Assembly: GCF_057098645.1 (NCBI RefSeq) | Contig: NZ_CM169472.1 | Length of the DNA: 64,000 nucleotides | Reading direction: 5' to 3' (one strand) | Part shown: positions 1 to 64,000 of the stretch, piece by piece | How positions within the stretch are numbered: position 1 is the stretch's first letter | How the letters are laid out: every line of letters begins with the position of its first letter | Translations under genes and position numbers: made by a program | The notes under the pieces: generated by a model | Databases searched by the model: none | The model's input: the letters and a program-made list of their open reading frames with translations, nothing else | Told to the model about the DNA's origin: nothing

Positions 1-243
1 GAACATGAGGGGTCCATTTAACAGATTCAACCAGGGGCAAGTATGGTAAAGCATCACGCCCCGCACAAGGAAGCGGTAGTCACTGCCCGATACGGACTTG
101 ACATAACTCAACTCATTCTCCTCGCTATCCTTTTACTCAAACTTTCAAATTAAAATATTCATCTTTCATTTTGCGATCAAAATAACACCTTTAAATCTTT
201 CAATCTGATTAGATTAGGTTGCCGTTTGGTAATAAAACAATAA

Positions 244-1781
<1,538 letters not shown>

Positions 1782-1791
1782 AGGCTGAAAC

Positions 1792-2946
<1,155 letters not shown>

Positions 2947-3051
2947 TCAACAGCGGAGATCCGTTAAGGATCTCCGTGAGACTAATAGAATGCCTGATGC
3001 GCTACGCTCATCAGGCATACAGGACTTCCGCCACTACATTAAGGAAAAGTT

Positions 3052-3411
3052 ATGGTATCCGCACTCATCACTGTCGCCGTTATCGCCTGGTGTGCGCAAC
3101 TGGCCTTAGGCGGCTGGCAAATTTCTCGTTTTAACCGTGCCTTCGACACACTATGCCAGCAAGGGCGGGTTGGCGTGGGCCGTTCCAGCGGGCTCTTTAA
3201 ACCGCGGGTCGTGGTCGCCATCGCCCTGGACGATCAGCAGCGCATCGCCGACACCTTGTTTATGAAAGGACTGACCGTCTTCGCCCGACCGCAAAAAATT
3301 CCCGCAATTACCGGTATGCATGCGGGTGATTTACAGCCCGATGTGATCTTTCCCCATGATCCACTATCACAGAATGCTCTATCATTGGCGCTTAAACTGA
3401 AACGTGGATAA
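3052..3411 (+). CDS. gutM: glucitol operon activator GutM
   Basis: 119-aa ORF with N-terminal hydrophobic segment, positioned between srlD and srlR. Confidence 0.85.
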   Translation: MVSALITVAVIAWCAQLALGGWQISRFNRAFDTLCQQGRVGVGRSSGLFKPRVVVAIALDDQQRIADTLFMKGLTVFARPQKIPAITGMHAGDLQPDVIFPHDPLSQNALSLALKLKRG

Positions 3412-3477
3412 TTTCGTTGTGAATGTTACTTGCTTGCGAAGTTATCATTTTGAAACCTAAATCAGGTAATCACGCCC

Positions 3478-4251
3478 ATGAAACCTCGTCAGCGTCAAGC
3501 CGCCATTCTGGAGTATCTGCAAAAGCAGGGAAAATGCTCGGTTGAAGAATTGGCGCAATATTTTGACACCACAGGCACAACCATTCGCAAAGATCTGGTC
3601 ATTCTGGAACATGCCGGAACCGTCATTCGTACTTATGGCGGAGTGGTGTTGAATAAAGAGGAATCCGATCCGCCTATCGATCATAAAACACTCATCAACA
3701 CCCACAAGAAAGAGCTGATAGCAGAAGCTGCCGTTGGTTTTATTCATGATGGCGATTCGATCATTCTTGATGCTGGCAGTACCGTTTTGCAGATGGTGCC
3801 TCTGCTCTCGCGCTTTAATAACATCACGGTGATGACCAACAGCCTGCATATCGTCAATGCGTTATCTGAACTGGATAATGAACAAACTATCCTGATGCCA
3901 GGCGGAACGTTTCGTAAAAAATCGGCCTCATTTCACGGGCAGCTGGCAGAGAATGCCTTCGAGCATTTCACCTTCGATAAATTGTTTATGGGCACCGACG
4001 GCATCGATCTCAATGCGGGCGTAACCACCTTCAACGAGGTTTATACCGTCAGTAAGGCAATGTGCAATGCCGCGCGCGAAGTGATTTTGATGGCGGACTC
4101 ATCAAAGTTTGGCCGTAAAAGCCCCAACGTAGTTTGCAGTCTTGAAAGCGTCGATAAGCTGATTACCGACGCAGATATCGATCCGGCGTTTCGTCAGGCG
4201 CTGGAAGAGAAAGGGATCGATGTGATCATAACCGGAGAGAGCAATGAGTGA
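3478..4251 (+). CDS. srlR: DeoR-family glucitol operon repressor
   Basis: 257-aa ORF; N-terminal HTH ([20 protein letters not shown]) and DeoR C-terminal sugar-phosphate binding domain. Confidence 0.9.
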
Positions 4252-5209
4252 AGCACTACTGAACGCGGGACGTCAGACGTTAATGCTGGAATTGCAGGAA
4301 GCAAGCCGTTTACCGGAACGTCTGGGCGATGATTTTGTTCGCGCCGCCAATATCATCCTGCACTGCGAAGGCAAAGTGGTGGTTTCGGGAATTGGCAAAT
4401 CGGGCCACATTGGTAAGAAAATCGCCGCAACGCTTGCCAGTACCGGCACACCGGCTTTTTTTGTCCATCCGGCAGAAGCGCTGCACGGCGATCTGGGGAT
4501 GATCGAAAGCCGCGATGTGATGCTGTTTATCTCTTACTCCGGTGGCGCGAAGGAACTGGATCTGATTATTCCGCGTCTGGAAGATAAATCTATCGCGCTG
4601 CTGGCGATGACCGGCAAACCGACGTCACCGCTGGGCCTGGCGGCGAAAGCGGTGCTGGATATCTCCGTAGAACGCGAAGCCTGCCCGATGCACCTTGCGC
4701 CGACCTCCAGCACCGTCAATACCCTGATGATGGGCGACGCACTAGCGATGGCAGTCATGCAGGCGCGCGGTTTTAATGAAGAAGATTTTGCCCGCTCCCA
4801 CCCAGCTGGGGCACTGGGCGCTCGCTTGCTGAATAAAGTGCATCATCTGATGCGTCGTGATGACGCTATCCCACAGGTAGCGTTAACCGCCAGCGTGATG
4901 GATGCGATGCTGGAACTCAGCCGCACCGGTCTGGGGCTGGTGGCGGTATGTGACGCTCAACAACAGGTACAAGGCGTCTTTACCGACGGCGATTTACGTC
5001 GCTGGCTGGTTGGCGGCGGCGCACTCACCACGCCAGTTAATGAAGCGATGACGACAGGCGGTACCACATTACAGGCACAAAGCCGCGCCATCGACGCCAA
5101 AGAGATCCTGATGAAGCGCAAAATCACTGCCGCACCGGTGGTAGATGAAAACGGCAAACTCGTCGGCGCAATTAACCTGCAGGATTTCTATCAGGCCGGG
5201 ATTATTTAA
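4244..5209 (+). CDS. gutQ: D-arabinose 5-phosphate isomerase (SIS + tandem CBS domains)
   Basis: 321-aa ORF; SIS motif [29 protein letters not shown]; overlaps srlR end by 8 nt. Confidence 0.9.
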
Positions 5210-6720
5210 TCCTTCAATCCCAGACGTTTCGCCAGCCGATGCAGGTTGGCGACGTCGGTTTCCAGCATCCGCGCGCAGGCAGCCCAGTTGTGATGATTTT
5301 GTGCCAGTGCCTGACGAATAGTTTCACGCTGGAACGCTTCTGTCGCTTCACGCAGGTTTTGCTTAACAACGGGCACCGCCGCCGCTTCTGGCGGCGGTAA
5401 CGTCACCTCAGGAAAAGCAAAATGTTGCGCCTCAAGAATCACTTCATCGCCGTTGCGGGTGGCTCTCGCCAGCACTACCGCCCGATGAATAGCATGTTCC
5501 AGTTCGCGCACGTTCCCCGGAAAACGATAGTGTTGCAGTAAATTTCGCGCTCCGGCACTTAATACCACGCGGGAGAGCCCCAGCCGCAAACGACACTGCT
5601 CGCAGAAATACCCCGCCAGCAGAATGACATCATCGCCCCGCTCACGCAGCGGCGGCACCGAAAGTGGAAACACGCTCAGGCGGTGGAACAAGTCAGCGCG
5701 AAATCGCCCTGCCAGCACCTCTTCGCGTAAATCGCGGTTAGTCGCCGCCAGCACGCGCACATCGACCCGCAAACTACGGTCATCGCCAACGCGCTGAATA
5801 TCGCCATACTGCAACACCCTCAGCAGCTTGGCCTGCAATGCCAACGACAACTCGCCGATCTCATCGAGAAACAGCGTGCCGTTATCCGCCATTTCAAACT
5901 TCCCACTGCGGTTACTGATAGCGCCAGTAAACGCTCCTTTCACATGCCCGAACAACTCACTTTCCGCCACACTTTCCGGCAGTGCGGCACAGTTGAGATA
6001 GACCAGCGGATTCACCGCCCGTGGCGAGGCCTCATGAATCGCTTTCGCCACCAGCTCCTTACCGGTTCCCGTCTCACCGCTGATCAGGACGTTGAGATCG
6101 GACGCCGCCACAATCTCAATCTCTTTTTTCAGTTGCGTCATGCCTGGCGACAGACCGATCATCTGCGTCTGTTTCACCGCTTCAAACGGCGTGGCATCGC
6201 CTGGCAACATATTCTGGCTTTCCAGTTGCTCAATCAGCAACGCATTGCTTAACGCTCCCGCCGCCAGCGCGGCAATCAGGCGTAACTCTTCGTCACTGAA
6301 AACATCGAACTGATCGGGCTGCATCCCGTCGAGCGTCAATGCGCCGATCAGGTTTTGCCCGGCAAACAATGGCAGACCAACGCAGGCGTGGACCTTCAGA
6401 CTCTCCTGTCCGGGAATCAAACCATCATAGGGATCGGGCAATTCGCTGTCTGCGGGAAAGCGCACCACATCACCCGCGCGGGCAATCGCTTCCAGCCGTG
6501 GATGACCTTCCAGCGCAAAGCGTCTACCGAGTACATCCTTCGCCAGCCCGTCGATGGCAAGCGGAATAAACTGCCGCGAGTCGTAACGTAGCAACGCAGA
6601 CGCATCGCACTCCAGCACCTGACGCAGCGTGGTGATCAGGCGCTGAAAACGATCCTGATGACCAATCCCACGCTGCAATTCGATGGCGATATTCGCCAGC
6701 ACATCAACGGAAAAACTCAT
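5206..6720 (-). CDS. norR: sigma54-dependent nitric-oxide-responsive transcriptional activator NorR
   Basis: ORF track gives 529 aa from 6795; start placed at internal Met (MSFSVDV...) giving 504 aa. GAF domain, AAA+ Walker [15 protein letters not shown] sigma54-contact motif, C-terminal HTH. Confidence 0.92.
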
Positions 6721-6732
6721 CTTTGCCTCACT

Positions 6733-6788
6733 GTCAATTTGACTATAGATATTGTCATATCGACCATTTGATTGATAGTCATTTTGAC
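6733..6788. promoter_or_regulatory. three GT-N7-AC inverted-repeat sites (NorR enhancer-like) in the norR-norV divergent region
   Basis: GTCAATTTGAC 6733-6743, GTCATATCGAC 6754-6764, GTCATTTTGAC 6778-6788, read directly from sequence; matches the known NorR binding-site architecture. Confidence 0.6.
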
Positions 6789-6843
6789 TACTCATTAATG
6801 AGCATAATTTTATTTATAGAGTAAAAACAATCAGATAAAAAAC

Positions 6844-6859
6844 TGGCATGCAATCTGCT
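6844..6859 (+). promoter_or_regulatory. candidate sigma54 (-24/-12) promoter for norVW
   Basis: TGGCATGcaatcTGCT with GG and GC at the canonical spacing, ~50 nt upstream of norV ATG. Confidence 0.55.
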
Positions 6860-6906
6860 ATTAGCAAGACATCTTTTTAGAACACGCTGAATAAATTGAG
6901 GTTGCT

Positions 6907-8346
6907 ATGTCTATTGTGGTGAAAAATAACATTCATTGGGTGGGTCAACGTGACTGGGAAGTGCGTGATTTTCACGGCACGGAATATAAAACGCTGCGCG
7001 GCAGCAGCTACAACAGCTACCTCATCCGCGAAGAAAAAAACGTGCTGATCGACACCGTCGACCATAAATTCAGCCGCGAATTTGTGCAGAACCTGCGTAA
7101 TGAAATCGATCTGGCGGATATCGATTACATCGTGATTAACCATGCAGAAGAGGACCACGCCGGGGCGCTGACCGAACTGATGGCACAAATTCCCGATACG
7201 CCGATCTACTGTACAGCCAACGCTATCGACTCGATAAATGGTCATCACCATCATCCGGAGTGGAATTTTAATGTGGTGAAAACTGGCGACACGCTGGATA
7301 TCGGCAACGGCAAACAGCTCATTTTTGTCGAAACACCAATGCTGCACTGGCCGGACAGCATGATGACTTACCTGACAGGCGACGCGGTGCTGTTCAGTAA
7401 CGATGCTTTCGGTCAGCACTACTGCGACGAGCATCTGTTCAACGATGAAGTGGATCAGACGGAGCTTTTCGAGCAGTGCCAGCGTTACTACGCCAATATC
7501 CTGACGCCGTTCAGCCGCCTGGTAACGCCGAAAATTACCGAGATCCTGGGCTTTAACTTACCAGTCGATATGATAGCGACCTCCCACGGCGTGGTCTGGC
7601 GCGATAACCCGACGCAAATTGTCGAGCTGTACCTGAAGTGGGCCGCTGATTATCAGGAAGACAGAATCACCATTTTCTACGACACCATGTCGAATAACAC
7701 CCGCATGATGGCTGACGCTATCGCCCAGGGGATTGCGGAAACCGACCCACGCGTGGCGGTGAAAATTTTCAACGTCGCCCGAAGCGATAAAAACGAAATC
7801 CTGACCAATGTCTTCCGCTCAAAAGGCGTGCTGGTCGGCACTTCGACGATGAATAACGTGATGATGCCGAAAATCGCCGGGCTGGTGGAGGAGATGACCG
7901 GATTACGCTTCCGTAACAAACGCGCCAGTGCTTTCGGCTCTCACGGCTGGAGCGGCGGTGCGGTGGATCGTCTTTCCACGCGCCTGCAGGATGCGGGTTT
8001 CGAAATGTCGCTTAGCCTGAAAGCGAAATGGCGACCAGACCAGGACGCTCTGGAGTTATGCCGTGAACACGGTCGCGAAATCGCCCGTCAGTGGGCGCTC
8101 GCGCCGCTGCCGCAGAGCACGGTGAATACGGTAGTTAAAGAAGAAACCTCTGCCACCACGACGGCTGACCTCGGCCCACGGATGCAGTGCAGCGTCTGCC
8201 AGTGGATTTACGATCCGGCAAAAGGCGAGCCAATGCAGGACGTTGCGCCAGGAACGCCGTGGAGTGAAGTCCCGGATAACTTCCTCTGCCCGGAATGCTC
8301 CCTCGGCAAAGACGTCTTTGAAGAACTGGCATCGGAGGCAAAATGA
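6907..8346 (+). CDS. norV: anaerobic nitric oxide reductase flavorubredoxin
   Basis: 479-aa ORF; metallo-beta-lactamase-like diiron region (HAEEDHAG), flavodoxin domain, C-terminal rubredoxin [10 protein letters not shown]...CPEC. Confidence 0.93.
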
Positions 8347-9476
8347 GTAACGGCATTGTGATCATTGGTTCGGGCTTCGCCGCCCGCCAACTGGTGAAAA
8401 ATATTCGCAAACAGGACGCCACTATTCCATTAACCCTGATTGCCGCCGACAGCATAGATGAGTACAACAAACCTGACCTCAGCCATGTTATCAGTCAGGG
8501 GCAACGTGCCGACGACCTTACCCGCCAGACGGCGGGTGAATTTGCCGAGCAGTTTAATCTGCACCTGTTTCCGCACACCTGGGTGACGGATATCGATGCC
8601 GAAGCCCGTGTGGTGAAAAGCCAGAATAATCAGTGGCAATACGACAAGCTAGTACTGGCAACCGGTGCCAGTGCCTTTGTCCCGCCTGTGCCTGGGCGTG
8701 AGTTAATGCTGACGTTAAATAGTCAGCAAGAGTATCGCGCCTGTGAAACGCAACTGCGGGATGCCCGACGCGTGTTGATTGTTGGCGGTGGTTTGATTGG
8801 TAGCGAACTGGCGATGGATTTTTGTCGTGCAGGCAAAATGGTTACGCTAATCGACAACGCTGCCAGTATTCTGGCGTCGTTAATGCCACCGGAAGTAAGC
8901 AGTCGCTTGCAGCATCGGTTGACGGAGATGGGCGTTCATCTGCTGTTGAAATCTCAGTTGCAGGGGCTGGAAAAAACGGATTCTGGCATTCTGGCAACGC
9001 TGGACCACCAGCGCAGCATCGAAGTGGATGCGGTAATTGCCGCCACCGGACTGCGCCCGGAAACAGCCCTGGCACGACGCGCCGGGCTGACGATTAATCG
9101 CGGCGTTTGCGTCGATAGTTATCTGCAAACCAGTAATGCCGATATTTACGCGCTGGGCGATTGCGCGGAAATTAACGGTCAGGTATTGCCGTTCCTCCAG
9201 CCGATTCAACTTAGCGGGATGGTGCTGGCAAAAAATCTTCTCGGCAATAACACGCCGCTGAAACTACCGGCGATGCTGGTGAAAATCAAAACGCCGGAAT
9301 TACCGCTGCATCTGGCAGGCGAAACCCAGCGTCAGGATTTACGCTGGCAGATTAATACCGAACGCCAGGGAATGGTGGCGCGCGGCGTTGACGATGCTGA
9401 CCAGCTTCGCGCCTTTGTGGTAAGTGAGGATCGGATGAAAGAGGCATTTGGATTGTTGAAAACATTGCCGATGTAG
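8343..9476 (+). CDS. norW: NADH:flavorubredoxin oxidoreductase
   Basis: 377-aa ORF; N-terminal FAD-binding GxGxxA ([12 protein letters not shown]) and second dinucleotide fold ([14 protein letters not shown]); overlaps norV by 4 nt. Confidence 0.9.
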
Positions 9477-9498
9477 GTGGGCTACTGTGCCTAAAATG

Positions 9499-9580
<82 letters not shown>

Positions 9581-9603
9581 AGGGTGTCCAAATGCAACAC
9601 GTT

Positions 9604-11856
9604 TTATCCGTTCTGGACTTCACCCGCTAACCAACGCGCCGCAGCAATAACCCCCTGCCCCAGAGACAAACCGCCATCACCCGCCGGTAAACTCTGTGGA
9701 AAGAGCAATGTGAAATCAGCGAGATAATGCGCCAGACGTGCACGCAGCAAACGGTTATGAATAACCCCGCCGCTAAATACCAGCGTAGTGATACCGTGCA
9801 TCGTGGCCTGCTCACGCATCAACGCGGCAAAACCCTGCGCCAGCGCATCATGAAACGCCCACGCGCGTTGATTAACCGGAGCCTGCCAGTTCAGCCACTG
9901 CTGCCAGAAAGTGGCGAGATCCAGTTGATTGTCCACCAGCGGCATCGTCACCGGATGCGTCACTCCGTCGCATGAGGCTGCGAGCGCCTCCAGAGCACAA
10001 GCCGCTTCACCTTCATAACTTAACGAAGCTGGCGCACAGCCCAGTGCCGCCGCCACTGCATCGAACAAACGCCCACACGATGACGCCAGCGGCGCGTTAA
10101 TTCCACGCTCAATGGCCCGCGCCAGCACGCTCCAGTTTTGCTGTTGCACACTCGCTGTTTCGGGATAATTCTGCCACTCCGGCACAAAGCGCAGGCACTG
10201 CGCCAGCAGGTTTCGCCACGGCTGCTTCGCCGCCAAATCGCCACCAGCAAGCGCCACCGCAGGCAAGCCGCCCAGGTGCTGGCATTCGCGATAGTTCACC
10301 CGCAGGCACTCGCCGCCCCACAAAGCGCCGTTCTCCCCCATACCGATACCGTCGAGCGTCAAAGCAATGACATCACCGCCCTCCAGTGGCCAGTGATGTT
10401 CTGCCAGACACGCCGCCGCGTGGGCATGATGATGCAGCACCGTTTGCGTCGGCAGATTCATTTCACTCGCCCACTGGCTGGAGACATAGCCCGGATGTGC
10501 GTCATGCACAACGTATTGCGGGGTGAAATCGTAGATGTTTTGCATCAGGCGTAACGCTTCGCGCCACTGCATCTGGATGCCATCGTCACTTAAATCGCCC
10601 AGATGCTGGCTCAACACCGCTTGTTCACCGCGCACCAGGCAGAAGGTATTTTTCAGATCCGCGCCGAGACACAGCACAGGCGGAACATTTTTAAAGCCCG
10701 GAGGCAAAGCCAGCGCATCCGGCACATACCCCCGCGAACGGCGCAGCATTTCGCCGCTTTCGCGCACCACCGAATCATCCATCCGCTGCACGATGTCGCG
10801 GTTATGTATCAAGAATCCGTCGGCAATGCCCTGCAAATCCGCCAGCGCCTGTTCGTTGCTGATAGCCGGTGGTTTACCGCTCAGGTTGCCGGAGGTCATC
10901 ACCAGCGGGCATTGCAGTTCCTGTAACAGCAAATGCTGGAGCGGGTTCGCAGGCAACATCACCCCGACTTCGTTAAGGCCAGGGGCGATATCATCACAAA
11001 GCTCAGGTACGTATTTTTTATCCACCAGCACAATCGGCGCGGCGGGCGTGGTAAGCAACTGGCGCGCAGCGTCTGGTAAACCGTCAGCCACTGGCAACAT
11101 GACCGCCAGCGGTTTCGCCGGGCGATGTTTGCGCGCCCGCAGTGTCGCCACCGCGTTACTGTTACGTGCATCGCAGGCAAGATGAAATCCGCCAATCCCT
11201 TTGATGGCGACAATGTTGCCCATTTTTAACTGTGCGATAGCTGCCTGTAATGCCGCCTCTTGTTCTGCATGTTCACCATGACTTACCCATTCAAGATGCG
11301 GACCACACTCCGGGCAGGCCACCGGCTGGGCGTGGAAGCGGCGATCGAGCGGGTCGCGGTATTCTTTATCACAGGCCGGACACAGCGGAAACGCCGCCAT
11401 TACGGTAAACGGGCGGTCGTAAGGCATGGCGCGAATAATGGTGAAACGCGGACCACAGTGAGTACAGTTGATAAACGGATAACGATAACGCCGTTCGCCT
11501 GGGGTATTCATTTCGGCAAGGCAAGCAGGGCAAGTGGCGGCATCCGGGACAATTTGCGTATTCATGGTGCCGCCTGTGCTCTGGCGGATAGTGAACTCAG
11601 TGGGCAGTTGTGGCCAGATAAACGGCTCACGCTCGACGCTATCAATACGCGCCAGCGGCGGGCAGTGCTGATGCAATTGAACAAGAAACGTTTCCGGGTC
11701 TTCCAGCAGCCGGACTTCTACTCCATCGCCGTCATTACAGACATCGCCGTGAAGATTTAATTGCTGTGCCAGTTGCCAGACAAACGGACGAAAACCGACG
11801 CCCTGCACTTTGCCACGAATACGCAGTTGGACACCGCAAGATGTGTTTTTTGACAT
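9604..11856 (-). CDS. hypF: [NiFe]-hydrogenase maturation carbamoyltransferase HypF
   Basis: Start placed at [11 protein letters not shown] (750 aa; track gives 774 aa). Acylphosphatase domain, two CxxC-x18-CxxC zinc fingers (CPACLAEM...[15 protein letters not shown]...CPECGP), YrdC and Kae1-like domains. Confidence 0.93.
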
Positions 11857-12008
11857 TGAGTTATTCCCGCCATCATGAATTGCGTAACCCGCCCAGCCGG
11901 ACACGACAGCGTCGCATCCGGTAGTCACAGGTCGGCGATACTGCCCGCTCCGTATTCTACGAATATTTCCGGGAATTCCTTTGATGCCAGAACAGTTCTG
12001 TAAGATTT

Positions 12009-12536
12009 TTAGAACATCAGCGCCGTGCGGCGACGTTTTTCTGCGCTCAGTTGTTCAAGTTTATTACGATCGACACAAATCAGCGCATGAGTCGGGCAAG
12101 CCGCCATACACGCCGGACCGTCTTCACGATGGTTGCACAGGTCGCATTTATTGGCTTCGGCTTTGTCAGCCCGTACATTCAGCCCTGCGCCGCTGTTGCG
12201 AATCACCGGACGTACCACCACTTCCATCGCGCCATACGGGCAAGCCACAACGCAGGTTTTGCAACCAATGCAACGTTCCTGCATCACATGAACAAACCCT
12301 TTATCACGGCTGATAGCACCATTCGGGCAGACGTTAGCGCACGGTGCATCTTCACACTGACGGCAAACTGTCGCCGTGGAAATGTTCACACCTTTAATGA
12401 CATGAATACGCGGTAAAAATGTTTCCGGGGTCAGCGATGCACAGTCCTGATTTTCCTGATGAGAAACCACGCACGCCACTTCACAGGTACGGCAACCAAT
12501 ACATTTACTCGCGTCAGCAATGATGAAACGGTTCAT
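12009..12536 (-). CDS. hydN: 4Fe-4S ferredoxin-type electron transfer protein
   Basis: 175 aa from MNRFIIAD; four CxxCxxCxxxCP clusters ([36 protein letters not shown]...CPTHA). Confidence 0.9.
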
Positions 12537-12684
12537 CAAATTCTCCAGCAATGACAGTTAATGCGCCGATACACTCACAAATCATGCCAGTTTTTAATTC
12601 ACTGTTATTTAAGGAAATTAATTTCTGTAATGCAGGAAAAAAGATGTCATCGACACTAGTGACGATGACATGTGATGACAATGT

Positions 12685-13695
12685 TTATCGCGAAAGAGCA
12701 ATGAGTGAGTCGCGGCGGATCAGTTTTCCGCTGAAGGTTTTCGGCGGTGTGTAAGCGCCCCCATCGAGCATAAAAATCAGCCGTCCAATAATTTCCTGAA
12801 TCATCTCTGTTACCGGAATTTTTACGCTGGAGAGCGCCGGAACGGTGTAGGGGGCAATTGCGATATCATCGAATCCGATAACTGACACCTGCTCTGGCAC
12901 CGCTACGCCGCGCTCGTGTAACGCTTTCATCGCACCTATCGCCATATCGTCGTTACTGGCAACTAACGCGCTAAATTTAGCCCCACGTTCGAGCAACGTT
13001 TCTACCCCTTCGGCCCCGCTGGCGGGCGTCCATTTACCGTTAGCGATAAGTTTTTCATTGAGCGCAATACCATGCTGCACCAGCGCGTCTTTATACCCGG
13101 CAAGACGTTCAATGCTGGTGGGGGAATCCATCGAGCCGGTAAGGAAAGCAATCTCCTGATGCCCGGCGTTTATCAACTCTGCCACGGCGTTAAAGCTGGT
13201 CTGTTTATGATCGCACCAGACGCTATGGCTGCTATTTTTGCGCAGGCGGCGATTAAGCACCATTATCGGCTGACTGTGCGCGTCAATAATGTCATCGATC
13301 TCATCCACGCTTAAAAAACGCGGGTAAATCATAATGGCGTCGCAGCGCAAATCCAGCAGATACTGAATCGCCTGGCGCTCTTCTTCGGCGCTGTGTTTAC
13401 CATCTGCCAATAGCAACTGCCGCCCTTTCTCTTCCGCCATTCGCGCGGCATGAAAGAGTAATTCACTAAAATAAATGCCGTGGTAAAGCGTGTTGGTCAC
13501 TACCAGCCCCAGCGTCTGAGTACTCTTCGCCGACAGATTGCGCGCCAGCAAGTTTGGGCGGTAACCGCTCTCTTCTACCGCCTGAAACACGCGATCTTTA
13601 GTCTCCTGGCTGACGTAGCCATTACCTGAAAGCACGCGGGAAACGGTCGCTTTTGAAACCCCGGCGCGCTTCGCCACTTCCAGCATCGTCGTCAT
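12685..13695 (-). CDS. ascG: LacI-family repressor of the asc operon
   Basis: Start placed at MTTMLEVAKRAGVSKATVSRVL (336 aa; track 376 aa). N-terminal LacI HTH and periplasmic-binding-protein-like fold. Confidence 0.9.
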   Translation of the reverse strand: MTTMLEVAKRAGVSKATVSRVLSGNGYVSQETKDRVFQAVEESGYRPNLLARNLSAKSTQTLGLVVTNTLYHGIYFSELLFHAARMAEEKGRQLLLADGKHSAEEERQAIQYLLDLRCDAIMIYPRFLSVDEIDDIIDAHSQPIMVLNRRLRKNSSHSVWCDHKQTSFNAVAELINAGHQEIAFLTGSMDSPTSIERLAGYKDALVQHGIALNEKLIANGKWTPASGAEGVETLLERGAKFSALVASNDDMAIGAMKALHERGVAVPEQVSVIGFDDIAIAPYTVPALSSVKIPVTEMIQEIIGRLIFMLDGGAYTPPKTFSGKLIRRDSLIALSR

Positions 13696-13782
13696 CATTT
13701 TCATCCCTTTACACGCAATCAACGCAGTGTACTGCACCGTTTGCCGATTGTCCTTGCGCAATCGGTGGGAAAAAATATTCAG

Positions 13783-13797
13783 GTGACCGGTTTCACA
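13783..13797. promoter_or_regulatory. operator-like palindrome (GTGACCGGTTTCACA) in ascG-ascF divergent region
   Basis: Imperfect inverted repeat centred on CCGG, typical LacI-family operator shape. Confidence 0.5.
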
Positions 13798-13855
13798 AAT
13801 ATAAAAAATGAACAATTAACTCTCTTGCTTATTTGGTGACAACTATTCATGATTT

Positions 13856-13872
13856 TGTGAAACCGGTTTCTT
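13856..13872. promoter_or_regulatory. second operator-like palindrome (TGTGAAACCGGTTTCTT)
   Basis: Same AAACCGGTTT core as the first site, 73 bp away, upstream of ascF. Confidence 0.5.
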
Positions 13873-13955
13873 AATTCCGTTTCAGCATCGGCATTTTTCC
13901 GTCACGTCGACTGATAACAACTACATCTACCCTACTGATAACAGGATAAAATCCG

Positions 13956-16846
<2,891 letters not shown>

Positions 16847-16854
16847 GCAACCGT

Positions 16855-16934
16855 GCCGGATGCGGCGTGAACGCCTTATCCGGCCTACATGTCGCACGAA
16901 CTATGCAGGCCCGATAAGCACTGCGCATCGGGCA
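16855..16934. repeat. REP palindromic unit(s) downstream of ascB
   Basis: GCCGGATGCGGCGTGAACGCCTTATCCGGCCTAC followed by a degenerate second unit; explains artefact ORF 16704-16928. Confidence 0.75.
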
Positions 16935-16959
16935 ATCTGGAGTTTGGCATCAGTCAAAA

Positions 16960-17379
16960 TCAAAGAAACCATTCCGGCTTAACGCCAAATCGGGCTGAAA
17001 GTGCCTTAATGTGGGATATTGTCAGGGATCGTTGTCCAGACAAAATCTGACTGACCAGGGATTTAGAGCCGATTTCGTTCTTCAAATCCGCATAGGTCAG
17101 ATTATGTTGATCAATCAACGTGCGAAGTAACGCCACGCCAACCGGCATTGCCGCAACGGCTTTGTCGAACTCTGCAAACTTTTCGTTGTTGTTTTCATAC
17201 TCTGCAATGCGGCTCGCCAGAAAGTCGATAAGTGGATTGGTGTCATCTTCTTCAATCAAATATTCGACCAGTTCCAGTGCTTCACGATAATCATCTTCTG
17301 AGTCACTGCCTCCCAGAAAGGGGACTGCATTGACCAGTTCTCTTGTTGCTTTAACAGCGCGTGCAGCATTAGCAGTCAT
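16960..17379 (-). CDS. HigA-like antitoxin (HTH, XRE family)
   Basis: 139-aa ORF; C-terminal HTH (SKSLVSQILSGQRSLTISHIKALSARFGV); 4-nt overlap with upstream toxin ORF; toxin-first order typical of higBA. Confidence 0.75.
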   Translation of the reverse strand: MTANAARAVKATRELVNAVPFLGGSDSEDDYREALELVEYLIEEDDTNPLIDFLASRIAEYENNNEKFAEFDKAVAAMPVGVALLRTLIDQHNLTYADLKNEIGSKSLVSQILSGQRSLTISHIKALSARFGVKPEWFL

Positions 17380-17687
17380 TCTTTGTTCTCTCTGTAGTAA
17401 CGTGTCAGTTTGTCATACTCTGCGTGATTCGTTATGTGCTTCACAAAGAACCGCTTATTAACAAAGTTTATGTAGGCAATAACCCTAAGATTGTTCCCGC
17501 CGACATCCAGAACGTACCATTTGTTGCGATATTTAAAATTGTCGAGGTTGGGAAACGCCGTTCGCATTTCTTCTGGCGTAGAAAAATCCGTTTCCTTAAT
17601 AACCCGATACAATGCCTGAAGAGCCAGAGCGTCGTTAGGATATTTACGCGCAGACTCTTCAAATGGCGCTTTAGAAATGATGTGCAT
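17376..17687 (-). CDS. HigB-like toxin (RelE/ParE superfamily mRNA interferase)
   Basis: 103-aa basic ORF with DNFKY and VGGNNLRV motifs shared with HigB-type toxins; coupled to antitoxin. Confidence 0.75.
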   Translation of the reverse strand: MHIISKAPFEESARKYPNDALALQALYRVIKETDFSTPEEMRTAFPNLDNFKYRNKWYVLDVGGNNLRVIAYINFVNKRFFVKHITNHAEYDKLTRYYRENKE

Positions 17688-17848
17688 TTTTAAGTTTTAA
17701 CTTCCTTATAGTAAGTAAACAGCCACATCTGCGAGTTCTATCCTCATGTGTTCGGAAACTATAGCTCATCAAATCCAGGTTCACAATATGTAAACACTTG
17801 CGCGTGATATAATTACCCCCAAAATCCTCATAACCACTCTGCAAAAAG

Positions 17849-18622
17849 TCAGTTCTGATTCACCCCATCAAGCACATCCCCCTTTATCAAGCAACGTTGC
17901 GTCAGCGACAGATCTTCCGTTTGTGTGTCGCGCCCGGCGATGGGTTTGAGGACGAGTTTACGGTTGGGGGTATAAGTAAAACGCGTGAGCGCGGGATAGC
18001 TTAACTTGCCAAACCAGCCGTGAACACGCTGCCATTTGGCGTCTTTTACCTGATACAGACTGGTTATCCAGTAACCAGAATTAAACTGCATATCCAGCAA
18101 TTGCGTGTGACCATTGCCTTGTAAATCCAGCAAATCATCTACGCCAGTTTTGCTTGCAGTGTAGAATCCCCAGGGTTCAAAGACACAGGGACGGCCTTCG
18201 TGCGTGAACGTCATGAGGATTAAATGTGCATAGGGCGCCAGACCATTACCGGCACTTGGCAACCAGATAACCAGATCCTGAATGCCGTTACGATCCAGAT
18301 CGGCGCGATAGAGCTGCCCTTTGCCCGCCATATTTGCCAGCAACCCCACTGGCACCGTCCAGGATTTACCCGCGAGGTCTTTAGCGGTTAATTGCCAGTA
18401 ATCCTCTTCATTTGGCATCTTCTCAAGCGTCACGCCAGCAACGCCGATTTTTCTAAAATGCCAAGTTTGCTCGGTATAATAAGGCATGGTCAGGAGAGGT
18501 TTCAGCGCCCGCTTTTGCGCATATTCGCTGCCACTCATTGGCAGATATTCGGTAAAGCTGGTGGCCAGTGCAGACTGCACTAAGCTCAATAAAAAAGCGC
18601 ACATCCCTGTTCTGATGTTCAA
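17849..18622 (-). CDS. exported protein of unknown function, possible FG-GAP/VCBS-like calcium-binding loops
   Basis: 257-aa ORF with N-terminal signal peptide (MNIRTGMCAFLLSLVQSALA); motifs ADLDRNGIQDLV and LDLQGNGHTQLLD; starts 24 nt downstream of hycI stop on the same strand. Confidence 0.7.
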   Translation of the reverse strand: MNIRTGMCAFLLSLVQSALATSFTEYLPMSGSEYAQKRALKPLLTMPYYTEQTWHFRKIGVAGVTLEKMPNEEDYWQLTAKDLAGKSWTVPVGLLANMAGKGQLYRADLDRNGIQDLVIWLPSAGNGLAPYAHLILMTFTHEGRPCVFEPWGFYTASKTGVDDLLDLQGNGHTQLLDMQFNSGYWITSLYQVKDAKWQRVHGWFGKLSYPALTRFTYTPNRKLVLKPIAGRDTQTEDLSLTQRCLIKGDVLDGVNQN

Positions 18623-18646
18623 TTCCCTGAATTCCCTAATGAAGAA

Positions 18647-19114
18647 TTATTCTTCCACCGCTAACTGCGCAAATCCGCCGTTCCCTTCCCAGCCTTCCAG
18701 TCGTTGATAAACGGTTTCTACCGCATCTTTAATCGGCTGGGTCATCGGGTAGTAAAAGCCGACGATATCCGGCTGGATGCCGAGGAAAATCACTTCGCCA
18801 ATATCTTCTTTCAACTGATCGATAAGGTAGTTCAACGGCATGTTATGGGTAGTCATCATAAACATCTCGGCGATATCATCCGGGTCGATGATGCGGATCT
18901 CGCCGGGGTTTAGCCCCATATCAGTGGCGTCGACAATCAGCAGTCGTGTCGGGCGCAGTTCACGGATAGCGACAATGTCGTTTTCCGGTGCGCTACCGCC
19001 GTCAATCACCACCCAGTTACCTTTCGGCGCGGCGGCGCACTTTTCCGCCAGCAGCGGACCTGCGCCATCATCACCCATCATGCTATTGCCAACACAGAGT
19101 AAAACGTCAGTCAC
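18647..19114 (-). CDS. hycI: hydrogenase 3 maturation endopeptidase
   Basis: 155-aa ORF; N-terminal GNSMMGDDGAGP motif of hydrogenase maturation proteases; last gene of hyc operon. Confidence 0.9.
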   Translation of the reverse strand: MTDVLLCVGNSMMGDDGAGPLLAEKCAAAPKGNWVVIDGGSAPENDIVAIRELRPTRLLIVDATDMGLNPGEIRIIDPDDIAEMFMMTTHNMPLNYLIDQLKEDIGEVIFLGIQPDIVGFYYPMTQPIKDAVETVYQRLEGWEGNGGFAQLAVEE

Positions 19115-19517
19115 GCAGTCTCCTCACCATCAAATAGATGGCGTTTTCCTGATGAATATCATGCAGCATACTTAACAGCATTGTACTCCATTCCTGCTGC
19201 TGCGAAGTTTGCGCTGCCCGGGCTTTATCGAATGCATTGGCCAGCATCGGCACATGGTTAATGTCGATGACGATCTCACCATATTTCGGCACACCTTCCA
19301 TTTTGCGGCGGGCTTCGCTGCCCGCCTCCAGAGTGGCAATCCATGCCAGATATTCATCCCACGGGCAGGTGAGCGCCGCTTCCAGGCAATCGATAACCCC
19401 AAGGTGGTGACCAATCGCCAGGCTGTAATAGACCACCTGCTGCGCCTCGGCGGGCGTGGCATCGTTCTCATCAATAAATTTACGGCTCAGTTGACTGAAC
19501 ACCACCTTTTCACTCAT
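19107..19517 (-). CDS. hycH: formate hydrogenlyase maturation protein HycH
   Basis: 136-aa ORF in conserved operon position; 8-nt overlap with hycI. Confidence 0.88.
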
Positions 19518-20281
19518 CGGATACGCGCCTCTTCAACAACTTGATTCAGATGGCTGACAATCTCGTTCAGACGCGGATCGTTTTCCGCCTCCAGCCAGCG
19601 TGCAACCTGGTCTTCGCCCTGCCCTAACTGTGTCAGGTAATCATCGGCAATCTGGCGACCGTAACGATAACCCGCCAGGCGGCGTGCTTCGCGATCCACT
19701 TTCACGCGCAGCGGCTGCACCATATCGCCATGCAGAATCTCTGCCGGTTGTTCATCCTGCTCACCCGGCCCACGGGCGTGAATTTTCTGCTCCAGCAGGC
19801 CGAGCGCCATTGCAAAGCCGTACAGCGTGGCGGCAGGCGTTGGCGGGCAGCCAGGGATATAAACATCCACCGGGACGATTTTATCCGTACCGCCCCACTC
19901 GCAGTAGAGATCGTGGAAGATCCCGCCGCTGTTACCGCAGGCACCGTAGGAGATACAGATTTTCGGGTCCGGCGCGGACTGCCACGCACGCAGCGCAGGG
20001 GATCGCATTGCACGGGTGACCGCGCCGGTAAACAGTAAAATATCCGCATGACGCGGTGAAGGAACGACTTTAATGCCGAAGCGTTCTGCATCAAACAGCG
20101 GCGAAAGCGTGGCGAAAATTTCGATTTCGCAGCCGTTGCAGCCGCCGCAGTCCACGCGGTAAACGTAGGCAGAGCGTTTGATTTTTTTCAGTAACGACGC
20201 CTTCATACTGGCGATGGATTCATCCACCGTCATCGGGACCGGAATGCCGTTGGCGTCACGGGGGCCTAATAAATTGCTCAT
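19514..20281 (-). CDS. hycG: formate hydrogenlyase subunit 7 (NuoB-like [NiFe] hydrogenase small subunit)
   Basis: 255-aa ORF with NuoB-type cysteine pattern (CGGCNGCE...GCPP). Confidence 0.92.
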
Positions 20282-20823
20282 CAGATGGCCTCTTTCATAT
20301 GGCGAGTCAGTTCAATACGGTCGGACGGCACCAGGCATTTCTGGCGCTTACATTCCGGGCAAGTCTCAAAGCTTTCGCGGTGGTTTTCCGCGCGGCTGTC
20401 GCCGTTGTGCTTAAGCAGCGCAATGGCGTAGTCGATCTCTTTCTGGACGGCGAAAGGACGATTGCAGACGCGACAGTTGCACAGCGCAAAACGGGACTGT
20501 TGCAGGAAATCTTCTTTCTTCCACACCGCCAGTTCGTACTCTTGCGACAGTTTGATCGCCGCCGTCGGGCAGACTTCTTCGCAGCGTCCGCAGAAGATGC
20601 AGCGACCGAGATTAAACTCCCAGGGCAGCTCACCGGTGGCGAGGTCAGTTTCAACCGTTAAGGCGTTTGACGGGCAGGCATTGACGCAGGCCGCGCAGCC
20701 GATGCACTGCTGCGGGTTCTGCTCTGGCTTACCACGGAAGTTTTTATCAACCGCAATCGGCTCCAGCGGATAAGACGAGGTCGCCGTGCCGGTTTTGATA
20801 ACTTTTTTGATAAAGGTAAACAT
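20281..20823 (-). CDS. hycF: formate hydrogenlyase subunit 6 (2x[4Fe-4S] ferredoxin)
   Basis: 180-aa [15 protein letters not shown] and [12 protein letters not shown] motifs. Confidence 0.92.
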
Positions 20824-20832
20824 GGCGATTCC

Positions 20833-22542
20833 TTATTTCAGCGGCGAGTTTTTACGCTCAATGCTGTAACGCTCGAGTTCTTTGTACGGCACCACTTTGC
20901 TCTTCTTCTTACGCACATCGACCACGGTCATGCGGTCGGTACAGGAGTAGCAAGGGTCGAGGCTACCGATAATCAGCGGCGCATCGGAAACGGTATTGCC
21001 ACGCAGCATGTAGCGCAGGGTCGGCCAGTTCGCGTAAGTCGCGGCACGGCAGCGCCAGCGGTACAGCTTCTGGTTGTCGCCGGTCATGCTCCAGTGGATA
21101 TCGTCGCCGCGCGGCGCTTCGGCAAAGCCCAGCGCAAAGCGGTGCGGAATGTAGGTAAAGCCTTCCACCATCAGCGGGCCACCCGGCAGGTTATCCAGAC
21201 CGTAGTCGATCATGTTCAGCGCGGTATAGACTTCGTTGATACGCACTTTCAGACGGGAAATAACGTCGCAGCCCTGCTCGCTGTGGACTTCCATTGGCAG
21301 CAGGCCATAGCCGACAAATGGGTGATCGGCGCGGGTATCGCGGGCGTGACCGCTGGCGCGGACCATCGGGCCAACGTTACTGAAGTCGCGAGCGATTTCC
21401 GGGTCCAGACGACCAATGCCGACAGTGCGCTGTTCCATGTTCGGCGTACTCAGCAGCACATCCACCAGCTCCTGCACTTCACGACGCATCTGTTGCGCCA
21501 GTTGACGGGTCTGGATCATGTCATCTTTCAGCAGATCGCGACGAATCCCGCCGATCAGGTTCAGGCCGTAGGTTTTACGCGCGCCGGTAAGGATCTCCGC
21601 CATTTTCATGGAGGTTTCACGCACGCGGAAGAACTGCATAAAGCCGGAGTCAAAGCCGGTAAAGTGGCAGGCAAGACCGAGGTTGAGCAGATGCGAGTGC
21701 AGGCGTTCCACCTCCAGCAGAATGGCGCGGATCATCTGCGCACGTTCTGGCACCTGAATACCCATCGCGTTTTCCACCGACGTGGTGTAGGCGGTGCTGT
21801 GAGCAAAGCCGCAGATCCCGCACACACGGTCAGAGAGGAAGGTCACTTCGTTGTAACCCATACGGGTTTCCGCCAGTTTTTCCATGCCGCGATGAACGTA
21901 GAACAGACGGTAGTCGGCGTCGATAATGTTTTCGCCATCGACGAACAGACGGAAGTGACCCGGTTCGTCAGAAGTGACGTGCAGCGGACCAATCGGCACG
22001 ACGTTGTTTTTCTTGTCGCCCAGTTCGTTGATGAACTCGTAGGTTTCAGCATCGGTGGTCGGTGCCGGACGTTGACGATAATCCATGCTGTCTTTACGCA
22101 GCGGATAAAGTTCATCCGGCCAGTCATCCGGCAGCACCAGACGGCGTTCATCCGGCAGCCCTACCGGAATCAAACCGTACATATCGCGCACTTCGCGCTC
22201 GCCCCACACCGCCGCCGGAACGCGCGGCGTCACGGACGGATACTCCGGTTTGTTGGCGTCAACTTCGACGCGAACCGTTACCCAACACCTGGTGCCCTTC
22301 TCCATCGACAGCACGTAATAAACGGCGTAATGACCATTCAGTTTGCGTTCGTCGTTACCAAACAGCACCGACAGCCAGCCACCCTGTTTGTAGTAAAGAA
22401 ACTCCACCACTTCCGGCAGGTAGTTCACCTTTACGGTGACAGTCAGCTGATCTTTGGTCTGCCAGGCGTGGTCCAGCACGACGCCCGGAAATGCCTCATT
22501 CAGCGCGGCGAGATAATGTTGACCTAATTTTTCTTCAGACAT
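20833..22542 (-). CDS. hycE: hydrogenase 3 large subunit (NuoCD-like)
   Basis: 569 aa from MSEEKLGQHY; RVCGICGFAHS and C-terminal DPCYSCTDR nickel-ligand motifs of [NiFe] large subunits. Confidence 0.93.
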   Translation of the reverse strand: MSEEKLGQHYLAALNEAFPGVVLDHAWQTKDQLTVTVKVNYLPEVVEFLYYKQGGWLSVLFGNDERKLNGHYAVYYVLSMEKGTRCWVTVRVEVDANKPEYPSVTPRVPAAVWGEREVRDMYGLIPVGLPDERRLVLPDDWPDELYPLRKDSMDYRQRPAPTTDAETYEFINELGDKKNNVVPIGPLHVTSDEPGHFRLFVDGENIIDADYRLFYVHRGMEKLAETRMGYNEVTFLSDRVCGICGFAHSTAYTTSVENAMGIQVPERAQMIRAILLEVERLHSHLLNLGLACHFTGFDSGFMQFFRVRETSMKMAEILTGARKTYGLNLIGGIRRDLLKDDMIQTRQLAQQMRREVQELVDVLLSTPNMEQRTVGIGRLDPEIARDFSNVGPMVRASGHARDTRADHPFVGYGLLPMEVHSEQGCDVISRLKVRINEVYTALNMIDYGLDNLPGGPLMVEGFTYIPHRFALGFAEAPRGDDIHWSMTGDNQKLYRWRCRAATYANWPTLRYMLRGNTVSDAPLIIGSLDPCYSCTDRMTVVDVRKKKSKVVPYKELERYSIERKNSPLK

Positions 22543-22559
22543 GCTCAAACTCTCTTTAA

Positions 22560-23483
22560 TCACGCCGCCTGCAAGGAGACGAACGCTAAAAATGCAAAGC
22601 CAAACCCAGCCCAGGTAATGCGTGGAGTAATATCAAGACGCAGACGGGCCATGCTGTTTTCGAACAGCGCGATAACCAGTACGCCGACTACCAGTTTGAC
22701 GATGGCAATCACCAGCGCCAGTAGCAGTCCACCGACGGTAAAGGTTTCCATTTGTCCCCACGGAATAAACACCCCGACGAACATCTGCAACACCACCAGC
22801 TGTTTCAGGCTGATACCCCATTTCATGACGCCAAAGCCGCTGCCGCTATATTCAGAGAGCGGACCTTCCTGCAACTCCTGCTCGGCTTCCGCCAGATCGA
22901 ACGGCAGTTTGCCCATTTCGATAAAAGTGGCGAACGCACAGGCACAAAGCGCCAGCACCAGCGGGATGCTCTGGCTCAGCGGCCAGTGATAAACGGTGTC
23001 GGTGATGTTGCTGATGTTGGTGGAACCGGCAACCTGTGCGGCAACCCACAGACCAAGCAGCAGCATCGGTTCGACCAGCACGCCAAGCATCGCTTCACGG
23101 CTCGCGCCGATAGCAGTAAACGGGCTACCGGTATCCAGACCGGAAATGGCAAAGAAGAAACGCGCGATGGCAAAGAGATACAGTAAGGTGATCAAATCGC
23201 CCAGTTGCGGCAGCGGAGAACCAACGGTCACCACCGGCAGCGCAGTAGCGATAGTCAGCATTACGCCCACCATCACATACGGCGTCAGGCGGAACACCCA
23301 GCCGGAGGCATCCGGGCCAACGCTCTGGCGGCCCAGCAGTTTGATAATGTCGCGATACTCCTGCAACACGCCCGGCCCGCGACGGTTATGCAAGCGGGCG
23401 CGCGCCACGCGGGTTATACCGGAGAGCAGCGGCGCAACGGCAAATAACACCAGCGCCTGAATTAACGGATATAAAACACTCAT
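22560..23483 (-). CDS. hycD: formate hydrogenlyase membrane subunit 4 (NuoH-like)
   Basis: 307-aa polytopic membrane ORF. Confidence 0.9.
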   Translation of the reverse strand: MSVLYPLIQALVLFAVAPLLSGITRVARARLHNRRGPGVLQEYRDIIKLLGRQSVGPDASGWVFRLTPYVMVGVMLTIATALPVVTVGSPLPQLGDLITLLYLFAIARFFFAISGLDTGSPFTAIGASREAMLGVLVEPMLLLGLWVAAQVAGSTNISNITDTVYHWPLSQSIPLVLALCACAFATFIEMGKLPFDLAEAEQELQEGPLSEYSGSGFGVMKWGISLKQLVVLQMFVGVFIPWGQMETFTVGGLLLALVIAIVKLVVGVLVIALFENSMARLRLDITPRITWAGFGFAFLAFVSLQAA

Positions 23484-23485
23484 TC

Positions 23486-25312
23486 TCAGGCTCCTCGTGA
23501 AACAATAATCACCACCAGTACCGCCAGTTCAACCAGCGCCATCCGGCGGAACAGCAACGCACTCCCCTCGCACTGCCAGCCCGGCACCAGCGACACCGGA
23601 TTCAGCCATTTGCGCAGTTTCAGCACCGGCGCAAACGCCTGTTTCACCGGCATGGCAAAACCGTGAGCGGTAATCACCATTGATTTTTCGTGGTCGTAAC
23701 CGCACACCCAGGCCGCACCGCGGGAACGCGATGGCAAACGATCGCCTTTGCAAATCGCCATAATGATGAATGGCAGCAGCGGGCAGGCAATCAGCAGCAA
23801 CGTGATCATCGGTTGAGAAACGGTGGTGTTAGCAGGCTCCAGCGGCAGAGGTACAGCAGCAGAGAGCATCGGCAGTAGCCACGGCGCAGCAACACCGCCA
23901 ATTACGCAGCAAATCGCCAGTGCCACTACGCTTACGCTCATCAGGAGCGGTGCACAGGTGGCGTTTTCGGCTTCTTTGGTACGCGGCGCGCCGAGGAACG
24001 TGACGCCATAGACTTTCGCCATACACATCACCGCCAGCGCACCGGTAATTGCCAGACCCACAGCGAGCAGCGGCCCCAGCAGACGGGCAACAAACGCGCC
24101 ACTATTGCTCAGTTTGAAAAAGGATTGATAGATAACCCATTCCCCGGCAAACCCGTTCAGCGGCGGCAGTGCAGCCATTGCCATCAGCCCGACTAACATA
24201 GCGATGGAGATAACCGGCATTTTCTTGCCAATACCACCGAGTTTTTCGATATCGCGATGACCGGTACGGAACCAGACGCTCCCCGCCCCGAGGAACAGTA
24301 CACTTTTGAACAGGCTATGGTTAAGCAGATGGTACAGACCACCGACCAGGCCAAGAGCAATCAGCGCCGGTTGTTCGAGCGCGATACCCGTTACGCCAGC
24401 GCCCAGCCCCAGCAGGATAATGCCGATATTTTCCAGGGTGTGGTAAGCCAGTAGACGCTGGATGTTATGCTCCATCAGCGCATACAGACCACCGACGAAC
24501 GCGGTGATCATACCGAGCACCAGCAGCGCGATCCCCCACCACAGCGGTGCATTACCGCCCAGCAGTGACAGGGTTAAAATGCCCAGCAGGCCAATTTTCA
24601 TGACTACCGTAGAAAACAACACGGCAGCTGGCGCAGAGGCGTTCGCATGTGCCTGCGGCACCCAGCCGTGCAGCGGAATAATCCCGGCCAGCAGGCCAAA
24701 GCCAATCACACCGAGCAGCCAGATATCGGAACCGAGCGGCAGCTGTTGCATACGCATATCCAGCAGGCGCAGATCCAGCGTGCCGTAACGCTGCCACAGC
24801 AGCCAGCAAGCAATCGCCAGCAGCAGAGTGCCAAGACGCCCCAGCGCAAACCACAGTTTGCCCTCTTTGCTGTTGCTGGTGAGGAACACCGCACACAAGG
24901 CCATGACTTCGGCCATTACCACGAACATGCCGAGGTTGCTGGCAATGACGGCGCAGACGGCGGCAGCCATCAACATATTGATCTGCAAGCCGTTGCACTT
25001 CACCTGCGCGTGGCGATGCCAGTCAATGTTGTAGAGGCTGACAAACAGACCGCACAGACCGAGCGTAATCAGCCAAATCGCGTTAAGCGGAGAGATTTGC
25101 ACATCGTAGCTTACCAGCGACAGCGCACCGCTCACGCCAACCGCGCCAGTCAGTACTGTGAAGCCCGCTGCTGCCGTATACAGACTACCAACCGCGCCGC
25201 CAATTCCGGCTATCCAGCCGCTTAGCGCCTTTTGAAAAGAAAAGAGAAATGCCAGAACAGCGGCGGCGACAAACCACGCCACGCCGCTATTGATCAGGGA
25301 AATTGCGCTCAT
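23486..25312 (-). CDS. hycC: formate hydrogenlyase membrane subunit 3 (NuoL/MrpA-like antiporter module)
   Basis: 608-aa polytopic membrane ORF. Confidence 0.9.
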   Translation of the reverse strand: MSAISLINSGVAWFVAAAVLAFLFSFQKALSGWIAGIGGAVGSLYTAAAGFTVLTGAVGVSGALSLVSYDVQISPLNAIWLITLGLCGLFVSLYNIDWHRHAQVKCNGLQINMLMAAAVCAVIASNLGMFVVMAEVMALCAVFLTSNSKEGKLWFALGRLGTLLLAIACWLLWQRYGTLDLRLLDMRMQQLPLGSDIWLLGVIGFGLLAGIIPLHGWVPQAHANASAPAAVLFSTVVMKIGLLGILTLSLLGGNAPLWWGIALLVLGMITAFVGGLYALMEHNIQRLLAYHTLENIGIILLGLGAGVTGIALEQPALIALGLVGGLYHLLNHSLFKSVLFLGAGSVWFRTGHRDIEKLGGIGKKMPVISIAMLVGLMAMAALPPLNGFAGEWVIYQSFFKLSNSGAFVARLLGPLLAVGLAITGALAVMCMAKVYGVTFLGAPRTKEAENATCAPLLMSVSVVALAICCVIGGVAAPWLLPMLSAAVPLPLEPANTTVSQPMITLLLIACPLLPFIIMAICKGDRLPSRSRGAAWVCGYDHEKSMVITAHGFAMPVKQAFAPVLKLRKWLNPVSLVPGWQCEGSALLFRRMALVELAVLVVIIVSRGA

Positions 25313-25920
25313 TTAGCCTCTCCACTTTGAGCCTGCTGAAACAAGGTGAGATCGCCAAAGTCCGTGTTAAAGGTCAGCTCACGCTTACGTTTGCTGACGC
25401 GGGCGATATCGGTGTTATCCACCAGATGCAGGGCTTTAGTCGGGCACATCCGCACGCAGGCCGGACCTTGTTCATCAAAGCTACAAAGGTCACATTTGAC
25501 GGCGATCGCGCGAATACCTGGCACCCAGTCAAGCAATGTGCTGACACGCGCCGGAGCAGGCGGTGCCGGTGGCGCTTTCGGGGTATTGGCGTTTGCCGGA
25601 ATATCCAGCGGACGGCTGCCGGAAAATTCAATTGCGCCAAACGGGCAGGCGATGCCACACAGTTTGCAGCTTACGCACAGGCTTTCATTCAACTGCACGG
25701 CCCCATCAACGCGGGTGATGGCGTTAACCGGGCAGACCACCGCGCAGGGTGCATCTTCACAGTGGTGACAGAGCTGCGGCGCAGATTCTTTTTCATTTAG
25801 CATCACTCTCAGGCGCGGCATTGATTGCAGGCCGTGCTGGCGATGCGTCTCTGAACAGGCGGCCTCACAAGTGTGGCAGCCGATACAGAGCGTGGAGTCA
25901 GCAATTACAAAACGATTCAC
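25309..25920 (-). CDS. hycB: formate hydrogenlyase subunit 2 (4Fe-4S ferredoxin)
   Basis: 203-aa ORF with four Cys clusters (CIGCHTCEAAC, CHHCEDAPC, CVSCKLCGIACP, CDLC...CPT). Confidence 0.9.
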   Translation of the reverse strand: MNRFVIADSTLCIGCHTCEAACSETHRQHGLQSMPRLRVMLNEKESAPQLCHHCEDAPCAVVCPVNAITRVDGAVQLNESLCVSCKLCGIACPFGAIEFSGSRPLDIPANANTPKAPPAPPAPARVSTLLDWVPGIRAIAVKCDLCSFDEQGPACVRMCPTKALHLVDNTDIARVSKRKRELTFNTDFGDLTLFQQAQSGEAK

Positions 25921-26044
25921 CAGGCATTCCTCAGGTGATTGTCATTTTTGACGAAAACATGCCGATGAAATGTCATTTTCGACACTCATCGACACGCCCA
26001 TCCCCAAACAGGCGTAACGCCTGCAAAACGGGCAAAGCCTCAGC

Positions 26045-26506
26045 TCATGCTGCCGGGCTTTGTCCCTTTACCAGTTGGCTTAAATTCACCGGCACATTGT
26101 TTTCAATAGCGGTGTATAAGCTGTCGTAAACGCCAGCGATTTTTTCGAGATAGTGTTCCAGAACCTGTTCGCGATCGCGGATGTTGACCTTGCCATCAAT
26201 CATGCCGTCAATGCTCAGTTGCGCCTGCGCAATCCGCTGTTTGTCTTCGCCATCTTTTGTTTCGACGTAATACTCGATGGTGTGGCTGTTAAAGCCATCC
26301 GCCAGGGTGACGTAAATACGAAAATGTTCAAAAAGGACGAAACAGAGTTCTTTGTCCGGCGCGCAGCTCATGGCGTGATGCAGGCGCGCTTTCGATAACG
26401 TGATCCCCTGAACCAGCGAATTGCAGTAGATGTGCCACTGGTCCTGTAGGCGACGATGCCGCTGTGCGATGTAATCGGCTTTCTCGCTTATTTCCCAAAT
26501 AGTCAT
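26045..26506 (-). CDS. hycA: formate hydrogenlyase regulatory protein HycA
   Basis: 153-aa ORF, first gene of hyc operon, divergent from hypA. Confidence 0.88.
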   Translation of the reverse strand: MTIWEISEKADYIAQRHRRLQDQWHIYCNSLVQGITLSKARLHHAMSCAPDKELCFVLFEHFRIYVTLADGFNSHTIEYYVETKDGEDKQRIAQAQLSIDGMIDGKVNIRDREQVLEHYLEKIAGVYDSLYTAIENNVPVNLSQLVKGQSPAA

Positions 26507-26541
26507 TGTCAGGTTACCCGTTTAACAGAGATGCCAGCTTT

Positions 26542-26558
26542 AAGCATTTTTTGTGCCA
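26542..26558 (-). promoter_or_regulatory. candidate sigma54 promoter for hyc operon
   Basis: Minus strand reads TGGCACaaaaaaTGCTT with canonical GG/GC spacing, ~35 nt upstream of hycA start. Confidence 0.5.
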
Positions 26559-26614
26559 ACTTTTAATTCATTGTTATTAAAGCGATTTTTAAGATTTTGG
26601 TGAATTTCGTCGCC

Positions 26615-26644
26615 GTGTCGACGTGTCATTTCGACATCATCGAC
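26615..26644. promoter_or_regulatory. TCGACA repeat cluster, candidate FhlA upstream activating sequence
   Basis: TGTCGACgtGTCAtTTCGACAtcaTCGACA lying between the two divergent sigma54 promoter candidates. Confidence 0.4.
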
Positions 26645-26671
26645 ATTATTCACTGCAGGGATAATCAACAC

Positions 26672-26687
26672 TGGCACAATTATTGCT
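26672..26687 (+). promoter_or_regulatory. candidate sigma54 promoter for hyp operon
   Basis: TGGCACaattaTTGCT, near-consensus -24/-12 element ~30 nt upstream of hypA ATG. Confidence 0.6.
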
Positions 26688-26717
26688 TGTAGCTGGCAAT
26701 AGTTAATGGGAGGCGAT

Positions 26718-27068
26718 ATGCACGAAATAACCCTCTGCCAACGGGCACTGGAATTGATCGAACAGCAGGCCGCAAAACACGGCGCAAAACGCGTAACTGG
26801 GGTCTGGCTCAAAATTGGCGCATTTTCTTGTGTCGAAACCAGCTCTCTTGCCTTTTGTTTTGATCTGGTTTGCCGCGGCAGCGTGGCGGAAGGTTGTAAA
26901 CTGCACCTCGAAGAACAAGAGGCCGAATGCTGGTGTGAAACATGCCAACAGTATGTGACGCTACTGACCCAGCGCGTCCGCCGCTGTCCACAGTGTCATG
27001 GTGACATGCTACAGATTGTGGCAGACGACGGTTTACAGATTCGGCGGATAGAAATAGACCAGGAGTGA
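26718..27068 (+). CDS. hypA: hydrogenase nickel-incorporation protein HypA
   Basis: 116 aa from MHEITLCQRALEL; zinc site CETC...CPQC. Confidence 0.9.
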   Translation: MHEITLCQRALELIEQQAAKHGAKRVTGVWLKIGAFSCVETSSLAFCFDLVCRGSVAEGCKLHLEEQEAECWCETCQQYVTLLTQRVRRCPQCHGDMLQIVADDGLQIRRIEIDQE

Positions 27069-27071
27069 GCG

Positions 27072-27944
27072 ATGTGTACAACATGCGGTTGCGGTGAAGG
27101 CAACCTGTATATCGAGGGTGATGAACATAACCCTCATTCCGCGTTTCGTAGCGCGCCATTTGCCCCGGCGGCACGCCCGAAGATGAAAATCACCGGCATT
27201 AAAGCGCCTGAATTTACCCCCAGCCAGACTGAAGAAGGCGACCTGCATTACGGTCATGGCGAAGCGGGCACTCACGCACCGGGCATGAGCCAGCGTCGGA
27301 TGCTGGAAGTCGAAATTGACGTGCTGGACAAAAATAACCGTCTGGCTGAACGCAACCGCGCGCGCTTTGCTGCCCGCAAGCAACTGGTGCTCAACCTGGT
27401 TTCCAGCCCAGGTTCCGGTAAAACCACCCTGCTGACGGAAACCTTAATGCGCCTGAAAGACAGCGTTCCGTGCGCGGTTATTGAAGGTGACCAGCAAACC
27501 GTGAACGATGCCGCACGCATTCGCGCTACCGGCACACCAGCGATTCAGGTGAACACCGGTAAAGGCTGCCATCTTGACGCACAGATGATTGCCGACGCCG
27601 CACCGCGTCTGCCACTGGACGATAACGGTATTCTGTTTATCGAAAACGTTGGCAACCTGGTATGCCCGGCCAGCTTCGATCTCGGTGAAAAACACAAAGT
27701 GGCGGTGCTTTCCGTTACCGAAGGTGAAGACAAACCGCTGAAATATCCGCATATGTTTGCCGCCGCCTCGCTAATGCTGCTCAACAAAGTTGACCTGCTG
27801 CCGTATCTTAACTTTGACGTTGAGAAGTGCATCGCCTGCGCCCGCGAAGTCAATCCAGAAATTGAAATCATCCTTATTTCCGCCACCAGCGGCGAAGGGA
27901 TGGACCAGTGGCTGAACTGGCTGGAGACACAGCGATGTGCATAG
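27072..27944 (+). CDS. hypB: hydrogenase nickel-incorporation GTPase HypB
   Basis: 290-aa ORF; N-terminal CTTCGC metal motif, His-rich stretch, P-loop [15 protein letters not shown]. Confidence 0.93.
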
Positions 27945-28207
27945 GCGTTCCCGGCCAGATCCGCACCATTGACGGCAACCAGGCGAAAGTCGACGTCTGC
28001 GGCATTCAGCGCGATGTCGATTTAACGTTAGTCGGCAGCTGCGATGAAAACGGTCAGCCGCGCGTGGGCCAGTGGGTACTGGTACACGTTGGCTTTGCCA
28101 TGAGCGTAATTAATGAAGCCGAAGCACGCGACACTCTCGACGCCTTACAAAACATGTTTGATGTTGAGCCGGATGTCGGCGCGCTGTTGTATGGCGAGGA
28201 AAAATAA
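27935..28207 (+). CDS. hypC: hydrogenase maturation factor HypC
   Basis: 90 aa from conserved N-terminal MCIGVPGQI; track ORF starts 27 nt upstream. Confidence 0.9.
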
Positions 28208-29328
28208 TGCGTTTTGTTGATGAATATCGCGCGCCGGAACAGGTGATGCAGTTAATTGAGCATCTGCGCGAACGTGCTTCACATCTCTCTTACACCGCCG
28301 AACGCCCTCTGCGGATTATGGAAGTGTGCGGTGGTCATACCCACGCCATTTTTAAATTCGGCCTCGACCAGTTACTGCCGGAAAACGTTGAGTTTATCCA
28401 CGGTCCGGGTTGCCCGGTGTGCGTACTGCCGATGGGTAGAATCGACACCTGCGTGGAGATTGCCAGCCATCCGGAAGTCATCTTCTGTACCTTTGGCGAC
28501 GCCATGCGCGTGCCGGGGAAACAGGGATCGCTGTTGCAGGCAAAAGCACGCGGTGCCGATGTGCGCATCGTTTACTCGCCGATGGATGCGTTGAAACTGG
28601 CGCAGGAGAATCCAACCCGCAAAGTGGTGTTCTTCGGCTTAGGTTTTGAAACCACCATGCCGACCACCGCTATCACTCTGCAACAGGCGAAAGCGCGTGA
28701 TGTGCAGAATTTTTACTTCTTCTGCCAGCACATTACGCTTATCCCGACGCTGCGCAGTTTGCTGGAACAGCCGGATAACGGTATCGACGCGTTCCTCGCG
28801 CCGGGCCACGTTAGTATGGTTATCGGCACTGATGCCTATAATTTTATCGCCAGCGATTTTCATCGTCCGCTGGTGGTCGCTGGTTTCGAACCCCTTGATC
28901 TACTGCAAGGCGTGGTCATGCTGGTGGAGCAGAAAATAGCGGCCCATAGCAAGGTAGAGAATCAGTATCGTCGGGTGGTGCCGGATGCCGGTAACCTGCT
29001 GGCGCAACAGGCGATTGCCGATGTGTTCTGTGTCAACGGCGACAGCGAATGGCGCGGCTTAGGCGTGATTGAATCTTCTGGCGTGCACCTGACGCCGGAT
29101 TATCAACGATTCGATGCCGAAGCACATTTCCGCCCGGCACCGCAGCAGGTCTGCGATGACCCGCGTGCGCGTTGTGGTGAAGTATTAACGGGCAAATGTA
29201 AGCCGCATCAATGCCCGCTGTTTGGTAACACCTGTAATCCTCAAACCGCGTTTGGTGCGCTGATGGTTTCCTCCGAAGGAGCGTGCGCCGCGTGGTATCA
29301 GTATCGTCAGCAGGAGAGTGAAGCGTGA
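28207..29328 (+). CDS. hypD: hydrogenase maturation factor HypD
   Basis: 373-aa ORF; conserved motifs CGGHTH, GPGCPVC, FEPLD, CxxxC C-terminal. Confidence 0.92.
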   Translation: MRFVDEYRAPEQVMQLIEHLRERASHLSYTAERPLRIMEVCGGHTHAIFKFGLDQLLPENVEFIHGPGCPVCVLPMGRIDTCVEIASHPEVIFCTFGDAMRVPGKQGSLLQAKARGADVRIVYSPMDALKLAQENPTRKVVFFGLGFETTMPTTAITLQQAKARDVQNFYFFCQHITLIPTLRSLLEQPDNGIDAFLAPGHVSMVIGTDAYNFIASDFHRPLVVAGFEPLDLLQGVVMLVEQKIAAHSKVENQYRRVVPDAGNLLAQQAIADVFCVNGDSEWRGLGVIESSGVHLTPDYQRFDAEAHFRPAPQQVCDDPRARCGEVLTGKCKPHQCPLFGNTCNPQTAFGALMVSSEGACAAWYQYRQQESEA

Positions 29329-30335
29329 ATAATATCCAACTTGCCCACGGCAGCGGCGGCCAGGCGATGCAGCAATTAATCAACAGCCTGTTTATGGAAG
29401 CCTTTGCCAACCCGTGGCTGGCAGAACAGGAAGATCAGGCCCGTCTTGATCTGGCGCAGCTGGTAGCGGAAGGCGACCGTCTGGCGTTCTCCACCGACAG
29501 TTACGTCATTGACCCGCTGTTCTTTCCTGGCGGTAATATCGGCAAGCTGGCGATTTGCGGCACTGCGAATGACGTTGCGGTCAGTGGCGCTATTCCGCGC
29601 TATCTCTCCTGTGGCTTTATCCTCGAAGAAGGATTGCCGATGGAGACACTGAAAGCCGTAGTGACCAGCATGGCAGAAACCGCCCGCACGGCAGGCATTG
29701 CCATCGTTACTGGCGATACTAAAGTGGTGCAGCGCGGCGCGGCAGATAAACTGTTTATCAACACCGCGGGCATGGGCGCAATTCCGGCGAATATTCACTG
29801 GGGCGCACAGACGCTAACCGCAGGCGATGTATTGCTGGTTAGCGGTACACTCGGCGACCACGGGGCGACTATCCTTAACCTGCGTGAGCAGCTGGGGCTG
29901 GATGGCGAACTGGTCAGCGACTGCGCGGTGCTGACGCCGCTTATTCAGACGCTGCGTGACATTCCCGGCGTGAAAGCGCTGCGTGATGCCACCCGTGGTG
30001 GTGTAAACGCGGTGGTTCATGAGTTCGCGGCAGCCTGCGGTTGCGGTATTGAAATTTCTGAATCAGCGCTGCCGGTTAAACCTGCCGTGCGCGGCGTTTG
30101 CGAACTGCTGGGACTGGACGCCCTGAACTTTGCCAACGAAGGCAAACTGGTGATCGCCGTTGAACGCAACGCGGCAGAGCAAGTTTTGGCAGCGTTACAT
30201 TCCCATCCACTGGGAAAAGACGCGGCGCTGATTGGTGAAGTGGTGGAACGTAAAGGTGTTCGTCTTGCCGGTCTGTATGGCGTGAAACGAACCCTCGATT
30301 TACCACACGCCGAACCGCTTCCGCGTATATGCTAA
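29325..30335 (+). CDS. hypE: hydrogenase maturation factor HypE (carbamoyl dehydratase)
   Basis: 336-aa ORF, PurM-like fold, C-terminal PRIC cysteine; overlaps hypD by 4 nt. Confidence 0.92.
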   Translation: MNNIQLAHGSGGQAMQQLINSLFMEAFANPWLAEQEDQARLDLAQLVAEGDRLAFSTDSYVIDPLFFPGGNIGKLAICGTANDVAVSGAIPRYLSCGFILEEGLPMETLKAVVTSMAETARTAGIAIVTGDTKVVQRGAADKLFINTAGMGAIPANIHWGAQTLTAGDVLLVSGTLGDHGATILNLREQLGLDGELVSDCAVLTPLIQTLRDIPGVKALRDATRGGVNAVVHEFAAACGCGIEISESALPVKPAVRGVCELLGLDALNFANEGKLVIAVERNAAEQVLAALHSHPLGKDAALIGEVVERKGVRLAGLYGVKRTLDLPHAEPLPRIC

Positions 30336-30408
30336 TAAAATTCTAAATCTCCTATAGTTAGTCAATGACCTTTTGCACCGCTTTGCGGTGCTTTCCTGGA
30401 AGAACAAA

Positions 30409-32487
30409 ATGTCATATACACCGATGAGTGATCTCGGACAGCAAGGGTTGTTCGACATCACTCGGACACTATTGCAGCAGCCCGATCTGGCCTCGCTGTG
30501 TGAGGCTCTTTCGCAACTGGTAAAGCGTTCTGCGCTCGCCGACAACGCGGCTATTGTGTTGTGGCAAGCGCAGACTCAACGTGCGTCTTATTACGCATCG
30601 CGTGAAAAAGACACCCCCATTAAATATGAAGACGAAACTGTTCTGGCACACGGTCCGGTACGCAGCATTTTGTCGCGCCCTGATACGCTGCATTGCAGTT
30701 ACGAAGAATTTTGTGAAACCTGGCCGCAGCTGGCCGCAGGTGGGCTATACCCAAAATTTGGTCACTATTGCCTGATGCCACTGGCGGCGGAAGGGCATAT
30801 TTTTGGTGGCTGTGAATTTATTCGTTATGACGATCGCCCCTGGAGCGAAAAAGAGTTCAATCGTCTGCAAACATTTACGCAGATCGTTTCTGTCGTCACC
30901 GAACAAATCCAGAGTCGCGTCGTTAACAATGTCGACTATGAGTTGTTATGCCGGGAACGCGATAACTTCCGCATCCTGGTCGCCATCACCAACGCGGTGC
31001 TTTCCCGCCTGGATATGGACGAACTGGTCAGCGAAGTCGCCAAAGAAATCCATTACTATTTCGATATTGACGATATCAGTATCGTCTTACGCAGCCACCG
31101 TAAAAACAAACTCAACATCTACTCCACTCACTATCTTGATAAACAGCATCCCGCCCACGAACAGAGCGAAGTCGATGAAGCCGGAACCCTCACCGAACGC
31201 GTGTTCAAAAGTAAAGAGATGCTGCTGATTAATCTCCACGAGCGGGATGATTTAGCCCCCTATGAACGCATGTTGTTCGATACCTGGGGCAACCAGATTC
31301 AAACCTTGTGCCTGTTACCGCTGATGTCTGGCGACACCATGCTGGGCGTGCTGAAACTGGCGCAATGTGAAGAGAAAGTGTTTACCACTACCAATCTGAA
31401 TTTACTGCGCCAGATTGCCGAACGTGTGGCAATCGCTGTCGATAACGCCCTCGCCTATCAGGAAATCCATCGTCTGAAAGAACGGCTGGTTGATGAAAAC
31501 CTCGCCCTGACCGAGCAGCTCAACAATGTTGATAGTGAATTTGGCGAGATTATTGGCCGCAGCGAAGCCATGTACAGCGTGCTTAAACAAGTTGAAATGG
31601 TAGCGCAAAGTGACAGTACCGTGCTGATCCTCGGTGAAACTGGCACGGGTAAAGAGCTGATTGCCCGTGCTATCCATAATCTCAGTGGGCGTAATAATCG
31701 CCGCATGGTCAAAATGAACTGCGCGGCGATGCCTGCCGGATTGCTGGAGAGCGATCTGTTTGGTCATGAGCGTGGAGCTTTTACCGGTGCCAGCGCCCAG
31801 CGTATCGGTCGTTTTGAACTGGCGGATAAAAGCTCCCTGTTCCTCGACGAAGTGGGCGATATGCCACTGGAGTTACAGCCGAAGTTGCTGCGTGTATTGC
31901 AGGAACAGGAGTTTGAACGCCTCGGCAGCAACAAAATCATTCAGACGGACGTGCGTCTAATCGCCGCGACTAACCGCGATCTGAAAAAAATGGTCGCCGA
32001 CCGTGAGTTCCGTAGCGATCTCTATTACCGCCTGAACGTATTCCCGATTCACCTTCCGCCACTACGCGAGCGTCCGGAAGATATTCCGCTGCTGGCGAAA
32101 GCCTTTACCTTCAAAATTGCCCGTCGTCTGGGGCGCAATATCGACAGCATTCCTGCCGAGACGTTGCGCACCTTGAGCAATATGGAGTGGCCGGGTAACG
32201 TACGCGAACTGGAAAACGTCATTGAGCGCGCGGTATTGCTAACACGCGGCAACGTGCTGCAGTTGTCATTGCCAGATATTGCTTTACCGGAGCCTGAAAC
32301 GCCGCCTGCCGCAACGGTTGTCGCTCAGGAGGGCGAAGATGAATATCAGTTGATTGTTCGCGTGCTGAAAGAAACTAACGGTGTGGTTGCCGGGCCTAAA
32401 GGCGCTGCGCAACGTCTGGGGCTGAAACGCACGACTCTGCTGTCACGGATGAAGCGACTGGGAATTGATAAATCGGCATTGATTTAA
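30409..32487 (+). CDS. fhlA: formate hydrogenlyase transcriptional activator (sigma54-dependent)
   Basis: 692 aa from MSYTPMSDLGQQ; tandem GAF region, AAA+ [15 protein letters not shown]-terminal HTH. Confidence 0.93.
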   Translation: MSYTPMSDLGQQGLFDITRTLLQQPDLASLCEALSQLVKRSALADNAAIVLWQAQTQRASYYASREKDTPIKYEDETVLAHGPVRSILSRPDTLHCSYEEFCETWPQLAAGGLYPKFGHYCLMPLAAEGHIFGGCEFIRYDDRPWSEKEFNRLQTFTQIVSVVTEQIQSRVVNNVDYELLCRERDNFRILVAITNAVLSRLDMDELVSEVAKEIHYYFDIDDISIVLRSHRKNKLNIYSTHYLDKQHPAHEQSEVDEAGTLTERVFKSKEMLLINLHERDDLAPYERMLFDTWGNQIQTLCLLPLMSGDTMLGVLKLAQCEEKVFTTTNLNLLRQIAERVAIAVDNALAYQEIHRLKERLVDENLALTEQLNNVDSEFGEIIGRSEAMYSVLKQVEMVAQSDSTVLILGETGTGKELIARAIHNLSGRNNRRMVKMNCAAMPAGLLESDLFGHERGAFTGASAQRIGRFELADKSSLFLDEVGDMPLELQPKLLRVLQEQEFERLGSNKIIQTDVRLIAATNRDLKKMVADREFRSDLYYRLNVFPIHLPPLRERPEDIPLLAKAFTFKIARRLGRNIDSIPAETLRTLSNMEWPGNVRELENVIERAVLLTRGNVLQLSLPDIALPEPETPPAATVVAQEGEDEYQLIVRVLKETNGVVAGPKGAAQRLGLKRTTLLSRMKRLGIDKSALI

Positions 32488-32496
32488 CTGCAAATT

Positions 32497-32520
32497 GCCG
32501 GACAGATCTACCTGTCCGGC
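32497..32520. terminator. hairpin between convergent fhlA and ygbA
   Basis: GCCGGACAG-loop-CTGTCCGGC, 9-bp perfect stem, sits between the two stop codons. Confidence 0.5.
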
Positions 32521-32523
32521 ATA

Positions 32524-32877
32524 CTATTCACGAGGTTTTTTCGGACGATATTTTTCCGGCAGTTCTGGCACCGGACGCTTGTCATCGATGAGATGACGCA
32601 CGGTTAAGATCGGATGACGCCACAGCATTCTCGGCCCGGCCCAACGCATAATCTGTTTCATCTCTTCACGTTTTGCAGGCTGGTAACAGTGCACCGGACA
32701 CTGCTTACAGGCTGGTTTCTGTTCGCCGAACACACATTTATCCAGCCGCTTTTGCGCGTAAGCAAACAACGCCTCGTAATGCTCCGGCTCCGCTGACGCT
32801 TGCGGGCATTTCGCTTGATAAAGATCGATCATTTTTTTAATCGTCAGTTTTTCACGAGAGATACGCTTGCCGGACAT
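32524..32877 (-). CDS. ygbA: small cysteine-containing protein YgbA
   Basis: 117-aa ORF at the conserved position between fhlA and mutS. Confidence 0.8.
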   Translation of the reverse strand: MSGKRISREKLTIKKMIDLYQAKCPQASAEPEHYEALFAYAQKRLDKCVFGEQKPACKQCPVHCYQPAKREEMKQIMRWAGPRMLWRHPILTVRHLIDDKRPVPELPEKYRPKKPRE

Positions 32878-33163
32878 GCTGCCTCCACCTCATTAAGATG
32901 CATTTATATTACATCTTAATCTTAAAGGGCACTATGACTCTAAAGAAGAAGGGTTCGCCAACCGATACAATTTTGCGTACTTGCTTCATAAGCATCACGC
33001 AAAAGCTGCAAAACAGCATCTTTCCCGGAACCAGCATCAAGAACTCGCCGTTCGCTTCTTCCCCTGAAATGATTAACTCCGGTATCATGTGCGCCTTATG
33101 TGATTACAACGAAAATAAAAACCATCACACCCCATTTAATATCAGGGAACCGGACATAACCCC

Positions 33164-35725
33164 ATGAGTGCAATAGAAAATTTCGACGCCCATACGCCCA
33201 TGATGCAGCAGTATCTCAAGCTGAAAGCCCAGCATCCCGAGATCCTGCTGTTTTACCGGATGGGTGATTTTTATGAACTGTTTTATGACGACGCAAAACG
33301 CGCATCGCAACTGCTGGATATTTCACTGACCAAACGCGGTGCTTCGGCGGGAGAGCCGATCCCGATGGCGGGGATTCCCTACCATGCGGTGGAAAACTAC
33401 CTCGCCAAACTGGTGAATCAGGGCGAGTCCGTTGCCATCTGCGAACAAATTGGCGATCCGGCGACCAGCAAAGGTCCGGTTGAGCGCAAAGTTGTGCGTA
33501 TCGTTACGCCAGGCACCATCAGCGATGAAGCCCTGTTGCAGGAGCGTCAGGACAACCTGCTGGCGGCTATCTGGCAGGACAGCAAAGGTTTCGGCTACGC
33601 GACGCTGGATATCAGTTCCGGGCGTTTTCGCCTTAGCGAACCGGCCGACCGCGAAACGATGGCGGCAGAATTGCAACGCACTAATCCGGCGGAACTGCTG
33701 TATGCAGAAGATTTCGCCGAGATGTCGCTGATTGAAGGCCGTCGCGGCCTGCGCCGTCGCCCGCTGTGGGAGTTTGAAATCGACACCGCGCGCCAGCAGT
33801 TGAATCTACAATTTGGCACCCGCGATCTGGTCGGTTTTGGCGTCGAGAACGCGCCGCGCGGACTTTGTGCTGCCGGTTGTCTGTTGCAGTATGCGAAAGA
33901 TACCCAACGTACGACTCTGCCGCATATTCGTTCCATCACCATGGAACGTGAGCAGGACAGCATCATTATGGATGCCGCGACGCGTCGTAATCTGGAAATC
34001 ACCCAGAACCTGGCGGGTGGTGCGGAAAATACGCTGGCTTCTGTGCTCGACTGCACCGTCACGCCGATGGGCAGCCGTATGCTGAAACGCTGGCTGCATA
34101 TGCCAGTGCGCGATACCCGCGTGTTGCTTGAGCGCCAGCAAACTATTGGCGCATTGCAGGATTTCACCGCCGGGCTACAGCCGGTACTGCGTCAGGTCGG
34201 CGACCTGGAACGTATTCTGGCACGTCTGGCTTTACGAACTGCTCGCCCACGCGATCTGGCCCGTATGCGCCACGCTTTCCAGCAACTGCCGGAGCTGCGT
34301 GCGCAGTTAGAAACTATCGATAGTGCACCGGTACAGGCGCTACGTGAGAAGATGGGCGAGTTTGCCGAGCTGCGCGATCTGCTGGAGCGAGCAATCATCG
34401 ACACACCGCCGGTGCTGGTACGCGACGGTGGTGTTATCGCATCGGGCTATAACGAAGAGCTGGATGAGTGGCGCGCGCTGGCTGACGGCGCGACCGATTA
34501 TCTGGAGCGTCTGGAAGTCCGCGAGCGTGAACGTACCGGCCTGGACACGCTGAAAGTTGGCTTTAATGCGGTGCACGGCTACTACATTCAAATCAGCCGT
34601 GGGCAAAGCCATCTGGCACCCATCAACTACATGCGTCGCCAGACGCTGAAAAACGCCGAGCGCTACATCATTCCAGAGCTAAAAGAGTACGAAGATAAAG
34701 TTCTCACCTCAAAAGGCAAAGCACTGGCACTGGAAAAACAGCTTTATGAAGAGTTGTTCGACCTGCTGTTGCCGCATCTGGAAGCGTTGCAACAGAGCGC
34801 GAGCGCGCTGGCGGAACTCGACGTGCTGGTGAACCTGGCGGAACGGGCCTATACCCTGAACTACACCTGCCCGACCTTTATTGATAAACCGGGCATTCGC
34901 ATTACCGAAGGCCGCCATCCGGTGGTTGAACAGGTGCTGAACGAGCCATTTATCGCCAACCCGCTGAATCTGTCACCGCAGCGCCGGATGTTGATTATTA
35001 CCGGCCCGAACATGGGCGGTAAAAGTACCTATATGCGCCAGACCGCACTGATTGCGCTGATGGCCTACATCGGCAGCTATGTACCGGCACAAAAAGTCGA
35101 GATTGGACCTATCGATCGCATCTTTACCCGCGTAGGCGCGGCAGATGACCTGGCTTCCGGGCGCTCAACCTTTATGGTGGAGATGACTGAAACCGCCAAT
35201 ATTTTACATAACGCCACCGAATACAGTCTGGTGTTAATGGATGAGATCGGGCGTGGAACGTCCACTTACGATGGTCTGTCACTGGCATGGGCGTGCGCGG
35301 AAAATCTGGCGAATAAGATTAAGGCATTGACGCTGTTTGCTACCCACTATTTCGAGCTGACCCAGTTACCGGAGAAAATGGAAGGCGTCGCCAACGTGCA
35401 TCTCGATGCACTGGAGCACGGCGACACCATTGCCTTTATGCATAGCGTGCAGGATGGCGCGGCGAGCAAAAGCTACGGCCTGGCGGTTGCAGCTCTGGCC
35501 GGCGTGCCAAAAGAGGTTATTAAGCGCGCACGGCAAAAACTGCGTGAGCTGGAAAGCATTTCGCCGAACGCCGCCGCTACGCAAGTGGATGGTACGCAAA
35601 TGTCTTTGCTGTCAGTGCCAGAAGAAACCTCACCTGCGGTCGAGGCACTGGAAAACCTCGATCCGGATTCACTCACCCCGCGTCAGGCGCTGGAGTGGAT
35701 TTATCGCTTGAAGAGTCTGGTGTAA
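33164..35725 (+). CDS. mutS: DNA mismatch repair protein MutS
   Basis: 853-aa ORF; mismatch-binding N-terminus, Walker [14 protein letters not shown], Walker [17 protein letters not shown]. Confidence 0.95.
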
Positions 35726-35830
35726 TTATAATTCCCGGTAGAAAAATACTATCGGGAATATTATCTACAGCTGACGAATCAAATAAAAATACCCTGTATA
35801 ATAGGAAAGCTTATTTTACAGGGTAAAACC

Positions 35831-36487
35831 ATGCCATCTACACGCTATCAAAAAATCAATGCCCATCACTATCGCCATATATGGGTCGTTGGTGATATTC
35901 ATGGTGAATATCAGTTATTACAATCCCGCTTACATCAACTCTCTTTTTGCCCTGAAACCGACTTACTTATTTCTGTCGGCGATAATATTGATCGTGGGCC
36001 GGAGAGTCTTAACGTCCTGCGCCTGCTAAACCAGCCCTGGTTTATCTCCGTTAAAGGCAACCACGAAGCAATGGCGCTGGATGCGTTCGCGACCGGCGAT
36101 GGCAATATGTGGCTTGCCAGCGGTGGTGACTGGTTTTTCGATTTAAATGATTCAGAGCAAAAAGAAGCTACAGATCTGTTGCTGAAATTCCATCACCTTC
36201 CACATATTATTGAAATCACTAACGACAACATAAAATATGTCATCGCACATGCAGATTATCCGGGGAGTGAATATCTCTTTGGTAAAGGAATAGCGGAGAT
36301 CGAATTACTCTGGCCTGTTGATCGTGTGCAGAAATCGCTTAATGGCGAGTTACAACAAATAAACGGCGCTGATTATTTTATATTTGGACATATGATGTTT
36401 GATAACATTCAGACGTTCGCTAACCAGATTTATATTGATACCGGATCGCCGAACAGCAGGCGGCTGTCATTTTATAAAATAAAGTAA
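35831..36487 (+). CDS. pphB: serine/threonine protein phosphatase 2 (PPP family)
   Basis: 218-aa ORF; metallophosphatase motifs GDIHG, GDNIDRG, GNHE. Confidence 0.9.
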   Translation: MPSTRYQKINAHHYRHIWVVGDIHGEYQLLQSRLHQLSFCPETDLLISVGDNIDRGPESLNVLRLLNQPWFISVKGNHEAMALDAFATGDGNMWLASGGDWFFDLNDSEQKEATDLLLKFHHLPHIIEITNDNIKYVIAHADYPGSEYLFGKGIAEIELLWPVDRVQKSLNGELQQINGADYFIFGHMMFDNIQTFANQIYIDTGSPNSRRLSFYKIK

Positions 36488-36491
36488 TGAG

Positions 36492-36526
36492 GCCGGGTAA
36501 AGCAAAGCCACTACCCGGCACTTTTT
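36492..36526 (+). terminator. rho-independent terminator downstream of pphB
   Basis: GCCGGGTA ... TACCCGGC stem followed by CTTTTTATT. Confidence 0.6.
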
Positions 36527-36527
36527 A

Positions 36528-36764
36528 TTAGCGCTTACCTTCCGCCAGCAGCGGCGGAATGCTCGGCACCATTGGCGCGTCATCAATATCTTTCTGCGTC
36601 ATGCGGAACGCTTCCGGGTAATGTTCGCGGCTGATGCGACGTAGCGGTTCGGTATCGCGCCAGGTATAAAGGCAATGCTGGCACTGATATACCGTCCAGA
36701 CATCTTTCACCGGCGATTTCGCCATCACTTCAATCTGTTCATCGGCACAACGTGGACAAATCAT
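36528..36764 (-). CDS. small subunit of non-oxidative aromatic-acid decarboxylase (BsdD/EcdD-like)
   Basis: 78-aa ORF with CPRC...CQHC cysteine pairs, immediately downstream of the UbiD-family gene. Confidence 0.75.
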   Translation of the reverse strand: MICPRCADEQIEVMAKSPVKDVWTVYQCQHCLYTWRDTEPLRRISREHYPEAFRMTQKDIDDAPMVPSIPPLLAEGKR

Positions 36765-36774
36765 CTTGTTCTCC

Positions 36775-38202
36775 TTATTTACGTACGGCCAGCATAGCGG
36801 TCAGTTTTTCAGCCCAGGCTTTGGTTTCCGGCAAATCCACCACCGGCTGGCTGTAGTGACCACGGTTGTCCGGGGCGACAGGCGTGGTGGCGTCGATAAT
36901 CAGCTTGTCGGTGATCCCCGCCGGGCTTGAGCCAGGGTCGAGTTCCAGCACGGACATATTCGGCAACTGCACCAAATCCCCTGCCGGATTTACTTTCGAG
37001 GAGAGCGCCCACATCACCTGCGGCAGGTTGAACGGGTCAACGTCTTCATCGACCATAATCACCATCTTTACGTAGCCCAGACCGTGCGGCGTGGTCATCG
37101 CACGCAGGCCCACCGCGCGGGCAAAGCCGCCGTAGCGTTTTTTGGTGGAGATAATCGCCAGCAGGCCGTGGGTGTACATGGCGTTTACCGCCTGCACTTC
37201 CGGGAACTCGGCTTTCAGTTGTTGATACAGCGGTACGCAGGTGGCTGGCCCCATCAGGTAGTCGATTTCGGTCCACGGCATGCCGAGGTACAGCGATTCG
37301 AAAATCGGCCTGGTGCGGTAAGAGACTTTATCGATGCGCACCACGGTCATGTTACGCCCGCCGGAGTAGTGTCCGGTAAACTCACCGAACGGCCCTTCGA
37401 TTTCGCGTTTACGGCTTTCGATGACCCCTTCGAGGATCACTTCTGAACCCCACGGCACATCAAAACCGGTCAGCGGGGCGGTGGCGATCGGGTACGGGCT
37501 TTCACGCAGCGCGCCTGCCATTTCATACTCAGACTGATCGTATTTCAGCGGCGTGGCCCCCATCAGCGTGATGATCGGATCGTTACCGAGCGTGATCGCA
37601 ATCGGCAGATCTTCACCGCGCTCTTCTGCTTTATGCAGATGCAGGGCGATATCGTGCATCGGTACCGGTTGCAGGCCAAGCTTACGCTTGCCCTTCACTT
37701 CCATGCGGTAGATGCCGACGTTCTGCTTGCCGAAGTTATCTGGGTCGAGCGGATCGCGGGAAACCACGCAGGCTTTGTCGAGATAGAAACCGCCATCGCC
37801 ATCATTTAAACGAAACAGCGGCAGGATATCGAACAGATTAATCTCGTCACCATCGACGGTGTTCTGCGCCCAGGCAGGATTGGCGCGGCGCTCCGGGACA
37901 ATCGGGAAGTTATCCCAGCGGCGGATAAACTCATCAATCTGTTTTTTAACCGGCGTGTTTGGCGGCAGGCCGAGGGAAATCGCGTGGTTCTGCCAGGAAC
38001 CGATGGTATTCATCGCCACGCGGGCATCGGTAAAGCCGCGAATATTATCAAACCACAGCGCGGGCGCGCCGTCGCCGATACGCCCGGTGGCGTTAGCTGC
38101 TGCTGCCAGATCCGGCTCAGCGTTCATTTCTTCGCTGATTTTCAGTAACTGGCCGTGGTCATCAAGCGCCTGTAAAAAGCTGCGTAAATCATCAAATGCC
38201 AT
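36775..38202 (-). CDS. UbiD-family (prFMN-dependent) decarboxylase, EcdC/BsdC-like
   Basis: 475-aa ORF with UbiD-family architecture; 1-nt overlap with the upstream UbiX-like gene. Confidence 0.88.
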   Translation of the reverse strand: MAFDDLRSFLQALDDHGQLLKISEEMNAEPDLAAAANATGRIGDGAPALWFDNIRGFTDARVAMNTIGSWQNHAISLGLPPNTPVKKQIDEFIRRWDNFPIVPERRANPAWAQNTVDGDEINLFDILPLFRLNDGDGGFYLDKACVVSRDPLDPDNFGKQNVGIYRMEVKGKRKLGLQPVPMHDIALHLHKAEERGEDLPIAITLGNDPIITLMGATPLKYDQSEYEMAGALRESPYPIATAPLTGFDVPWGSEVILEGVIESRKREIEGPFGEFTGHYSGGRNMTVVRIDKVSYRTRPIFESLYLGMPWTEIDYLMGPATCVPLYQQLKAEFPEVQAVNAMYTHGLLAIISTKKRYGGFARAVGLRAMTTPHGLGYVKMVIMVDEDVDPFNLPQVMWALSSKVNPAGDLVQLPNMSVLELDPGSSPAGITDKLIIDATTPVAPDNRGHYSQPVVDLPETKAWAEKLTAMLAVRK

Positions 38203-38795
38203 TATTCATTCTCCTGAGAAAAATTCCGGACCTGCGGCAATCCTTGCCAGCGCCTGGCGTGGGGATGTTCGAAGCCAAATTGATCCAGCACGCGGGCTAC
38301 CACATGGTGGACAATGTCATCTACCGTTTCGGGATGGTTATAAAAGGCAGGCATCGGCGGCACCATCGCCACGCCCATGCGTGAAAGTGCGAGCATATTT
38401 TCGAGATGGATGGTGCTAAGCGGCATTTCACGCGGCACCAGCACCAGTTTGCGGCCTTCTTTGAGCACGACGTCCGCCGCGCGCCCTACCAGGCCATCGG
38501 CGTAACCAGCGCGGATACCGGCGAGCGTTTTCATACTGCACGGAATAACGATCATGCCGTCGGTACGAAAGGAACCTGAGGAGATGGTCGCCGCCTGATC
38601 CGCCGGGTTATGGCTGAAGTCAGCGAGGGCAGCAACATCGCGGGCGCTGTAAGGCGTTTCCAGTTCAATGGTGGTTTTCGCCCACTTCGACATCACCAGA
38701 TGAGTCTCGACATTCGGCATCTCCCGCAGCGCTTGCAGTAATGCCACACCAAGAGGCGCACCGGTAGCCCCTGTCATCCCGACGATCAGTTTCAT
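38202..38795 (-). CDS. UbiX/Pad1-family flavin prenyltransferase, EcdB/BsdB-like
   Basis: 197-aa ORF; N-terminal MKLIVGMTGATGA flavoprotein motif. Confidence 0.88.
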   Translation of the reverse strand: MKLIVGMTGATGAPLGVALLQALREMPNVETHLVMSKWAKTTIELETPYSARDVAALADFSHNPADQAATISSGSFRTDGMIVIPCSMKTLAGIRAGYADGLVGRAADVVLKEGRKLVLVPREMPLSTIHLENMLALSRMGVAMVPPMPAFYNHPETVDDIVHHVVARVLDQFGFEHPHARRWQGLPQVRNFSQENE

Positions 38796-38812
38796 TGCTT
38801 ACTCTCTTAATT

Positions 38813-38826
38813 GTTCGTATACGAAC
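38813..38826. promoter_or_regulatory. perfect 14-bp palindrome GTTCGTATACGAAC, candidate operator
   Basis: Lies 18 nt upstream of the UbiX-like start codon in the divergent region shared with the MarR-type gene. Confidence 0.4.
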
Positions 38827-38908
38827 ATTATTATTAAAATACGCCTCTGTTCTCATTGCGGCAAGCACTGAAAAGTAACAACATCCCCTTCGTCACTGAA
38901 AAACCGCT

Positions 38909-39349
38909 ATGATAGCGGCAGATAGTTTGCCCGGAGTTTACATGGCGTTACGAAATAAAGCGTTCCATCAGTTACGACAGCTTTTTCAGCAGCACACGGC
39001 TCGCTGGCAGCACGAGTTACCTGACCTGACCAAACCACAGTATGCGGTGATGCGCGCCATTGCTGATAAGCCTGGTATCGAACAGGTGGCACTGATAGAA
39101 GCAGCAGTCAGCACCAAAGCAACGTTGGCAGAAATGTTGGCAAGAATGGAGAATCGTGGCTTAGTCAGACGTGAACATGATGCCGCTGACAAGCGGCGTC
39201 GCTTTGTCTGGCTGACTGCCGAAGGAGAAAAGATACTTGCTGCGGCGATACCGATTGGTGACAGCGTGGATGAGGAATTTTTGGGGCGTTTGAGTGCAGA
39301 AGAGCAGGAGCTGTTTGTGCAGCTGGTGCGCAAGATGATGAACACATAG
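38909..39349 (+). CDS. MarR/SlyA-family transcriptional regulator
   Basis: 146-aa ORF with winged-helix region; alternative start at Met-12 (38942) cannot be excluded. Confidence 0.85.
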   Translation: MIAADSLPGVYMALRNKAFHQLRQLFQQHTARWQHELPDLTKPQYAVMRAIADKPGIEQVALIEAAVSTKATLAEMLARMENRGLVRREHDAADKRRRFVWLTAEGEKILAAAIPIGDSVDEEFLGRLSAEEQELFVQLVRKMMNT

Positions 39350-39423
39350 GATGCAAATTGCCGGGTAGGACGCTGACGTGTCTTATCCAGGCGACAAAAA
39401 CACAAGCTTCCCAAACAAAAGAA

Positions 39424-39452
39424 AAAGGCCAGCCTCGCTTGAGACTGGCCTT
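39424..39452 (-). terminator. rho-independent terminator downstream of rpoS
   Basis: Minus strand: AGGCCAGTCTCAAGCGAGGCTGGCCT hairpin followed by TTTTCTTTTG. Confidence 0.6.
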
Positions 39453-39468
39453 TCTGACAGATGCTTAC

Positions 39469-40461
39469 TTATTCGCGGAACAGCGCTTCGATATTCAGCC
39501 CCTGCGTTTGCAGGATTTCGCGCAAACGGCGCAGGCCTTCAACCTGAATCTGGCGAACACGTTCACGGGTGAGGCCAATTTCACGACCTACATCTTCCAG
39601 TGTTGCCGCTTCGTACCCCAGCAAACCGAATCGACGTGCCAGCACTTCACGCTGTTTGGCGTTCAGCTCGAACAGCCATTTGACGATGCTCTGCTTCATA
39701 TCGTCATCTTGCGTGGTATCTTCCGGACCGTTCTCTTTTTCATCGGCCAGGATGTCCAGCAACGCTTTTTCGGAATCACCACCCAGCGGGGTGTCTACCG
39801 AGGTAATGCGCTCGTTAAGACGAAGCATACGGCTGACGTCATCAACTGGCTTATCCAGTTGCTCTGCGATCTCTTCCGCACTTGGTTCATGGTCCAGCTT
39901 ATGGGACAACTCACGTGCGGTTCGCAGGTAAACGTTCAGCTCCTTTACGATGTGAATCGGCAAACGAATAGTACGGGTTTGGTTCATAATCGCCCGTTCA
40001 ATCGTCTGGCGAATCCACCAGGTTGCGTATGTTGAGAAGCGGAAACCACGTTCCGGGTCAAACTTCTCTACCGCGCGGATCAGCCCCAGGTTGCCCTCTT
40101 CGATAAGGTCCAGCAACGCCAGACCACGATTGCCATAACGGCGGGCAATTTTTACCACCAGACGCAAGTTACTCTCGATCATCCGGCGGCGAGAGGCGAC
40201 ATCTCCACGCAGTGCGCGACGCGCAAAATAAACTTCTTCTTCGGCCGTTAACAGTGGTGAATAACCAATCTCACCAAGGTAAAGCTGAGTCGCGTCCAAC
40301 ACACGCTGTGTGGCTCCCTGCGATAACAGTTCCTCTTCGGCCAAATCGTTATCACTGGGTTCCTCTTCTACTAAGGCCTTTTCGTCAAAAACCTCAACTC
40401 CGTTCTCATCAAATTCCGCATCTTCATTTAAATCATGAACTTTCAGCGTATTCTGACTCAT
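39469..40461 (-). CDS. rpoS: RNA polymerase sigma factor RpoS (sigma-38)
   Basis: 330 aa from [21 protein letters not shown]; sigma-70 family regions 2-4. Track ORF includes 12 extra N-terminal codons. Confidence 0.95.
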
Positions 40462-40523
40462 AAGGTGGCTCCTACCCGTGATCCCTTGACGGAACATTCA
40501 AGCAAAAGCCTGGTTCCGCCGAT

Positions 40524-41663
40524 TTATCGCTGCGGCAAATAACGCAGCGGGTTTACGGATTTCCCCTTGTAACGAATTTCAAAATGCAAGCGTGTTGAAC
40601 TGGTTCCGGTGCTACCCATGGTTGCTATTTTTTGCCCCGCCTTCACTTCTTGTTGTTCCCGGACCAGCATTGTGTCGTTATGGGCGTAGGCACTCAGGTA
40701 ATCATCATTATGTTTGATGATAATCAGATTACCGTAGCCGCGCAGCGCGTTACCGGCATAAACAACGCGGCCATCTGCGGTCGCGATAATTGCCTGTCCT
40801 TTGCTGCCTGCAATATCAATCCCCTTGTTGCCCCCCTCAGAAGCGCCAAAGGTTTCGATCACTTTGCCCTCAGTCGGCCAGCGCCAGGTGGAGATAGGCG
40901 TACTGGTTGATGTACTGCTGACAGTCGGCTCGGTTGTGCTTGCTGTTGGTACCGTTACAGGCGCTGTGACCGTGGTCGCAGTTGGCTTGTTGTTCGGCAA
41001 CATTTTGTTAGCACTCTGTTCACCCGAAGACTCAGAATACGTAATTGTCGGTTGCGACGCAACAGCAACGGTGGAATTTTGTGCAGGCTTGATCACAACT
41101 CCTTGCTCTGCTGCGTCGGCCTGGGTAATGGCATTTCCGCCAGTGATTGGCGTACCGGAAGCATTACCCACCTGCAAGGTCTGACCAACGTTCAGCGCGT
41201 ATGGTGCCTGAATATTGTTGCGCTGAGCAAGGTCACGGAAATCGTTGCCAGTAATCCAGGCGATATAGAAAAGCGTGTCGCCTTTTTTCACGGTATAGGT
41301 ACTGCCGCTATAACTGCCTTTCGGAATGTTCCCATACTGACGGTTATAGACGATGCGTCCGTTTTCCATCTGTACCGGCTGCTGAGCTACTGGCTGCACT
41401 GGCTGGATTTGCGGTTGTTGAGTGGCCTGAATTTGTGGCTGCTGTACCGGCTGAATTTGCGGTTGCTGGGCTGTAGACGTCGTCCCCATTTTCGGCGGCG
41501 GCGTAATCAACATACCAGAATTGGTATTTGCAGGCGCATTGCCATTAACGGAGCTGACCGGTGCCGGTGGATTTGAAGTGTCAGAACAGCCTGCCAGCCA
41601 TAGCGAAACCAGTGACAAAGCCGCAATGCGGCGAACGGTGAATTTTGGGCTTCCCGCGCTCAT
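40524..41663 (-). CDS. nlpD: murein hydrolase activator lipoprotein NlpD (LysM + M23-like)
   Basis: 379-aa ORF; lipobox LAGC, Gln/Pro-rich QQPQIQ repeats, LysM ([14 protein letters not shown]), C-terminal LytM domain. Confidence 0.93.
41024..41052 (-). promoter_or_regulatory. candidate sigma70 promoter inside nlpD for rpoS
   Basis: Minus strand TTGCGT-17 nt-TATTCT, ~555 nt upstream of rpoS ATG; consistent with the known rpoS promoter inside nlpD giving a long 5' UTR. Exact hexamers are my reading. Confidence 0.4.
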
Positions 41664-41802
41664 TTATCCCCCAGGAAAAATTGGTTAATAACCAGTGACA
41701 TAATTACCGTGCAAGGCACCATACTGAACACTGGAAAAGATGTTCACGATACGCTGACCTGCGGCAAAATAACCAGGAAAAATCCAGGTATTTCCTCACG
41801 TT

Positions 41803-43164
<1,362 letters not shown>

Positions 43165-43184
<20 letters not shown>

Positions 43185-44214
43185 AATCACCTGTTGTGTT
43201 GATAAGTTCCCTGACAACGCTGGTTGCAAAACTACCCGCCGGAAGCCAGAAACGGATCTCTACGGTGACGTCATCCCACCAATTCCAGCTTAATTGTTGC
43301 GGATACAGCAGCATCGCTCTGCGCGCGGCTTCAACTTTTTCGCGCACCAGTAAAGCTTGTAATTCAGTTTCTGCGGCGACCGCTGCTTGTTCGAATGCCA
43401 ACGCTTCACGCTGAGTTCCCCATTCGCCACTGCCCGGCAATGCGGCGGTTATCATCAGCTCTTTATCGTTGACGCGACGCTGTAATTCCGCCAGTTCTTC
43501 GGTGGTTGCTACAAACCAGCTACCACGTCCGGCTAATTGTAGCGCATCGCCGTCAACAACTTGATTAACGTCTGCTTTTTTGAGGCGCTCAGCAACAATC
43601 TGATTAAACAACGCACTGCGGGCTGCCGACAACCAAAAACTCCGTTTATTGCGATCGCGCACCGGAGTATTGGTTTGCGCCCAGCGCAGCGCGCCCTGCA
43701 AGTTGCTACCGCCAATCCCAAAACGTTGGGCACCGAAGTAGTTCGGTACACCTTTTACGCAAATATCGATCAGACGTTGTTCAACGTCATCGCGATTGCT
43801 CACTTCGCGCAGAACCAGGGTAAAGGCGTTTCCTTTCAGCGCCCCTAAACGCAGCTTGCGCTTGTGCCGCGCATACTCCAGCACCTGGCAGCCTTCCAGT
43901 TGAAAGGCGCTCAGATCGGGCATTTCCTTGCCCGGCACGCGAGCGCATAACCACTGTTCTGTAACAGCATGTTTGTCTTTTTGCCCAGCAAAGCTGACTT
44001 CACGGGCATGAATTTTCAGGAATTTCGCCAGTGCATCCGCCACAAAACGGGTATTGCAGCCGTTTTTGAGGATTCTAACCAGAATATGCTCACCTTCACC
44101 ATCAGGCTCAAAGCCCAAATCTTCCACCACCACAAAGTCTTCCGGATTGGCTTTCAGCAGCCCGGTGCCTTGCGGTTTACCGTGGAGGTAAGTGAGATTA
44201 TCAAACTCAATCAT
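43165..44214 (-). CDS. truD: tRNA pseudouridine(13) synthase
   Basis: 349-aa ORF; overlaps surE by 20 nt. Confidence 0.92.
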
Positions 44215-44690
44215 TTTGTTGCCTTAATGAGTAGCGCCACCGCTTCACAGGCAATCCCTTCCCCACGTCCGGTAAATCCAAGTTTTTCCGTAGTAGTGGC
44301 TTTCACGTTAACATCATCCATATGGCAGCCGAGATCTTCGGCAATAAACACGCGCATTTGTGGAATGTGCGGCAACATCTTCGGTGCCTGAGCGATGATA
44401 GTGACATCGACGTTGCCAAGGGTATAACCCTTCGCCTGAATACGACGCCAGGCTTCGCGTAGCAGCTCGCGGCTATCGGCACCTTTAAATGCCGGATCGG
44501 TATCCGGGAACAGTTTGCCGATATCCCCCAGCGCCGCCGCGCCAAGCAATGCATCGGTCAACGCATGGAGCGCCACGTCGCCATCAGAATGCGCCAGCAA
44601 TCCTTTTTCGTAAGGAATGCGTACGCCACCAATGATAATTGGGCCTTCACCGCCAAAGGCGTGTACGTCAAAACCGTGTCCAATTCGCAT
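44211..44690 (-). CDS. ispF: 2-C-methyl-D-erythritol 2,4-cyclodiphosphate synthase
   Basis: 159-aa ORF; metal-binding [12 protein letters not shown] and HSDGDV motifs. Confidence 0.93.
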
Positions 44691-45400
44691 TATGTATTCT
44701 CCTGATGGATGGTTCGGGTGAGGTAAAACTCGGCCAGTGCCAAATCCTCCGGGCGCGTGACTTTAATGTTATCCGCACGGCCTTCGACCAACTGCGGATG
44801 AAATCCGCAATATTCCAGCGCCGAGGCTTCGTCAGTAATAGTCGCGCCTTCATTTAGAGCGCGCGTCATACAGTCATGTAACAGCTCACGAGGGAAAAAT
44901 TGCGGCGTCAGCGCGTGCCATAAGCCGTTGCGATCAACGGTATGAGCAATGGCATTTTTGCCCGGTTCGGCACGTTTCATAGTATCGCGCACTGGTGCGG
45001 CTAGGATCCCTCCCGTGCGGCTGGTTTCGCTCAACGCCAACAATCGCGCGAGGTCATCCTGATGCAGACAAGGACGAGCGGCGTCATGCACCAATACCCA
45101 CTGCGCGTCGCCAGCGGCTTTCAAACCTGCCAGCACGGAATCGGCACGCTCATCACCGCCATCTACAACGGTGATTTGCGGATGATTCGCCAGAGAAAGT
45201 TGTGCAAAACGGCTATCGCCAGGACTTATGGCAATGACGACACGTTTCACCCGGGGATGCGCCAGCAGCGCATACACCGAGTGTTCAAGAATGGTTTGAT
45301 TACCGATTGAGAGATATTGCTTAGGACATTCCGTTTGCATTCGACGGCCAAATCCGGCCGCCGGAACCACGGCGCAAACATCCAAATGAGTGGTTGCCAT
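44690..45400 (-). CDS. ispD: 2-C-methyl-D-erythritol 4-phosphate cytidylyltransferase
   Basis: 236-aa ORF; N-terminal [11 protein letters not shown] nucleotidyltransferase motif; coupled to ispF. Confidence 0.93.
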
Positions 45401-45418
45401 GTTAATTCCCGGGCTGAT

Positions 45419-45730
45419 TTATCGATTGTTTTGCCCCGCAGACTGTGCGCGCTTCGACGCGTCAGGCACCAGACGATAAAAAGTTTCGCCCGGCCTGGTC
45501 ATGCTGAGTTCATTACGCGCACGCTCTTCGAGCGCCTCCTGGCCGCCATTGAGATCGTCAATTTCGGCAAAAAGTTGATCGTTTCGCGCTTTAAGTTTCG
45601 CGTTTGTAGCTTGCTGTGCCGCCACATCATCATTGACGCGGGTATAGTCATGTATACCGTTCTTACCGAACCACAGCGAATACTGTAGCCAGACCAGAAT
45701 AGCCAGCAACAGCAGCGTTAGTTTACCCAT
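45419..45730 (-). CDS. ftsB: cell division protein FtsB
   Basis: 103-aa ORF; N-terminal TM segment followed by coiled coil. Confidence 0.9.
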
Positions 45731-45923
45731 CCTGCCCCCTGAAAAACGGCATCATCATCCCATGCATCCGAAGACGACTCTACATCCTCTGTTGGGGATA
45801 CCGCGACAACGCGGGCAAATGTACCACATTTGTCCATTGTTACGTATACCCAGGGCGTGCAGAACATAATCTCATTATTAGTTACGGTTTGAATTATGAA
45901 CAGAGGAGACGGGAAAGTACAAA

Positions 45924-46247
45924 TTAGCCCAGTAGCCACATAAACAGTGCGCCAAACATAATGCCTACTGTCATCAGGGTGAAAACAATACTGTAGCGTA
46001 GCTTTCCGTCCATCAATGAATGCAGCGCAATCCCCACCACTACCGCGACGGGCATCAGCGCAAGAAAGAAAGGCCAGGTGTAGATAAAGAAGAACAGCGT
46101 GTTAGAGCCATAAATCAACATCGGCATCGCCAGCGCAAATAACCAGGAGATAAAACCGACCACGGCACCAGGCAGTGACCATGTGGTTTCTTCATCCTCA
46201 GTAAGGCTGTCGTTATTTGTTAGTGTAATGTTATGGCTATTACGCAT
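45924..46247 (-). CDS. ygbE: inner membrane protein YgbE
   Basis: 107-aa hydrophobic ORF upstream of cysC. Confidence 0.8.
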   Translation of the reverse strand: MRNSHNITLTNNDSLTEDEETTWSLPGAVVGFISWLFALAMPMLIYGSNTLFFFIYTWPFFLALMPVAVVVGIALHSLMDGKLRYSIVFTLMTVGIMFGALFMWLLG

Positions 46248-46296
46248 ATTTGATCCTGTTACTTTGACGAACCGGGCATGGAAACCCGGTGGTGTC

Positions 46297-46902
46297 TCAG
46301 GATCTGATAATATCGTTCTGTCTCAACAGATCTAATAATTGCTGTACCAAATTTGTTACTAATTGTTCACCATTGAGATGAATTTCTGCCGATTCAGGCG
46401 CTTCGTAAACGGAATCTATTCCCGTAAAGTTGCGCAGTTCACCGGCACGCGCTTTCTTATATAAGCCTTTTGGATCGCGGGCTTCGCAAATCGCCAGCGG
46501 CGTATCGACAAACACTTCGATAAAGCGCCCTTCTCCTACGCGTTCACGAACCATCTGGCGTTCGGCGCGGTGTGGCGAGATAAATGCGGTCAGCACCACC
46601 AGTCCGGCTTCAACCATCAAATTCGCCACTTCACCGACGCGACGGATATTCTCTTTACGATCGGCATCGCTAAAACCGAGATCGCTGCATAATCCGTGGC
46701 GAACATTGTCGCCATCCAGCAGATACGTACTGACGCCGAGTTTATGTAACGCCTCCTCCAGCGCCCCGGCGACCGTTGATTTACCGGACCCGGAGAGGCC
46801 GGTAAACCACAGCACTACACCACGATGACCGTGGTGTAGCTCGCGTTGTTGCACAGTGACCGGATGGCTATGCCAGACGACGTTTTCGTCATGCAGCGCC
46901 AT
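46297..46902 (-). CDS. cysC: adenylylsulfate (APS) kinase
   Basis: 201-aa ORF; P-loop GLSGSGKST. Confidence 0.95.
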
Positions 46903-48329
46903 TATTTATCCCCCAGCAAATCGCGCGCGCCCCAGTGTGGAAAGTGGCGGCGAACCAGGGCATTCAATTCCAGTTCGAATGCACTAAATTCAGATGGCGC
47001 AGCAGTTGCCTGGCTAACTGGCTCATGCACCATACCGGCACCTACGGTCACATTGCTCAGGCGATCGATAAAAATCAGCCCACCGGTAACCGGGTTTTGC
47101 TGATAACGATCTAACACCAGTGGCTCGTCAAAAGTGAGATCCACCAGGCCGATGCCGTTCAGCGGCAGGTTTTCAACTTCGCGTTGGGTAAGGTTATTAA
47201 TATCAACCTGATAACGAATGCCATCAACACGAGCACGCGTCTTCTTACCGGCAATTTTGATGTCGTAACTCTGGCCCGGGGAAAGCGGCTGTTCCGCCAT
47301 CCATACCACATCCACCGACGCACTCTGCACCGCCGGTAACGCTTCGTCTGCCGCCAGCAGCAGATCACCACGGCTGATATCGATCTCATCCGTCAGCACC
47401 AGGGTGATCGCTTCTCCGGCAAAGGCTTCTTCGCGATCGCCATCAAAAGTCACGATCCGCGCGACGTTTGATTCCACACCAGAGGGCAGCACTTTTACAC
47501 GTTGCCCGACTTCCACGCGACCGGATGCCAGCGTTCCGGCGTAACCACGAAAATCAAGATTCGGGCGGTTAACATACTGCACCGGGAAGCGCATTGGCTG
47601 GGCATCCACCACTCGCTGGATCTCCACGGTTTCCAGCACTTCGAGCAGTGTTGGACCGCTGTACCACGGCATACTTTCACTTTGCGAAGCCACGTTGTCG
47701 CCTTCCAGTGCAGAGAGCGGCACAAAGCGGATATCCAGATTACCCGGCAGCTGCCCGGCAAAGGTCAAATAATCTTCACGAATACGGGTGAACGTCTCTT
47801 CACTGTAATCCATCAGATCCATTTTGTTGATCGCCACGACCAGATGTTTGATCCCCAACAGTGTGGAGATAAAACTGTGACGACGGGTTTGATCGAGCAC
47901 GCCTTTACGGGCATCGATCAGTAAGATCGCCAGTTCACATGTCGATGCGCCAGTCGCCATATTGCGGGTGTACTGCTCGTGTCCTGGGGTGTCGGCGATA
48001 ATAAATTTACGCTTCTCAGTAGAGAAATAGCGGTAGGCCACATCAATAGTGATGCCCTGTTCGCGCTCAGCTTGCAGGCCGTCCACCAGCAGTGCCAGAT
48101 CCAGCTTTTCGCCCTGGGTGCCGTGACGTTTACTGTCGTTATGCAGCGATGAGAGCTGATCTTCGTAGATTTGGCGGGTATCGTGCAGCAGGCGACCAAT
48201 CAGGGTACTTTTGCCGTCATCGACGCTACCACAGGTCAGAAAACGCAGCAGGCTTTTATGTTGTTGCGCAATCATCCAGGCTTCGACGCCGCCTTCATTG
48301 GCGATTTGTTGTGCAAGTGCGGTGTTCAT
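46902..48329 (-). CDS. cysN: sulfate adenylyltransferase subunit 1 (GTPase)
   Basis: 475-aa ORF; G1 [18 protein letters not shown]. Confidence 0.95.
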
Positions 48330-48330
48330 C

Positions 48331-49239
48331 TTAAAAATACCCCTGACGTTTTTTCAGCTCCATAGACCCCGCCTGGTCGCGGTCAATCACGCGGCCCTGA
48401 CGTTCACTGGTGGTGGAAACCAGCATCTCTTCGATGATCTCCGGCAGTGTTTGTGCATTTGACTCCACCGCACCGGTCAGCGGCCAGCAGCCCAGCGTAC
48501 GGAAACGCACCATCCGTTTTTTAATCACTTCGCCCGGTTGCAGGTCGATACGGTTGTCATCAATCATCATCAACATACCGTCGCGTTCCAGAACCGGACG
48601 TTCCGCAGCGAGATACAGCGGCACAATGTCGATATTTTCCAGCCAGATGTATTGCCAGATATCCTGCTCGGTCCAGTTAGAGAGCGGGAAGACGCGGATG
48701 CTTTCGCCTTTGTTAATTTGCCCGTTGTAGTTGTGCCACAGCTCCGGGCGCTGATTTTTCGGATCCCAGCGATGGAAGCGGTCACGGAAAGAGTAGATTC
48801 GCTCTTTAGCGCGGGATTTCTCTTCGTCACGGCGCGCACCACCGAAGGCGGCATCAAAACCGTATTTGTTCAGCGCCTGTTTCAGGCCTTCAGTTTTCAT
48901 AATATCGGTATGTTTCGCGCTGCCGTGCACGAATGGATTAATCCCCATCGCCACGCCTTCCGGGTTTTTATGCACCAGCAGCTCGCAGCCGTAGGCTTTC
49001 GCCGTACGATCGCGGAACTCATACATCTCGCGGAATTTCCAGCCGGTATCGACATGCAGCAACGGGAAAGGCAGCGTACCTGGATAAAACGCCTTGCGCG
49101 CCAGATGCAGCATGACGCTGGAATCTTTACCGATAGAGTAGAGCATCACCGGATTTGAGAATTCTGCCGCCACCTCGCGAATAATGTGGATACTTTCCGC
49201 CTCCAGTTGCCGCAGGTGAGTAAGTCGTTTTTGATCCAT
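48331..49239 (-). CDS. cysD: sulfate adenylyltransferase subunit 2
   Basis: 302-aa ORF; PAPS-reductase-like fold with [10 protein letters not shown]-loop. Confidence 0.95.
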
Positions 49240-49490
49240 AACCGTTCCTTTGCAATACCGCTATTTTCTTGCCATCAGATGTTTCGACTATAGGGAGCGT
49301 AAGAGAACGAATGAAATTACCAATTAGAATGAGTAGTTCCTTAACGGAATAACGATTTGGCAAAGCTAATATCAAAAAGTGCTTAAGGCACCGGATTTCG
49401 GGCGTTTAGGAAGATTTGAAATTGTTTTAGCGCAGCGGCAGTTTCATACTATGGCGGTAAAAAAATTTGCATGGTATTTAAGGACTCACT

Positions 49491-50528
49491 ATGTTTTCCG
49501 CATTGCGCCACCGTACCGCTGCCCTGGCGCTCGGCGTATGCTTTATTCTCCCCGTACACGCCTCATCACCTAAACCTGGCGATTTTGCTAATACCCAGGC
49601 ACGACATATTGCTACTTTCTTTCCGGGACGCATGACCGGAACTCCTGCAGAAATGTTATCTGCCGATTATATTCGCCAACAGTTTCAGCAAATGGGTTAT
49701 CGCAGTGATATTCGGACATTTAATAGTCGGTATATTTATACCGCCCGCGATAATCGCAAGAGCTGGCATAACGTGACGGGAAGTACGGTGATTGCCGCTC
49801 ATGAAGGCAAAGCGCCGCAGCAGATCATCATTATGGCGCATCTGGATACTTACGCCCCGCTGAGCGATGCTGACGCCGATGCCAATCTCGGCGGGCTGAC
49901 GTTACAAGGAATGGATGATAACGCCGCAGGTTTAGGTGTCATGCTGGAATTGGCAGAACGCCTGAAAAATACGCCTACCGAGTATGGTATTCGATTTGTG
50001 GCGACCAGCGGCGAAGAGGAAGGGAAATTAGGCGCTGAGAATTTACTCAAGCGGATGAGTGACACCGAAAAGAAAAATACGCTGCTGGTGATTAATCTCG
50101 ATAACTTAATTGTTGGCGATAAATTGTATTTCAACAGCGGTGTAAAAACCCCTGAAGCAGTAAGGAAATTAACGCGCGACAGGGCGCTGGCAATTGCGCG
50201 TAGTCATGGAATTGCCGCAACGACCAATCCGGGTTTGAATAAAAATTATCCGAAAGGCACTGGGTGTTGTAATGACGCAGAAATATTCGACAAAGCGGGC
50301 ATTGCTGTACTTTCGGTGGAAGCGACTAACTGGAATCTTGGGAATAAGGATGGTTATCAGCAACGCGCAAAAACAGCCGCATTCCCTGCGGGAAATAGCT
50401 GGCATGACGTAAGACTGGATAATCAACAGCATATTGATAAGGCACTTCCTGGAAGAATAGAACGTCGCTGCCGTGACGTTATGCGGATAATGCTACCACT
50501 GGTGAAGGAGCTGGCGAAGGCGTCTTGA
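49491..50528 (+). CDS. iap: alkaline phosphatase isozyme conversion aminopeptidase (M28 family)
   Basis: 345-aa ORF with signal peptide and M28 motifs (HLDT, SGEEEG); classic neighbour of the E. coli CRISPR array. Confidence 0.9.
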   Translation: MFSALRHRTAALALGVCFILPVHASSPKPGDFANTQARHIATFFPGRMTGTPAEMLSADYIRQQFQQMGYRSDIRTFNSRYIYTARDNRKSWHNVTGSTVIAAHEGKAPQQIIIMAHLDTYAPLSDADADANLGGLTLQGMDDNAAGLGVMLELAERLKNTPTEYGIRFVATSGEEEGKLGAENLLKRMSDTEKKNTLLVINLDNLIVGDKLYFNSGVKTPEAVRKLTRDRALAIARSHGIAATTNPGLNKNYPKGTGCCNDAEIFDKAGIAVLSVEATNWNLGNKDGYQQRAKTAAFPAGNSWHDVRLDNQQHIDKALPGRIERRCRDVMRIMLPLVKELAKAS

Positions 50529-50548
50529 TGGGTTTGAAAATGGGAGCT

Positions 50549-50943
50549 GGGTGTTCTACCGCAGGGGCGGGGAATTCTAAGTGATATCCATCATCGCATC
50601 CAGTGCGCCCGGTTTATCCCCGCTGGCGCGGGGAACACTACCCAAAGCCATACGTTTTTGAGGGTTAAAACGGTTTATCCCCGCTGGCGCGGGGAACTCG
50701 AGACCTGCCATGAGGTGGATTTATCAGTCGGCGGTTTATCCCCGCTGACGCGGGGAACTCGATTTTTTCCGCTTCTGACAAATGGTTTTTATCGGTTTAT
50801 CCCCGCTGGCGCGGGGAACTCCCCGAACCCGGCAACATGCTCGCCGACCTGCGCGGTTTATCCCCGCTGGCGCGGGGAACTCTTGATGAAGCGGCGCGTG
50901 TTATAGCTGATGGCCGGTTTATCCCCGCTGGCGCGGGGAACTC
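50549..50943 (-). CRISPR. type I-E CRISPR array: 6 full 29-bp repeats, 6 x 32-bp spacers, plus a degenerate leader-distal repeat
   Basis: Plus-strand repeat CGGTTTATCCCCGCTGGCGCGGGGAACTC at 50610, 50671, 50732, 50793, 50854, 50915 (61-bp period); minus strand reads GAGTTCCCCGCGCCAGCGGGGATAAACCG. Spacers 50578-50609, 50639-50670, 50700-50731, 50761-50792, 50822-50853, 50883-50914. Degenerate repeat 50549-50577 (19/29). The + ORF 50658-50906 is a repeat artefact. Confidence 0.95.
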
Positions 50944-51048
50944 TCTAAAAGTATACATTTGTTCTTAAAGCATTTTTTCCCATAAAAACAACCCACCAAC
51001 CTTGATGTAACATTTCCTTATTATTAAAGATCAGCTAATTCTTTGTTT
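50944..51048 (-). promoter_or_regulatory. CRISPR leader (AT-rich, array promoter)
   Basis: ~105-bp AT-rich segment between cas2 stop and the first repeat; array transcribed on the minus strand away from cas2. Confidence 0.7.
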
Positions 51049-52252
<1,204 letters not shown>

Positions 52253-52267
52253 TTTATTACACCTCAA

Positions 52268-64000: not shown

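Follow-up and report, generated by a model that had tools for sequence, protein, structure and literature searches.

Rho-dependent transcripts end just past stable stem-loops without U-runs, and such stem-loops shield the transcripts from PNPase and RNase II (Dar & Sorek 2018, PMC6061677). A related arrangement within operons is provided by REP elements: REP325 attenuates transcription, in a partly Rho-dependent manner, and stabilises the upstream gene, and in tandem pairs with a REP between the genes expression is biased towards the upstream one, with effects that are context-dependent and no general gain in half-life for genes preceding REPs (2026 REP preprint). At the DNA level, REPs are reported to bind gyrase, IHF and DNA polymerase I (PMC1525189), and a REP sequence with a CT core, ATCAGGCCTAC, is the natural target of IS621 (PMC11208160; also PMC1525189).

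Here we examine the spacer between srlD and gutM in the sorbitol (glucitol) operon srlA-srlE-srlB-srlD-gutM-srlR-gutQ, which lies in a stretch of 64,000 nucleotides (the window; NCBI RefSeq assembly GCF_057098645.1, contig NZ_CM169472.1). An original prediction, made from the sequence alone, had not recognised that the two hairpins of this spacer are objects of different kinds: the second is a REP repeat and the first is not. No new kind of element is involved, both the REP and the transcript 3′ end next to it being already in public data sets. A literature search found no paper treating the srlD–gutM hairpin locus specifically and none naming srlD together with REP sequences; a mention of srlD in an RNase P paper was set aside, the gene serving there as a strain marker only.

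The srlD–gutM spacer

The features of the locus, in window coordinates, are as follows.

2167–2946, + strand: srlD coding sequence (sorbitol-6-phosphate dehydrogenase), with its TGA stop at 2944–2946; from the list of open reading frames, the K-12 annotation and that of a 99.9% identical genome.
2953–2977, + strand: hairpin 1, a perfect 9-bp stem (2954–2962/2968–2976) with a closing G·U pair, the loop GTTAA and two GATC sites.
2990–3018, + strand: hairpin 2, the REP stem-loop, made of 10 bp, a C·U mismatch, 2 bp and the 3-nt loop UAC.
2992–3020, + strand: REP unit, a Z1-type palindromic unit, GCCTGATGCGCTACGCTCATCAGGCATAC, matching the canonical GCCTGATGCGCTACGCTTATCAGGCCTAC at 27/29 positions.
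3021, + strand: equivalent of a Term-seq 3′ end, 3 nt past the hairpin 2 stem; K-12 coordinate moved through the alignment and verified on the K-12 sequence.
3040–3044, + strand: Shine–Dalgarno-like AAGGA of gutM, 7 nt upstream of the ATG; from reading of the sequence.
3052–3411, + strand: gutM coding sequence (sorbitol operon activator), with its ATG at 3052; from the list of open reading frames, annotation and RNA-seq counts.

The gene names in the original prediction are correct, as positions 2600–3400 are 99.9% identical to E. coli O145:H28 genomes in which the genes are annotated srlD and gutM. The spacer between them is 105 nt long, and the Shine–Dalgarno-like site at its end reads AAGGAG or ACGGAG in other strains. 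Both hairpins are present in K-12 MG1655, whose aligned spacer has one base substituted in a loop and lacks 1 nt between the hairpins. Positions 2600–3400 were found in 5410 of 5426 complete E. coli genomes. Identity reaches at least 99% in only 31 of these 5410 (O145:H28 and relatives), with nearly all others at 95–99%, which makes the srl region an allele class of unusual divergence.

Repeat finding and folding against shuffled sequences place both hairpins where they had been predicted, the span 2991–3017 given for the second being the core of the 2990–3018 stem. The arms of hairpin 1, CGGAGATCC and GGATCTCCG, are 9 nt long and 100% complementary around a 5-nt loop, and the pair G2953·U2977 lengthens the stem to 10 bp, with a predicted energy of -18.5 kcal/mol (z = -6.5; 0 of 200 shuffles as stable). 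Its pattern occurs once in the window, compared with 0.02 occurrences expected. Hairpin 2 has 13-nt arms (2990–3002/3006–3018) that are 92% complementary and a predicted energy of -18.2 kcal/mol (z = -4.8; again 0 of 200 shuffles as stable), and the entire spacer folds at -44.2 kcal/mol (z = -5.1).

Closing a three-way junction around both hairpins in the RNAfold prediction is a helix between GUUCUG (2940–2945, overlapping the srlD stop codon) and CAGGAC (3020–3025), just past the REP; a transcript ending at 3021 would lose this helix. A scan of positions 2000–4500 against Rfam (E ≤ 10) found no family at its gathering score for the hairpin region, and a match to NiCo-AnGGAG was rejected as chance (26.9 bits, compared with a gathering score of 64.5). 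An RNase III site was also judged improbable and rejected, the stems being only 10–12 bp.

The REP element and the private stem

Hairpin 2 is a Z1-type REP element. It carries the body GCC(G/T)GATG... and the tail ...ATC(A/C)GGCCTAC, changed to CATAC in the window; it forms an imperfect stem-loop with an internal mismatch; its unit is extragenic, 45 nt past the srlD stop; and it belongs to a multi-copy family. A 41-nt query around it had a median of at least 40 places per genome, with at least 40 in 3789 records and matches in 5425 of 5426 E. coli genomes. Durrant et al. 2024 (PMC11208160) worked with three known REP sequences, and one of them, the canonical GCCTGATGCGCTACGCTTATCAGGCCTAC, stands unchanged at the hairpin 2 position in E. 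whittamii, in two cryptic Escherichia clades and in many E. coli strains, so that the ancestral allele matches the published REP query at 29/29 positions. The 2026 REP preprint lists gutM of MG1655 as ‘REP-adjacent’ (supplementary Table 10); as the gutM–srlR spacer contains no REP, hairpin 2 is the only REP-like sequence adjoining gutM. The copy of the MG1655 annotation used here has no REP feature at srlD–gutM, but it has none at the malE–malF control either.

Canonical REPs occur elsewhere in the window at 9545–9579 (- strand), 16855–16889 (+ strand) and 60813–60849 (+ strand), two of them Y-type and one a long Z-type. All three share GCC(G/T)GATGCG...TTATC(A/C)GGCCTACA with hairpin 2.

Three natural alleles are found at the hairpin 2 site, TTATCAGGCCTAC, TCATCAGGCCTAC and TCATCAGGCATAC. 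Relative to the canonical sequence, the window and K-12 carry two derived substitutions, T3009C and C3017A, of which strain 13C1065T has T3009C only, and the derived allele with its flanks is matched exactly in at least 3034 records. One substitution turns a G·U pair into G-C, and the other changes GGCCTAC to GGCATAC, adding 2 bp to the stem and altering the conserved tail. Their predicted effects are -2.1 and -2.9 kcal/mol, and jointly they take the stem from -13.2 to -18.2 kcal/mol, at a site where only 10 of the 105 single changes possible would give a gain in stability of at least 1 kcal/mol. That both derived changes would strengthen the predicted stem is suggestive, as a post hoc observation with no formal test of selection behind it.

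The REP of this spacer is also a target of IS621, an IS110-family element with a bridge-RNA recombinase, which in strain SCU-301 sits at GGCCT^AC of the srlD–gutM REP. The junctions read ...ATCAGGCCT/TGTATT... and ...CAGTATCT/ACAGGAC..., so that IS621 has entered ATCAGGCCTAC at its CT core. The element occupies positions 2577–3870 of that locus (L082, NZ_CP051751.1), equivalent to window 3017/3018, and puts about 1.3 kb between srlAEBD and gutM-srlR-gutQ. In the window and K-12 the REP reads ATCAGGCATAC as against ATCAGGCCTAC, with AT in place of the CT core, and the derived allele may, to judge by this difference in sequence, be refractory to IS621 insertion.

Hairpin 1 is an ordinary-looking private stem-loop with no match to a curated RNA family. 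It is not a member of the REP family: it has a median of one place per genome and no REP motif, and it is restricted to Escherichia, where it is present in 5408 of 5426 E. coli genomes and also in the sampled species of the genus other than E. coli. It is missing from the srlD–gutM spacer of every non-Escherichia genus examined, with the exception of one metagenome-assembled genome (MAG) labelled Citrobacter, whose spacer is of the E. coli type and whose GutM is 98% identical; this contig probably comes from Escherichia. An AAGGAU within hairpin 1 might be taken for a CsrA site, but it has its GGA in the stem.

Transcript ends and RNA levels in K-12

Published data bearing on the spacer come from K-12 grown without sorbitol, that is, from a strain other than that of the window and from the uninduced state. 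In the Term-seq data of Adams et al. 2021 (PMC7815308), a 3′ end with 4666 reads lies at MG1655 2828590(+), 31 nt upstream of gutM, and its sequence terminates ...CATCAGGCATACA. It is the only 3′ end that the study lists from 2828400 to 2828799 under any of its three growth conditions, so that none is listed at hairpin 1, where the downstream REP would mask one. A further Term-seq 3′ end lies within srlA, at K-12 2826058 (window 488).

Across the 2828590 end, DirectRNA-seq coverage over 800-nt windows falls 3-fold, from 585 upstream to 197 downstream, without bicyclomycin, and stands at 309 and 199 with it (PMC7815308). The same study gives this end a modest Rho score of 1.91, computed over these windows, and marks it ‘significant Rho region: Yes’, with an intrinsic-terminator score of 1.5 against a threshold of 3. 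The strongest Rho signal of the neighbourhood lies about 750 nt downstream, at 2829346 in srlR (window 3777; score 3.7, p = 2e-18). Past the REP the C:G ratio is about 1.3–1.5, a weak bias that is not decisive as a rut-like tract. In these K-12 data hairpin 2 therefore has the properties of a protective stem-loop at a Rho-dependent 3′ end, and hairpin 1 does not, as no mapped end lies just past its stem.

RNA-seq densities were derived from the DESeq2 tables of the 2026 REP preprint as baseMean counts divided by K-12 gene length; baseMean averages several strains and conditions and was not designed for comparison between genes, so the following values, in counts per nt, are indicative only.

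srlA: 9.0
srlE: 10.3
srlB: 9.6
srlD: 19.0
gutM: 1.6
srlR: 3.2
gutQ: 2.6

By this indicative measure the density falls about 12-fold from srlD to gutM, which is the first low-abundance distal gene of the operon. The density of srlD is about twice that of the operon genes upstream of it, an indicative excess of the pattern expected from 3′-proximal protection. In the same preprint gutM is co-induced with srlA (log2 fold changes of 3.6 and 4.1); read-through therefore exists, and the block is partial.

The original prediction had read the hairpins as stabilising or processing structures, or as partial terminators, that set the level of srlAEBD against that of gutM-srlR-gutQ, and had proposed 3′ end mapping and a step in coverage as checks. 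The step is present in the published data, at 3- to 12-fold between srlD and gutM. For hairpin 2 this reading is supported by the end 3 nt past its stem, the 3-fold drop and its partial relief by bicyclomycin, the low intrinsic score and the larger fall to a gutM that remains co-regulated. At hairpin 1 the same data give no sign of a 3′ end or of processing.

Downstream of this junction, RNA-seq density is about twofold higher over srlR and gutQ than over gutM. A promoter-like TTGGCG-16-GATAAT lies at the end of gutM (3385–3412, + strand), and the gutM–srlR spacer (3412–3477) is conserved across genera as TTTCGTTGTGAATG...TTGCTTGCGAA.TTATCATTT. Together these observations suggest that srlR has a promoter or operator of its own inside the operon.

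In our judgement the srlD–gutM spacer probably serves as an internal stabiliser and attenuator, a ‘3′-UTR-like’ module of the srlAEBD-gutM-srlR-gutQ operon. The transcribed REP would fold into a stem-loop lacking a U-tract, and transcripts from the srlA promoter would in part end beyond it, through either partial Rho-dependent termination, within the spacer or past it in the poorly expressed gutM–srlR region, or endonucleolytic cleavage. Trimming in the 3′ to 5′ direction would then continue until exonucleases stall at the REP stem, leaving a discrete srlAEBD 3′ end 3 nt past the stem and protecting the upstream structural-gene message, and polymerases that read through would produce a much rarer gutM-srlR-gutQ message. 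One promoter would in this way supply high levels of transporter and dehydrogenase mRNA and low levels of regulator mRNA. We infer that the hairpins are responsible for both the 3′ end and the fall in coverage, and that termination comes before trimming. Hairpin 1 is most likely a back-up, a second barrier to exonucleases that would keep the srlD reading frame complete if the REP were breached.

Hairpins at the junction across the Enterobacteriaceae

A scan for relatives of GutM gave 70 Enterobacteriaceae loci, and srlD and gutM are adjacent in 67 of them. The 67 spacers range from 41 to 612 nt and cannot be aligned between genera, yet a hairpin domain with an energy of -10 kcal/mol or lower is present in every one, with a median of -0.42 kcal/mol per nt (z = -3.9). 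The elements that form these hairpins differ. Canonical-tail REPs occur in 37 of the 67 spacers, often as inverted pairs, and several others have REP-like bodies without the tail; depending on the genus, a spacer has between 0 and about 14 REP units. Other spacers have unrelated GC-rich stems, for example CGGCCCCG...CGGGGCCG and CCCTCTCCC...GGGAGAGGG. The gutM–srlR spacer of the same loci shows the opposite pattern, conserved in sequence and weak in structure (-0.21 kcal/mol per nt, z = -1.4). The conserved feature thus looks like a stable hairpin right after srlD, whatever element supplies it, and its presence in all the spacers suggests that the structure itself is selected.

BIME-like arrays of 9–14 alternating REP units occupy the spacers of Kosakonia cowanii (locus L053, 612 nt) and Phytobacter ursingii (locus L068, 550 nt).

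Within Escherichia, 7 of the 10 pairs of hairpin 1 are invariant among 16 sequences and the other 3 vary on one side, with 100% of the aligned cells paired. The variable pairs stay standard (G-C/G·U, U-A/U·G and C-G/U·G), and the loop varies freely among four forms, GTTAA, ATTAA, TTTAA and TTAAA. Of the 60 single substitutions that the stem could undergo, just 10 are predicted to be mild, and all 10 are transitions that give G·U pairs. All three observed stem changes are G·U-compatible, which, in a small sample, suggests a constraint that would act on the + strand RNA and not on the DNA palindrome. No double compensatory change was found in the Escherichia hairpin alignment, whose sequences are too similar for a shuffle control to discriminate.

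These comparisons bear on a reading in which nothing is selected: the REP would be a passively carried repeat, selfish or neutral, the 3′ end would be incidental to any stable stem, and hairpin 1 would be a neutral palindrome. REPs are indeed multi-copy and variable between strains, the number of units per spacer changes widely among genera as given above, and the 2026 REP preprint saw no general effect of REPs on half-life. Neutral carriage would, however, leave unexplained the strong hairpin in 67 of 67 spacers despite turnover of sequence, unlike the gutM–srlR spacer; the stabilisation of the stem by both derived REP substitutions; and the wobble compatibility of every stem change in hairpin 1, which is itself kept in nearly all E. 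coli genomes. We regard this reading as rather unlikely.

Less likely still is a role for hairpin 1 in translation, whereby the terminating ribosome would melt the base of the stem, slowing termination, tuning the yield of SrlD or coupling srlD translation to the access of Rho. The base of hairpin 1 lies 7 nt past the TGA, and in the 67 spacers the distance from the srlD stop to the first predicted stem has a median of 4 nt (range 0–12). Liang, Rudd and Deutscher are said to have described such a translational mechanism, in 2015, for REPs lying no more than about 15 nt from a stop codon. The short distance may, however, be due only to the compactness of the spacer. Some of the first stems predicted are long-range pairings, and the density of srlD mRNA, the highest in the operon, argues against strong down-tuning at the RNA level.

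It is very unlikely that the spacer acts as DNA, with the REP as a protein-binding site and hairpin 1 as an operator or a methylation-sensitive site for, for example, SrlR or GutM. Such a role would accord with the reported binding of proteins to REPs (PMC1525189) and with the perfect inverted repeat of hairpin 1, in which GATC occurs twice. Yet the spacer has a single REP and not a mosaic array, three independent polymorphisms of hairpin 1 break the DNA symmetry while keeping G·U pairing on the + strand, the hairpin 1 sequence is missing from other genera that have the same regulators, and the 3′ end is mapped at the level of RNA.

That the hairpins are weak intrinsic (Rho-independent) terminators is hardly credible: although both stems are stable and GC-containing, and a T-rich run follows the spacer hairpin in a few other genera (loci L034, L043 and L048), hairpin 1 is followed by TGAGACTA and hairpin 2 by ACAGGACT, neither a U-rich tract, as the original prediction had noted, a terminator scan of 2700–3500 gave 0 sites, the published score is below its threshold and read-through is sensitive to bicyclomycin.

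Returning to the stabiliser and attenuator that we favour, a wider version of it can be framed, which we advance tentatively and think rather improbable as a whole. The srlD–gutM junction would be under persistent selection for a hairpin across the Enterobacteriaceae, satisfied by REPs, arrays or unrelated stems. In the E. coli lineage with the derived allele the REP would have been ‘domesticated’ by the two stem-strengthening substitutions, with loss of the CT core of the IS621 target and alteration of the tail, and with hairpin 1 it would form a two-barrier module setting the level of GutM and SrlR and the threshold of induction.

The locus is a clean natural example of an intra-operon REP separating an abundant structural-gene mRNA from a scarce regulator mRNA, and it shows a hairpin kept by replacement of elements rather than by conservation of sequence. 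Annotators who meet a stable hairpin with no U-tract between E. coli genes should begin by comparing it with the REP family. The importance of the locus beyond the srl operon is small.

Among known systems, the srlD–gutM hairpins resemble intrinsic terminators as GC-containing stem-loops past a stop codon, and differ from them in the missing U-tract, the published score below threshold and the substantial read-through. The protective 3′ stem-loops of Dar & Sorek (2018) are closer: hairpin 2 likewise has a precise 3′ end a few nucleotides past a U-less stem in a Rho-sensitive region, although the site is internal to an operon and not at its end, and no clear C-rich rut signature follows immediately. 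With the Z1-type REP or palindromic unit, which in arrays forms BIMEs, hairpin 2 shares body and tail, extragenic position, multiple copies and its use as an IS621 target; the window copy differs in its two derived substitutions and in being a lone unit, not an array. Compared with yjdM–REP325–yjdN, where REP325 comprises 12 units, srlD–gutM has one REP unit and an unrelated extra hairpin, and its role is one that we infer. With that module and with malE–malF it has in common a position between tandem genes, a more abundant upstream message, a stem without a U-tract and partial dependence on Rho.

Follow-up and report, generated by a model that had tools for sequence, protein, structure and literature searches.

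The closest described system is the norR-norVW region of Escherichia coli K-12, whose NorR sites 1 to 3, IHF region, and sigma-54 promoter (norVp) are reportedly also treated in Tucker et al. 2004, Gardner et al. 2003, and Justino et al. 2005. In K-12, NorR protects the DNA from −137 to −84, and IHF binds between the enhancer and the start site (PMC2831303). Changing GT..AC to GG..CC at any single site abolished norV-lacZ induction (Tucker et al. 2010, PMC2831303). Each of these mutations removed NorR protection at that site only, and all three sites were required for full ATPase activity and open-complex formation (PMC2831303). The K-12 promoter coincides with the sigma-54 ChIP-seq site OS25, CTGGCACGCAATCTGCA, an EcoCyc-confirmed promoter whose start is predicted 19 nt past the motif center, leaving 37 nt to norV (Bonocora et al. 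2015, PMC4591121).

The NorR (FhpR)-dependent hmp/fhp promoters of Pseudomonas and the Burkholderiales are also similar. They likewise have a divergent norR homolog (44% to 54% identity), three GTC-N5-GAC-type repeats adjoining the norR start, and a sigma-54 box at a fixed offset, but their target is an NO dioxygenase instead of a flavorubredoxin. Their repeats are separated by gaps of 8 to 10 and 14 to 15 nt, as opposed to 10 and 13 nt in the locus described here, their box usually lies at 41 to 42 nt instead of 55 nt, and their −12 element is often TGA or TGT, not TGC.

We analyzed a window of 64,000 nt (the whole stretch of DNA under study) for the elements of such a system. With a probability of roughly 0.96, to judge from its sequence and from comparison with K-12, the norR-norV intergenic region of this window is the NorR-dependent enhancer and sigma-54 promoter of norVW on an E. 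coli O145:H28-type chromosome. Nothing among the evidence gathered contradicts this assignment. The features of the region, by window coordinates and strand, are as follows.

5206-6720, minus strand: norR, encoding the NO-sensing sigma-54 enhancer-binding protein (504 aa; GAF, AAA+, and C-terminal DNA-binding domains; NCBIfam NF003451, Pfam)
6733-6743, no strand assigned: NorR site 3 (promoter-distal), GTCAATTTGAC, GT-N7-AC, the wild-type form of the Site3 primer (PMC2831303)
6754-6764, no strand assigned: NorR site 2, GTCATATCGAC, GT-N7-AC, the wild-type form of the Site2 primer (PMC2831303)
6778-6788, no strand assigned: NorR site 1 (promoter-proximal), GTCATTTTGAC, GT-N7-AC, the wild-type form of the Site1 primer (PMC2831303)
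6789-6842, no strand assigned: A/T-rich spacer from enhancer to promoter (~80% A+T, by composition)
6843-6859, plus strand: sigma-54 promoter of norVW, CTGGCATGCAATCTGCT, GG-N10-GC with GG at 6845-6846 (−25/−24) and GC at 6857-6858 (−13/−12)
6870, plus strand: putative norV transcription start (+1), from two published numberings for K-12
6898-6901, plus strand: Shine-Dalgarno sequence GAGG, 5 nt before the norV ATG, read from the sequence
6907-8346, plus strand: norV, encoding the flavorubredoxin NO reductase (479 aa, intact; NCBIfam NF003954)
8343-9476, plus strand: norW, encoding the NADH:flavorubredoxin reductase (377 aa; NCBIfam NF003437)

The gene content is that of the K-12 system, with norR divergent and norV-norW downstream. 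All three products exceed the cutoffs of their NCBIfam equivalogs, with 826 bits for NorR against NF003451 (cutoff 476), 1047 bits for NorV against NF003954 (cutoff 711), and 681 bits for NorW against NF003437 (cutoff 392); the RefSeq annotation of identical DNA also names norR and norV. NorR contains the Pfam domains GAF, Sigma54_activat, and AAA_lid_14, with no HTH_8 match listed at E ≤ 0.001. Its iron ligands R75, D96, D99, C113, and D131 are all present, and its GAFTGA loop occupies residues 262 to 267. Six residues of NorR differ from K-12, none of them among the iron ligands, in the GAFTGA loop, or within the last 58 residues (the C-terminal DNA-binding region), and NorV differs from K-12 by a single residue. 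An upstream norR start at 6795, suggested by the program-made list of open reading frames, was rejected in favor of 6720 on the basis of RefSeq and the K-12 length.

The agreement with K-12 extends to the regulatory DNA. The intergenic region is 186 bp long in both strains, there is no difference in the three NorR sites or their flanks, and the GG-N10-GC geometry, the putative start, and the 37-nt leader are the same. The two regions differ by three substitutions in 186 bp, at 6801, 6849, and 6859, and two of these fall in the promoter core. Over the species as a whole, a 401-nt probe around the region has a counterpart with at least 97% identity in 5,425 of 5,426 complete E. coli genomes. The probe is 100% identical to O145 strain RM9872, from which positions 1-38000 of the window differ at just 17 positions.

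Several features lie elsewhere in the window. A type I-E CRISPR array at 50601-50943 has at least six repeats of CGGTTTATCCCCGCTGGCGCGGGGAACTC with a 61-nt period. The cas6e-cas5e-cas7e-cse2-cse1 reading frames beside it look full length and are followed by a long, cas3-sized one (51049-59698), whereas RM9872, the closest complete genome, carries an IS3 insertion and truncated cas5e and casA genes at this locus. RM9872 is also 183 nt shorter (three repeat-spacer units) somewhere within window positions 50000-52000. Because of these CRISPR-cas differences, the window comes from an O145:H28 strain other than RM9872. Between cas3 and cysH, we found a match to the sok antitoxin RNA (Rfam RF01794) at 59778-59934 on the minus strand (98 bits against a gathering score of 59), which is a chromosomal hok/sok-type locus. 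In the RM9872 annotation, ~36775-38202 corresponds to I3Y_RS17800, the gene for hydroxyarylic acid decarboxylase subunit C, listed there as a pseudogene that an internal stop interrupts. The window and RM9872 also differ by a 1-nt indel at ~38928, between the subunit B gene and a gene for a MarR-family regulator. The window also contains a second NO-related gene, ygbA, at 32524-32877 on the minus strand next to mutS, which is annotated in RM9872 as a "nitrous oxide-stimulated promoter family protein."

The first-pass annotation had described three evenly spaced GT-N7-AC inverted repeats in this region. All three are present at the positions given above, and each also fits the longer pattern GTCA-N4-GAC. 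Their spacing is even only approximately, with start-to-start distances of 21 and 24 bp and gaps of 10 and 13 nt. Of the coordinates it had given for the whole element, 6733-6859, the first is precisely the initial G of the distal NorR site and the last is promoter position −11. It had proposed comparison with the footprinted K-12 sites, and the three repeats turn out to be base-for-base identical to K-12 sites 3, 2, and 1 (Tucker et al. 2010, PMC2831303). Positions 6700-6800, which begin within norR and take in all three sites, align with K-12 without a single difference. An 80-nt enhancer segment containing the three repeats is not only identical to K-12 but recurs unchanged in 3,478 complete E. 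coli genomes. The sites are invariant in 11 sampled E. coli alleles, among which the adjacent spacer is the most variable part of the intergenic region.

Motifs of this kind might be chance matches in A/T-rich intergenic DNA, with norV transcribed instead from a sigma-70 promoter, for example TTGTCA-16-GATAGT at 6752-6779. Taken alone, GT-N7-AC is low in information, and TGGCA-N7-TGC was encountered 9 times in the window where 4.6 matches were expected, so the motif alone is not rare; the significance of the sigma-54 element lies in its position. The sigma-70 candidate is the one such match on the plus strand, but 1.0 is expected in shuffles. The enhancer cluster behaves very differently. GTCA-N4-GAC occurs at 13 distinct positions on either strand of the window, compared with ~6 in shuffles, and its 17 strand matches (6.2 expected) were reached in no shuffle. 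A cluster of three within 60 bp was found in 0 of 400 shuffles, and a Poisson estimate puts such a cluster at ~1e-4 per 64 kb. This nonrandom clustering is set beside the invariance of the sites next to a variable spacer, and beside the conservation across genera that follows.

A scan of a single genome from each species for triples of GTCA-N4-GAC with gaps of 8 to 15 nt gave at least 120 loci, in at least 37 of which the triple adjoins the N-terminus of a NorR homolog. Among the matches listed, a TGGCA(C/T) box stands at a fixed offset in 34 of 37 NorR-adjacent loci, as TGGCAC in 24 and TGGCAT in 10. In at least 10 enterobacterial norR-norV loci (from E. albertii, Citrobacter, Kluyvera, Enterobacter, and Moellerella), the box follows site 1 at a distance of 55 nt. 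Gaps of 10 and 13 nt are kept in E. albertii, Citrobacter, Kluyvera, and Enterobacter, while Moellerella has 9 and 13 nt with the same 55-nt offset; the position of site 2 is kept in nine other enterobacterial sequences. Shewanella has the same gaps as the Enterobacteriaceae, with its box following site 1 at 64 nt. For the Pseudomonas and Burkholderiales loci among the matches listed, this distance is 41 to 42 nt in most cases (75 nt in Mitsuaria). The divergent gene in these loci has an Hmp-like start, and two such genes, one in a Pseudomonas and one in a Diaphorobacter, proved to encode the NO-inducible flavohemoprotein. Gaps are 8 and 15 or 9 and 14 nt in Pseudomonas, and 9 to 10 and 14 nt in the Burkholderiales. 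Based on these gap patterns, the outer sites stay ~45 bp apart throughout while the middle site shifts between them.

The same scan returned triple GTCA-N4-GAC matches from many Bacteroides, Parabacteroides, and Prevotellaceae MAG contigs, several with overlapping matches on both strands in 21- to 26-nt steps. No NorR homolog was found beside the Bacteroidales matches (one weak NorR match lies more than 2 kb away), and what they resemble is a family of palindromic repeats, dispersed or in tandem, without a connection to NorR.

A candidate fourth NorR site was considered within norV. The perfect palindrome GTCAACGTGAC at 6944-6954 (norV codons 13 to 16, approximately +75 to +85) fits the GT-N7-AC core. 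Its "GT" comes from a glycine codon for which Citrobacter, Kluyvera, several Enterobacter, and Shewanella use GGC, GGA, or GGG; the encoded peptide, GQRDW, is invariant. Because the codon varies while the peptide is fixed, we rejected the palindrome as a coding coincidence and not a conserved site. Published protection on a fragment that contains it was confined to −137 to −84 (PMC2831303).

The three repeats also lie close to norR, with site 3 ending 12 nt from the norR start codon. They could therefore double as operators at which NorR represses its own divergent gene, a dual role that would accompany enhancer function and not replace it. Negative autoregulation of norR was reportedly described by Hutchings et al. 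2002. On the minus strand, a single sigma-70-like candidate was seen, CTGATT-16-TAAAAT from 6834 to 6807 (8 of 12 matches); it is upstream of all three sites relative to norR, and bound NorR would then sit on the norR leader. This candidate promoter is weak, however, and at chance level, and we consider the odds for such a second role to be about even.

Between the enhancer and the promoter, the A/T-rich spacer differs from K-12 at one base (6801). A conserved ATCA(A/G) block occupies 6830-6834 in the enterobacterial alignment. Within 6789-6842, no match to the IHF consensus WATCAR-N4-TTR was found with up to one mismatch; the only such matches in the intergenic region fall between NorR sites 2 and 1 (6758-6777). 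In Citrobacter, a perfect consensus match, AATCAAACAATTA, stands at the aligned place in the spacer. Closer to norV, the sequence TGAGGTTGCT at the Shine-Dalgarno position is kept in 8 of 10 aligned enterobacterial sequences, and an Rfam search of the norR-norV region gave no match.

The −24/−12 element read by the first-pass annotation, TGGCATG-N4-CTGCT, is present at 6844-6859 as TGGCATGCAATCTGCT (TGGCATG-caat-CTGCT), with the GG-N10-GC arrangement. Two published K-12 numberings can be projected onto the window to place the transcription start. The footprint from −137 to −84 fits G6733 to G6786 exactly (53 nt apart), and therefore +1 would be 6870. Independently, the motif center is at 6851, and the 19 nt of the ChIP-seq prediction lead to 6870, which leaves 37 nt to the ATG at 6907. 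That annotation had named a norV start mapped elsewhere as the result that would speak against it; the footprint and ChIP-seq numberings both give 6870, so the published K-12 data show no such displacement, and norV transcription in this strain probably begins there as well. With published mutagenesis and ChIP-seq on identical or orthologous DNA (PMC2831303, PMC4591121), and with the spacing and the offset to the sigma-54 box kept across genera, the notion of chance motifs and a sigma-70 promoter is refuted by shuffles, conservation, and K-12 genetics taken together, and we regard it as extremely improbable. The NorR-dependent, sigma-54 assignment is the one that we retain.

Sigma-54 promoters occur elsewhere in the window as well. 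The hycA site TTGGCACAAAAAATGCT (26543-26559, minus strand) and the hypA site CTGGCACAATTATTGCT (26671-26687, plus strand) match K-12 ChIP-seq sites OS27 and OS28 exactly (PMC4591121). They belong to the same class of enhancer-dependent promoter as norVp, but they differ in their activator (FhlA, responding to formate) and upstream sites, and three tandem sites are not required. An intragenic site in hycC (24086-24102, minus strand) is likewise an exact copy of a published K-12 ChIP-seq site, and the K-12 hydN 17-mer CTGGCATGATTTGTGAA has no exact match in the window. The distance from the norV sigma-54 site to that of hycA is 19.7 kb, compared with 18.1 kb in K-12. The extra ~1.6 kb coincides with a locus at ~16960-18604 (RM9872 annotation, RM9872 segment 10960-12604) that lies between ascB and hycI, has genes for a HigB-family toxin and an HTH antitoxin plus one hypothetical gene, and looks like an accessory toxin-antitoxin insertion.

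The presence, position, nonrandom arrangement, and conservation of the DNA elements, together with the identity of the flanking genes, are direct observations. From sequence identity with K-12, in which the mechanism is established, we infer that NorR binding, looping, and NO induction also operate in this strain. Three NorR dimers would occupy the three repeats (−137 to −84) with or without NO, and the enhancer DNA would serve as both scaffold and ligand for assembly of a NorR hexamer poised at the promoter. IHF would bend the A/T-rich spacer such that the hexamer contacts sigma-54 RNA polymerase, held in a closed complex on the −24/−12 element. When NO nitrosylates the nonheme iron of the GAF domain, repression of the AAA+ ATPase would be lifted, and ATP hydrolysis would remodel the closed complex and open the promoter, allowing norVW to be transcribed from around 6870.

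In one respect, the promoter departs from the established one. The first-pass annotation had taken it as matching the known NorR/sigma-54 control of norVW; that control stands, but the annotation overlooked that the hexamers differ from K-12 at two positions. The core is not identical to the canonical K-12 norVp core, TGGCACGCAATCTGCA, as position 6849 (−21) has changed from C to T (TGGCAC to TGGCAT) and position 6859 (−11) from A to T (CTGCA to CTGCT). The window promoter is nevertheless an allelic variant of the same promoter and not a different kind.

This allele is rare. The exact 81-nt promoter segment (6810-6890) occurs in 26 of 5,413 complete E. coli genomes, and all carriers with names are O145:H28, O145:NM, or O145. 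No one-step intermediates exist among the 5,413 genomes, the next-best matches being 2 nt away. A blastn search with a 36-nt core probe found 3,997 genomes to be K-12-like, 1,385 with one difference, and 44 with two or three. The sampled one-base core variants change position −8 (Nissle 1917) or −19, in the low-information spacer, and the −8 change is by inference also present in other B2 strains. At −21, C is found in the 10 other sampled E. coli alleles, leaving T to the window allele only, and in nine other aligned enterobacterial norV promoters. At −11, A is the base in Escherichia, Citrobacter, and Kluyvera of the ten-sequence alignment; Enterobacter has T there, and its −12 element is TTGAT. 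Separately, E. coli strain B2.3 has C changed to A at −12 (CTGCA to CTGAA; aligned to 6858), together with an A-to-C change just upstream of the −24 box. As the former affects a near-invariant sigma-54 position, it could be either a real promoter-down allele or an assembly error.

To gauge the effect of the two O145 changes, we used a position weight matrix built from the 135 in vivo sigma-54 sites in Bonocora et al. (PMC4591121). The window promoter scored 15.83 bits compared with 17.35 for K-12, a drop of 1.5 bits that takes it, among bound sites, from approximately the 92nd percentile to the 77th. Each substitution puts the next most frequent base in place of the most frequent one (at −21, C 74 and T 48; at −11, A 77 and T 39). 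Since the drop is small and both new bases are second commonest, the O145 promoter is predicted to be functional and at most mildly weakened. The −21 change may still carry some cost, because C is otherwise invariant at this position in the aligned enterobacterial and sampled E. coli promoters.

A stronger proposal is that the two changes measurably alter norVW output and thereby give the lineage its own NO-detoxification phenotype, which could come about through lower closed-complex occupancy or an altered −12/−11 fork junction. The lowered matrix score, the invariant C at −21, and the restriction of the allele to O145 among named carriers, with no intermediates, all point in this direction. 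So does the location of the only two O145-specific changes in 186 nt, both of which fall within the 16-nt core, with a post hoc chance of ~(16/186)^2 = 0.007. However, the new bases are each the second most frequent at bound sites (T in 48 of 135 at −21 and in 39 of 135 at −11), the score remains in the upper range, and GGCATG...CTGCT is also the arrangement in the zraS promoter of E. coli, ATGGCATGATTTCTGCT (PMC4591121 list). The TGGCAT form is also found in the 10 of 34 NorR-linked promoters of other species noted above (among the matches listed), and in a clonal lineage, drift can fix two SNPs. Altered output thus seems unlikely to us, though by no means far-fetched, and mild or absent weakening of a functional promoter is the prediction that we carry forward. 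A published study of EHEC norVW gives O145:H28 strains as norV-intact and leaves the promoter unmentioned, and a 2025 NAR paper on sigma-54 promoter engineering is without per-position mutational data.

The norR-norVW regulatory region of this strain is an already known system, ordinary apart from its rare, lineage-specific promoter allele. It exemplifies, in textbook form, sigma-54 transcription that depends on an enhancer and responds to NO, and finding it here does not extend what is known of it. The conserved but unequal spacing of the repeats (10 and 13 nt, with a constant outer distance) provides a small structural constraint for models of NorR hexamer assembly. The sole addition is a rare, naturally occurring double mutation in the promoter core, restricted to the clinically important STEC lineage O145:H28. 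In EHEC, norV status has been linked to macrophage survival and Stx2 expression, and the promoter variant may bear on the control of NO detoxification in O145:H28. It is a doubtful idea, slightly more so than altered output itself, that the paired −21 and −11 changes, private to O145:H28 STEC, retune norVW induction and thereby affect NO tolerance and NO-dependent Shiga-toxin expression. If this were true, the retuned promoter would be the regulatory counterpart of the norV deletion found in many O157:H7 strains.

Follow-up and report, generated by a model that had tools for sequence, protein, structure and literature searches.

The ascG-ascFB control region of Escherichia coli: an AscG operator at the predicted ascF start site and a CRP box with an embedded AscG half-site

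The divergent genes ascG and ascF are separated by an intergenic region of 260 bp that contains two operator-like sequences, and the question raised by this locus is what each of them does: do AscG dimers on the two sites interact and bend the intervening promoter DNA into a loop, or do the two sites serve different regulators? An earlier note on the window, i.e., the whole stretch of 64,000 nucleotides analysed here, had read the pair as palindromic operators with the spacing expected for cooperative repression by looping. It had also placed them in the ascG-ascFB control region, and this locus is confirmed by the RefSeq annotation of an identical genome and by Pfam. The feature is genuine and its biology is not new, since it was characterized in K-12 in 2009 (Ishida et al.). 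The region is very probably the one already described as controlling the cryptic beta-glucoside operon ascFB, in which AscG represses a class I CRP-dependent promoter.

The window comes from E. coli, and the 2.9 kb surrounding the locus (12600-15500) share 100% identity with the E. coli chromosome NZ_CP148339.1 and about 99.9% identity with O145:H28 strains. The Pfam domains of AscG are a LacI HTH and Peripla_BP_1/3 of the periplasmic-binding-protein fold, and the protein is near-identical to PDB 3dbi/3brq, which carry the name 'ascG'. The regulated operon consists of ascF and ascB (13956-16846, plus strand). Coordinates of these genes and of the regulatory features discussed below are compiled in Table 1.

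Table 1. Genes and regulatory features of the ascG-ascFB locus (positions in the window)
Feature	Coordinates	Strand	Description	Basis
ascG	12685-13695	minus	336 aa, LacI/GalR-family repressor, intact here	RefSeq annotation of the 100% identical genome
GCAGTGTACTGCAC, near-palindrome GCAGT-GT-ACTGC	13724-13737		28-30 nt upstream of the ascG start codon	
Site 1, CRP box GGTGA-CCGGTT-TCACA	13782-13797		centre at 13789.5, roughly -71.5 relative to the predicted ascF start	
O1, AscG site 1	13782-13795		inside the CRP box; perfect right half-site, degenerate left half	
Inferred ascF -35, TTGCTT	13825-13830	plus	17 bp to the -10	conserved cTTG
Inferred ascF -10, CATGAT	13848-13853	plus		conserved ATGAT
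Site 2 / O2, AscG operator TGAAACCGGTTTCT	13858-13871		centre 13864.5	published PascF sequence and conservation
ascF	13956-15413	plus	PTS EIIBC	RefSeq annotation; Pfam PTS_EIIB/EIIC
ascB	15422-16846	plus	6-phospho-beta-glucosidase	RefSeq annotation; Pfam Glyco_hydro_1 (GH1)

Several observations concern the wider genome context. Between ascB and hycI (16960-18605) lie genes for a HigB-family toxin, an HTH antitoxin, and a hypothetical protein of 251 aa; since ascB adjoins hycI directly in K-12, this looks like a small strain-specific insertion. In the identical RefSeq genome, fhlA (labelled 'flhA') is annotated as frameshifted and the gene for hydroxyarylic acid decarboxylase subunit C with an internal stop (30409-32477 and 36765-38192); both are possibly pseudogenes or sequencing errors. 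A type I-E CRISPR-Cas locus is truncated (about 50599-54233): the array (about 50599-50871) and cas2e, cas1e, and cas6e are present, and casD is a 3' fragment (about 52782-52982) that abuts an IS3-family transposase gene (about 53020-54233). The IS3 element is followed by genes of the LysR family, ykgM/ykgO, and the ecp operon, all of them distant from this locus in K-12. This arrangement suggests that an IS-mediated rearrangement removed cas3 and most of the Cascade genes.

The two strings that drew attention to the region lie exactly where they had been placed, GTGACCGGTTTCACA at 13783-13797 and TGTGAAACCGGTTTCTT at 13856-13872, and their description needs amendment in three respects. The 10-mer AAACCGGTTT, described as a shared core, belongs to site 2 alone and has no further copy in the window; the sequence in site 1 is GACCGGTTT. 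The two sites do share a perfect 14-nt inverted repeat, formed by ACCGGTTTCACAAA (13786-13799) and TTTGTGAAACCGGT (13854-13867). None of 2,000 dinucleotide-preserving shuffles of the 260-bp intergenic region equalled this repeat, the longest one in shuffled sequence being 13 nt. The separation of 73 bp given for the pair counts from the start of one string to the start of the other, and the strings are in different register; measured between the site centres, which fall between CC and GG at 13788.5 and 13864.5, it amounts to 76 bp. Of the two supposed palindromes, site 2 deserves the name, with 12/14 self-complementary positions, and site 1, with 8/14, does not.

The same ranking emerges from the comparison with the AscG consensus TGAAACCGGTTTCA, which site 2 matches at 13 and site 1 at 11 of the 14 positions. 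Site 2 is the only match with one mismatch or fewer in the 64 kb, where 0.01 would be expected. At three mismatches, the level of site 1, the window contains four matches versus 3.1 expected, so that the consensus match alone does not tell site 1 from chance. An extra TGAAACC half-site in the HTH-coding region of ascG (13654-13660), 134 bp from the site 1 centre, is probably a coincidence of coding sequence. A text search with the consensus string returned only papers on Pseudomonas PtxS, which has the same TGAAACCGGTTTCA motif, and no text on AscG.

Conservation of the locus was assessed in a survey of one genome per species with AscG, which yielded 80 loci from Escherichia, Citrobacter, Enterobacter, Klebsiella, Raoultella, Kluyvera, Leclercia, Aeromonas, Sodalis, and other genera. 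In every one of them, ascF is divergent from ascG. The 80 regions analysed comprise 79 of these loci plus the window; locus L018, for which the ascF start was not recovered, was left out. Among individual strains, K-12 W3110, O157:H7, and UTI89 have both sites and their spacing as in the window, and experiments in K-12 therefore apply to this strain. Compared with W3110, the window differs by one additional A in the run of A's upstream of site 1 and by a few SNPs within the promoter spacer. A separate case is E. coli 04A19CPO007 (L084 2728-3425), with an intact ascG and an IS1 in the ascF leader at a position equivalent to about 13909 of the window, between the AscG operator and the ascF start codon; this insertion may be a natural promoter bypass (activation) or an inactivation.

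Site 2 is an AscG operator by several lines of evidence. It is letter-for-letter identical to TGAAACCGGTTTCT, the AscG binding sequence of PascF (PMC8667592 Table S3). With this PascF 14-mer at +1 of a synthetic promoter, AscG repressed strongly; with the 14-mer at -61 of a CRP-independent synthetic promoter, AscG was almost inert (PMC8667592). O2 occurs in all 80 orthologous intergenic regions with three mismatches or fewer, and in 78 of them with no more than two, following the pattern GTG[GA]AACCGGTT[TC]C; across E. coli genomes it varies at the outermost position only. Both sites lie in a promoter region beside the gene of their cognate regulator; agreement with the consensus at a level rarer than chance is a property of site 2. 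Conservation at orthologous loci likewise holds for site 2 and, outside the Escherichia lineage, Kluyvera, and one MAG, fails for site 1. The earlier designation of both as operators thus stands for site 2, which is identical to a published AscG sequence, and stands in part for site 1, which is primarily something else, a CRP box. About 16 nt downstream of O2, an AscG half-site-like CGTTTCA (GTTTCA at 13880-13885) is conserved in genera whose ascF leader is long and is missing from the short-leader Enterobacter group.

A consensus promoter/terminator scan of 13600-14050 returned nothing at the scan threshold, and the ascF promoter was instead derived from conserved blocks in a stack of the 80 regions anchored on site 2. 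Two such blocks, cTTG and ATGAT, lie between sites 1 and 2, the latter directly upstream of site 2. The putative -35 and -10 hexamers that they mark agree with the consensus at only 7/12 positions. Both sites flank these conserved, predicted elements, in line with the earlier view that they bracket the likely ascF promoter. The predicted ascF start is the A at 13860/13861, which places O2 at about -3 to +11 of the putative promoter and the centre of the CRP box at -70.5/-71.5. Class I CRP sites are centred near -61.5, -71.5, -82.5, or -92.5. The distance between the CRP box and O2 is 74-75 bp in 75 of the 80 regions; of the other five, four have 65 bp and one has 73 bp. A distance of 65 bp is one helical turn less than 75 bp, as the class I positions -61.5 and -71.5 predict.

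Site 1 agrees with TGTGA-N6-TCACA at 9 of the 10 specified positions. The half-site bases G4, A5, and T12-C13-A14-C15 (GA and TCAC) are invariant in 80/80 regions, and the N6 spacer varies, with all four bases found at positions 8-11. Site 1 thus has the conserved half-sites and the unconstrained spacer of a CRP site. CRP ChIP-seq in ETEC H10407 lists a site between ascG and ascF, GGTGACCGGTTTCACA, that is identical to 13782-13797 (PMC4287617). Because it appears in this ChIP-seq list and only its CRP half-sites are conserved in the 80 regions, site 1 is primarily a CRP box. A second CRP-like match in the window, TGTGACCGTGGTCGCA (40965-40980), lies in nlpD upstream of rpoS and is also a ChIP-seq site, '(nlpD)', in the ETEC H10407 table (PMC4287617).

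O1 is embedded in this box as the left arm of the 14-nt inverted repeat shared with site 2. Its right half is a perfect GGTTTCA, and its left half, GGTGACC, is a degenerate version of TGAAACC. An exact GGTTTCA inside the CRP box was found in 10 of the 80 regions, namely the window and three others of the Escherichia lineage, five of Kluyvera, and one MAG. In 68 regions, all of which have O2, the box is at least two mismatches away from an AscG half-site. The contribution of O1 could therefore be small, given that the half-site is missing from most genera. Within E. coli, a 35-mer around site 1 finds a match in 4557 of 5426 complete genomes, and 4547 of 4558 matching records reach at least 99% identity. 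In prpR-prpB, the one other AscG target that has been published, several TGAAAC half-sites occur, and a scan of it for the full AscG palindrome found none with four or fewer mismatches. Half-sites in a target that lacks the palindrome make AscG binding to a half-site-type O1 plausible.

These elements can be combined into a mechanism. Bound at 13782-13797, about -71.5, cAMP-CRP would activate a weak sigma-70 promoter, and an AscG dimer on the near-perfect palindrome O2 would cover the start site and exclude RNA polymerase. In Escherichia, AscG at the second, weaker O1 inside the CRP box would additionally compete with CRP (anti-activation). The 76-bp spacing would then be a by-product of the geometry between CRP and the start site rather than a looping distance. 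Ishida, Kori, and Ishihama (2009, J Bacteriol 191:6136) reportedly derived the AscG consensus TGAAACC-GGTTTCA and located two sites upstream of ascFB. AscG is said in that work to block both cAMP-CRP, at a CRP box that overlaps AscG site 1, and RNA polymerase binding, and from this literature we infer CRP-AscG competition at O1. That upstream-bound AscG was almost inert on a CRP-independent promoter fits an O1 that acts via CRP and not on polymerase directly. PMC3505978, citing Ishida et al. 2009, refers to two AscG binding sites at ascFB. The asc genes are expressed only if IS186 disrupts ascG (PMC3505978), and AscG interactions at asc are curated in RegulonDB.

The looping interpretation holds that contact between AscG dimers at O1 and O2 draws the intervening 76 bp of promoter DNA into a loop, the spacing having been selected for that purpose. 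It can point to two AscG-type sites on either side of the core promoter, to the cooperativity from which a weak O1 would gain, to a distance of 76 bp that is intermediate between two at which LacI formed stable loops in the Becker/Maher test strains (75.5 and 77.5 bp), and to dimer-dimer contacts that may be common in the family (PMC3505978). We nevertheless regard it as quite unlikely. AscG residues 3-333 align with residues 5-331 of the 360 of LacI, the protein ends at 336, and its Pfam domains end at residue 330 with no C-terminal helix to follow. Since AscG ends where LacI residue 331 aligns, the tetramerisation helix is absent, and with it the LacI-type tail as an oligomerisation module that could bridge two dimers. 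Moreover, LLhA/Q55A, which joins the LacI DBD to the AscG regulatory domain, showed less than 2-fold change over spacings of 70.5-77.5 bp, unlike GalR and TreR chimeras, which displayed clear spacing dependence (PMC3505978). Strong repression is obtained from O2 alone at +1. The two-operator layout is limited to Escherichia, Kluyvera, and one MAG and thus is not conserved with the regulator over the 80 regions. The spacing of about 75 bp is nonetheless kept in the 68 of 80 regions whose upstream element is at least two mismatches from a half-site, so that class I CRP geometry explains it better than looping does, and the claim of a looping distance is not upheld. The resemblance to lac O1/O3 and gal OE/OI, where two LacI/GalR-family operators likewise flank a CRP-dependent promoter and lac O3 adjoins the CRP site, has its limits. 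LacI has the tetramerisation helix that AscG lacks, and the upstream asc 'operator' is a half-site, conserved in no more than two genera and embedded in a CRP box.

The opposite simplification, that site 1 is a CRP site only, that its likeness to an AscG half-site is coincidental, and that AscG acts through O2 alone, is also unlikely in our view. The 11/14 consensus match at chance level, the many genera that keep O2 and a CRP box without the half-site, and the near inertness of AscG at -61 of the CRP-independent synthetic promoter (PMC8667592) would all suit it. Coincidence is harder to reconcile with a 14-nt identity to site 2 that extends 3 nt beyond the core consensus and was equalled by 0/2000 shuffles, or with the recurrence of CGGTTTCAC in the CRP box of a separate genus, Kluyvera, despite the free N6 spacer. 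The surrounding 35-mer, nearly always exact in the 4557 E. coli genomes, and the two AscG sites at ascFB reported in PMC3505978 also speak against it. A purely structural role for the inverted repeat, as an RNA stem or a DNA cruciform enclosing the promoter, is most improbable. A single-strand fold of 13778-13876 does give a long-range stem of -25.1 kcal/mol (z = -4.1 versus shuffles), but the inferred start lies within the right arm, which means that no ascF transcript would contain both arms. Most genera lack the left arm, and the conservation of the right arm is that of a protein-type palindrome; protein ligands are documented for both arms (PMC8667592, PMC4287617), and Rfam returned no family, the sole match being at chance level (E = 0.78). 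The ascF leader was also considered as an RNA element and rejected, as 13861-13975 folds no better than shuffles (z = 0.15). An 80% inverted repeat (13886-13900 / 13944-13958) could pair the leader with the ascF SD/ATG, and this leader fold gives it no support.

The ascG side of the intergenic region has a conserved element of its own. GCAGTGTACTGCAC is exact in 53 of the 80 orthologous regions and present with at most one mismatch in 72, at a constant distance from ascG. Found from Escherichia to Aeromonas, it is the best-conserved feature on this side. A candidate ascG -10, TACACT (minus strand, 13731-13726), overlaps it, and a candidate -35, AGGACA (13754-13749), whose GACA part is conserved, lies 17 bp from that -10. 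It bears no resemblance to the AscG and CRP motifs, and we know of no protein assigned to it. The window contains no significant second copy of the conserved GCAGTGTACTGC element, which is thus not a dispersed motif within it.

Set against K-12, where AscG and CRP control the same ascFB locus with sites, spacing, and intervening sequence that are identical or nearly so, the region shows no difference of substance; what the cross-genus footprint adds is the lineage restriction of O1. A second point of comparison is provided by CytR and CRP at deoP2 and related promoters, where a LacI/GalR-family repressor likewise acts against CRP activation of a catabolic promoter for sugars or nucleosides. 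CytR sits between two CRP dimers and contacts both cooperatively. At asc, unlike in the CytR system, the AscG site overlaps a single CRP box, which implies competition and not cooperative binding. The CytR-CRP interaction is mentioned in PMC3505978.

The importance of the region beyond correct annotation is little. It serves as a worked example in which a repressor has an operator over the start site and also competes with the activator at a CRP box. Across Enterobacterales and Aeromonas, the operator at the start site and the CRP box are of ancient origin and keep a fixed spacing. Confinement of the second AscG site to a few lineages argues against looping as a design principle, and this lineage-restricted site on an ancient CRP box is the mildly new, comparative element of our findings. 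Tentatively, the AscG half-site in the CRP box could be a lineage-specific overlay. The ancestral design, retained from Citrobacter to Aeromonas, would have been one start-site AscG operator plus a class I CRP box, and Escherichia and Kluyvera would have written CGGTTTCAC into the free CRP spacer, either separately or ancestrally. If so, the overlay would add anti-activation, or weak cooperativity between O1 and O2, and could contribute to the tight 'cryptic' silencing of asc in E. coli.

Follow-up and report, generated by a model that had tools for sequence, protein, structure and literature searches.

A HigB/HigA-family toxin-antitoxin pair between the hyc and asc operons of Escherichia coli, at a locus that appears to be losing its toxin

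The stretch of DNA analysed here, referred to as the window, is 64,000 nucleotides of contig NZ_CM169472.1 (RefSeq assembly GCF_057098645.1). Between its hyc and asc operons lie two small genes on the minus strand in toxin-first order: a higB-like toxin gene (17376-17687, 103 aa, WP_000547563.1), delimited by the list of open reading frames and by profile matches, and a higA-like antitoxin gene (16960-17379, 139 aa, WP_000126294.1). The stop codon of higB and the start codon of higA overlap as ATGA. The original prediction, made without database searches, had proposed a coupled, toxin-first HigB/HigA-like pair on the minus strand with the toxin motifs DNFKY and VGGNNLRV. The span 16960-17687 is exact, both motifs are found in the 103-aa reading frame, and the family assignment was borne out by profile and homologue searches (PF09907 for the toxin, HTH_3 for the antitoxin, and a full-length match to the K-12 complex). 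The pair is already annotated by PGAP/RefSeq as a HigB-family toxin-antitoxin operon: the toxin is named "type II toxin-antitoxin system HigB family toxin", and the antitoxin "helix-turn-helix domain-containing protein" or, in some genomes, "HigA family antitoxin". No published work on this locus was found for the RefSeq protein accessions or for higB together with hycI or ascB. Positions 16700-18800 of the window are 99.9% identical to the O145 strain RM9872.

The toxin matches the HigB_toxin profile PF09907 over model positions 4-73 of 74 (Pfam, E=1.8e-23). Among the sequences of solved structures, the K-12 HigB chain 5IFG_A aligns with residues 1-100 (E=1.9e-22), as does the solved Shigella HigB (E about 2e-22). 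An alignment of 24 family members, drawn from K-12 HigB, SehA-distant relatives, and plasmid- and phage-borne toxins, has 16 invariant columns, and the window toxin matches every one of them, including H2, D49, N50, F51, G63, G64, N65, R68, H88 and Y91. The Rts1 (Proteus vulgaris) HigB-HigA system shares the name, the toxin-first order and a ribosome-dependent toxin of the RelE superfamily. We rejected an assignment to this type (PF05015, "HigB-like") because PF09907 is the sole significant Pfam match of the toxin; the antitoxin of Rts1-type systems carries its helix-turn-helix at the N-terminus (PMC7160566).

The antitoxin has a predicted N-terminal toxin-binding and dimerisation domain and a C-terminal helix-turn-helix. 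Its only Pfam domain is HTH_3, on residues 85-138 (E=7.9e-9), and K-12 HigA (5IFG_B) aligns with residues 9-138 (E=2.5e-35). Other family resources were less informative, as PHROGs places the toxin in an unnamed family and the antitoxin among generic regulators, and NCBIfam returned no model at threshold for either protein.

A sigma-70 promoter is predicted upstream of higB at 17758-17786 on the minus strand (TTGTGA, a spacer of 17 nt and TATAGT; 9/12 in a consensus scan), and its geometry is the same in relatives from 10 other genera or plasmids. A palindrome that we read from the sequence as an operator, O1, GTTTACATATTGTGAAC (GTTTACA-TAT-TGTGAAC; 17779-17795, minus strand), overlaps the predicted -35 box. 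An exact repeat search with a 6-nt seed misses O1 because its arms differ at one position. The consensus GTTyACATAwTGTrAAC is kept upstream of higB on the chromosomes of seven genera (Leclercia, Mangrovibacter, Citrobacter, Phytobacter, Yokenella, Kluyvera and Pluralibacter), on one Leclercia plasmid and in one phage. O1 is also the only stretch, of 19 nt, that the window shares with the PRO-type allele within the spacer upstream of higB.

Relatives at ten other loci have two palindromes upstream of higB, GTTyACATATTGTAAAC and GTTyACATAATGTAAAC, which flank the -10 box, the right arm of the first forming the -35 box. At the position of the second, just downstream of the -10 box, the window has what we take, by position, to be a degenerate operator remnant, O2 (17735-17757, minus strand): relatives carry an intact GTTCACATAATGTAAAC, and the window reads TTCCGAACACATGAGGATAGAAC. 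None of the E. coli chromosomal alleles examined has an intact O2. The ribosome-binding region of higB (17688-17707, minus strand) is likewise unusual: AAGGAAG at 17701-17707 is followed by an allele-specific 8-nt insert, ACTTAAAA, at 17688-17695, which widens the distance from the Shine-Dalgarno sequence to the ATG to 13 nt. The PRO-type allele lacks the insert and has a spacing of 5-6 nt. Because O2 is degenerate and the spacing is 13 nt, regulation and toxin dosage may not be the same as in the plasmid modules, and expression of the toxin could be weak. The 3' tail of higB, which holds the Shine-Dalgarno region of higA (ACAGAGAGAAC; 17385-17414, minus strand), is retained in every allele with a deletion of the toxin alone.

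On the ascB side, a REP/BIME-type repeat lies between the ascB stop codon and higA (16855-16950, plus strand; repeat match 16855-16888). The original prediction had placed a REP element there, which is supported by a second copy at 9546-9579: the two window copies are within one mismatch of each other, with a chance expectation of 0, and a query containing the element has a median of 32 matches per E. coli genome. The element is thus of the dispersed, imperfectly palindromic, roughly 35-nt kind that occurs in many copies per genome. The predicted AT-richness of the segment was also recovered, with a GC content of 0.405-0.458 over 17000-17800 compared with 0.52-0.59 in ascB and hyc.

On the other side, the pair is separated from hycI by a gene that the prediction had missed. 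This gene, orf257 (17849-18622, minus strand), encodes 257 aa with an N-terminal signal-like segment (251 aa from the PGAP start at 18604) and lies outside the toxin-antitoxin module. Its product has no Pfam, NCBIfam, PADLOC or PHROG match, and an AlphaFold2 model built from a 12-sequence alignment (mean pLDDT 50) is too poor for a fold search. Homologues are found in Salmonella (70% identity), Klebsiella spallanzanii and Leminorella. In Salmonella, the gene order is hycG-hycH-hycI-orf-hydN-hypF, without a toxin-antitoxin pair, and nucleotide similarity to the window spans hyc and reaches nearly to the end of orf257 (window position 17885). The gene is therefore ancestral downstream of hycI, and the toxin-antitoxin module was a later addition behind its stop codon in the Escherichia lineage. 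As a unit, the module is about 0.9 kb (16955-17848), with TCAGT repeated directly on either side (16950-16954 and 17849-17853). A single copy of this 5-bp repeat is left in the K-12-type allele; the repeat fits an insertion with target duplication and a deletion by microhomology alike and cannot distinguish between them.

The comparison with K-12 led us to read the junction differently. The original prediction had put the distance between ascB and hycI in K-12 at about 150 bp, and the gap is indeed 158 bp in MG1655 (ascB end 2842414, hycI end 2842573). The pair does lie between the two genes, but together with orf257, so that the DNA present in the window relative to K-12 amounts to about 1.67 kb rather than the 0.73 kb of the pair. 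Comparing the junction across genomes was expected to reveal strain-variable accessory DNA. The variability is real, but the K-12 state is not an unoccupied site. After the single TCAGT, the K-12-type junction continues with 30 of the 32 nt of the 3' end of orf257, which is joined to the 5' end of the same gene through a 7-bp microhomology, ACATCCC. Since the gap holds both ends of orf257, it is a derived deletion scar from which both the toxin-antitoxin module and the body of orf257 have been lost. No allele with an intact orf257 and no higA was seen among the 8 orf257-bearing loci sampled, the window included. An assembly labelled E. albertii has the order hycI-orf-higB-higA-DUF4259-like-hydN and was considered as an outgroup. 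It was rejected, as its hyc genes are 94-98% identical to those of the window; overall it is about 93% similar to the window, as close as divergent E. coli alleles, and so does not date the insertion.

Outside E. coli, relatives of the toxin occur in 1,017 plasmid records, and pairs of about 80% identity with an adjacent helix-turn-helix gene are carried by Leclercia, Enterobacter and Citrobacter plasmids. The 94-kb Cronobacter phage JK004 carries a pair of 78% identity. These plasmid and phage modules, known from annotation only, are 78-80% identical to the window pair in the toxin and 74-78% in the antitoxin, and they have identical gene lengths, gene overlap and helix-turn-helix segment as well as the same operator consensus. 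They have both operators and a short leader, whereas the E. coli chromosomal copy has O1 only and a leader of about 70 nt past the -10 box. Chromosomal pairs of 75-82% identity are found in Leclercia, Mangrovibacter, Kluyvera, Citrobacter, Phytobacter, Yokenella, Pluralibacter and Serratia; in 9 other genera, chromosomal copies never lie beside hycI or orf257, and DNA similarity to relatives from other genera is limited to window positions 16962-17690. Searches with higB and higA DNA found the E. coli version at 0 places on plasmids, and only on the chromosome, in single copy. The best explanation is that the module belongs to a lineage that is mainly plasmid-borne in Enterobacteriaceae, a reading with which the low GC content of the segment also agrees. 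A search of genome contigs with HigA returned 16 loci, none of them from Escherichia, yet higA is present in the type strain of E. coli; as the search misses a known copy, we did not use it to argue for absence in other Escherichia species.

The likeness to plasmid and phage HigA is uneven along the protein. The C-terminal DNA-binding domain is 89% identical and the helix-turn-helix segment GSKSLVSQILSGQRSLT is the same in both, while the N-terminal toxin-binding domain is only 62-68% identical. Recognition of plasmid operators by the window HigA is thus plausible, while its cross-neutralisation of a plasmid-type toxin would be uncertain.

Two characterised systems share the layout of the pair. 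K-12 HigB/HigA (YgjN/YgjM; PDB 5IFG, 6KML, 5YCL) also belongs to PF09907, with proteins of 104 and 138 aa compared with 103 and 139 aa here, and its operon is likewise toxin-first, with a 4-nt overlap, a C-terminal helix-turn-helix and two palindromes around the -10 box. K-12 HigB arrests growth and HigA rescues it; the toxin cuts mRNA only when it is translated, in most cases between the second and third positions of a codon, and HigA represses its own operon, the induction of which depends on Lon (PMC2814082). PF09907 toxins as a group have been classed as ribosome-dependent and toxin-first (PMC11980606). However, the K-12 proteins are only 39.8% (HigB) and 46.7% (HigA) identical to the window pair over their full lengths, K-12 higBA lies between fadH and rlmG rather than between hycI and ascB, its operator half-site is TTGCCA instead of TTTACA, and one operator of the window pair is degenerate. 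Given identities of only 40% and 47%, we regard the pair as a paralogue of K-12 higBA, and translation-dependent mRNA cleavage by the window toxin would follow from its 40% identity to K-12 HigB.

Salmonella Typhimurium SehA/SehB (STM4031/STM4030, as named in the notes of the record) is another toxin-first system of the HigBA family, with two palindromes over the -35 and -10 boxes (PMC7160566). Of the two characterised toxins compared, SehA is closer to the window toxin than K-12 HigB is (57.3% identity), but SehB is only 44.6% identical to the window antitoxin, and sehAB lies between fdhE and yiiD with the half-site TTTTCA. Given 57% and 45% identity, another operator and another locus, we rejected orthology and consider SehAB a homologue only. 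The layout of the operators is common to the three systems and their half-sites differ (TTTACA here, TTGCCA in K-12 higBA, TTTTCA in sehAB); HigBA paralogues that reside in the same cell are therefore probably insulated from each other at the level of DNA binding.

A third likeness is to a defense system. In PD-lambda-2, a HigB-like gene comes first, followed by a gene that is HigA-like at its start, and both PADLOC profiles match the window pair: PD-lambda-2_A (PDLC03979) matches the toxin with E=6.8e-16, and PD-lambda-2_B matches the antitoxin with E=2.4e-14, over only positions 9-115 of 402. PD-lambda-2 protects E. coli against lambda-vir (PMC9519451; Vassallo et al., 2022). Its B protein, of about 400 aa, ends in a peptidase and is the component that is toxic, and a third, P4-antitoxin-like gene is required for defense (PMC9519451). 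The 139-aa antitoxin of the window has no peptidase and there is no third gene, which rules out that the pair is PD-lambda-2: the region downstream of higA contains just the REP element and ascB, which is convergent, and upstream lies orf257, which has no PADLOC match.

We then measured how the locus varies in 5,426 complete E. coli genomes. DNA matching higB is found in 1,091 of them (20.1%) and DNA matching higA in 2,508 (46.2%), in agreement with the prediction that the segment is not universal. By difference, about 1,417 genomes (26.1%) carry an orphan higA. The K-12-type scar is present in 2,763 genomes (50.9%), O157:H7 and BL21 among them. There are at least five site alleles, and not the two that a simple presence or absence of accessory DNA would imply; the commonest non-empty one has the orphan antitoxin. 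Where the genes are present, they are well preserved. All 1,091 higB copies are full length and 95.8-100% identical, with no truncated class, and every higA copy spans 80% or more of the query, only 5 of the 2,508 falling below 95% identity. A strain whose adjacent orf257 is only 85% identical encodes the same toxin protein as the window.

The sequenced E. coli alleles contain two independent deletions of the toxin. One removes 17415-17825 and leaves higA and orf257 intact (three loci). The other, AH21-type, removes 17409-18440 and leaves higA and the first 61 codons of orf257 (six loci); its junction is found in 835 of the 5,426 genomes, including the type strain ATCC 11775. With end points at 17408/17409 and 17414/17415, both deletions take the promoter and O1 and spare the last 33-39 nt of higB with the ribosome-binding site of higA. 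In a further allele, seen at two loci, higBA and O1 are kept, and some 158 bp of different sequence stand in place of orf257. None of the loci examined had the toxin without the antitoxin. Orphan HigA is also found in Kluyvera georgiana and in Serratia sp. DD3, where a 25-codon tail of higB is kept. In some E. coli alleles IS621 or IS1397 lies nearby, and some lineages lack the asc operon and have a DUF4259 gene directly next to higA.

To see whether the orphan antitoxin is being preserved, we compared 15 higA sequences, in which 22 segregating sites are synonymous and 6 non-synonymous (98 and 319 sites available, respectively; P=1e-9). The bias persists among the 10 orphan copies (16 versus 3; P=4e-8) and among the six copies with the AH21 junction (9 versus 2; P=7e-5). 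The protein WP_000126294.1 is encoded by 9 of the 15 sequences, including the window and 7 of the 10 orphan copies, with as many as 14 silent differences from the window in the orphan copies that encode it. One frameshifted orphan higA was seen. About half of the polymorphisms in the orphan clade also occur in paired alleles, and these may be older than the deletion or have entered by recombination; sites found only in the orphan clade number 4 synonymous and 2 non-synonymous (P=0.03). Purifying selection on higA after toxin loss is thus suggested but not established. The native promoter is lost in these alleles and no terminator-like site is predicted on the coding strand between hycI and higA. 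A weak promoter-like site inside the retained 5' fragment of orf257 scores no better than chance. Any expression of orphan higA would therefore come from read-through of hyc and orf257 or from this weak site.

We consider it likely, with a probability of about 0.8, that the window pair is a type II toxin-antitoxin operon of the HigB(PF09907)/HigA family and that the module is now decaying in E. coli. Every sequence feature of this family that we examined is present. By homology, HigB would be a small endoribonuclease of the RelE fold that cuts mRNA in the ribosomal A site. It would be neutralised by the N-terminal domain of HigA, a dimer of which would bind GTTTACATATTGTGAAC over the -35 box through its C-terminal helix-turn-helix and repress its own operon, and the ATGA overlap would couple the translation of the two genes. 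In this scenario, a module from a mainly plasmid-borne lineage would have inserted right after the stop codon of orf257 and then behaved as a decaying addiction module. Deletions of the toxin and promoter that spare higA and its ribosome-binding site have been tolerated and have spread; those removing the antitoxin alone would be lethal, and none was seen. The window strain has the intact and probably still active version. What the data show directly is the family of the pair, the architecture of the operon, the conservation of the operator, the frequencies in the population, the deletion junctions and the polarity against Salmonella; toxicity, ribosome-dependent cleavage, autorepression and the cause of the deletion bias are here what we infer from sequence comparison.

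Other readings of the same data deserve consideration. The original prediction had raised possible roles in phage defense or stress persistence, and the pair could serve mainly in abortive infection, phage infection freeing HigB to shut down translation before the phage cycle is completed. The matches of the toxin to PD-lambda-2_A and of the antitoxin to the N-terminal part of PD-lambda-2_B, together with the protection that PD-lambda-2 affords against lambda-vir (PMC9519451), speak for this idea. We nevertheless think it improbable: two of the three PD-lambda-2 components are missing here, among them the gene needed for defense, the site between the hyc and asc operons is no defense island, and the loss of the toxin in most strains counts against strong selection for defense. 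That loss, along with the degenerate O2 and the 13-nt spacing imposed by the insert upstream of higB, might instead suggest that the window toxin is an attenuated or silent relic, and that the pair persists because it is harmless and has no toxin-antitoxin activity. This too strikes us as improbable, since the residues invariant in the family are all intact, higB shows no truncated class in its 1,091 carriers, the protein is unchanged beside an orf257 of only 85% identity, and the absence of antitoxin-only deletions is expected only of an active toxin.

A third possibility shifts attention from the pair to HigA, which may be the important product with or without HigB, either as an anti-addiction factor against incoming plasmid higBA modules or as a regulator co-opted through hyc read-through. 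Anti-addiction has been proposed as a role for orphan antitoxins (PMC7354431). Consistent with such a role, some 1,417 genomes have higA without higB, very few copies have diverged beyond 5%, the protein is often identical in orphans in spite of silent differences, substitutions in the orphans and in the AH21 clade are mostly synonymous, and the DNA-binding domain, helix-turn-helix segment and operator consensus are those of the plasmid and phage modules. On the other hand, the private sites of the orphan clade are few and half of its polymorphisms also occur in paired alleles, the two deletions take away the native promoter and operator and make expression of the orphan higA uncertain, the N-terminal domain has diverged from the plasmid and phage versions, and half of all strains live without higA. 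On balance we find this reading rather unlikely. In its most specific form, selection would have kept the antitoxin rather than the pair: a promoterless orphan HigA at the tail of the hyc (formate hydrogenlyase) unit, present in about a quarter of E. coli including ATCC 11775, would provide immunity to related plasmid or phage higBA modules, by neutralising their toxin and/or by repressing their shared operator, or would act as a domesticated regulator. This proposal is speculative and we regard it as unlikely.

Taken alone, the locus is one further uncharacterised HigBA paralogue in the accessory genome of E. coli. Relative to the literature that we searched, three aspects appear to be new: the relationship of the pair to a plasmid lineage, the reading of the K-12 junction as a scar, and a series of alleles in which the module erodes and orphans outnumber intact pairs. 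The spacer between ascB and hycI in K-12 records two losses and is no virgin attachment site. Under the reading that we favor, that of a decaying HigB/HigA operon, the locus offers a natural and countable series of toxin-antitoxin decay, from the intact pair through two independent deletions of toxin and promoter to complete loss. The roughly 1,400 genomes with an orphan antitoxin could be used to test for selection on such genes, for instance against the 80%-identical plasmid modules. Such a pattern is what one would expect if the toxin has to be lost first when a toxin-first operon is dismantled, and K-12-type higBA decays likewise: 4,376 genomes match it, 2,824 of them in full, and one class consists of higA with a 74-nt tail of higB.

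The 257-aa gene between higBA and hycI, orf257 (17849-18622, minus strand), encodes a conserved hypothetical protein with a signal-like N-terminus and lies 25-42 nt downstream of hycI. Homologues occur in Salmonella, where the gene (70%) is also placed after hycI, and in Klebsiella spallanzanii and Leminorella. Among E. coli alleles, DNA identity falls to 85% in orf257 whereas it is at least 95.8% in the adjoining higBA. Searches of the product against Pfam, NCBIfam, PADLOC and PHROG returned no match, and AlphaFold2 yielded a poor model (pLDDT 50). The protein carries two D-x-D-x-N-G-like motifs, ADLDRNGIQDLV and DLLDLQGNGHTQLLD, both of which are invariant.

In the higBA-only allele (L003, positions 1268-1425, and L032), about 158 bp stand in place of orf257. 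This replacement is unrelated to the window except for the 19-nt palindrome of O1, the operator upstream of higB, and from O1 to the Shine-Dalgarno sequence of higB the two alleles have entirely different spacers. The window-type higB leader also contains an 8-nt insert, ACTTAAAA, at 17688-17695 on the minus strand (compare L003, 1254-1270), which seems to have arisen by local duplication of TTAAAA. With the insert, the Shine-Dalgarno sequence lies 13 nt from the ATG, against 5-6 nt in leaders that do not carry it, and the insert may affect toxin dosage.

Three proteins from rare E. coli contigs (P0181, P0185 and P0186) join a 5' fragment of orf257 in frame to full-length HigA, passing through the tail of higB in the higA frame (...TLLQREQR-MTANAARA...). 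They are 202-209 aa long, have a signal-like N-terminus, and correspond to the L004-type junction, a toxin deletion that leaves higA and a 5' fragment of orf257. In a 162-aa protein of Klebsiella aerogenes (P0031), an XRE-type HTH (PF01381) precedes and is joined to a HigB domain from this lineage (PF09907); the arrangement is either a fusion or an artefact of gene calling.

The canonical K-12 higBA locus (L033; NC_000913.3, 3233728-3234455) is also polymorphic, with the same toxin-first erosion as the pair at the hycI site. It has a match in 4,376 of 5,426 complete E. coli genomes, full-length in only 2,824, and one recurrent class retains higA with only the final 74 nt of higB.

At the hycI site, on the left flank of higA, ascFB is absent in some E. 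coli lineages (L005, L008, L009, L030 and L031), and its position is occupied by a DUF4259-like gene of 142-145 aa followed by hydN. Because these lineages are without ascFB there, the asc operon is itself a variable insertion at the higA junction. The higA of L031 (1201-1595) is an orphan copy with a 25-bp deletion and is annotated as frameshifted; identity is below 95% in only five of the 2,508 copies, of which this is one. Insertion sequences were also found on this side: two unrelated strains (L007 and L010, positions 1-766) have IS621 (IS110 family) between ascB and higA, directly adjoining the REP element, and IS1397 (IS3 family) lies within the same spacer in a further strain (H12).

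Follow-up and report, generated by a model that had tools for sequence, protein, structure and literature searches.

Fully active formate hydrogenlyase (FHL) was defined in Escherichia coli K-12, where the canonical hyc operon comprises the nine genes hycABCDEFGHI; the complex faces the cytoplasm and its catalytic arm is cytoplasmic. At the protein level, two described groups bear on the ORF analyzed here. FG-GAP and VCBS repeats (PF01839, PF13517), represented by integrin alpha N-terminal propellers, PVL lectin and CRTAC1, assemble into a multi-bladed, usually seven-bladed, beta-propeller. X-Tfi(XAC2610) (PDB 4QTQ), a T4SS immunity protein of Xanthomonas citri, shares a structural class with PliI-Ah, Tsi1 and CarG; the conserved inhibitory residue is Tyr170 in XAC2610 and a Ser in PliI and Tsi1. 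The Ca2+ loop of XAC2610 spans residues 151-159 and its interface loop residues 165-173 (PMC10933484). In Salmonella Typhimurium LT2, STM2853-44, given as 'hycABCDEFGHI-', was described as one sigma54/FhlA operon in which STM2844 is listed tenth (Samuels et al. 2013, PMC3844500), with WT/rpoN ratios of 9.4-fold for STM2844, 12 for hycI and 6.4 for hycH (PMC3844500). STM2844, a putative counterpart, occupies the same position as the ORF described below, which lies behind hycI in the window (the whole 64,000-nt stretch of DNA that was analyzed). The features that define the locus are the following:

17849-18622, minus strand: ORF of 257 codons with a TTG start, predicted to encode an exported FG-GAP-like protein
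18647-19114, minus strand: hycI, the cistron preceding the ORF, for the hydrogenase 3 maturation protease
18623-18646, minus strand: hycI-ORF junction of 24 nt with a Shine-Dalgarno-like AGGGAA, conserved in Escherichia
16960-17687, minus strand: higB (17376-17687) and higA/HTH (16960-17379), a toxin-antitoxin pair immediately downstream of the ORF, a neighbour only
26543-26558, minus strand: sigma54 -24/-12 element TGGCACAAAAAATGCT, presumed to be P_hyc in view of its location and of what is known about hyc

The preliminary description had placed a 257-aa ORF 24 nt after hycI, on the same strand and with no intervening terminator, and this arrangement was recovered: neither a terminator-like site nor a stable hairpin was detected in the examined junction between hycI and the ORF, and the junction RNA folded no better than shuffled sequences (z = -0.29). 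An independent promoter between the two genes was also looked for and not found, so that they are separated only by a short gap free of terminator and promoter, as expected within a transcription unit. The TTG at 18622 is better supported as the start than the ATG at 18604 chosen by PGAP in an O145 genome (252 codons, 99.9% identical), since strain A28 carries an ATG exactly at the position of the TTG (the PGAP call there being 257 aa), the Phytobacter homologue has a GTG aligned with it, and a basic n-region (MNIR) is present only in the longer, 257-aa form. The TTG start and the mediocre Shine-Dalgarno sequence suggest that translation of the ORF is low.

The association with hycI extends to related genera. 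The homologue lies directly 3' of hycI in E. albertii and directly behind it in Salmonella (gap of 26 nt). In Phytobacter, hycI and the homologue are kept paired next to hypA, hycA-H are gone from the locus, and the junction contains a REP-like element, while in Klebsiella spallanzanii an opposite-strand symE is inserted between the two genes. Compared with the hyc operons of K-12 (hycABCDEFGHI) and LT2 (STM2853-STM2844), the ORF likewise follows hycI on the same strand after 24-26 nt without a terminator; unlike the products of the nine canonical genes, however, its product is predicted to be exported rather than cytoplasmic or membrane-integral, and the gene is not present wherever the operon is.

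The sigma54 element at 26543-26558 was the nearest to the ORF, no closer sigma54 site being found in the window. In Salmonella, the hydN sigma54 promoter is located downstream of the stop codon of the ORF at this position and therefore cannot account for the sigma54 signal of STM2844. The 9.4-fold sigma54 dependence of STM2844, together with this downstream position of the hydN promoter, supports transcription of the ORF by read-through from P_hyc. With no promoter of its own found, the ORF is most likely read through from the sigma54/FhlA-dependent P_hyc, and its product would, because of that read-through, be made in fermentative, formate-replete growth. The proposal that the ORF is an extra terminal gene of the hyc operon is thus supported by the 24-nt gap, the lack of a terminator, the synteny and the sigma54 dependence in Salmonella. 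It is very unlikely that the gene is instead driven by a promoter of its own within the 3' portion of hycI and that its place beside the operon is devoid of regulatory meaning: the minus strand of hycI showed no promoter-like or sigma70-like site, no sigma54 site was detected in the vicinity of the ORF, a gap of 24-26 nt leaves no room for a promoter, and the sigma54 dependence of STM2844 resembles that of hycH and hycI. On the other hand, the symE insertion in K. spallanzanii and the REP-like element in Phytobacter would fit independent expression, and therefore read-through is not obligatory at least there. A promoter-like site was seen at 17786-17758, beside the higBA pair downstream of the ORF. 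The locus is a hotspot, with higBA, parDE, symE, REP elements and IS621.

The genome distribution, a point raised in the preliminary description, was determined in complete genomes. Among 5426 complete E. coli genomes, 1462 carried an intact ORF (about a quarter, including O145 EHEC, IAI1 and 55989), always single-copy and chromosomal, whereas in about 73% it was absent or truncated; homologues were also present in E. albertii, Salmonella, Phytobacter and Klebsiella spallanzanii. A mobile-element origin was considered and discarded, as no genuine plasmid copy was seen (the two matches labelled 'plasmid' were megabase records of 4.8 Mb and 0.73 Mb). The protein had been said to lack a K-12 counterpart, and this was borne out: K-12 retains just a 158-bp ascB-hycI spacer with a deletion scar, and O157:H7 Sakai, which also misses the ORF, has the same scar, located between two direct repeats:

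17874-17880: first ACATCCC copy, at the ORF's 3' end, deletion end-point in K-12 and Sakai
18601-18607: second ACATCCC copy, at the ORF's 5' end, the other deletion end-point

In ST131, a 61-codon remnant of the ORF persists. Many Salmonella copies are frameshifted or fused, among them one split into 99+166 aa and one fused to HycI (343 aa), and a Salmonella form of 269 aa was present on thousands of contigs. Between E. coli alleles of the ORF, whose central region (residues about 70-160) is mosaic, dN/dS values were 0.16-0.32, with dS up to 0.54, which means that intact alleles have been under long-term purifying selection, although dN/dS was higher than for the hyc genes. Given these values, the 1462 genomes with an intact copy and the homologues described below (about 220 clusters), the ORF is a real gene and not a chance reading frame.

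Searches at E ≤ 1e-3 retrieved about 220 homologous clusters, mostly from soil bacteria and longer than the enteric form, which is devoid of the C-terminal domain (about 100 aa) of the wider family. The reading frame, the signal peptide and the core motifs are kept at 60-70% identity among Escherichia, Salmonella, Klebsiella and Phytobacter. These comparisons show that the short form arose in an ancestor of those four genera, when a member of a longer, free-standing family lost its C-terminal domain of about 100 aa and was captured behind hycI, and that it has been repeatedly lost since. A decaying remnant, i.e. a truncated and functionless short form that persists only because it is passively transcribed behind hycI and still escapes deletion, would agree with the missing C-terminal domain, with absence or truncation in most complete E. 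coli genomes, with the many damaged Salmonella copies, with a dN/dS above that of the hyc genes and with the hotspot location. We regard it nevertheless as distinctly unlikely, in view of the dN/dS and dS values of the intact alleles, the preservation of frame, signal peptide and core motifs over four genera, the abundance of the 269-aa Salmonella form, and the complete and confident domain predicted by AF2. The frequent loss or truncation and the constraint relaxed relative to the hyc genes hint at a marginal function in enterics.

A different reading makes the product a periplasmic accessory factor of [NiFe]-hydrogenase or FHL and not an unrelated passenger; it might, for example, act on HycC/HycD from the periplasmic side, in nickel or H2/formate handling, or on periplasmic uptake hydrogenases. 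It would be consistent with the tight linkage to hycI in Escherichia, E. albertii, Salmonella and Phytobacter (and the location near hycI in K. spallanzanii), with the retention of hycI and the gene in Phytobacter after hycA-H were gone from the locus, with the co-regulation with hyc in Salmonella, and with Thiolinea disciformis, where a long form of 35% identity lies 95 nt past hypF-hypC-hypD-hypE on the same strand. Beyond these cases, however, linkage to hydrogenase genes was not a property of the family. A tblastn search with HypA-F, HycE, HycG and HycI over the 76 metagenomic loci and the other family loci that had been fetched (580 kb in total; loci scanned from seeds of family alignments A1 and A4, A2 and A3 being too diverse as seeds) matched just Thiolinea and the Salmonella locus L017. 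No hyp or hyc gene was found near the family gene in the 76 metagenomic loci, about 40 of which measured ≥ 5 kb, in three Acidobacteria MAG loci and one Thiothrix contig, or near the two closest long-form enterobacterial relatives, located after menF and after fruBKA. Nor was any neighbour conserved family-wide, as all-vs-all clustering of flanking ORFs from 80+ loci returned antisense artefacts and small groups of related contigs. Moreover, K-12 and O157:H7 Sakai are devoid of the gene while FHL of K-12 is fully active, and the catalytic arm of FHL is cytoplasmic whereas the 257-aa protein is predicted to be exported. A hydrogenase-related function is thus considered quite unlikely. The product would be neither part of the FHL enzyme, which faces the cytoplasm, nor needed for it; K-12 and O157:H7 do without the gene.

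The segments of the protein that were recognized are the following:

18560-18622, minus strand: signal peptide MNIRTGMCAFLLSLVQSALA, followed by T(S), of Sec/SPase I type and without lipobox, as read from the sequence
18275-18301, minus strand: loop 1, DLDRNGIQD (residues 108-116), of the canonical DxDxNGxxD calcium-binding type
18233-18250, minus strand: GNGLAP loop (residues 125-130), near-invariant in the family
18101-18127, minus strand: loop 2, DLQGNGHTQ (residues 166-174), degenerate FG-GAP-like, with family consensus DLxxDGxAE

The claim that the protein is exported was strengthened by the conservation of the predicted signal peptide: an N-terminal hydrophobic 10-mer (mean Kyte-Doolittle ≥ 1.8) was present in 49 of the 53 Met-starting family members, mostly with K/R before it and a conserved Y-x-P-L motif after it, and orthologues are labelled 'Periplasmic or exported protein' in UniProt. 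A lipoprotein was rejected for the 257-aa protein, as no lipobox precedes a Cys in its signal peptide. Long forms conserve a Cys near the C-terminus (CSPE), and many have a second one in the extra domain, with a disulfide between the two being possible. Both FG-GAP/VCBS-like calcium loops noted at first reading are present. In loop 1, the D, D, G and D positions are invariant or nearly so among 56 diverse homologues; loop 2 of E. coli has Q at loop positions 3 and 9 and is probably a poor Ca site. AF2 produced a confident all-beta model (pLDDT 93, pTM 0.89), whose fold appears to be that of a small beta domain resembling part of a propeller. The expectation of a beta-propeller or Ca-binding fold was borne out as regards an all-beta domain with a Ca-type loop, but not as regards a full beta-propeller. 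Foldseek comparison of the model with PDB gave no match at E ≤ 1e-3, and the 257-aa protein had no Pfam match even at E ≤ 10, and none in NCBIfam or PADLOC.

With FG-GAP/VCBS proteins, the 257-aa protein shares the DxDxNGxxD loop followed by a hydrophobic strand. Similarity to these repeats was also perceptible in its relatives, among which FG-GAP_3 (PF13517) was matched by 3 of 56 at E ≤ 1e-3 and 20 of 56 at E ≤ 0.1, and distant homologues in UniProt bear the automatic labels 'VCBS repeat-containing' and 'FG-GAP repeat'. Among PDB sequences, profile A2 matched the FG-GAP loops of integrin alphaV best (E about 0.3). In contrast to that group, the enteric protein lacks a Pfam repeat match and has only two loops, one of them degenerate, and its mature length of about 236 aa rules out a seven-bladed propeller.

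Besides the integrin FG-GAP loops, the only weak PDB sequence match of the family was XAC2610, which was the sole match of the A3 profile (4qtq_A, E 0.44, not significant alone). When the family was aligned by hhalign with a pre-selected XAC2610 fragment alone, a 45-residue module was recovered with 84% probability. It runs from a D-x-(D/N)-x-(N/D)-G-x-x-D Ca2+ loop through a hydrophobic strand with a terminal W to a G-N-x-x-x-P loop. By both HMMER and hhalign, ADLDxNGxxD aligns with the Ca loop at 151-159 of XAC2610 and GNGLAP with 165-173, and these two loops are the most conserved motifs in both families. The XAC2610 class is periplasmic, small and all-beta with a partial propeller, and the 257-aa protein is predicted to be periplasmic, small and all-beta, with a fold that may be of the same type. 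The closest structural relative would be a periplasmic cell-wall-hydrolase inhibitor, the likeness being modest. Several differences were evident. The position of the inhibitory Tyr170 is Gly127 of GNGLAP in the 257-aa protein; XAC2610 has a lipobox instead of an SPase I signal peptide; XAC2610-type proteins sit beside their cognate effector, whereas the neighbours of the ORF are hycI and higBA; an N-terminal beta segment of about 80 residues (and, in long forms, the C-terminal domain) has no counterpart in XAC2610; and the family has a loop that is invariant from Acidobacteria to E. coli, in contrast to the rapid co-evolution usual in immunity proteins.

Taken as a whole, it is somewhat probable that the ORF is a genuine accessory tenth hyc cistron, transcribed by read-through from P_hyc, that encodes an exported Ca-loop beta protein dispensable for FHL. 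The product would be exported to the periplasm by a Sec-type route, where it would fold into a compact all-beta domain of partial-propeller type, with the single Ca2+ loop DLDRNGIQD as its stabilising element and the invariant GNGLAP loop beside it as a candidate contact surface, e.g. against a peptidoglycan hydrolase. Its most likely role, though a doubtful one when taken by itself, would be that of a binding protein or inhibitor in the periplasm, belonging to the XAC2610/PliI/Tsi1/CarG structural class. The more specific idea that the family is a remote, effector-less XAC2610/PliI/Tsi1 branch, and the enteric protein an orphan peptidoglycan-hydrolase (lysozyme-like) inhibitor within the FhlA/formate regulon, is unlikely. 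Under that idea, cell-wall protection would be switched on during fermentative growth in the gut, and the variable presence and deep allelic lineages would reflect conflict with host lysozymes or competitor effectors. Fermentative metabolism would, if it is true, be linked to envelope defence; if it is not, the gene would be an ordinary strain-variable passenger.

The family is widespread and uncharacterised and is covered by no model in Pfam or NCBIfam; what is advanced for it here is a Ca2+-stabilised, XAC2610-like binding module that would use GNGLAP. For the organism, the textbook nine-gene hyc operon of K-12 is a form derived by deletion, the ancestral enteric operon having had a tenth, exported cistron, which about a quarter of E. 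coli retain and which is widespread in Salmonella. Studies of FHL regulation, engineered H2 production and comparisons of pathogens with K-12 should allow for this tenth cistron.

Upstream of hycI, the formate hydrogenlyase (FHL) genes hycH, hycG, hycF and hycE follow in that order, and the convergent gene ascB is located beyond higB and the higA-like gene. The features surrounding the ORF are:

17849..18622, minus strand: the ORF, TTG start, 257 aa
18647..19114, same (minus) strand: hycI, the upstream gene
17376..17687, minus strand: higB, downstream of the ORF
16960..17379, minus strand: higA-like HTH gene, downstream of the ORF
17786-17758, minus strand: promoter-like site near higBA

Along the ORF stretch, the window was 99.9% identical to E. 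coli O145 strain RM9872, where PGAP annotates a "hypothetical protein" (WP_001400787.1) starting at the ATG at 18604. The start at 18622 proposed in the preliminary description was better supported than this one, on four lines: strain A28 carries an ATG at exactly this codon, with PGAP calling 257 aa there; the aligned position is GTG in Phytobacter and Met in Klebsiella; three of the four substitutions observed in the six codons between the candidate starts are synonymous; and a positively charged n-region is provided by the long form only. The 24-nt spacing between the hycI stop and this TTG was confirmed by measurement, and its earlier description as terminator-free agreed both with a consensus scan, which found the junction free of terminator-like sites and hycI free of minus-strand promoter-like sites, and with RNA folding (structure not above shuffled sequence, z = -0.29). 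With no signals between the two genes, the ORF is placed as the terminal cistron of hyc. In this window hycI has 155 codons vs. 156 in K-12, IAI1, A28 and MS 16-3 (18647-18660), because an indel of 3 nt affects the C-terminal stretch of Glu codons next to the stop codon, which is itself TAA or TAG depending on the allele.

No E. coli expression data were found for the ORF. For S. Typhimurium LT2, Samuels et al. (2013) reported "STM2853-44 hycABCDEFGHI-" as one sigma54/FhlA-dependent operon (PMC3844500), with WT/rpoN values of 9.4 for STM2844 (the unnamed ORF between hycI and hydN), 12 for hycI and 6.4 for hycH (PMC3844500, Additional file 1). The hydN sigma54 promoter mapped in the same study, TGGCACGATTCGTGTATA (PMC3844500), is positioned downstream of the ORF stop in the Salmonella locus and therefore cannot yield the STM2844 signal, for which read-through from P_hyc, the presumed sigma54/FhlA-dependent promoter of the operon, is the simplest explanation. 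The only sigma54 -24/-12 elements in the window were those of the divergent hyc/hyp pair, at ~26.5-26.7 kb. Sigma54-dependent transcription of the ORF thus appears supported by literature on the orthologous locus, and its expression independently of hyc, third in weight among the alternatives, seems distinctly improbable.

Defining presence as a copy spanning at least 80% of the ORF, the gene was found in 1462 of the 5426 complete E. coli genomes, always single-copy and chromosomal, while ~840 additional genomes carried only a remnant adjoining hycI (e.g. a 61-codon stub in ST131). It was absent from K-12 MG1655 and O157:H7 Sakai; the lack of a K-12 counterpart had been noted previously, and a scar indeed replaces the gene at the MG1655 locus. 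In both strains the last ~30 nt of the ORF are joined at ACATCCC to its first codons, with ~727 bp gone and an identical junction, in which …ATCAAGAACATCCC meets TGTCCTGAT… (2030-2073 in the K-12 locus L005; 6262-6384 in the Sakai locus L103). This scar fits a deletion between two direct repeats:

17874-17880 and 18601-18607: ACATCCC direct repeats, end-points of the deletion

The same scar occurs in phylogroups A and E, implying the spread of a single old deletion allele and not independent losses. The first ~107 nt after ascB (16847-16953) constitute a REP/BIME-type repeat with matches at tens of thousands of sites across E. coli genomes, and in K-12 this repeat lies immediately next to the ORF scar; a 1.8-kb query including it matched 164,868 places (median 32 per genome). 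The ST131 locus keeps only higA and the truncated ORF.

Among four E. coli alleles of the ORF, dS was 0.15-0.54, dN 0.05-0.09 and dN/dS 0.16-0.32, compared to dS ≤ 0.18 and dN/dS ≤ 0.11 for hycH, hycG and hycF; the ORF is therefore a real gene under purifying but relaxed selection. That it represents a decaying remnant, the second alternative by weight, is unlikely. The alleles form unusually deep, mosaic lineages (85% to 99.9% nucleotide identity). Comparison of window positions 17849-19517 with three other loci (L096-L098) showed dS climbing steeply toward the ORF (≤ 0.07 in hycH, up to ~0.30 in hycI and up to 0.54 in the ORF), and the central region was mosaic (e.g. NEEDYWQLTAKD vs. NDDSEWQLNGKD, and WLPSAGNGLAPYAH vs. 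WRGISGNGLAPNAF). This gradient and mosaicism might stem from old haplotypes, either balanced or imported.

Orthologues were located behind hycI in other enteric species:

E. albertii: 80-82% identity, directly after hycI
Salmonella enterica: 269 aa, about 70% identity, 26 nt after hycI and before hydN-hypF
Phytobacter diazotrophicus: 63% identity, after hycI, both genes beside hypA without hycA-H
Klebsiella spallanzanii: 62% identity, after hycI, with symE inserted between

The gene is therefore ancestral to the Escherichia/Salmonella/Phytobacter/Klebsiella clade and was lost repeatedly, K-12 showing the derived state. In P. diazotrophicus DSM 17806 (L010, 6837-8723), hycI and the ORF are directly opposite hypA, hycA-H are missing at the locus, and a REP-like element lies within the junction; the pair has been retained there although the rest of the operon was lost or moved elsewhere. 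In some S. enterica lineages (L017, 2692-3501; protein P0197) a frameshift splits the gene into 99-aa and 166-aa ORFs, and in others a 343-aa "HycI" consists of HycI fused to the C-terminal part of the ORF protein; such variants, which may include the LT2 copy, would bear on the STM2844 protein, not on the transcription evidence. A HigB/HigA-type toxin-antitoxin (TA) pair (16960-17687, minus) follows the ORF directly in the same orientation, with no terminator predicted in between. E. albertii has a pair of this type at the same position, and its place in K. spallanzanii is taken by parDE plus two symE genes; the stretch between hycI and ascB/hydN is a TA-module hotspot.

No Pfam, NCBIfam or PADLOC model matched the ORF protein, and an exhaustive HMMER search (1.84 billion representatives) yielded 220 clusters at E ≤ 1e-3, chiefly from soil and peat metagenomes, Acidobacteria, Thiotrichales, Pseudomonas and some other Enterobacterales. 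Most are 330-360 aa long, with an additional C-terminal domain of ~100 aa (columns ~290-410 of A3, the broad family alignment) that terminates with the conserved motif CSPE(L/W)(L/I)W, has an earlier second Cys in many members, and was lost entirely in the Escherichia/Salmonella/Klebsiella/Phytobacter clade. The family core motifs are Y-L-P-L, A-D-L-D-x-N-G-x-x-D, P-T-x-G-N-G-L-A-P, F-D-x-x-G-R-P, D-L-x-D-L-x-x-D-G-x-A-E-L, D-G-Y-W-I-T-x-L-Y and Y-P-L-x-T-R-F-T. Export, as proposed earlier, is predicted: the putative signal peptide, MNIRTGMCAFLLSLVQSALA, would be cleaved at an A-x-A site before TS and contains no lipobox, a hydrophobic N-terminal segment occurs in 49 of the 53 family members whose sequence starts with Met, and in most of these K/R precedes this segment and a conserved Y-x-P-L follows within a few residues. 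Both previously described calcium-type loops are present; the first (DLDRNGIQD, residues 108-116) has the canonical form and hardly varies across the family, but in E. coli the second (DLQGNGHTQ, residues 166-174) no longer has acidic residues at two ligand positions. FG-GAP_3 matched 20 of 56 relatives weakly (3 of 56 at E ≤ 1e-3); in UniProt, distant members carry the label "VCBS repeat-containing" or "FG-GAP repeat", and the enteric ones are named "Periplasmic or exported protein".

A true hydrogenase accessory role carries the most weight among the alternatives, and is nevertheless rather unlikely. A 326-aa long-form homologue (35% identity) in Thiolinea disciformis DSM 14473 (L016, 3050-8909) is encoded 95 nt behind hypF-hypC-hypD-hypE in the same orientation, suggesting a deep link to hydrogenase maturation, which was hence tested. 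It was the sole non-enteric member beside hydrogenase genes in ~85 loci examined: tblastn detected no hyp/hyc genes in 76 metagenomic loci (~40 of them ≥ 5 kb), three Acidobacteria MAG loci or a Thiothrix contig, nor by the two closest long-form enterobacterial relatives (after menF and after fruBKA), and clustering of flanking ORFs revealed no conserved neighbour across the family. On these loci, hydrogenase linkage was rejected as a general trait of the family, leaving a lineage-specific enteric capture and the Thiolinea case, which may be coincidence or independent capture. K-12 FHL is fully active without the gene.

Structure prediction gave a confident all-beta AlphaFold2 model (pLDDT 93, pTM 0.89; 56-sequence alignment) with one canonical Ca-type loop. 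Foldseek returned no significant PDB match to the model; candidate structural relatives were XAC2610 (4QTQ), a Xanthomonas T4SS immunity protein (6.5), the FG-GAP propeller lectin PVL (6.1), the carbapenem intrinsic-resistance protein CarG (5.9), PliI-Ah, a periplasmic inhibitor of i-type lysozyme (5.5), and integrin alpha chains, also FG-GAP propellers (about 4). XAC2610, the closest solved structure to the predicted model, was also the only match of the A3 profile among all PDB sequences (E 0.44), and when the family was compared by hhalign with the 59-residue XAC2610 segment so matched, the probability was 84% over 45 columns. In this alignment, with its register anchored on the Tyr at position 117 of the chain, residues 151-159 of XAC2610 (the Ca2+ loop) correspond to the family ADLDxNGxxD, and loop 165-173, carrying Tyr170, to GNGLAP; a module built from a Ca loop, a strand and a contact loop is therefore common to both families, and in each it is the part with the highest conservation. 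Tyr170, needed to inhibit the GH19 effector XAC2609 (PMC10933484), is however replaced by Gly in the ORF family. As a tentative explanation, the ORF protein might be a periplasmic module, stabilised by Ca2+, that serves for binding or inhibition by analogy with XAC2610, PliI and Tsi1, with the GNGLAP loop as its binding or inhibitor surface.

The bare observation of the gene is not new, as thousands of genomes already carry it under the label hypothetical or "periplasmic or exported protein", and a published listing of the hyc operon had included its Salmonella counterpart. What is new is the microhomology deletion scar common to K-12 and O157:H7, the definition of the family and the origin of its enteric short form, the negative result for family-wide hydrogenase linkage, and the structural and sequence evidence converging on a putative XAC2610-type inhibitor module.

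Follow-up and report, generated by a model that had tools for sequence, protein, structure and literature searches.

Which of the elements in and around the short spacer between hycA and hypA serve which of the two divergent sigma-54 promoters that lie in it? The stretch of DNA analysed here (64,000 nucleotides of contig NZ_CM169472.1 from RefSeq assembly GCF_057098645.1; hereafter 'the window') is core E. coli chromosome, and its annotated gene order is hydN, ascGFB and hycIHGFEDCBA, followed by the divergent hypABCDE-fhlA cluster. The segment flagged in a first-pass annotation made from the sequence (26507-26717) is exactly the 211-bp spacer from the hycA start (26506, minus strand) to the hypA start (26718, plus strand), and the surrounding 1.1 kb match O145 strains with 100% identity and occur in 5425 of 5426 complete genomes of E. 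coli. Between the starts of hycB and hypA, nine positions differ from K-12 MG1655: seven in the AT-rich stretch between an IHF-like box and the repeat cluster UAS1, one between UAS1 and the hyp promoter (26654) and one in hycA. None falls in the promoters or repeat clusters, so that published K-12 results transfer directly to P_hyc, P_hyp, UAS1 and UAS2, which are base-for-base identical (Table 1). The region is the hyc-hyp control region of E. coli K-12 and not merely one like it: the locus and the elements are the same, with strain-level substitutions only. The promoters and the cluster are accordingly nothing new. The divergent sigma-54 promoters of hyc-hyp and the FhlA sites have been known since their characterisation in the years from 1990 to 2000 and can be found in standard E. 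coli regulatory databases; the NtrA promoters and FhlA sites of K-12 are reportedly treated in the work of Lutz et al. in 1990, Schlensog et al. and Hopper et al. in 1994, and Leonhartsberger et al. in 2000. Our comparison draws on about 20 enterobacterial genera, represented by 80 hycA loci (81 distinct spacers or sequences), and, separately, on a 19-genus alignment; the hypA / hycA / hycB arrangement is kept in all 80 fetched loci.

Table 1. Features of the hyc-hyp control region and of related loci in the window, with the equivalent positions in K-12 MG1655 (NC_000913.3) for the four principal elements.
Feature	Position	Strand	Position in NC_000913.3	Sequence and remarks
P_hyc, sigma-54 promoter (-24/-12)	26542-26558	-	2,850,471-2,850,487	TGGCACAAAAAATGCTT; serves hycABCDEFGHI; predicted start site near 26532
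P_hyp, sigma-54 promoter (-24/-12)	26672-26687	+	2,850,601-2,850,616	TGGCACAATTATTGCT; serves hypABCDE-fhlA; predicted start site near 26698
UAS1, predicted FhlA-type activating sequence	26616-26645	.	2,850,545-2,850,574	TGTCGACGTGTCATTTCGACATCATCGACA; in hyc orientation TGTCGATGATGTCGAAATGACACGTCGACA
IHF-like box	26564-26576	-		TAACAATGAATTA, one mismatch to WATCAANNNNTTR; in AT-rich stretch between UAS1 and P_hyc
Conserved hycA 5' leader	26508-26535	-		CTCTGTTAAACGGGTAACCTGAC; between predicted start site and hycA ATG
UAS2, FhlA-type module	25940-25995	.	2,849,869-2,849,924	hycA-hycB spacer; two sub-sites 31 bp apart
UAS2 sub-site	25940-25953	-		CGTCAAAAATGACA
UAS2 sub-site	25971-25995	-		TGTCGATGAGTGTCGAAAATGACA; in hyc orientation GTGTCGATGAGTGTCGAAAATGACA; near-duplicate of UAS1
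hydN-hypF promoter region	12575-12680	-		cluster 12645-12680; IHF-like box TAACAGTGAATTA at 12595-12607; TGGCATGATTTGTGA at 12575-12589
hycA	26045-26506	-		first gene of hyc operon; anti-activator of FhlA; lies between UAS1 and UAS2; Pfam HycA_repressor, E = 1.3e-90; RefSeq annotation
hypA	26718-27068	+		ATG at 26718; Pfam HypA, E = 7.6e-31; RefSeq annotation; heads hypABCDE-fhlA
fhlA	30409-32487	+		692 aa; directly 3' of hypE on the same strand; cognate enhancer-binding protein

The first-pass annotation had proposed a minus-strand sigma-54 promoter facing hycA and a plus-strand one facing hypA, and both are borne out by their sequence, by an exact 17-mer bound in ChIP-seq and by their occurrence in 80 of 80 loci. 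The GG-to-GC gap, within a TGGCAC-N5-TTGCW-like motif, is exactly 10 nt in P_hyc (TGGCACAAAAAATGCT) as well as in P_hyp (TGGCACAATTATTGCT), and the 'N6-TGCTT' in which the former had been written is thus an alternative notation of the canonical -24/-12 spacing. Searching the 64 kb for TGGCAC-N6-TGCT yields two matches, namely P_hyc and P_hyp, where 0.17 are expected (2 of 100 shuffles reach two), and each motif faces its gene, with leaders of about 26 nt for hycA and about 20 nt for hypA. In a published ChIP-seq study of E. coli sigma-54, the exact 17-mers TTGGCACAAAAAATGCT (hycA, 26 nt from the gene) and CTGGCACAATTATTGCT (hypA, 20 nt from the gene) are bound; they constitute entries OS27 and OS28, are marked as previously confirmed, and hypA is described there as activated by FhlA and formate. 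Genomic SELEX likewise placed a peak of the sigma-54 holoenzyme within the hycA/hypA spacer (PMC8743547), and a Salmonella ChIP-chip study found the equivalent promoter pair, citing Lutz 1990 for 'divergent NtrA-dependent promoters'. Exactly one sigma-54 motif per direction is present in all 80 loci from the approximately 20 genera, and in the 19-genus alignment the TGGCA and TGCT columns of P_hyc are invariant, P_hyp likewise having invariant columns.

Two further observations concern sigma-54-type sequences at this locus. The two promoters (26532-26558 and 26672-26698) are related to each other as an imperfect inverted repeat of 27 nt with 81% complementarity, which runs past the -12 element to a common AGCTGGCA near the start sites; this extension beyond the -12 element is poorly kept outside Escherichia. 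Moreover, a sigma-54-like motif lies within hycA itself (26423-26437, minus strand, in the orientation of hycA; TGGCACATCTACTGC), where it covers hycA codons W24-H-I-Y-C28. We take it to be a coding by-product, because it tracks the W-H-x-Y-C codons and is kept in just 37 of 81 sequences; in relatives, Arg or Gln frequently replaces His25, and Cys is encoded by either TGC or TGT. The motif is absent from the main-text list of the sigma-54 ChIP-seq paper.

Between the two promoters, a cluster of TCGACA repeats had been noted at 26615-26644 and proposed as an activating sequence for FhlA common to both. The coordinates require a shift by one, the string TGTCGACGTGTCATTTCGACATCATCGACA being located at 26616-26645, and a degenerate extra copy, GACGAAAT, stretches the cluster, here named UAS1, to about 26603. 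Three copies of TCGACA are indeed present, but the conserved unit is a different one: the alignments show an invariant core GACGAAATGACA within overlapping units of the form TG(T/A)C-N5-6-G(A/T)CA, and TCGACA was rejected as the repeat unit. The assignment to FhlA itself stands, being backed by the second-best match in the window to an FhlA matrix and by bases that are invariant across about 20 genera. The matrix was derived from 13 characterised sites and has the consensus TG(T/A)C-RAWRAT-G(A/T)CA (PMC7658346, Table 2). When about 128,000 positions were scanned with it, the second-best match (26632-26645, inside UAS1) scored 15.58, a value that is partly circular in that the training sites very probably include UAS1 and UAS2 themselves. 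For this reason we relied on phylogenetic footprinting.

The 81 spacers are conserved only in discrete blocks, the DNA between these being near random: (i) the ribosome-binding site of hypA, (ii) P_hyp, (iii) 26616-26645, (iv) an A/T-rich box by P_hyc, (v) P_hyc, and (vi) the hycA leader. The invariant bases of the spacer are confined to both promoters, UAS1 and a few positions of the IHF-like box beside P_hyc. Within UAS1, the invariant columns of the 19-genus alignment are at 26620-26645, and its core GWCGARATGACA is present in 72 of 81 sequences. In Klebsiella and Raoultella, UAS1 is rearranged to an inverted pair, TGTCGATGACA ... TGTCATCGACATGTC, which is without the common core GACGAAATGACA; in the loci with this rearranged form (L034, L037, L041, L056, L060, L061, L067 and L081) the distance between the promoters is still 113-114 nt. 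Taken as a reading of sequence and conservation, UAS1 is a predicted FhlA-binding enhancer.

It is this conservation together with the FhlA matrix match, and not the number of repeats, that makes UAS1 convincing. Three TCGACA in 30 bp are matched in 8 of 300 dinucleotide shuffles, and are therefore only moderately unusual when considered alone. One might then argue that the cluster is a product of chance, or a structural feature such as a palindrome, a hairpin or the -35 element of a sigma-70 promoter, and no enhancer at all; TCGACA is enriched window-wide, and a generic scan reports a hairpin resembling a terminator at 26608-26623 as well as a weak sigma-70-like site with TCGACA as its -35. 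However, the counts of generic sigma-70 promoter and terminator matches are at shuffle level, the hycA-hycB spacer contains a near-duplicate of the cluster, related clusters precede the sigma-54 promoters of hydN and fdhF, and bases that stay invariant in about 20 genera while their flanks drift effectively refute the proposal, which we regard as scarcely credible. A scan of 24000-29000 against Rfam gave nothing credible, its sole match being a miRNA model (E = 0.54). The excess of TCGACA is seen on both strands of the window (51 occurrences against 29.7 expected, with none of 100 shuffles reaching 51) and is probably a codon or dipeptide effect.

Alternatively, the cluster might be the site of a regulator other than FhlA, the candidates from the literature being ModE-molybdate, NsrR and FNR. 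The literature does mention an influence of ModE and FNR on hyc/hyp, and one FNR-like match (two mismatches) is located at 26567-26580, where it overlaps the AT-rich region. That match is weak and falls outside the cluster, whose motif fits the FhlA matrix and not TTGAT-N4-ATCAA and whose clustered form occurs, among the regions examined, only beside FhlA-dependent promoters; we hence consider another regulator to be highly improbable. The search for FNR-type sites found none that is convincing in the spacer and none at up to two mismatches inside hypA.

On the hyc side, UAS1 and the promoter are separated by an AT-rich stretch that contains the IHF-like box, 5 nt upstream of the TGGCA of P_hyc. 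The support for this box comes from conservation, a single-sequence match being uninformative: the IHF consensus finds 60 matches in the window against 51 expected, so that the E. coli match taken alone is not significant, whereas a box with at most one mismatch at a fixed offset of 4-6 nt is found in 56 of 81 sequences (7 of 81 in the opposite-strand control). Downstream of the promoter, the hycA leader displays a high column identity both in the 81 sequences and in the 19 genera, and this exceeds what a ribosome-binding site alone would need.

A second module of the FhlA type, UAS2, which the first-pass annotation had overlooked, was detected as a direct repeat in the hycA-hycB spacer (124 bp). 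The best FhlA matrix match of the entire window is located here (25971-25984; 16.66 of a maximum of 16.75, the matrix being partly circular as stated), and UAS2 is better conserved than UAS1 among the 81 sequences: its proximal site is present in every one of them, with the 16-mer TTTCGTCAAAAATGAC exact in 77. In 68 sequences it precedes the start codon of hycB by 20 nt, and the gap between its sub-sites measures 30-31 nt in 60 sequences and is about one helical turn shorter in 20. A scan for sigma-54 motifs found none in the hycA-hycB spacer, the nearest being the non-conserved intragenic match in hycA about 430 bp away; UAS2 must therefore work from a distance, its target being P_hyp, P_hyc or both. 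Work by Lutz in 1990 and Schlensog in 1994 and later reviews from the Böck laboratory are said to have mapped the hyp enhancer to the hycA-hycB spacer, and UAS2 is probably that published enhancer. A strain-engineering preprint describes lower expression after replacement of hycA by an fdhF::hycB fusion, which is suggestive with respect to UAS2; we set it aside as far too confounded.

The neighbouring stretch around the hycA stop (25996-26074) contains, in Escherichia, inverted repeats (26021-26039 / 26056-26074, 79% complementary) and, near the stop codon, a small CAGGCG-TTA-CGCCTG palindrome. The stretch is missing from several other genera, Enterobacter and Klebsiella among them, in which the hycA-hycB spacer is much shorter. 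Placed between hycA and hycB, the repeats and the palindrome could serve as a partial terminator or as an RNA-stability element.

With two enhancer modules and two promoters, the question becomes one of distance. By implication, the ChIP-seq table places the start sites at about 26532 (hyc) and about 26698 (hyp); counted from these, UAS1 occupies about -84 to -113 with respect to hyc and about -53 to -82 with respect to hyp; it is thus within the canonical range of about 80-120 bp upstream for the former and outside that range for the latter, while UAS2 is at about -700 from hyp. Measured to the promoter elements, UAS1 ends 57 nt from the TGGCA of P_hyc and 26 nt from the -24 element of P_hyp. 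Across the sequences compared, the UAS1 core is 43, 54-57 or 64-66 nt away from P_hyc, with indels in steps of about 11 bp, and the two promoters are 91, 101-102 or 113-115 nt apart in every locus but one, where the value is 111. Such a stepwise spacing fits looping that depends on the face of the helix. In our assessment, the region is very probably a formate-regulon control region in which UAS1 serves P_hyc and UAS2 is most likely the main enhancer of P_hyp. The partial circularity of the matrix scores, the mismatch in the IHF-like box, the rearranged UAS1 of Klebsiella and Raoultella and a length conservation on the hyp side (described below) weigh against this reading. The pairing rests partly on what Lutz (1990), Schlensog (1994) and Hopper (1994) reportedly found; a full-text literature search, with the primary footprint papers outside its scope, found no statement that assigns each enhancer to a promoter.

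The arrangement that the first-pass annotation had in mind is a different one, in which UAS1 is a single bidirectional enhancer: FhlA at 26616-26645 would activate both promoters, and UAS2 would be auxiliary or serve something else. UAS1 does lie between the two promoters, and its distance to P_hyp is conserved in length (34-36 nt from the core in 57 sequences, and one helical turn more, 46-47 nt, in 14) despite an intervening sequence that is not conserved, as would be expected if UAS1 also mattered for P_hyp, which tells against a clean division of labour between the two modules; likewise, the length classes of the inter-promoter distance preserve the helical phase of all three elements. There is also a precedent in E. 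coli, where the divergent, back-to-back sigma-54 promoters of zraP-zraSR share the ZraR sites between them. That system has the very architecture proposed in the first-pass annotation and differs in activator and motif; unlike zraP-zraSR, however, hyc-hyp possesses a second, remote enhancer (UAS2), and its central cluster is placed asymmetrically. Several points speak against a bidirectional UAS1: (i) a position of only about -53 to -82 from the hyp start leaves no space for the DNA to bend, and that side is without an IHF-like box; (ii) the other FhlA promoters compared have their cluster 50-57 nt from TGGCA; (iii) the universally conserved UAS2 would be left without a target; and (iv) the primary literature reportedly puts the hyp enhancer in the hycA-hycB spacer. 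We thus consider it unlikely, though not far-fetched, that UAS1 alone drives both promoters. Since the canonical distance and the IHF-like box exist for hyc only, and the -24 element of P_hyp is just 26 nt away, a role of UAS1 at P_hyp is probably secondary at most and its being 'shared' unproven.

It is tempting to speculate further that UAS1 and UAS2 form a cooperating pair of enhancers bracketing hycA, the gene of the FhlA antagonist, with FhlA oligomers bridging the approximately 650 bp and one looped complex feeding both promoters. UAS1 would then be genuinely shared, and the geometry of a single nucleoprotein assembly would explain why the spacing in about 20 genera varies by helical turns. 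We deem such a bridged pair a distinctly doubtful proposition.

Returning to the pairing of UAS1 with P_hyc and of UAS2 with P_hyp, the following sequence of events may be envisaged. RNA polymerase containing sigma-54 would be held in closed complexes on both promoters, as the ChIP-seq data in the literature and the motifs suggest, and FhlA, encoded at the end of the hyp cluster, is predicted from motif and conservation to bind UAS1. The product of fhlA, named formate hydrogenlyase transcriptional activator in RefSeq, contains GAF, Sigma54_activat and AAA lid domains according to Pfam, with HTH_8 scoring just under its curated cutoff (21 versus 22 bits). IHF may bend the AT-rich DNA at about 26564-26576 such that FhlA at UAS1 contacts P_hyc, a step suggested by the conserved box. 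ATP hydrolysis by formate-activated FhlA would then open P_hyc and allow hycABCDEFGHI to be transcribed; ATP-driven promoter opening is established for enhancer-binding proteins, and its support here is the domain content of FhlA. According to the literature, P_hyp is FhlA- and formate-dependent as well, and its main enhancer is most likely UAS2, which from about 700 bp upstream would act by long-range looping. Two feedback loops may be superimposed on this scheme: read-through along hypABCDE-fhlA would provide positive autoregulation (the gene order is observed, the function comes from annotation and literature), and HycA, again according to annotation and literature, would antagonise FhlA.

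The layout found at P_hyc recurs within the window at hydN, which shares with P_hyc the succession of a TGTC/GACA cluster, about 55 nt, an IHF-like box (TAACAGTGAATTA), 5 nt and TGGCA (TGGCAT in hydN), and whose promoter is also among the E. coli sigma-54 ChIP-seq sites. In contrast to hyc-hyp, hydN has a single promoter with no divergent partner and a weaker -12 element (TGTGA); its cluster is composed of units of the TGTCGATGACA type, as is UAS1 in its Klebsiella form. At K-12 fdhF (locus L082), CGTCAAAACTGACG and repeated TTTCGTCA units resemble the proximal sub-site of UAS2, and about 50 nt separate the end of the cluster from TGGCAT. Unlike hyc-hyp, fdhF is located elsewhere on the chromosome, is monodirectional and by inspection shows no obvious IHF-like box at the 5-nt offset. 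The FhlA motif type is hence found at hydN and fdhF too, and in a weaker, less clear form at hyfA.

What the present analysis adds is comparative and modest, namely that about 20 enterobacterial genera have kept the two promoters together with the two FhlA modules. This universal retention, the spacers quantised in 11-bp steps, the common layout of hyc and hydN and the rearranged form in Klebsiella are tidy but incremental results. Nonetheless, the spacer steps of about 11 bp illustrate cleanly, by a natural example, how the face of the helix constrains enhancer-dependent transcription, and the elements of Table 1 provide precise targets for the re-engineering of formate-inducible hydrogen production.

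Finally, three observations were made elsewhere in the window. A sigma-54-type motif on the plus strand at 6844-6858 (TGGCATGCAATCTGC) resembles the norV promoter of the ChIP-seq table (CTGGCACGCAATCTGCA) and, judged from its sequence, presumably lies in the norR-norV spacer. Between ascB and hycI, this strain carries genes for a HigB-family toxin, an HTH antitoxin-like protein and a hypothetical protein (about 16960-18604; L001 4961-6605). At about 36775-38202 (L001 24776-26203) there is a gene for subunit C of a non-oxidative hydroxyarylic acid decarboxylase, which the annotation of the matching O145 genome marks as a pseudogene containing an internal stop.

Follow-up and report, generated by a model that had tools for sequence, protein, structure and literature searches.

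The window, a stretch of 64,000 nucleotides from contig NZ_CM169472.1 (assembly GCF_057098645.1), carries between pphB and rpoS three intact and co-oriented genes, vdcB, vdcC and vdcD, and the divergent gene hosA (ORF list, 36528-39349; Table 1). The stop codon of vdcB overlaps the start of vdcC with 38202 as the shared base, and vdcC is separated from vdcD by 10 nt (ORF list). This packing is operon-like, and the same B-C-D gene order was found in 80 related loci. The closest named NCBIfam equivalogs were VdcB, VdcC and VdcD of non-oxidative hydroxyarylic acid decarboxylases, and, judged by their profile matches (E = 2.9e-93, 4.6e-237 and 1.8e-35, respectively, all above the curated cut-offs), the three reading frames are not chance ORFs. 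The equivalogs of bagremycin/ferroverdin biosynthesis were ruled out (BagM/FevK, 340.2 bits against 420; BagL/FevM, 88.8 bits against 230), and a search with Rfam found no RNA families in or near the module. The genes, their families and intactness, the catalytic and zinc-binding residues, the palindrome with the extent to which it is conserved, and the occurrence of the arrangement in other genomes were all covered by the present analysis.

Table 1. Features of the mutS-rpoS interval in the window.
Feature	Coordinates	Strand	Basis and remarks
mutS	33164-35725	+	ORF list; left of pphB
pphB (serine/threonine phosphatase 2)	35831-36487	+	NCBIfam NF007425, 466.6 bits against cut-off 332; annotated pphB in RM12761; left flank of the module
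pphB/vdcD hairpin	36489-36523	.	Within 40-bp spacer; probable bidirectional terminator for two convergent genes
vdcD (ecdD), 78-aa zinc-ribbon activator subunit	36528-36764	-	NF041205
vdcC (ecdC, yclC), 475 aa, UbiD-family prFMN-dependent decarboxylase subunit	36775-38202	-	NF041204
vdcB (ecdB, pad1), 197 aa, UbiX-family flavin prenyltransferase making prFMN	38202-38795	-	NF041206, TIGR00421
Perfect 16-bp palindrome TGTTCGTATACGAACA, probable HosA operator	38812-38827	.	16 nt upstream of vdcB ATG
Candidate vdcB promoter	38836-38864	-	Predicted; -35 TTGCCG (38864-38859), 17-nt spacer, -10 TATTTT (38841-38836)
Candidate hosA -10 TATGAT	38908-38913	+	Predicted; within palindrome CCGCTATGATAGCGG at 38904-38918
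hosA, 4-hydroxybenzoate-sensing repressor (MarR family) of the operon	38942-39349	+	Identity to 8AGA, PGAP start
rpoS intrinsic terminator	39422-39455	-	15-pair stem followed by T run; -27.3 kcal/mol, z -3.8
rpoS	gene end at 39469	-	ORF list

Decarboxylase subunits and their known counterparts

The VdcB protein scored 310.6 bits with NF041206 (cut-off 290) and 245 bits with TIGR00421 (cut-off 108.9), and it matched E. coli O157:H7 Pad1 (PDB 1SBZ) over its full length (residues 1-197, E = 1.9e-128). Similarly, VdcC scored 786.9 bits with NF041204 (cut-off 650) and matched PDB 7AE4_A over residues 3-471 (E = 7e-160). The conserved residues of VdcC include R166 (in NVGIYR), E269 and E274 (in EGPFGEF), H345 and Y377, of which the last two correspond to H349 and Y381 of ShVdcC; from published knowledge of the UbiD family, we take R166, E269 and E274 to be the catalytic triad. 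VdcD scored 120.6 bits with NF041205 (cut-off 30) and matched chain a of PDB 7AE4 (E = 3e-11). It has a Pro-rich tail and two CXXC knuckles formed by Cys3, Cys6, Cys28 and Cys31, and these cysteine positions are the same as those of the zinc ligands of ShVdcD (PMC8379154). The earlier note had described a three-gene operon encoding a UbiX-like, a UbiD-like and a 78-aa Cys-rich protein, and the ORF list, NCBIfam scores and PDB matches agree with this description. Homology searches, which it had named as able to overturn the reading by assigning the genes to unrelated families, upheld the VdcB, VdcC, VdcD and MarR family assignments, and its outer limits of the module were right apart from the start of the regulator.

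The known system nearest in content is that of O157:H7, EcdBCD or Pad1-YclC-YclD with HosA, which matches the window in gene content, order and orientation and likewise lies between pphB and rpoS. The proteins of the two are 99.4% (VdcC), 98.7% (VdcD), 98.5% (VdcB) and 99.3% (HosA) identical and the hosA-vdcB spacers are identical, so that the differences are allelic only, although O145:H28 RM12761 is a far closer match to the window. The O145:H28 locus, with 99.9% identity, has the same four products in its RefSeq annotation. The VdcCD enzymes of Sedimentibacter hydroxybenzoicus and Bacillus subtilis (ShdCD, BsdBCD; PDB 7AE4) likewise combine a UbiD-type C subunit with a four-Cys zinc-ribbon D subunit, and their catalytic and zinc-binding residues and B-C-D operon order recur in the window, whereas about half of the residues differ and control by HosA belongs to Enterobacterales. 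The VdcD of the window is 10 residues longer than ShVdcD and has E instead of R at position 12, so that of the three salt bridges reported between the subunits of ShVdcCD (PMC8379154) one is lost. The ubiquinone enzymes UbiX and UbiD share their two superfamilies and the prFMN chemistry with VdcB and VdcC; however, housekeeping UbiD works without a D subunit and, according to the literature, acts on a polyprenylated substrate, in contrast to the free hydroxybenzoate used by VdcC. VdcC as the UbiD orthologue was ruled out by its score of 173.6 bits against a UbiD equivalog cut-off of 788. We are highly confident that the module is a HosA-regulated non-oxidative hydroxyarylic acid decarboxylase (hosA with vdcBCD, ecdBCD or pad1-yclC-yclD), lying directly after pphB in an O157-type mutS-rpoS interval. 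The module is already known, its genes, regulator, ligand, two crystal structures and the polymorphism of the interval between strains having all been published, and as a discovery it is therefore of little weight.

HosA and the candidate regulatory elements of the spacers

The regulator is identical in 133 of 135 residues to EPEC HosA (PDB 8AGA, "Transcriptional regulator HosA"; E = 2.7e-84). The earlier note had proposed a divergent gene of the MarR/SlyA family starting at 38909. The MarR family and the divergent orientation stood, while orthology with SlyA did not (NF002926, 30 bits against a cut-off of 120), and "slyA" in older annotations of hosA is a family-level label only. Its start codon was also set aside, as the ATG at 38909, which would give a 146-aa ORF (38909-39349), is not conserved in other genera and falls within a conserved TATNAT element kept in 17 of 17 aligned spacers. 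The start is most likely the ATG at 38942, which gives 135 aa and is equivalent to that used by PGAP and by PDB 8AGA; it is preceded at a distance of 6 nt by GGAG (38933-38936), which recurs in most of the 17 sequences aligned, with GGGG and AGAG as the two variants.

The palindrome upstream of vdcB was found by direct reading together with a terminator scan and then tested by a pattern search, the repeat search having missed its abutting arms. Its core, GTTCG-N4-CGAAC, has a single copy in the 64-kb window, where 0.05 would be expected (pattern search). The exact core was present inside the hosA-vdc spacer in 67 of the 77 related loci that hold hosA, and in 76 of them when up to three mismatches were allowed. 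Furthermore, the palindrome is the most conserved block in the alignment of 17 spacers, and its position is conserved across genera in which HosA is only 50-97% identical. As summarised in a preprint (bioRxiv 10.1101/2024.04.24.590444), Roy & Ranjan 2016 reported that HosA represses the operon and its own gene, that 4-hydroxybenzoate disrupts the binding of HosA to DNA and that the palindromic HosA site lies downstream of the transcription start. A specific in vivo response to 4-hydroxybenzoate (38-fold) was also reported with a reporter circuit (PMC13355054). The palindrome is thus the probable HosA operator, with a core conserved across Enterobacterales.

A generic promoter scan offered ATGAGA-18-AATAAT as the operon promoter, which was set aside in favour of TTGCCG-17-TATTTT because the latter has a -35 TTG and a -10 TA that are invariant columns in 17 spacers from 12 genera. 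With this candidate promoter the palindrome would lie just downstream of the predicted start site, matching the reports on HosA. The candidate -10 of hosA is about 80 nt away from the palindrome, so the reported autorepression is unexplained by simple steric blocking there.

The hairpin between pphB and vdcD folds with -16.8 kcal/mol on the + strand (z -2.3) and -18.4 kcal/mol on the - strand (z -3.1), from which its function as a bidirectional terminator is probable. The spacer holding it belongs only to intervals where vdcD lies next to pphB, and it is unlike the sequence that immediately follows the pphB stop in K-12 and in pattern IV. On the other side, the matches of strains without the cluster begin no earlier than position 2929 or 2936 of the query (39416 or 39423 in the window), and the rpoS terminator forms the right boundary of the variable interval, with similarity to K-12 and B2 resuming thereabouts.

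Interval types and the origin of the module

The mutS-rpoS interval has been described as polymorphic (PMC4209514). The window represents pattern I, in which vdcD directly follows pphB after its own hairpin spacer of 34 bp, hosA directly precedes rpoS and the ygbI-N genes are lacking. The intervals of K-12, B2 and EPEC type (patterns II, III and IV of PMC4209514) have the same mutS-pphB left flank and the same rpoS terminator and rpoS on the right. K-12 carries ygbI-ygbN without the cluster, B2 strains such as ST131 carry ygbI-N with an MBL-fold hydrolase and a flavodoxin, and pattern IV carries ygbI-N followed by vdcDCB-hosA. The order in the K-12 derivative HST04 is pphB-ygbI-ltnD-otnK-ygbL-ygbM-ygbN-rpoS. 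The K-12 ygbN/rpoS junction carries GTGCACAG, which is absent from pattern IV.

The cluster was present in 2379 of 5426 complete E. coli genomes and absent from 56%. A contiguous match to pphB and vdcD was found in 804 of the 5426, including O157:H7 and O145:H28, and many E. coli (2379 minus 804 genomes) hold both ygbI-N and the cluster. The best match to the window was O145:H28 RM12761 (99.9-100%), and O157:H7 Z1723 has the same gene order with 97.9% DNA identity. The synonymous divergence between E. coli strains was 0.10-0.29 for mutS and vdcC against 0.01-0.05 for rpoS. The statements of the earlier note that K-12 has a different gene set here, that the arrangement is of O157 type and that the interval is polymorphic were thereby confirmed by HST04, by Z1723 with RM12761, and by PMC4209514 with the raised mutS/vdcC divergence, respectively. 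Judged by the deletion junctions, none of patterns I, II and IV derives from another by a single clean deletion. Of some practical use, the window can be typed as having a mutS-rpoS allele of pattern I (O157/O145-like).

The older literature, in the passage of PMC4209514 that cites LeClerc 1999, speaks of a 2.9-kb "insertion" relative to K-12, and a 2024 preprint argues for Shigella dysenteriae as the source of transfer. The view that pathogenic lineages gained the module between mutS and rpoS recently by horizontal transfer, for example as an islet from Shigella, would agree with the absence of the cluster from over half of the complete E. coli genomes, and the synonymous divergence of mutS-vdc, several times the rpoS value, fits recombinational import of alleles. 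However, of 70 VdcC loci of other species whose flanks were long enough, 51 have the cluster adjoining rpoS. The order nlpD-rpoS-hosA-vdcBCD was found in 46 of these loci, from Citrobacter, Klebsiella, Enterobacter, Kluyvera, Leclercia, Kosakonia, Atlantibacter, Franconibacter, Mangrovibacter and other genera, with mutS next, as in the window, where the flank reaches that far; in the other 5 (Salmonella, Phytobacter) the cluster is inverted and still adjoins rpoS. In addition, the GC content (55-60%) is near that of mutS (55-61%), no tRNA, integrase or direct-repeat boundaries were found at the module, and the coexistence of ygbI-N and the cluster in many E. coli agrees with an ancestral interval that held more genes and lost them differentially. 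On this synteny, recent insertion or acquisition from Shigella was judged quite unlikely. Because rpoS-hosA-vdcBCD-mutS is common to most genera of Enterobacteriaceae, the presence of the cluster at this site is probably the ancestral state. Exchange of alleles by homologous recombination is likely. The cross-genus synteny speaks against the recurring description of a horizontally acquired islet.

Proposed function of the module

Enzyme activity, ligand and repression are taken here from the literature on near-identical proteins. VdcB would prenylate reduced FMN to prFMN, and VdcC would use this cofactor for the reversible removal of CO2, turning 4-hydroxybenzoate into phenol and vanillate into guaiacol. 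The zinc ribbon of VdcD would bind VdcC and keep the catalytic Glu-Arg-Glu loops in place. HosA dimers sitting on the palindrome in the vdcB 5' leader would block transcription until the binding of 4-hydroxybenzoate releases them from the DNA. Activity depends on VdcD, an allosteric activator (PMC8379154). Decarboxylation of 4-hydroxybenzoate or vanillate has been reported for the O157:H7 enzyme, which is 98.5-99.4% identical to that of the window, and for homologues from Klebsiella and Salmonella (PMC6644310; PMC6424909). In a published table, O157:H7 EcdCD and B. subtilis BsdBCD share their two substrate codes (PMC6644310). We take these codes to stand for 4-hydroxybenzoate and vanillate. 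The link to phenolic acids that had been suggested from the genes has been established by published experiments, in which 4-hydroxybenzoate elicits a response of HosA and both compounds are substrates of EcdCD. As VdcCD enzymes are oxygen-sensitive in vitro, their activity in aerobic cultures is uncertain.

The real job of the module could be physiological and not the detoxification of xenobiotics: control of the endogenous 4-hydroxybenzoate pool, a prFMN/UbiD back-up for ubiquinone, or anaerobic phenol production in the gut. In 47 of 48 genomes, VdcC had diverged less than MutS from the window protein (median amino acid identity 96.4% and 93.3%, respectively), a comparison biased by the loci being the best 80 VdcC matches. 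The dN/dS of vdcC between E. coli alleles was 0.02-0.03, which points to strong purifying selection and is in line with such a role. Furthermore, 12 related loci lack vdcB and must depend on the housekeeping UbiX, indicating cross-talk with the ubiquinone cofactor system, and gut-microbiome studies treat Had/KpdBCD as a phenol-forming step (PMC6424909, PMC13230720). Against this, the score of VdcC is far from that of a UbiD orthologue, it is free 4-hydroxybenzoate and not the prenylated intermediate that serves as inducer and known substrate, and over half of E. coli can dispense with the cluster. Strain 2013C-4830 carries the cluster with a vdcC pseudogene, and such loss of vdcC in some E. 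coli, together with the genomes missing the whole cluster, indicates that the function is dispensable. We consider a physiological role unlikely. A wider picture is offered tentatively, as a doubtful but conceivable one: hosA-vdcBCD as the ancestral occupant between rpoS and mutS in Enterobacteriaceae and not a pathogen-associated insertion, with the decarboxylase under tighter constraint than MutS, a conserved role in stationary-phase or anaerobic gut life, such as control of the 4-hydroxybenzoate/phenol pool, and secondary loss in K-12 and B2.

Detoxification of phenolic acids is the benefit to the cell that we infer for the module. The strain is predicted to convert 4-hydroxybenzoate and vanillate to phenol and guaiacol, the former substrate being both a plant phenolic and a product of paraben hydrolysis.

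Gene layout, protein families and published function

The function, regulation and polymorphism of the hosA-vdcBCD module are already published; operator coordinates and their conservation, a corrected hosA start, genome counts and cross-genus synteny are added here and leave the established picture unchanged. The earlier note, which had read a UbiX-like, a UbiD-like and a Cys-rich small-subunit gene with a divergent MarR-type regulator between pphB and rpoS as a phenolic-acid decarboxylase system, was right in both observation and interpretation. Its coordinates coincide with ORF boundaries, and vdcD, vdcC and vdcB are closely packed after pphB, with a GC content of 55-60%, near that of mutS.

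Coordinates of features in the window
Feature	Position	Strand	Basis or remark
mutS	33164-35725	+	ORF list
pphB	35831-36487	+	ORF list
vdcD, 78 aa	36528-36764	-	ORF list
vdcC, 475 aa	36775-38202	-	ORF list
vdcB, 197 aa	38202-38795	-	ORF list
Palindrome	38812-38827		candidate HosA operator
Candidate promoter	38864-38836	-	TTGCCG-17-TATTTT
hosA	38942-39349	+	start re-placed; divergent from the three minus-strand genes
REP-like sequence	39360-39395		between hosA and rpoS terminator
rpoS	stop at 39469	-	ORF list
CRISPR array	50601-50943		Type I-E, beside iap
cas3	57033-59698	-	ORFs 57341-59698 and 57033-57644
sok	59778-59934	-	RF01794, 98.3 bits

The proteins were searched against NCBIfam profiles with curated cut-offs and compared with solved structures. 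The three minus-strand products were assigned to VdcD (120.6 bits, cut-off 30), VdcC (786.9 bits, cut-off 650) and VdcB, a UbiX-family flavin prenyltransferase (310.6 bits, cut-off 290), which are the families proposed and not unrelated ones. As a housekeeping UbiD, VdcC scored 173.6 bits, far under the cut-off of 788. The structures agree: VdcB matches 1SBZ, the O157:H7 'Pad1' structure, over its full length (E 1.9e-128), and the nearest structure to VdcC is the phenolic acid decarboxylase 7AE4 (E 7e-160), whose partner chain matches VdcD (E 3e-11). VdcC retains R166, E269 and E274 (EGPFGEF) and the H and Y residues proposed for substrate positioning in the VdcCD structural paper, and the VdcD cysteines Cys3, Cys6, Cys28 and Cys31 are equivalent to the positions at which the zinc ribbon of Sedimentibacter VdcD binds Zn (PMC8379154). 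The regulator matched MarR-family models alone in NCBIfam, all under their cut-offs (SlyA, 30 bits vs 120), and is identical at 133/135 residues to 8AGA, 'Transcriptional regulator HosA', which bears out its MarR-type reading.

For hosA, the proposed gene end was retained and the proposed start at 38909 was replaced. MALRNK is the N-terminus in both the PGAP annotation and the crystallised HosA and corresponds to 38942. When the hosA-vdcB spacers of 17 sequences from 12 genera were aligned, a GGAG 6 nt upstream of this ATG was kept in most (variants GGGG and AGAG), while the ATG at 38909 becomes ATC in several genera and falls within a conserved TATNAT block resembling a hosA -10 element. The downstream start was therefore adopted.

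We take the two substrate codes given for O157:H7 EcdCD and B. subtilis BsdBCD to be 4-hydroxybenzoate and vanillate. The codes are identical for both enzymes in a review table (PMC6644310), and the Klebsiella homologue converts 4-hydroxybenzoate to phenol (Lupa 2005, as cited by PMC6424909). VdcD, which binds the VdcC hexamer tightly and stabilises the catalytic loops, is needed for activity, and the holoenzyme is oxygen-sensitive (Marshall et al., PMC8379154). Roy & Ranjan (Biochemistry 2016; summarised in the preprint bioRxiv 10.1101/2024.04.24.590444 and cited in PMC13355054) showed that HosA is a repressor both of its own gene and of the non-oxidative hydroxyarylic acid decarboxylase operon, that 4-hydroxybenzoate breaks HosA-DNA binding and induces the operon, and that the HosA site, a palindrome, is downstream of the point where transcription starts. 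A HosA circuit gave an up to 38-fold response specific to 4-hydroxybenzoate (Ligify 2.0, PMC13355054). The decarboxylase reading accords with published activity and induction (PMC6644310, PMC13355054, PMC6424909).

A candidate HosA operator in the hosA-vdcB spacer

A 16-bp perfect palindrome, TGTTCGTATACGAACA, lies in this spacer 16 nt upstream of the vdcB ATG and is a candidate HosA operator. The whole 64-kb window has a single copy of its core, GTTCG-N4-CGAAC, against 0.05 in shuffles. Among the best 80 of 352 VdcC relatives, the exact core was present in the hosA-vdc spacer of 67 of the 77 loci holding hosA, and the full palindrome with up to three mismatches in 76; the exact core is nearly missing from the remaining ~1.5 Mb of locus sequence searched. 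The palindrome is by far the most conserved spacer block in the 17-sequence alignment and is kept in more distant genera, where HosA identity drops to 50-60%. Invariant TTG and TA columns fit the candidate vdcB promoter, from which the palindrome would span roughly positions +4 to +20 of the mRNA, in agreement with the published downstream location of the HosA site.

Loci of Pseudocitrobacter, Enterobacter, Klebsiella and Kluyvera (L009, L019, L020 and L023) have a further operator-like site, GTTCG-N4-CGA, closer to hosA, together with ~25 extra bases. Both are missing from all Escherichia spacers examined (compared with window 38870-38905), so that, judged from these alignments, HosA autoregulation in E. 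coli may differ from that in other genera.

Interval types in E. coli and cross-genus synteny

With window 36488-39468 as query (at least 80% coverage), the module was found in 2379 of 5426 complete E. coli genomes, chromosomal in every case. A query spanning pphB and vdcD was contiguous in 804, hence ~15% of genomes have the window's arrangement and ~29% carry the cluster away from pphB. This arrangement, which the earlier note had assigned to O157-type and other lineages, is present in O145:H28 RM12761 (99.9-100% identity) and O157:H7 Z1723 (97.9%); the window is an intact, ordinary O157/O145-type allele. The different gene set expected for K-12 was seen in its derivative HST04 (pphB-ygbI...ygbN-rpoS), and one ST131 strain has ygbI-N with an MBL-fold hydrolase and a flavodoxin. 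In strain 2013C-4830 (L004), vdcDCB-hosA comes after ygbI-N, and vdcC (L004 18993-20420) is interrupted by an internal stop. Published interval patterns comprise O157/EHEC-1, K-12, B2 and EPEC types, the last with kpdD-kpdC-kpdB-slyA after o454 (= ygbN) (PMC4209514).

In 2013C-4830, ltnD and otnK are also pseudogenes, and both alternative modules are decaying in one genome. In E. coli PS_131_S11, which shares the window's arrangement, mutS and pphB are separated by an additional tetratricopeptide-repeat gene (L005 4113-4976) and pphB is only 85% identical to that of the window, a further interval variant.

Junction sequences showed modules exchanged at gene ends beside hairpins. The window's pphB/vdcD spacer consists of a 34-bp hairpin, which is missing from K-12 and pattern IV (EPEC-type) strains. 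The spacer between hosA and the rpoS terminator, also at L004 21578-21613, contains a REP-like sequence; an unrelated B2-type module likewise ends in one at the same place (L003 ~11890-11930). Such repeats could be recombination substrates at the right-hand junction.

Compared with four other Escherichia alleles, vdcC (dS 0.14-0.29, dN/dS 0.016-0.034) is under strong constraint. The dS of mutS (0.10-0.25) and vdcC far exceeds that of rpoS within E. coli (just 0.01-0.05), thus the left part of the interval holds deeply diverged alleles, the pattern expected of the reported recombination hot spot. VdcC identity to the window protein exceeded that of MutS in 47 of 48 genomes, a comparison biased by picking loci on VdcC similarity.

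Across species, the best 80 of 352 VdcC relatives (one genome per species) were scanned, with neighbours located by tblastn. The window's order, nlpD-rpoS-hosA-vdcB-vdcC-vdcD, was found in 46 loci (Citrobacter, Pseudocitrobacter, Klebsiella, Enterobacter, Kluyvera, Leclercia, Lelliottia, Kosakonia, Atlantibacter, Franconibacter, Mangrovibacter, Cedecea and Pluralibacter), with mutS next wherever the flank was long enough. Five loci (Salmonella arizonae, diarizonae and Phytobacter) have the cluster inverted, with vdcD beside rpoS. For 19 loci, each with 9 kb or more of flank on either side, no rpoS was seen in the vicinity; most are outside Enterobacteriaceae (Pantoea, Erwinia, Rahnella, Rouxiella, Chimaeribacter, Leminorella and a Vibrio), and at least two, Siccibacter and Superficieibacter, are within it. 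Read most simply, these loci would place the module between rpoS and mutS as early as the ancestor of Enterobacteriaceae, and E. coli lineages without it would then have lost it. Kotewicz and colleagues reportedly drew much the same conclusion from this interval in Salmonella. Acquisition of the cluster from Shigella, as a preprint proposed (bioRxiv 10.1101/2024.04.24.590444), is contradicted by this reading, which also softens the older term 'insertion' (PMC4209514).

Within L006-L085, the 80 loci from other species, vdcD is directly followed by mutS in most genera, and pphB adjoins the cluster only in Escherichia, Pseudocitrobacter, a Citrobacter-labelled MAG contig and Klebsiella spallanzanii (61% identity). 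Twelve of the 80 (L041, L053, L055, L064, L065, L070, L074, L075, L077, L081, L084 and L085) have no vdcB between hosA and vdcC (hosA-vdcC-vdcD); these organisms presumably rely on housekeeping UbiX for prFMN.

Other features of the window

A sok antitoxin RNA lies between cas3 and cysH, and no other Rfam match was found in the 64-kb window. The cas3 gene measures 2666 nt against 2667 nt in RM12761, with one G missing at ~57694 (GATGG to GATG) and one more substitution at 57776; it is broken into two ORFs, either by a real frameshift inactivating Cas3 or by a sequencing error. The CRISPR array has six repeats at 61-nt spacing, the annotated array of RM12761 is 515 bp, and cas3 coordinates are shifted between the two by ~183 bases, or three repeat-spacer units. 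Given this offset, the window and RM12761 are probably closely related but distinct.

Follow-up and report, generated by a model that had tools for sequence, protein, structure and literature searches.

Two palindromes mark the intergenic region between a gene for a MarR-family regulator and a divergently oriented decarboxylase operon in the stretch of DNA analyzed here (64,000 nucleotides; referred to in the following as the window). The explanation that we judge best, and to which we assign a probability of about 0.6, takes the first palindrome to be the operator of the repressor HosA and the second one to be the -10 element of the hosA promoter. Taken as a whole, this is an ordinary finding: the initial annotation, which had presented both palindromes as candidate operators, was right about the first site, albeit a site that is already known, and probably wrong about the second. 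The switch formed by HosA and 4-hydroxybenzoate and its 14-bp operator are already in use in in vitro biosensors, and the presence of the site in Escherichia coli O157:H7 only confirms knowledge at the level of annotation. The value of our analysis is a comparative one: the phylogenetic footprint delineates both predicted core promoters of the divergon, and it shows that the hosA start codon lies outside the second palindrome.

The hosA/decarboxylase locus

The locus is situated in the polymorphic mutS-rpoS region of E. coli O157:H7, and a comparison over 351 bp showed no difference between the window and E. coli O157:H7 strain TR01. The genes follow each other in the order mutS, pphB, the decarboxylase genes for subunits D, C and B (minus strand), the MarR-family gene (plus strand), rpoS, nlpD and pcm. 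The regulatory gene is hosA, and the divergent operon is vdcBCD/ecdBCD, which encodes a non-oxidative hydroxyarylic acid decarboxylase whose three subunits (B, C and D) all exceed the curated NCBIfam cut-offs.

36528-36764, minus strand: decarboxylase subunit D (vdcD/ecdD); NCBIfam VdcD, 120.6 bits, cut-off 30
36775-38202, minus strand: decarboxylase subunit C (vdcC/ecdC), UbiD family; NCBIfam VdcC, 786.9 bits, cut-off 650
38202-38795, minus strand: decarboxylase subunit B (vdcB/ecdB), UbiX-family flavin prenyltransferase; NCBIfam VdcB, 310.6 bits, cut-off 290; RefSeq
38802-38808, minus strand: Shine-Dalgarno-like AAGAGAG of the subunit B gene, read from the sequence; GAGG stands at the equivalent position in other genera
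38942-39349, plus strand: hosA, MarR-family repressor of 135 amino acids; RefSeq, PDB match and NCBIfam MarR-type matches

The regulator matches 8aga and six more PDB entries entitled 'Transcriptional regulator HosA' over residues 1-135 with E = 2.7e-84, which secures its assignment. Between hosA and the subunit B gene lies an intergenic region of 146 bp (38796-38941). An Rfam scan of positions 38600-39600 found no RNA family in this region; it returned sub-threshold matches only, located at the terminator of rpoS and within the gene for subunit B. The sub-threshold ctRNA match among them is due to the rpoS terminator hairpin at 39422-39454. This hairpin, a strong one of about 15 bp that is followed by UUUUUCUUUU on the minus strand, stands just after the rpoS stop codon and between the convergent rpoS and hosA genes; since it folds on the plus strand as well, it may terminate both of them.

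The hosA/decarboxylase locus is present in 2388 of the 5426 complete E. coli genomes. In E. coli Z226-7, the annotation gives a frameshift for the subunit B gene, and in E. coli AST215 the query match is confined to the interior of hosA (window positions 39013-39050), so that apparently only part of the locus is present there. Both states are consistent with the known polymorphism and decay of the mutS-rpoS region.

Palindrome 1 and the HosA operator

38813-38826, no strand: palindrome 1, GTTCGTATACGAAC, in all likelihood the HosA operator (HosA box); identical to the published 14-bp site, half-sites preserved in 80 loci

We are close to certain that palindrome 1 is the HosA operator. It sits between hosA and the divergent vdcB/vdcC/vdcD operon, at 17 nt from the ATG of the subunit B gene, and its cognate regulator is encoded directly beside it. 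The description of GTTCGTATACGAAC as a perfect 14-bp palindrome holds exactly in the sequence, and so does its placement 18 nt upstream of the UbiX-like start, a figure that is obtained when one counts from the nearest base of the palindrome to the A of the ATG at 38795 and that leaves 17 nt in between. The symmetry even extends to 16 bp (TGTTCGTATACGAACA, 38812-38827). Within the window, palindrome 1 is the sole exact copy of GTTCG-N4-CGAAC, and copies with one mismatch occur at chance frequency.

In their biosensor study, Cao et al. (2018; Sci Adv, PMC6261655) employed a palindromic '14-bp TFBS of HosA', to which HosA of E. coli UMN026 binds in vitro, as assessed by EMSA and biolayer interferometry, and from which it is released by 4-hydroxybenzoate. 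The oligonucleotides of that study (PMC6261655) contain GTTCGTATACGAAC, and their native flanks match the locus described here. The machine-read version of the oligonucleotide table displays an extra T in the HosA site; this is a reading artefact since oligonucleotides E1 and E2 are complementary, the text gives 14 bp, and oligonucleotide T_H contains the exact 14-mer. For the HosA protein and its effector, Cao et al. (PMC6261655) refer to Roy and Ranjan (2016; Biochemistry 55:1120), who are also described as having identified the operator. A 2024 preprint summarizes this earlier work to the effect that HosA represses both the decarboxylase operon and itself, that 4-hydroxybenzoate induces the operon, and that the palindrome bound by HosA is situated downstream of the point where transcription of the operon begins, suggesting a steric block. 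A single palindromic HosA site is mentioned in these citing papers. The role of palindrome 1 as the HosA operator is thus already known, having been characterized in 2016; that HosA binding and its release by 4-hydroxybenzoate should carry over from the UMN026 allele to the present strain rests on sequence identity.

The two alleles are indeed close. They share the 14-bp palindrome, near-identical native flanks, the arrangement of the genes and the regulator protein, whereas the base following the box is A in O157:H7 rather than the G of UMN026, whereby the perfect palindrome attains 16 bp, and a few further differences are found in the ribosome-binding region. These are allelic differences only. 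A broader likeness connects HosA with PcaV (PDB 4fht), which ranks among the closest solved relatives of the regulator after HosA itself (E = 3.3e-16), and with other MarR regulators responsive to hydroxybenzoate or protocatechuate: these proteins belong to the same family, their palindromic operator lies between divergent genes, and an aromatic acid ligand releases them from it. However, the operator sequence of PcaV differs, and its target pathway is one of ring cleavage and not of non-oxidative decarboxylation.

Conservation of palindrome 1 and the predicted promoter of the decarboxylase operon

Our set of orthologues was assembled by scanning one genome per species and comprises 80 hosA loci from Escherichia, Citrobacter, Salmonella, Klebsiella, Enterobacter, Kluyvera, Kosakonia, Leclercia and others, out to Rahnella. 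Each of the 80 loci contains a best match to palindrome 1 with at most two mismatches. All changes fall into the central four bases, with the exception of a C to T exchange of the last base in five Rahnella loci, and the consensus reads GTTCG-yryr-CGAAC. The conservation of the palindrome in orthologous loci, which had been proposed as a check, is therefore borne out from Escherichia to Rahnella by the preservation of the half-sites GTTCG/CGAAC in 80 of 80 loci. Together with the identity to the published HosA site, this preservation upholds the claim that palindrome 1 is an operator through which the divergent operon is repressed.

The distance between the box and the ATG of the subunit B gene amounts to 15-21 nt in most loci and to 24-36 nt in Entomohabitans and Rahnella. 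When the loci are compared with the box as the anchor, a common minus-strand layout emerges across the genera: TTGnCn, 17 nt, TAnnTT, 9 nt, and then the box. In the window, this layout corresponds to the following elements.

38859-38864, minus strand: predicted -35 element of the decarboxylase operon, TTGCCG; suggested by TTGnCn at a fixed 17-nt spacing across genera
38836-38841, minus strand: predicted -10 element of the decarboxylase operon, TATTTT; suggested by its conservation

Transcription of the operon is predicted to start near position 38829, about 3 nt before the box, which would place the operator at approximately +4 to +17. This predicted start agrees with the position downstream of the transcription start that the preprint gives for the published site. 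A promoter proposed by a consensus scan, ATGAGA-18-AATAAT (38856-38827), was set aside because it has less support from conservation than TTGCCG-17-TATTTT. It would place the transcription start inside the operator, and both promoters put the operator at the start region. A HosA dimer would accordingly be expected to bind GTTCG-N4-CGAAC at, or just after, the transcription start of the operon and thereby to block RNA polymerase. 4-Hydroxybenzoate, a substrate of the pathway that the operon controls, would bind to HosA and release it, and the operon would be induced.

A second site resembling the HosA box, mostly GTTCGyryrCGATC, is found upstream of hosA in 35 of 73 orthologous loci, its carriers being Klebsiella, Enterobacter, Kluyvera, Leclercia, Lelliottia, Pseudocitrobacter and others. 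It keeps a fixed distance of 56-57 bp from the first box and, in the loci that were read, stands 3-4 nt upstream of the operon -35 element. Escherichia, Citrobacter, Salmonella and Rahnella are without this second box, and the equivalent position in the window (about 38869-38882) is taken by the unrelated TGAAAAGTAACAAC. The second box may be relevant to the stringency with which different genera repress the operon and hosA itself.

Loci from Cedecea, Superficieibacter, some Rahnella and a Pluralibacter MAG gave no match to subunit B within the upstream DNA covered, which measured up to 3 kb; the region concerned lies about 150-220 nt upstream of hosA. Both the HosA box and the TATGAT core are retained in these loci. 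In three of them that were inspected (L067, L073 and L083), the divergent gene is an ORF of 475-476 amino acids, and that of L073 is 95% identical to subunit C of the window.

The start codon of hosA

38933-38936, plus strand: Shine-Dalgarno sequence GGAG of hosA, read from the sequence; a conserved block in an alignment of 74 sequences

Palindrome 2 (38904-38918) had initially been described as overlapping the start codon of the MarR gene, a description that we have to correct. RefSeq places the start of hosA at 38942, which corresponds to residue 1 of the crystallized HosA protein, and all tblastn matches in other genera begin at this same residue 1 of the 135-residue HosA. The GGAG motif is located 5 nt upstream of the ATG at 38942. 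The ATG at 38909, inside palindrome 2, is in frame with hosA and without a ribosome-binding site; it merely opens the longest ORF, and an ATG at the equivalent position is found in only 29 of 71 orthologous loci. In view of the RefSeq start, the first residue in the PDB and this sporadic occurrence of the ATG, we rejected the idea that the 146-residue ORF beginning at 38909 is the real hosA gene. Since hosA starts at 38942 and not at 38909, palindrome 2 ends 23 nt upstream of the start codon.

Conservation of palindrome 2

38904-38918, no strand: palindrome 2, CCGCTATGATAGCGG; only the core GCTAT[G/C]ATAG is conserved across genera

As had been stated, CCGCTATGATAGCGG is a palindrome with perfect 7-bp arms around a central G. 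At least 982 of the 2388 E. coli genomes possessing the locus show it in this exact context. Across six divergent E. coli alleles, its right arm reads GCGG, GCGA or GCCA. We tested its symmetry on 70 distinct orthologous sequences that were anchored on the core. All seven arm pairs are kept in only two of the 70 orthologues, and the three outer pairs are complementary in 32, 15 and 9 of them, which is no more than the composition of the columns predicts. The G at 38906 is invariant (70/70), yet its palindromic partner is complementary to it in just 9 of the 70 sequences. Hence, the check on conservation turned out negative for palindrome 2: its outer arms are not kept in the orthologues (9/70 at the third pair). 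Conservation at this site is asymmetric, being strong to the left of the TATGAT hexamer and decaying rightward, with A at 38914 in 63 and G at 38915 in 55 of the 70 sequences just downstream of it. The central base of the core (38911) is G in 30 and C in 36 sequences, that is, G or C in 66 of 70; A and T are rare there, and a plain -10 element would not require G or C.

No likeness exists between palindrome 2 and the HosA half-sites GTTCG/CGAAC. Apart from palindrome 1, the intergenic region holds no HosA box at up to one mismatch, and no second HosA box was found in the Escherichia loci at up to two mismatches. Consequently, we do not uphold the proposal that palindrome 2 is a candidate operator: it is unlike the HosA box, it does not touch the start codon, its dyad is not maintained, and the part of it that is conserved resembles a -10 element.

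Palindrome 2 as a predicted -10 element of hosA

38908-38913, plus strand: predicted -10 element of the hosA promoter, TATGAT, with the invariant G at -14 (38906); suggested by comparative sequence analysis

The hexamer TATGAT agrees with TATAAT in five of six positions, including the A at position 2 and the T at position 6, and 71 of 73 orthologous loci have a TA[T/A]NAT hexamer at the equivalent position. In most loci TAT[G/C]AT precedes the hosA ATG by 27-31 nt. It stands exactly 17 nt downstream of TTAAAA (32 sequences) or TTATAA (8 sequences) in 40 of 72 sequences, with TTGTTC in five, and the sequence of the 17-nt spacer varies freely. The equivalent position in Rahnella is occupied by TTGCTAAAAT, an extended -10 element in which the palindrome is broken. 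Because TAT[G/C]AT, the TTAAAA-like hexamer at 17 nt and the distance of 27-31 nt to the ATG form the pattern of a sigma-70 promoter, we incline, with some reserve, to the view that palindrome 2 is the -10 element of hosA. The hosA transcript would then start near position 38920 and possess a leader of about 22 nt that carries the GGAG ribosome-binding site, and the extension of palindrome 2 to 7-bp arms would be a lineage-specific accident with incidental symmetry. Our search of the literature for transcription starts of hosA or of the locus yielded nothing usable.

This assignment meets with a difficulty in Escherichia, the window included, where CCCCTT or CTTCTT, a poor -35 element, stands 17 nt upstream of TATGAT because about 25 nt found in the other genera are missing. 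A hosA promoter at this position would consequently be weak or atypical here. A second objection stems from the center of the core, where the preponderance of G or C over the consensus A is what a symmetric protein site, tolerant of a G/C swap, would display. Furthermore, the reported autorepression by HosA is hard to explain with a promoter that lies about 100 bp away from the single known operator, and a competing hosA promoter overlapping palindrome 1 (38811-38840) has to be reckoned with.

In a different layout, hosA would be transcribed from a distal promoter overlapping palindrome 1. Both genes would then be governed by the same operator, and the hosA leader, about 95 nt long, would contain palindrome 2 as a small hairpin. 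Candidate elements can be read from the sequence (-35 TTGTTC at 38811-38816, 18 nt, -10 TAAAAT at 38835-38840), with equivalents in other genera (TTGTTC ... TAAACT), and the arrangement would trace the reported autorepression to the one operator that is known. On the plus strand, the folding energy of palindrome 2 is -7.9 kcal/mol. Yet no independent weight attaches to the conservation of the two hexamers, which overlap with the HosA box and with the complement of the operon -10 element and are conserved for that reason anyway. The plus-strand hairpin, with z = -1.9, is a weak one whose stem lacks conservation, and the TTAAAA-17-TATSAT arrangement beside hosA would be left unexplained. We therefore regard a distal hosA promoter as rather improbable.

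Autoregulatory operators of the SlyA/MarR type overlap the promoter of the regulator's own gene, examples being marO for MarR and the SlyA site TTAGCAAGCTAA, and an overlap with the regulator's own -10 element is a classic position for a MarR autoregulatory site. Palindrome 2 is likewise short and overlaps the predicted -10 element of a MarR-family gene. It might hence be a second operator over the hosA -10 element, bound weakly by HosA for autorepression or by another dimeric regulator that recognizes CTAT-S-ATAG. The reported autorepression by HosA fits such a site, and so do the conserved inner CTAT/ATAG, the symmetric behavior of the G/C center, and the conservation of A 38914 and G 38915 beyond the hexamer. 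Unlike the SlyA/MarR-type operators, however, palindrome 2 is unrelated to the cognate box of its regulator, and its dyad symmetry is not conserved. It does not resemble GTTCG-N4-CGAAC, of which palindrome 1 is the only box in the Escherichia intergenic regions; its outer arms are complementary at chance level only, with asymmetric conservation; and the CTAT/ATAG symmetry largely follows from the TATnAT hexamer itself. One palindromic site is what the papers citing Roy and Ranjan describe. We consider a second operator unlikely on these grounds, even if it deserves to be kept in mind. A more elaborate form of this idea, in which CTAT-[G/C]-ATAG would be a real second operator over the hosA -10 element (for non-canonical HosA autorepression or another regulator), and in which Escherichia would have extended the dyad to 7-bp arms as a compensation for the lost second canonical box of Klebsiella, Enterobacter and Kluyvera, strikes us as distinctly improbable.

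A further reading takes palindrome 2 to be a weak intrinsic terminator, or an insulator, on the minus strand that would keep antisense transcription running across hosA from extending into the promoter of the decarboxylase operon. A consensus scan flags GCCGCTATCATAGCGGT followed by TTTTTCAG on this strand, and the hairpin reaches -9.1 kcal/mol, but this value lacks significance (z = -1.8), being equalled or surpassed by 13 of 200 shuffles. Moreover, the stem and the T-run are absent outside of Escherichia, and rpoS, the sole upstream gene on the minus strand, has its own strong terminator at about 39422-39454. Given the weak and non-significant fold, the missing conservation and the presence of the rpoS terminator, we rejected this reading, which we hold to be very improbable.

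Palindromes expected by chance and other repeats in the window

About one perfect palindrome of 16 bp is expected per 64 kb, and four were observed in the window. Palindromes with 7-bp arms are expected about four times per spacer class, and 5-15 were observed; palindrome 2 taken by itself is therefore unremarkable on the scale of the genome. Dinucleotide shuffles of the 146-bp intergenic region contained at least one palindrome with 7-bp arms and a spacer of 0-4 nt in 3.8% of the cases, two of them in 0.7%, and a palindrome with 8-bp arms in 0.2%. Membership of either palindrome in a repeat family was rejected since no extra copies above chance are present in the window.

The palindrome count also revealed, as a periodic series, a CRISPR array at about 50609-50950 that consists of six type I-E-like repeats (CGGTTTATCCCCGCTGGCGCGGGGAACTC) with a period of 61 bp; Tandem Repeats Finder returned nothing for this array, as is expected for interspaced repeats. 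Three more perfect palindromes are found elsewhere in the window, namely CTGGCCATTAATGGCCAG (54714-54731) and TCCCTACTTAAGTAGGGA (56965-56982), each of 18 bp, and AAGAAACGCGTTTCTT (60094-60109), which comprises 16 bp.

Follow-up and report, generated by a model that had tools for sequence, protein, structure and literature searches.

Gene Organization

In the window (the whole 64-kb stretch of DNA analysed), pcm (41803-42429), nlpD (40524-41663) and rpoS (39469-40461) lie in the order pcm, nlpD, rpoS on the minus strand. The nlpD product of 379 aa carries a LysM domain (residues 123-165) and a Peptidase_M23 domain (residues 279-372), and the rpoS coding sequence, with its annotated start at 40461, encodes 330 aa beginning MSQNTLK. 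The mechanically called rpoS ORF reaches an in-frame ATG 36 nt further upstream, giving 342 aa, and this extension (40461-40497, minus strand) is the Shine-Dalgarno (SD)/inhibitory-stem region. The nlpD start also varies between annotations (41618-41663, minus strand): RefSeq/PGAP gives a gene of 1095 nt in O145 and other recent E. coli against 1140 nt in the K-12 annotation, the shorter version beginning at a TTG codon 45 nt downstream and dropping the positively charged N-region of the lipoprotein signal peptide.

Downstream of rpoS, the variable rpoS-mutS region (38202-39349) holds a MarR-family gene (38909-39349, plus strand) and a gene for a UbiX-like hydroxyarylic-acid decarboxylase subunit B (38202-38795, minus strand) at the position where K-12 carries ygbN/ygbM. 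In O145 RM9872 an internal stop interrupts the gene for decarboxylase subunit C, which is annotated there as a pseudogene. Further along the window, the stretch 59778-59934 (minus strand) strongly matches the sok antitoxin RNA in Rfam (RF01794, 98 bits, E = 5e-21); it lies between a cysH-like ORF (60057-60944) and a cas3-like ORF (57341-59698), and no Hok-like ORF was found near it among ORFs of at least 40 aa. Collinearity with O145 RM9872, a genome otherwise identical to the window, is lost in the CRISPR-Cas I-E region (~55000-59700). The distance between nlpD and the cas3-like ORF is about 1.57 kb greater here than in O145, where an IS3 is located between a truncated casA and cas5e, and the cas3 ORF is 785 aa in the window versus 888 aa annotated in O145.

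Position and Strength of the Promoter Motif

A pattern search located TTGCGT-N17-TATTCT inside nlpD on the minus strand, at 41034-41062, as a single occurrence in the 64-kb window. This bears out the hexamer pair named in the original prediction, which had placed it at 41024-41052, an interval of the right length but 10 nt too low. The offset in those earlier numbers is a constant 10 nt for the motif and 10-12 nt for the rest. In corrected coordinates, the -35 hexamer TTGCGT runs from 41062 to 41057 and overlaps nlpD codons V201-A202-S203, the 17-nt spacer CGCAACCGACAATTACG occupies 41040-41056, and the -10 hexamer TATTCT runs from 41039 to 41034, where it forms codons Y209-S210. The whole element sits in the inter-domain linker of NlpD, in codons 201-210, or 201-213 when the predicted +1 at 41027 is included.

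The motif fits a -10 of the form TAnnnT, a -35 starting with TTG and a spacer of 17 ± 1 nt. Scored against TTGACA/TATAAT, however, it matches at three of six and four of six positions, and this total of 7/12 is weak and does not stand out from chance: the nlpD sense strand alone has seven sites that score as well, and the window has ~860 on both strands. The exact pattern occurred once in each of two of 100 shuffles, and a fully specified 12-base pattern is rare, as any such pattern would be. A sigma-70 consensus scan of 40300-41900 called no promoter-like site, this one included, and thus neither supports nor opposes a 7/12 promoter. The element cannot be recognised from its consensus score alone, and since that score is ordinary, its identity must rest on position, experiment and conservation. 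The first identification drew on prior knowledge of where the rpoS promoter lies and not on the strength of the match.

Transfer of K-12 Coordinates and Mapped Transcription Starts

The window is E. coli DNA. Of 5426 complete E. coli genomes, 5421 contain its 1.3-kb nlpD-rpoS stretch, and the copy in E. coli O145 RM9872 is 100% identical. Between a point upstream of the promoter and the rpoS ATG, a span of 700 nt, the window differs from MG1655 (NC_000913.3) by four substitutions and no indels. Identity is complete from about -110 to +300, promoter included, and the four leader substitutions all fall downstream of +300. Because there are no indels, published K-12 coordinates carry over base for base. 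The promoter 60-mer was present in 5417 of the 5426 complete genomes, about a third of them (1985 of 5417) in the 95-99% identity band. In three variant 60-mers that were sampled (one 98.2% and two 98.3% matches) the hexamers and spacer were unchanged; all three carried a synonymous G to A change (GAG to GAA) at 41031 (minus strand), position -4 in the discriminator, and one also differed at about +11.

SMRT-Cappable-seq, which selects 5'-triphosphate ends and reads whole transcripts, reported in MG1655 a reverse-strand transcript that spans 2868117 to 2866509 and contains no gene other than b2741 (rpoS); its start at NC_000913.3:2868117 had 677 TSS reads in M9 and 121 in rich medium (PMC6131387). 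This start precedes the A of the ATG (2867551) by 566 nt, compared to the ~555 nt expected in the original prediction, and by the indel-free alignment would place the +1 of the monocistronic rpoS mRNA at 41027 (minus strand). That nucleotide lies 7 nt past the last T of TATTCT, which sets the hexamers at the canonical positions -35 to -30 and -12 to -7. The Mendoza-Vargas 2009 supplement gives, from 454 reads, a start at -565 that is labelled rpoSp, "Known sigma 70", and is 2 nt away from the known one, with the -10 box written as CGTATTCT / attaCGTATTCTgagt (PMC2760140), the same box as TATTCT here. Published starts scatter over 41026-41028, and the start nucleotide is a T, which is unusual.

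The original prediction had put the start at ~41015. The mapped start at 41027 is 12 nt off this value and so is not far from it, and comparison with the mapped rpoS starts placed them near the motif. A full-text literature search by the expected genome coordinates returned unrelated papers only, and a usable rpoSp TSS entry was not found in the Cappable-seq supplement (PMC4782308), the Conway 2014 supplements or the available part of the Kim 2012 TSS table.

The rpoS Leader and CRP-Like Sites

Transcription from 41027 would give a 5' leader of 566 nt (40462-41027, minus strand), most of which doubles as the 3' half of the nlpD coding sequence. Reviews describe the major rpoS promoter as lying within nlpD and preceding a 567-nt leader (PMC10948607, PMC10957080, PMC2676305), and the original prediction of a long, sRNA-regulated leader arising in nlpD agrees with them. 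The region of pairing with the sRNAs DsrA, RprA and ArcZ lies at 40557-40586 (minus strand), matching the target in the Kim 2012 supplement in sequence and position; within it the DsrA/ArcZ target GAAATTCGTTACAAGGGGAAATCC spans 40580-40557, equivalent to -119 to -96, as in K-12. The SD-proximal arm of the inhibitory hairpin, GGGATCACGGGTAGGAG, lies at 40469-40485 (minus strand) and pairs with the sRNA site in the minimum free energy fold, in which the sRNA-pairing region pairs with the SD and start-codon region. The z-score of this fold is only -1.6, so the leader fold by itself is weak evidence. No Rfam family was found in the leader or promoter, either at gathering thresholds across the whole window or at E <= 1 across 40400-41200.

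On either side of the promoter lies a CRP-like sequence, both on the minus strand. The upstream one, TGTGATCAAGCCTGCA (41082-41097), is centred at -62.5 with three mismatches to TGTGA-N6-TCACA, and its TGTGA half is conserved only in Escherichia and Citrobacter. The downstream one, TGCGACCACGGTCACA (40965-40980), is centred at +55.5 with one mismatch, and its half-sites are conserved around a variable middle in most of 22 Enterobacteriaceae genera. Sites with three or fewer mismatches occur at 2.5 per kb in the window. For the rpoS promoter, a pair of CRP sites whose roles may oppose each other has been reported, without coordinates (PMC5711951). The CRP-like sequences here are candidates for those two sites. 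The published CRP site centres at rpoSp are, we assume, -62.5 and +55.5.

Conservation Across Enterobacterales

Conservation was assessed on 80 rpoS loci collected from one-genome-per-species contigs. The 14-nt stretch ATTACGTATTCTGA (41045-41032), which contains the -10 hexamer, was invariant in 22 Enterobacteriaceae genera, synonymous sites included, as were the last six spacer nucleotides, ATTACG; at the -35, GTTGC was conserved across the same genera. The spacer was a constant 17 nt in every Enterobacterales locus examined. No synonymous change was seen in the four codons ATT ACG TAT TCT (4/4), compared to a background of 41 invariant codons among 225 comparable ones in nlpD (18%), and the block is the second-longest run of synonymously frozen codons. 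Around it the linker is otherwise variable and poorly conserved, and neighbouring codons vary freely. In nlpD plus the leader, ATTACGTATTCTGA is the third-longest invariant run, behind two known leader elements, with 23 nt at the sRNA-pairing site (40586-40564) and 17 nt at the SD-proximal stem (40485-40469). This ranks the -10 block in the top three for conservation in the nlpD-rpoS region across Enterobacteriaceae.

The chance of four invariant codons at a pre-specified position is 0.18^4, about 0.001. A run of at least four synonymously invariant codons somewhere in nlpD, however, arose in 16% of shuffles, so that the conservation is significant only at a pre-specified position, and it was dropped as stand-alone evidence.

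Beyond Enterobacteriaceae, GTTG with the 17-nt spacer was kept in Erwiniaceae, Yersiniaceae, Pectobacteriaceae and Hafniaceae. The motif GTTG(C/A)..-17 nt-..TATTCT, 534-587 nt before rpoS, persists in Erwinia, Pantoea, Serratia, Yersinia, Pectobacterium, Brenneria, Rahnella, Hafnia and Edwardsiella, though the encoded residues differ; in Yersinia and Serratia, GCGTATTCTG and the 17-nt spacing are retained while the surrounding amino acids differ. Providencia and one Photorhabdus carry TATCCT instead of TATTCT. A simple motif search of the Vibrio, Aeromonas and Alteromonadales loci found no counterpart.

Downstream of the predicted +1, synonymous invariance in the 22 genera extends over 41010-41024 (minus strand), in the codons GGT GAA (+4 to +9) and AGT GCT (+13 to +18). 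This pattern suggests that the initially transcribed region, or an operator overlapping it, is under further constraint.

Identity of the Promoter and Alternative Explanations

Taken as a whole, the site is almost certainly rpoSp, the major sigma-70-type promoter of the E. coli stress sigma factor gene rpoS, located in the linker-coding part of nlpD. The original assignment of the motif to rpoS holds in that the hexamers match the experimentally mapped major promoter, by TSS data and by identity with K-12. The evidence for it is the sequence and position of the site, its identity with K-12, its coincidence with published 5' ends and a conservation beyond coding need. Its promoter activity, sigma factor and regulators would, by analogy, be those described in the literature.

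In the most probable mechanism, which is already established, RNA polymerase holoenzyme would recognise TTGCGT and TATTCT, 17 nt apart, and initiate at 41027, giving a monocistronic rpoS mRNA that begins with 566 nt of leader. Folding of the final ~120 nt of this leader would occlude the ribosome-binding site, and pairing of DsrA, RprA and ArcZ with the upstream arm would open it. The weak hexamers may leave room for regulators, with CRP-like sites at -62.5 and +55.5 as candidates.

It might be argued that the hexamers are a chance match, that the conservation reflects protein selection on an I-T-Y-S linker motif of NlpD, and that rpoS starts elsewhere. The motif is indeed weak and common (7/12, with seven equal sites in nlpD), and a 14-residue stretch is conserved as amino acids in Enterobacteriaceae. 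Two independent 5'-end datasets nevertheless put the primary start 5-7 nt past TATTCT, and these mapped ends are unlikely to be processing products because Cappable-seq picks triphosphate ends. The four codons are synonymously invariant beside neighbours that vary, in a surrounding linker that is poorly conserved, and Yersinia and Serratia keep GCGTATTCTG and the 17-nt spacing despite different amino acids. NlpD protein constraint alone was rejected on the synonymous-site invariance and the persistence of the DNA motif where amino acids differ, and the combined argument from chance and protein selection is exceedingly improbable. We give equally little credence to the idea that the conserved block serves mainly another purpose, for instance as an operator for a regulator or as an RNA element in the bicistronic transcript, with the promoter hexamers incidental. 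The synonymous constraint does exceed the hexamers, taking in ATTACG before the -10 and GGT GAA and AGT GCT at +4 to +18, but the invariant core falls exactly on the -10 element and the mapped +1, Rfam gave no family for the region, and operators overlapping a promoter are compatible with, and expected under, the promoter reading.

A further possibility is that rpoSp is real but minor, most rpoS mRNA being nlpD-rpoS or pcm-nlpD-rpoS read-through from promoters upstream of nlpD. SMRT-Cappable-seq in MG1655 listed operon variants starting at 2868828 (nlpD-rpoS) and 2869554 (pcm-nlpD-rpoS), corresponding to 41738 and 42464 in the window (minus strand), and further starts of rpoS-only transcripts at 2867808 (-257) and 2868283 (-732), corresponding to 40718 and 41193 (minus strand) (PMC6131387), and a bicistronic nlpD-rpoS transcript has been described (PMC10948607). 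The upstream promoters are, however, reported as low-level and exponential-phase, with the intragenic one major and stress-regulated (PMC10948607, PMC2676305). The start at 2868117, with its 677 M9 reads, belongs to an rpoS transcript listed with a defined 3' end (PMC6131387), and deletion of the intragenic promoter region of Y. pestis strongly lowered RpoS (PMC2736372). We regard a minor role as very unlikely.

With the site read as the major promoter rpoSp, it is a tentative possibility, somewhat short of an even chance, that the promoter and not protein function holds NlpD residues I207-T208-Y209-S210 constant (perhaps also G214-E215 and S217-A218), the constraint out to ~+18 marking a further operator or 5'-leader element. 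If true, regulation at the DNA level would be constraining a protein sequence, in a linker that evolves fast elsewhere.

Comparison With Known Systems

The rpoS promoter of Pseudomonas (P. fluorescens SBW25 and P. aeruginosa) is likewise embedded in nlpD and induced in stationary phase, whereas its -10 is GC-rich and unrelated and it is activated by PsrA (PMC11838912). No sequence homology of this promoter to the enterobacterial hexamers was detected. The Y. pestis rpoS promoter (Txn4) is also intragenic in nlpD, about 547 bp upstream of rpoS. Primer extension was used to map it, and deleting it lowers RpoS (PMC2736372). Other Yersinia species carry TTGATT-17-TATTCT at the homologous place. 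The Yersinia -35 is TTGATT compared to TTGCGT here, and there are differences in spacer sequence, in the NlpD residues encoded and in the leader, which is shorter by about 20 nt.

E. coli K-12 rpoSp has the same sequence from upstream of the -35 through +1, the same start and the same -10 box as the site in the window, and the leaders align without indels. The host is not K-12, and the leader in the window has four single-base differences, whereas the promoter has none. rpoSp is already known, a textbook promoter mapped since 1995, the mapping being credited in PMC10948607 to Lange, Fischer & Hengge-Aronis (1995). Nothing known about it changes with the present locus, where, as in K-12, rpoSp marks the start of one of the best-studied bacterial regulatory leaders.
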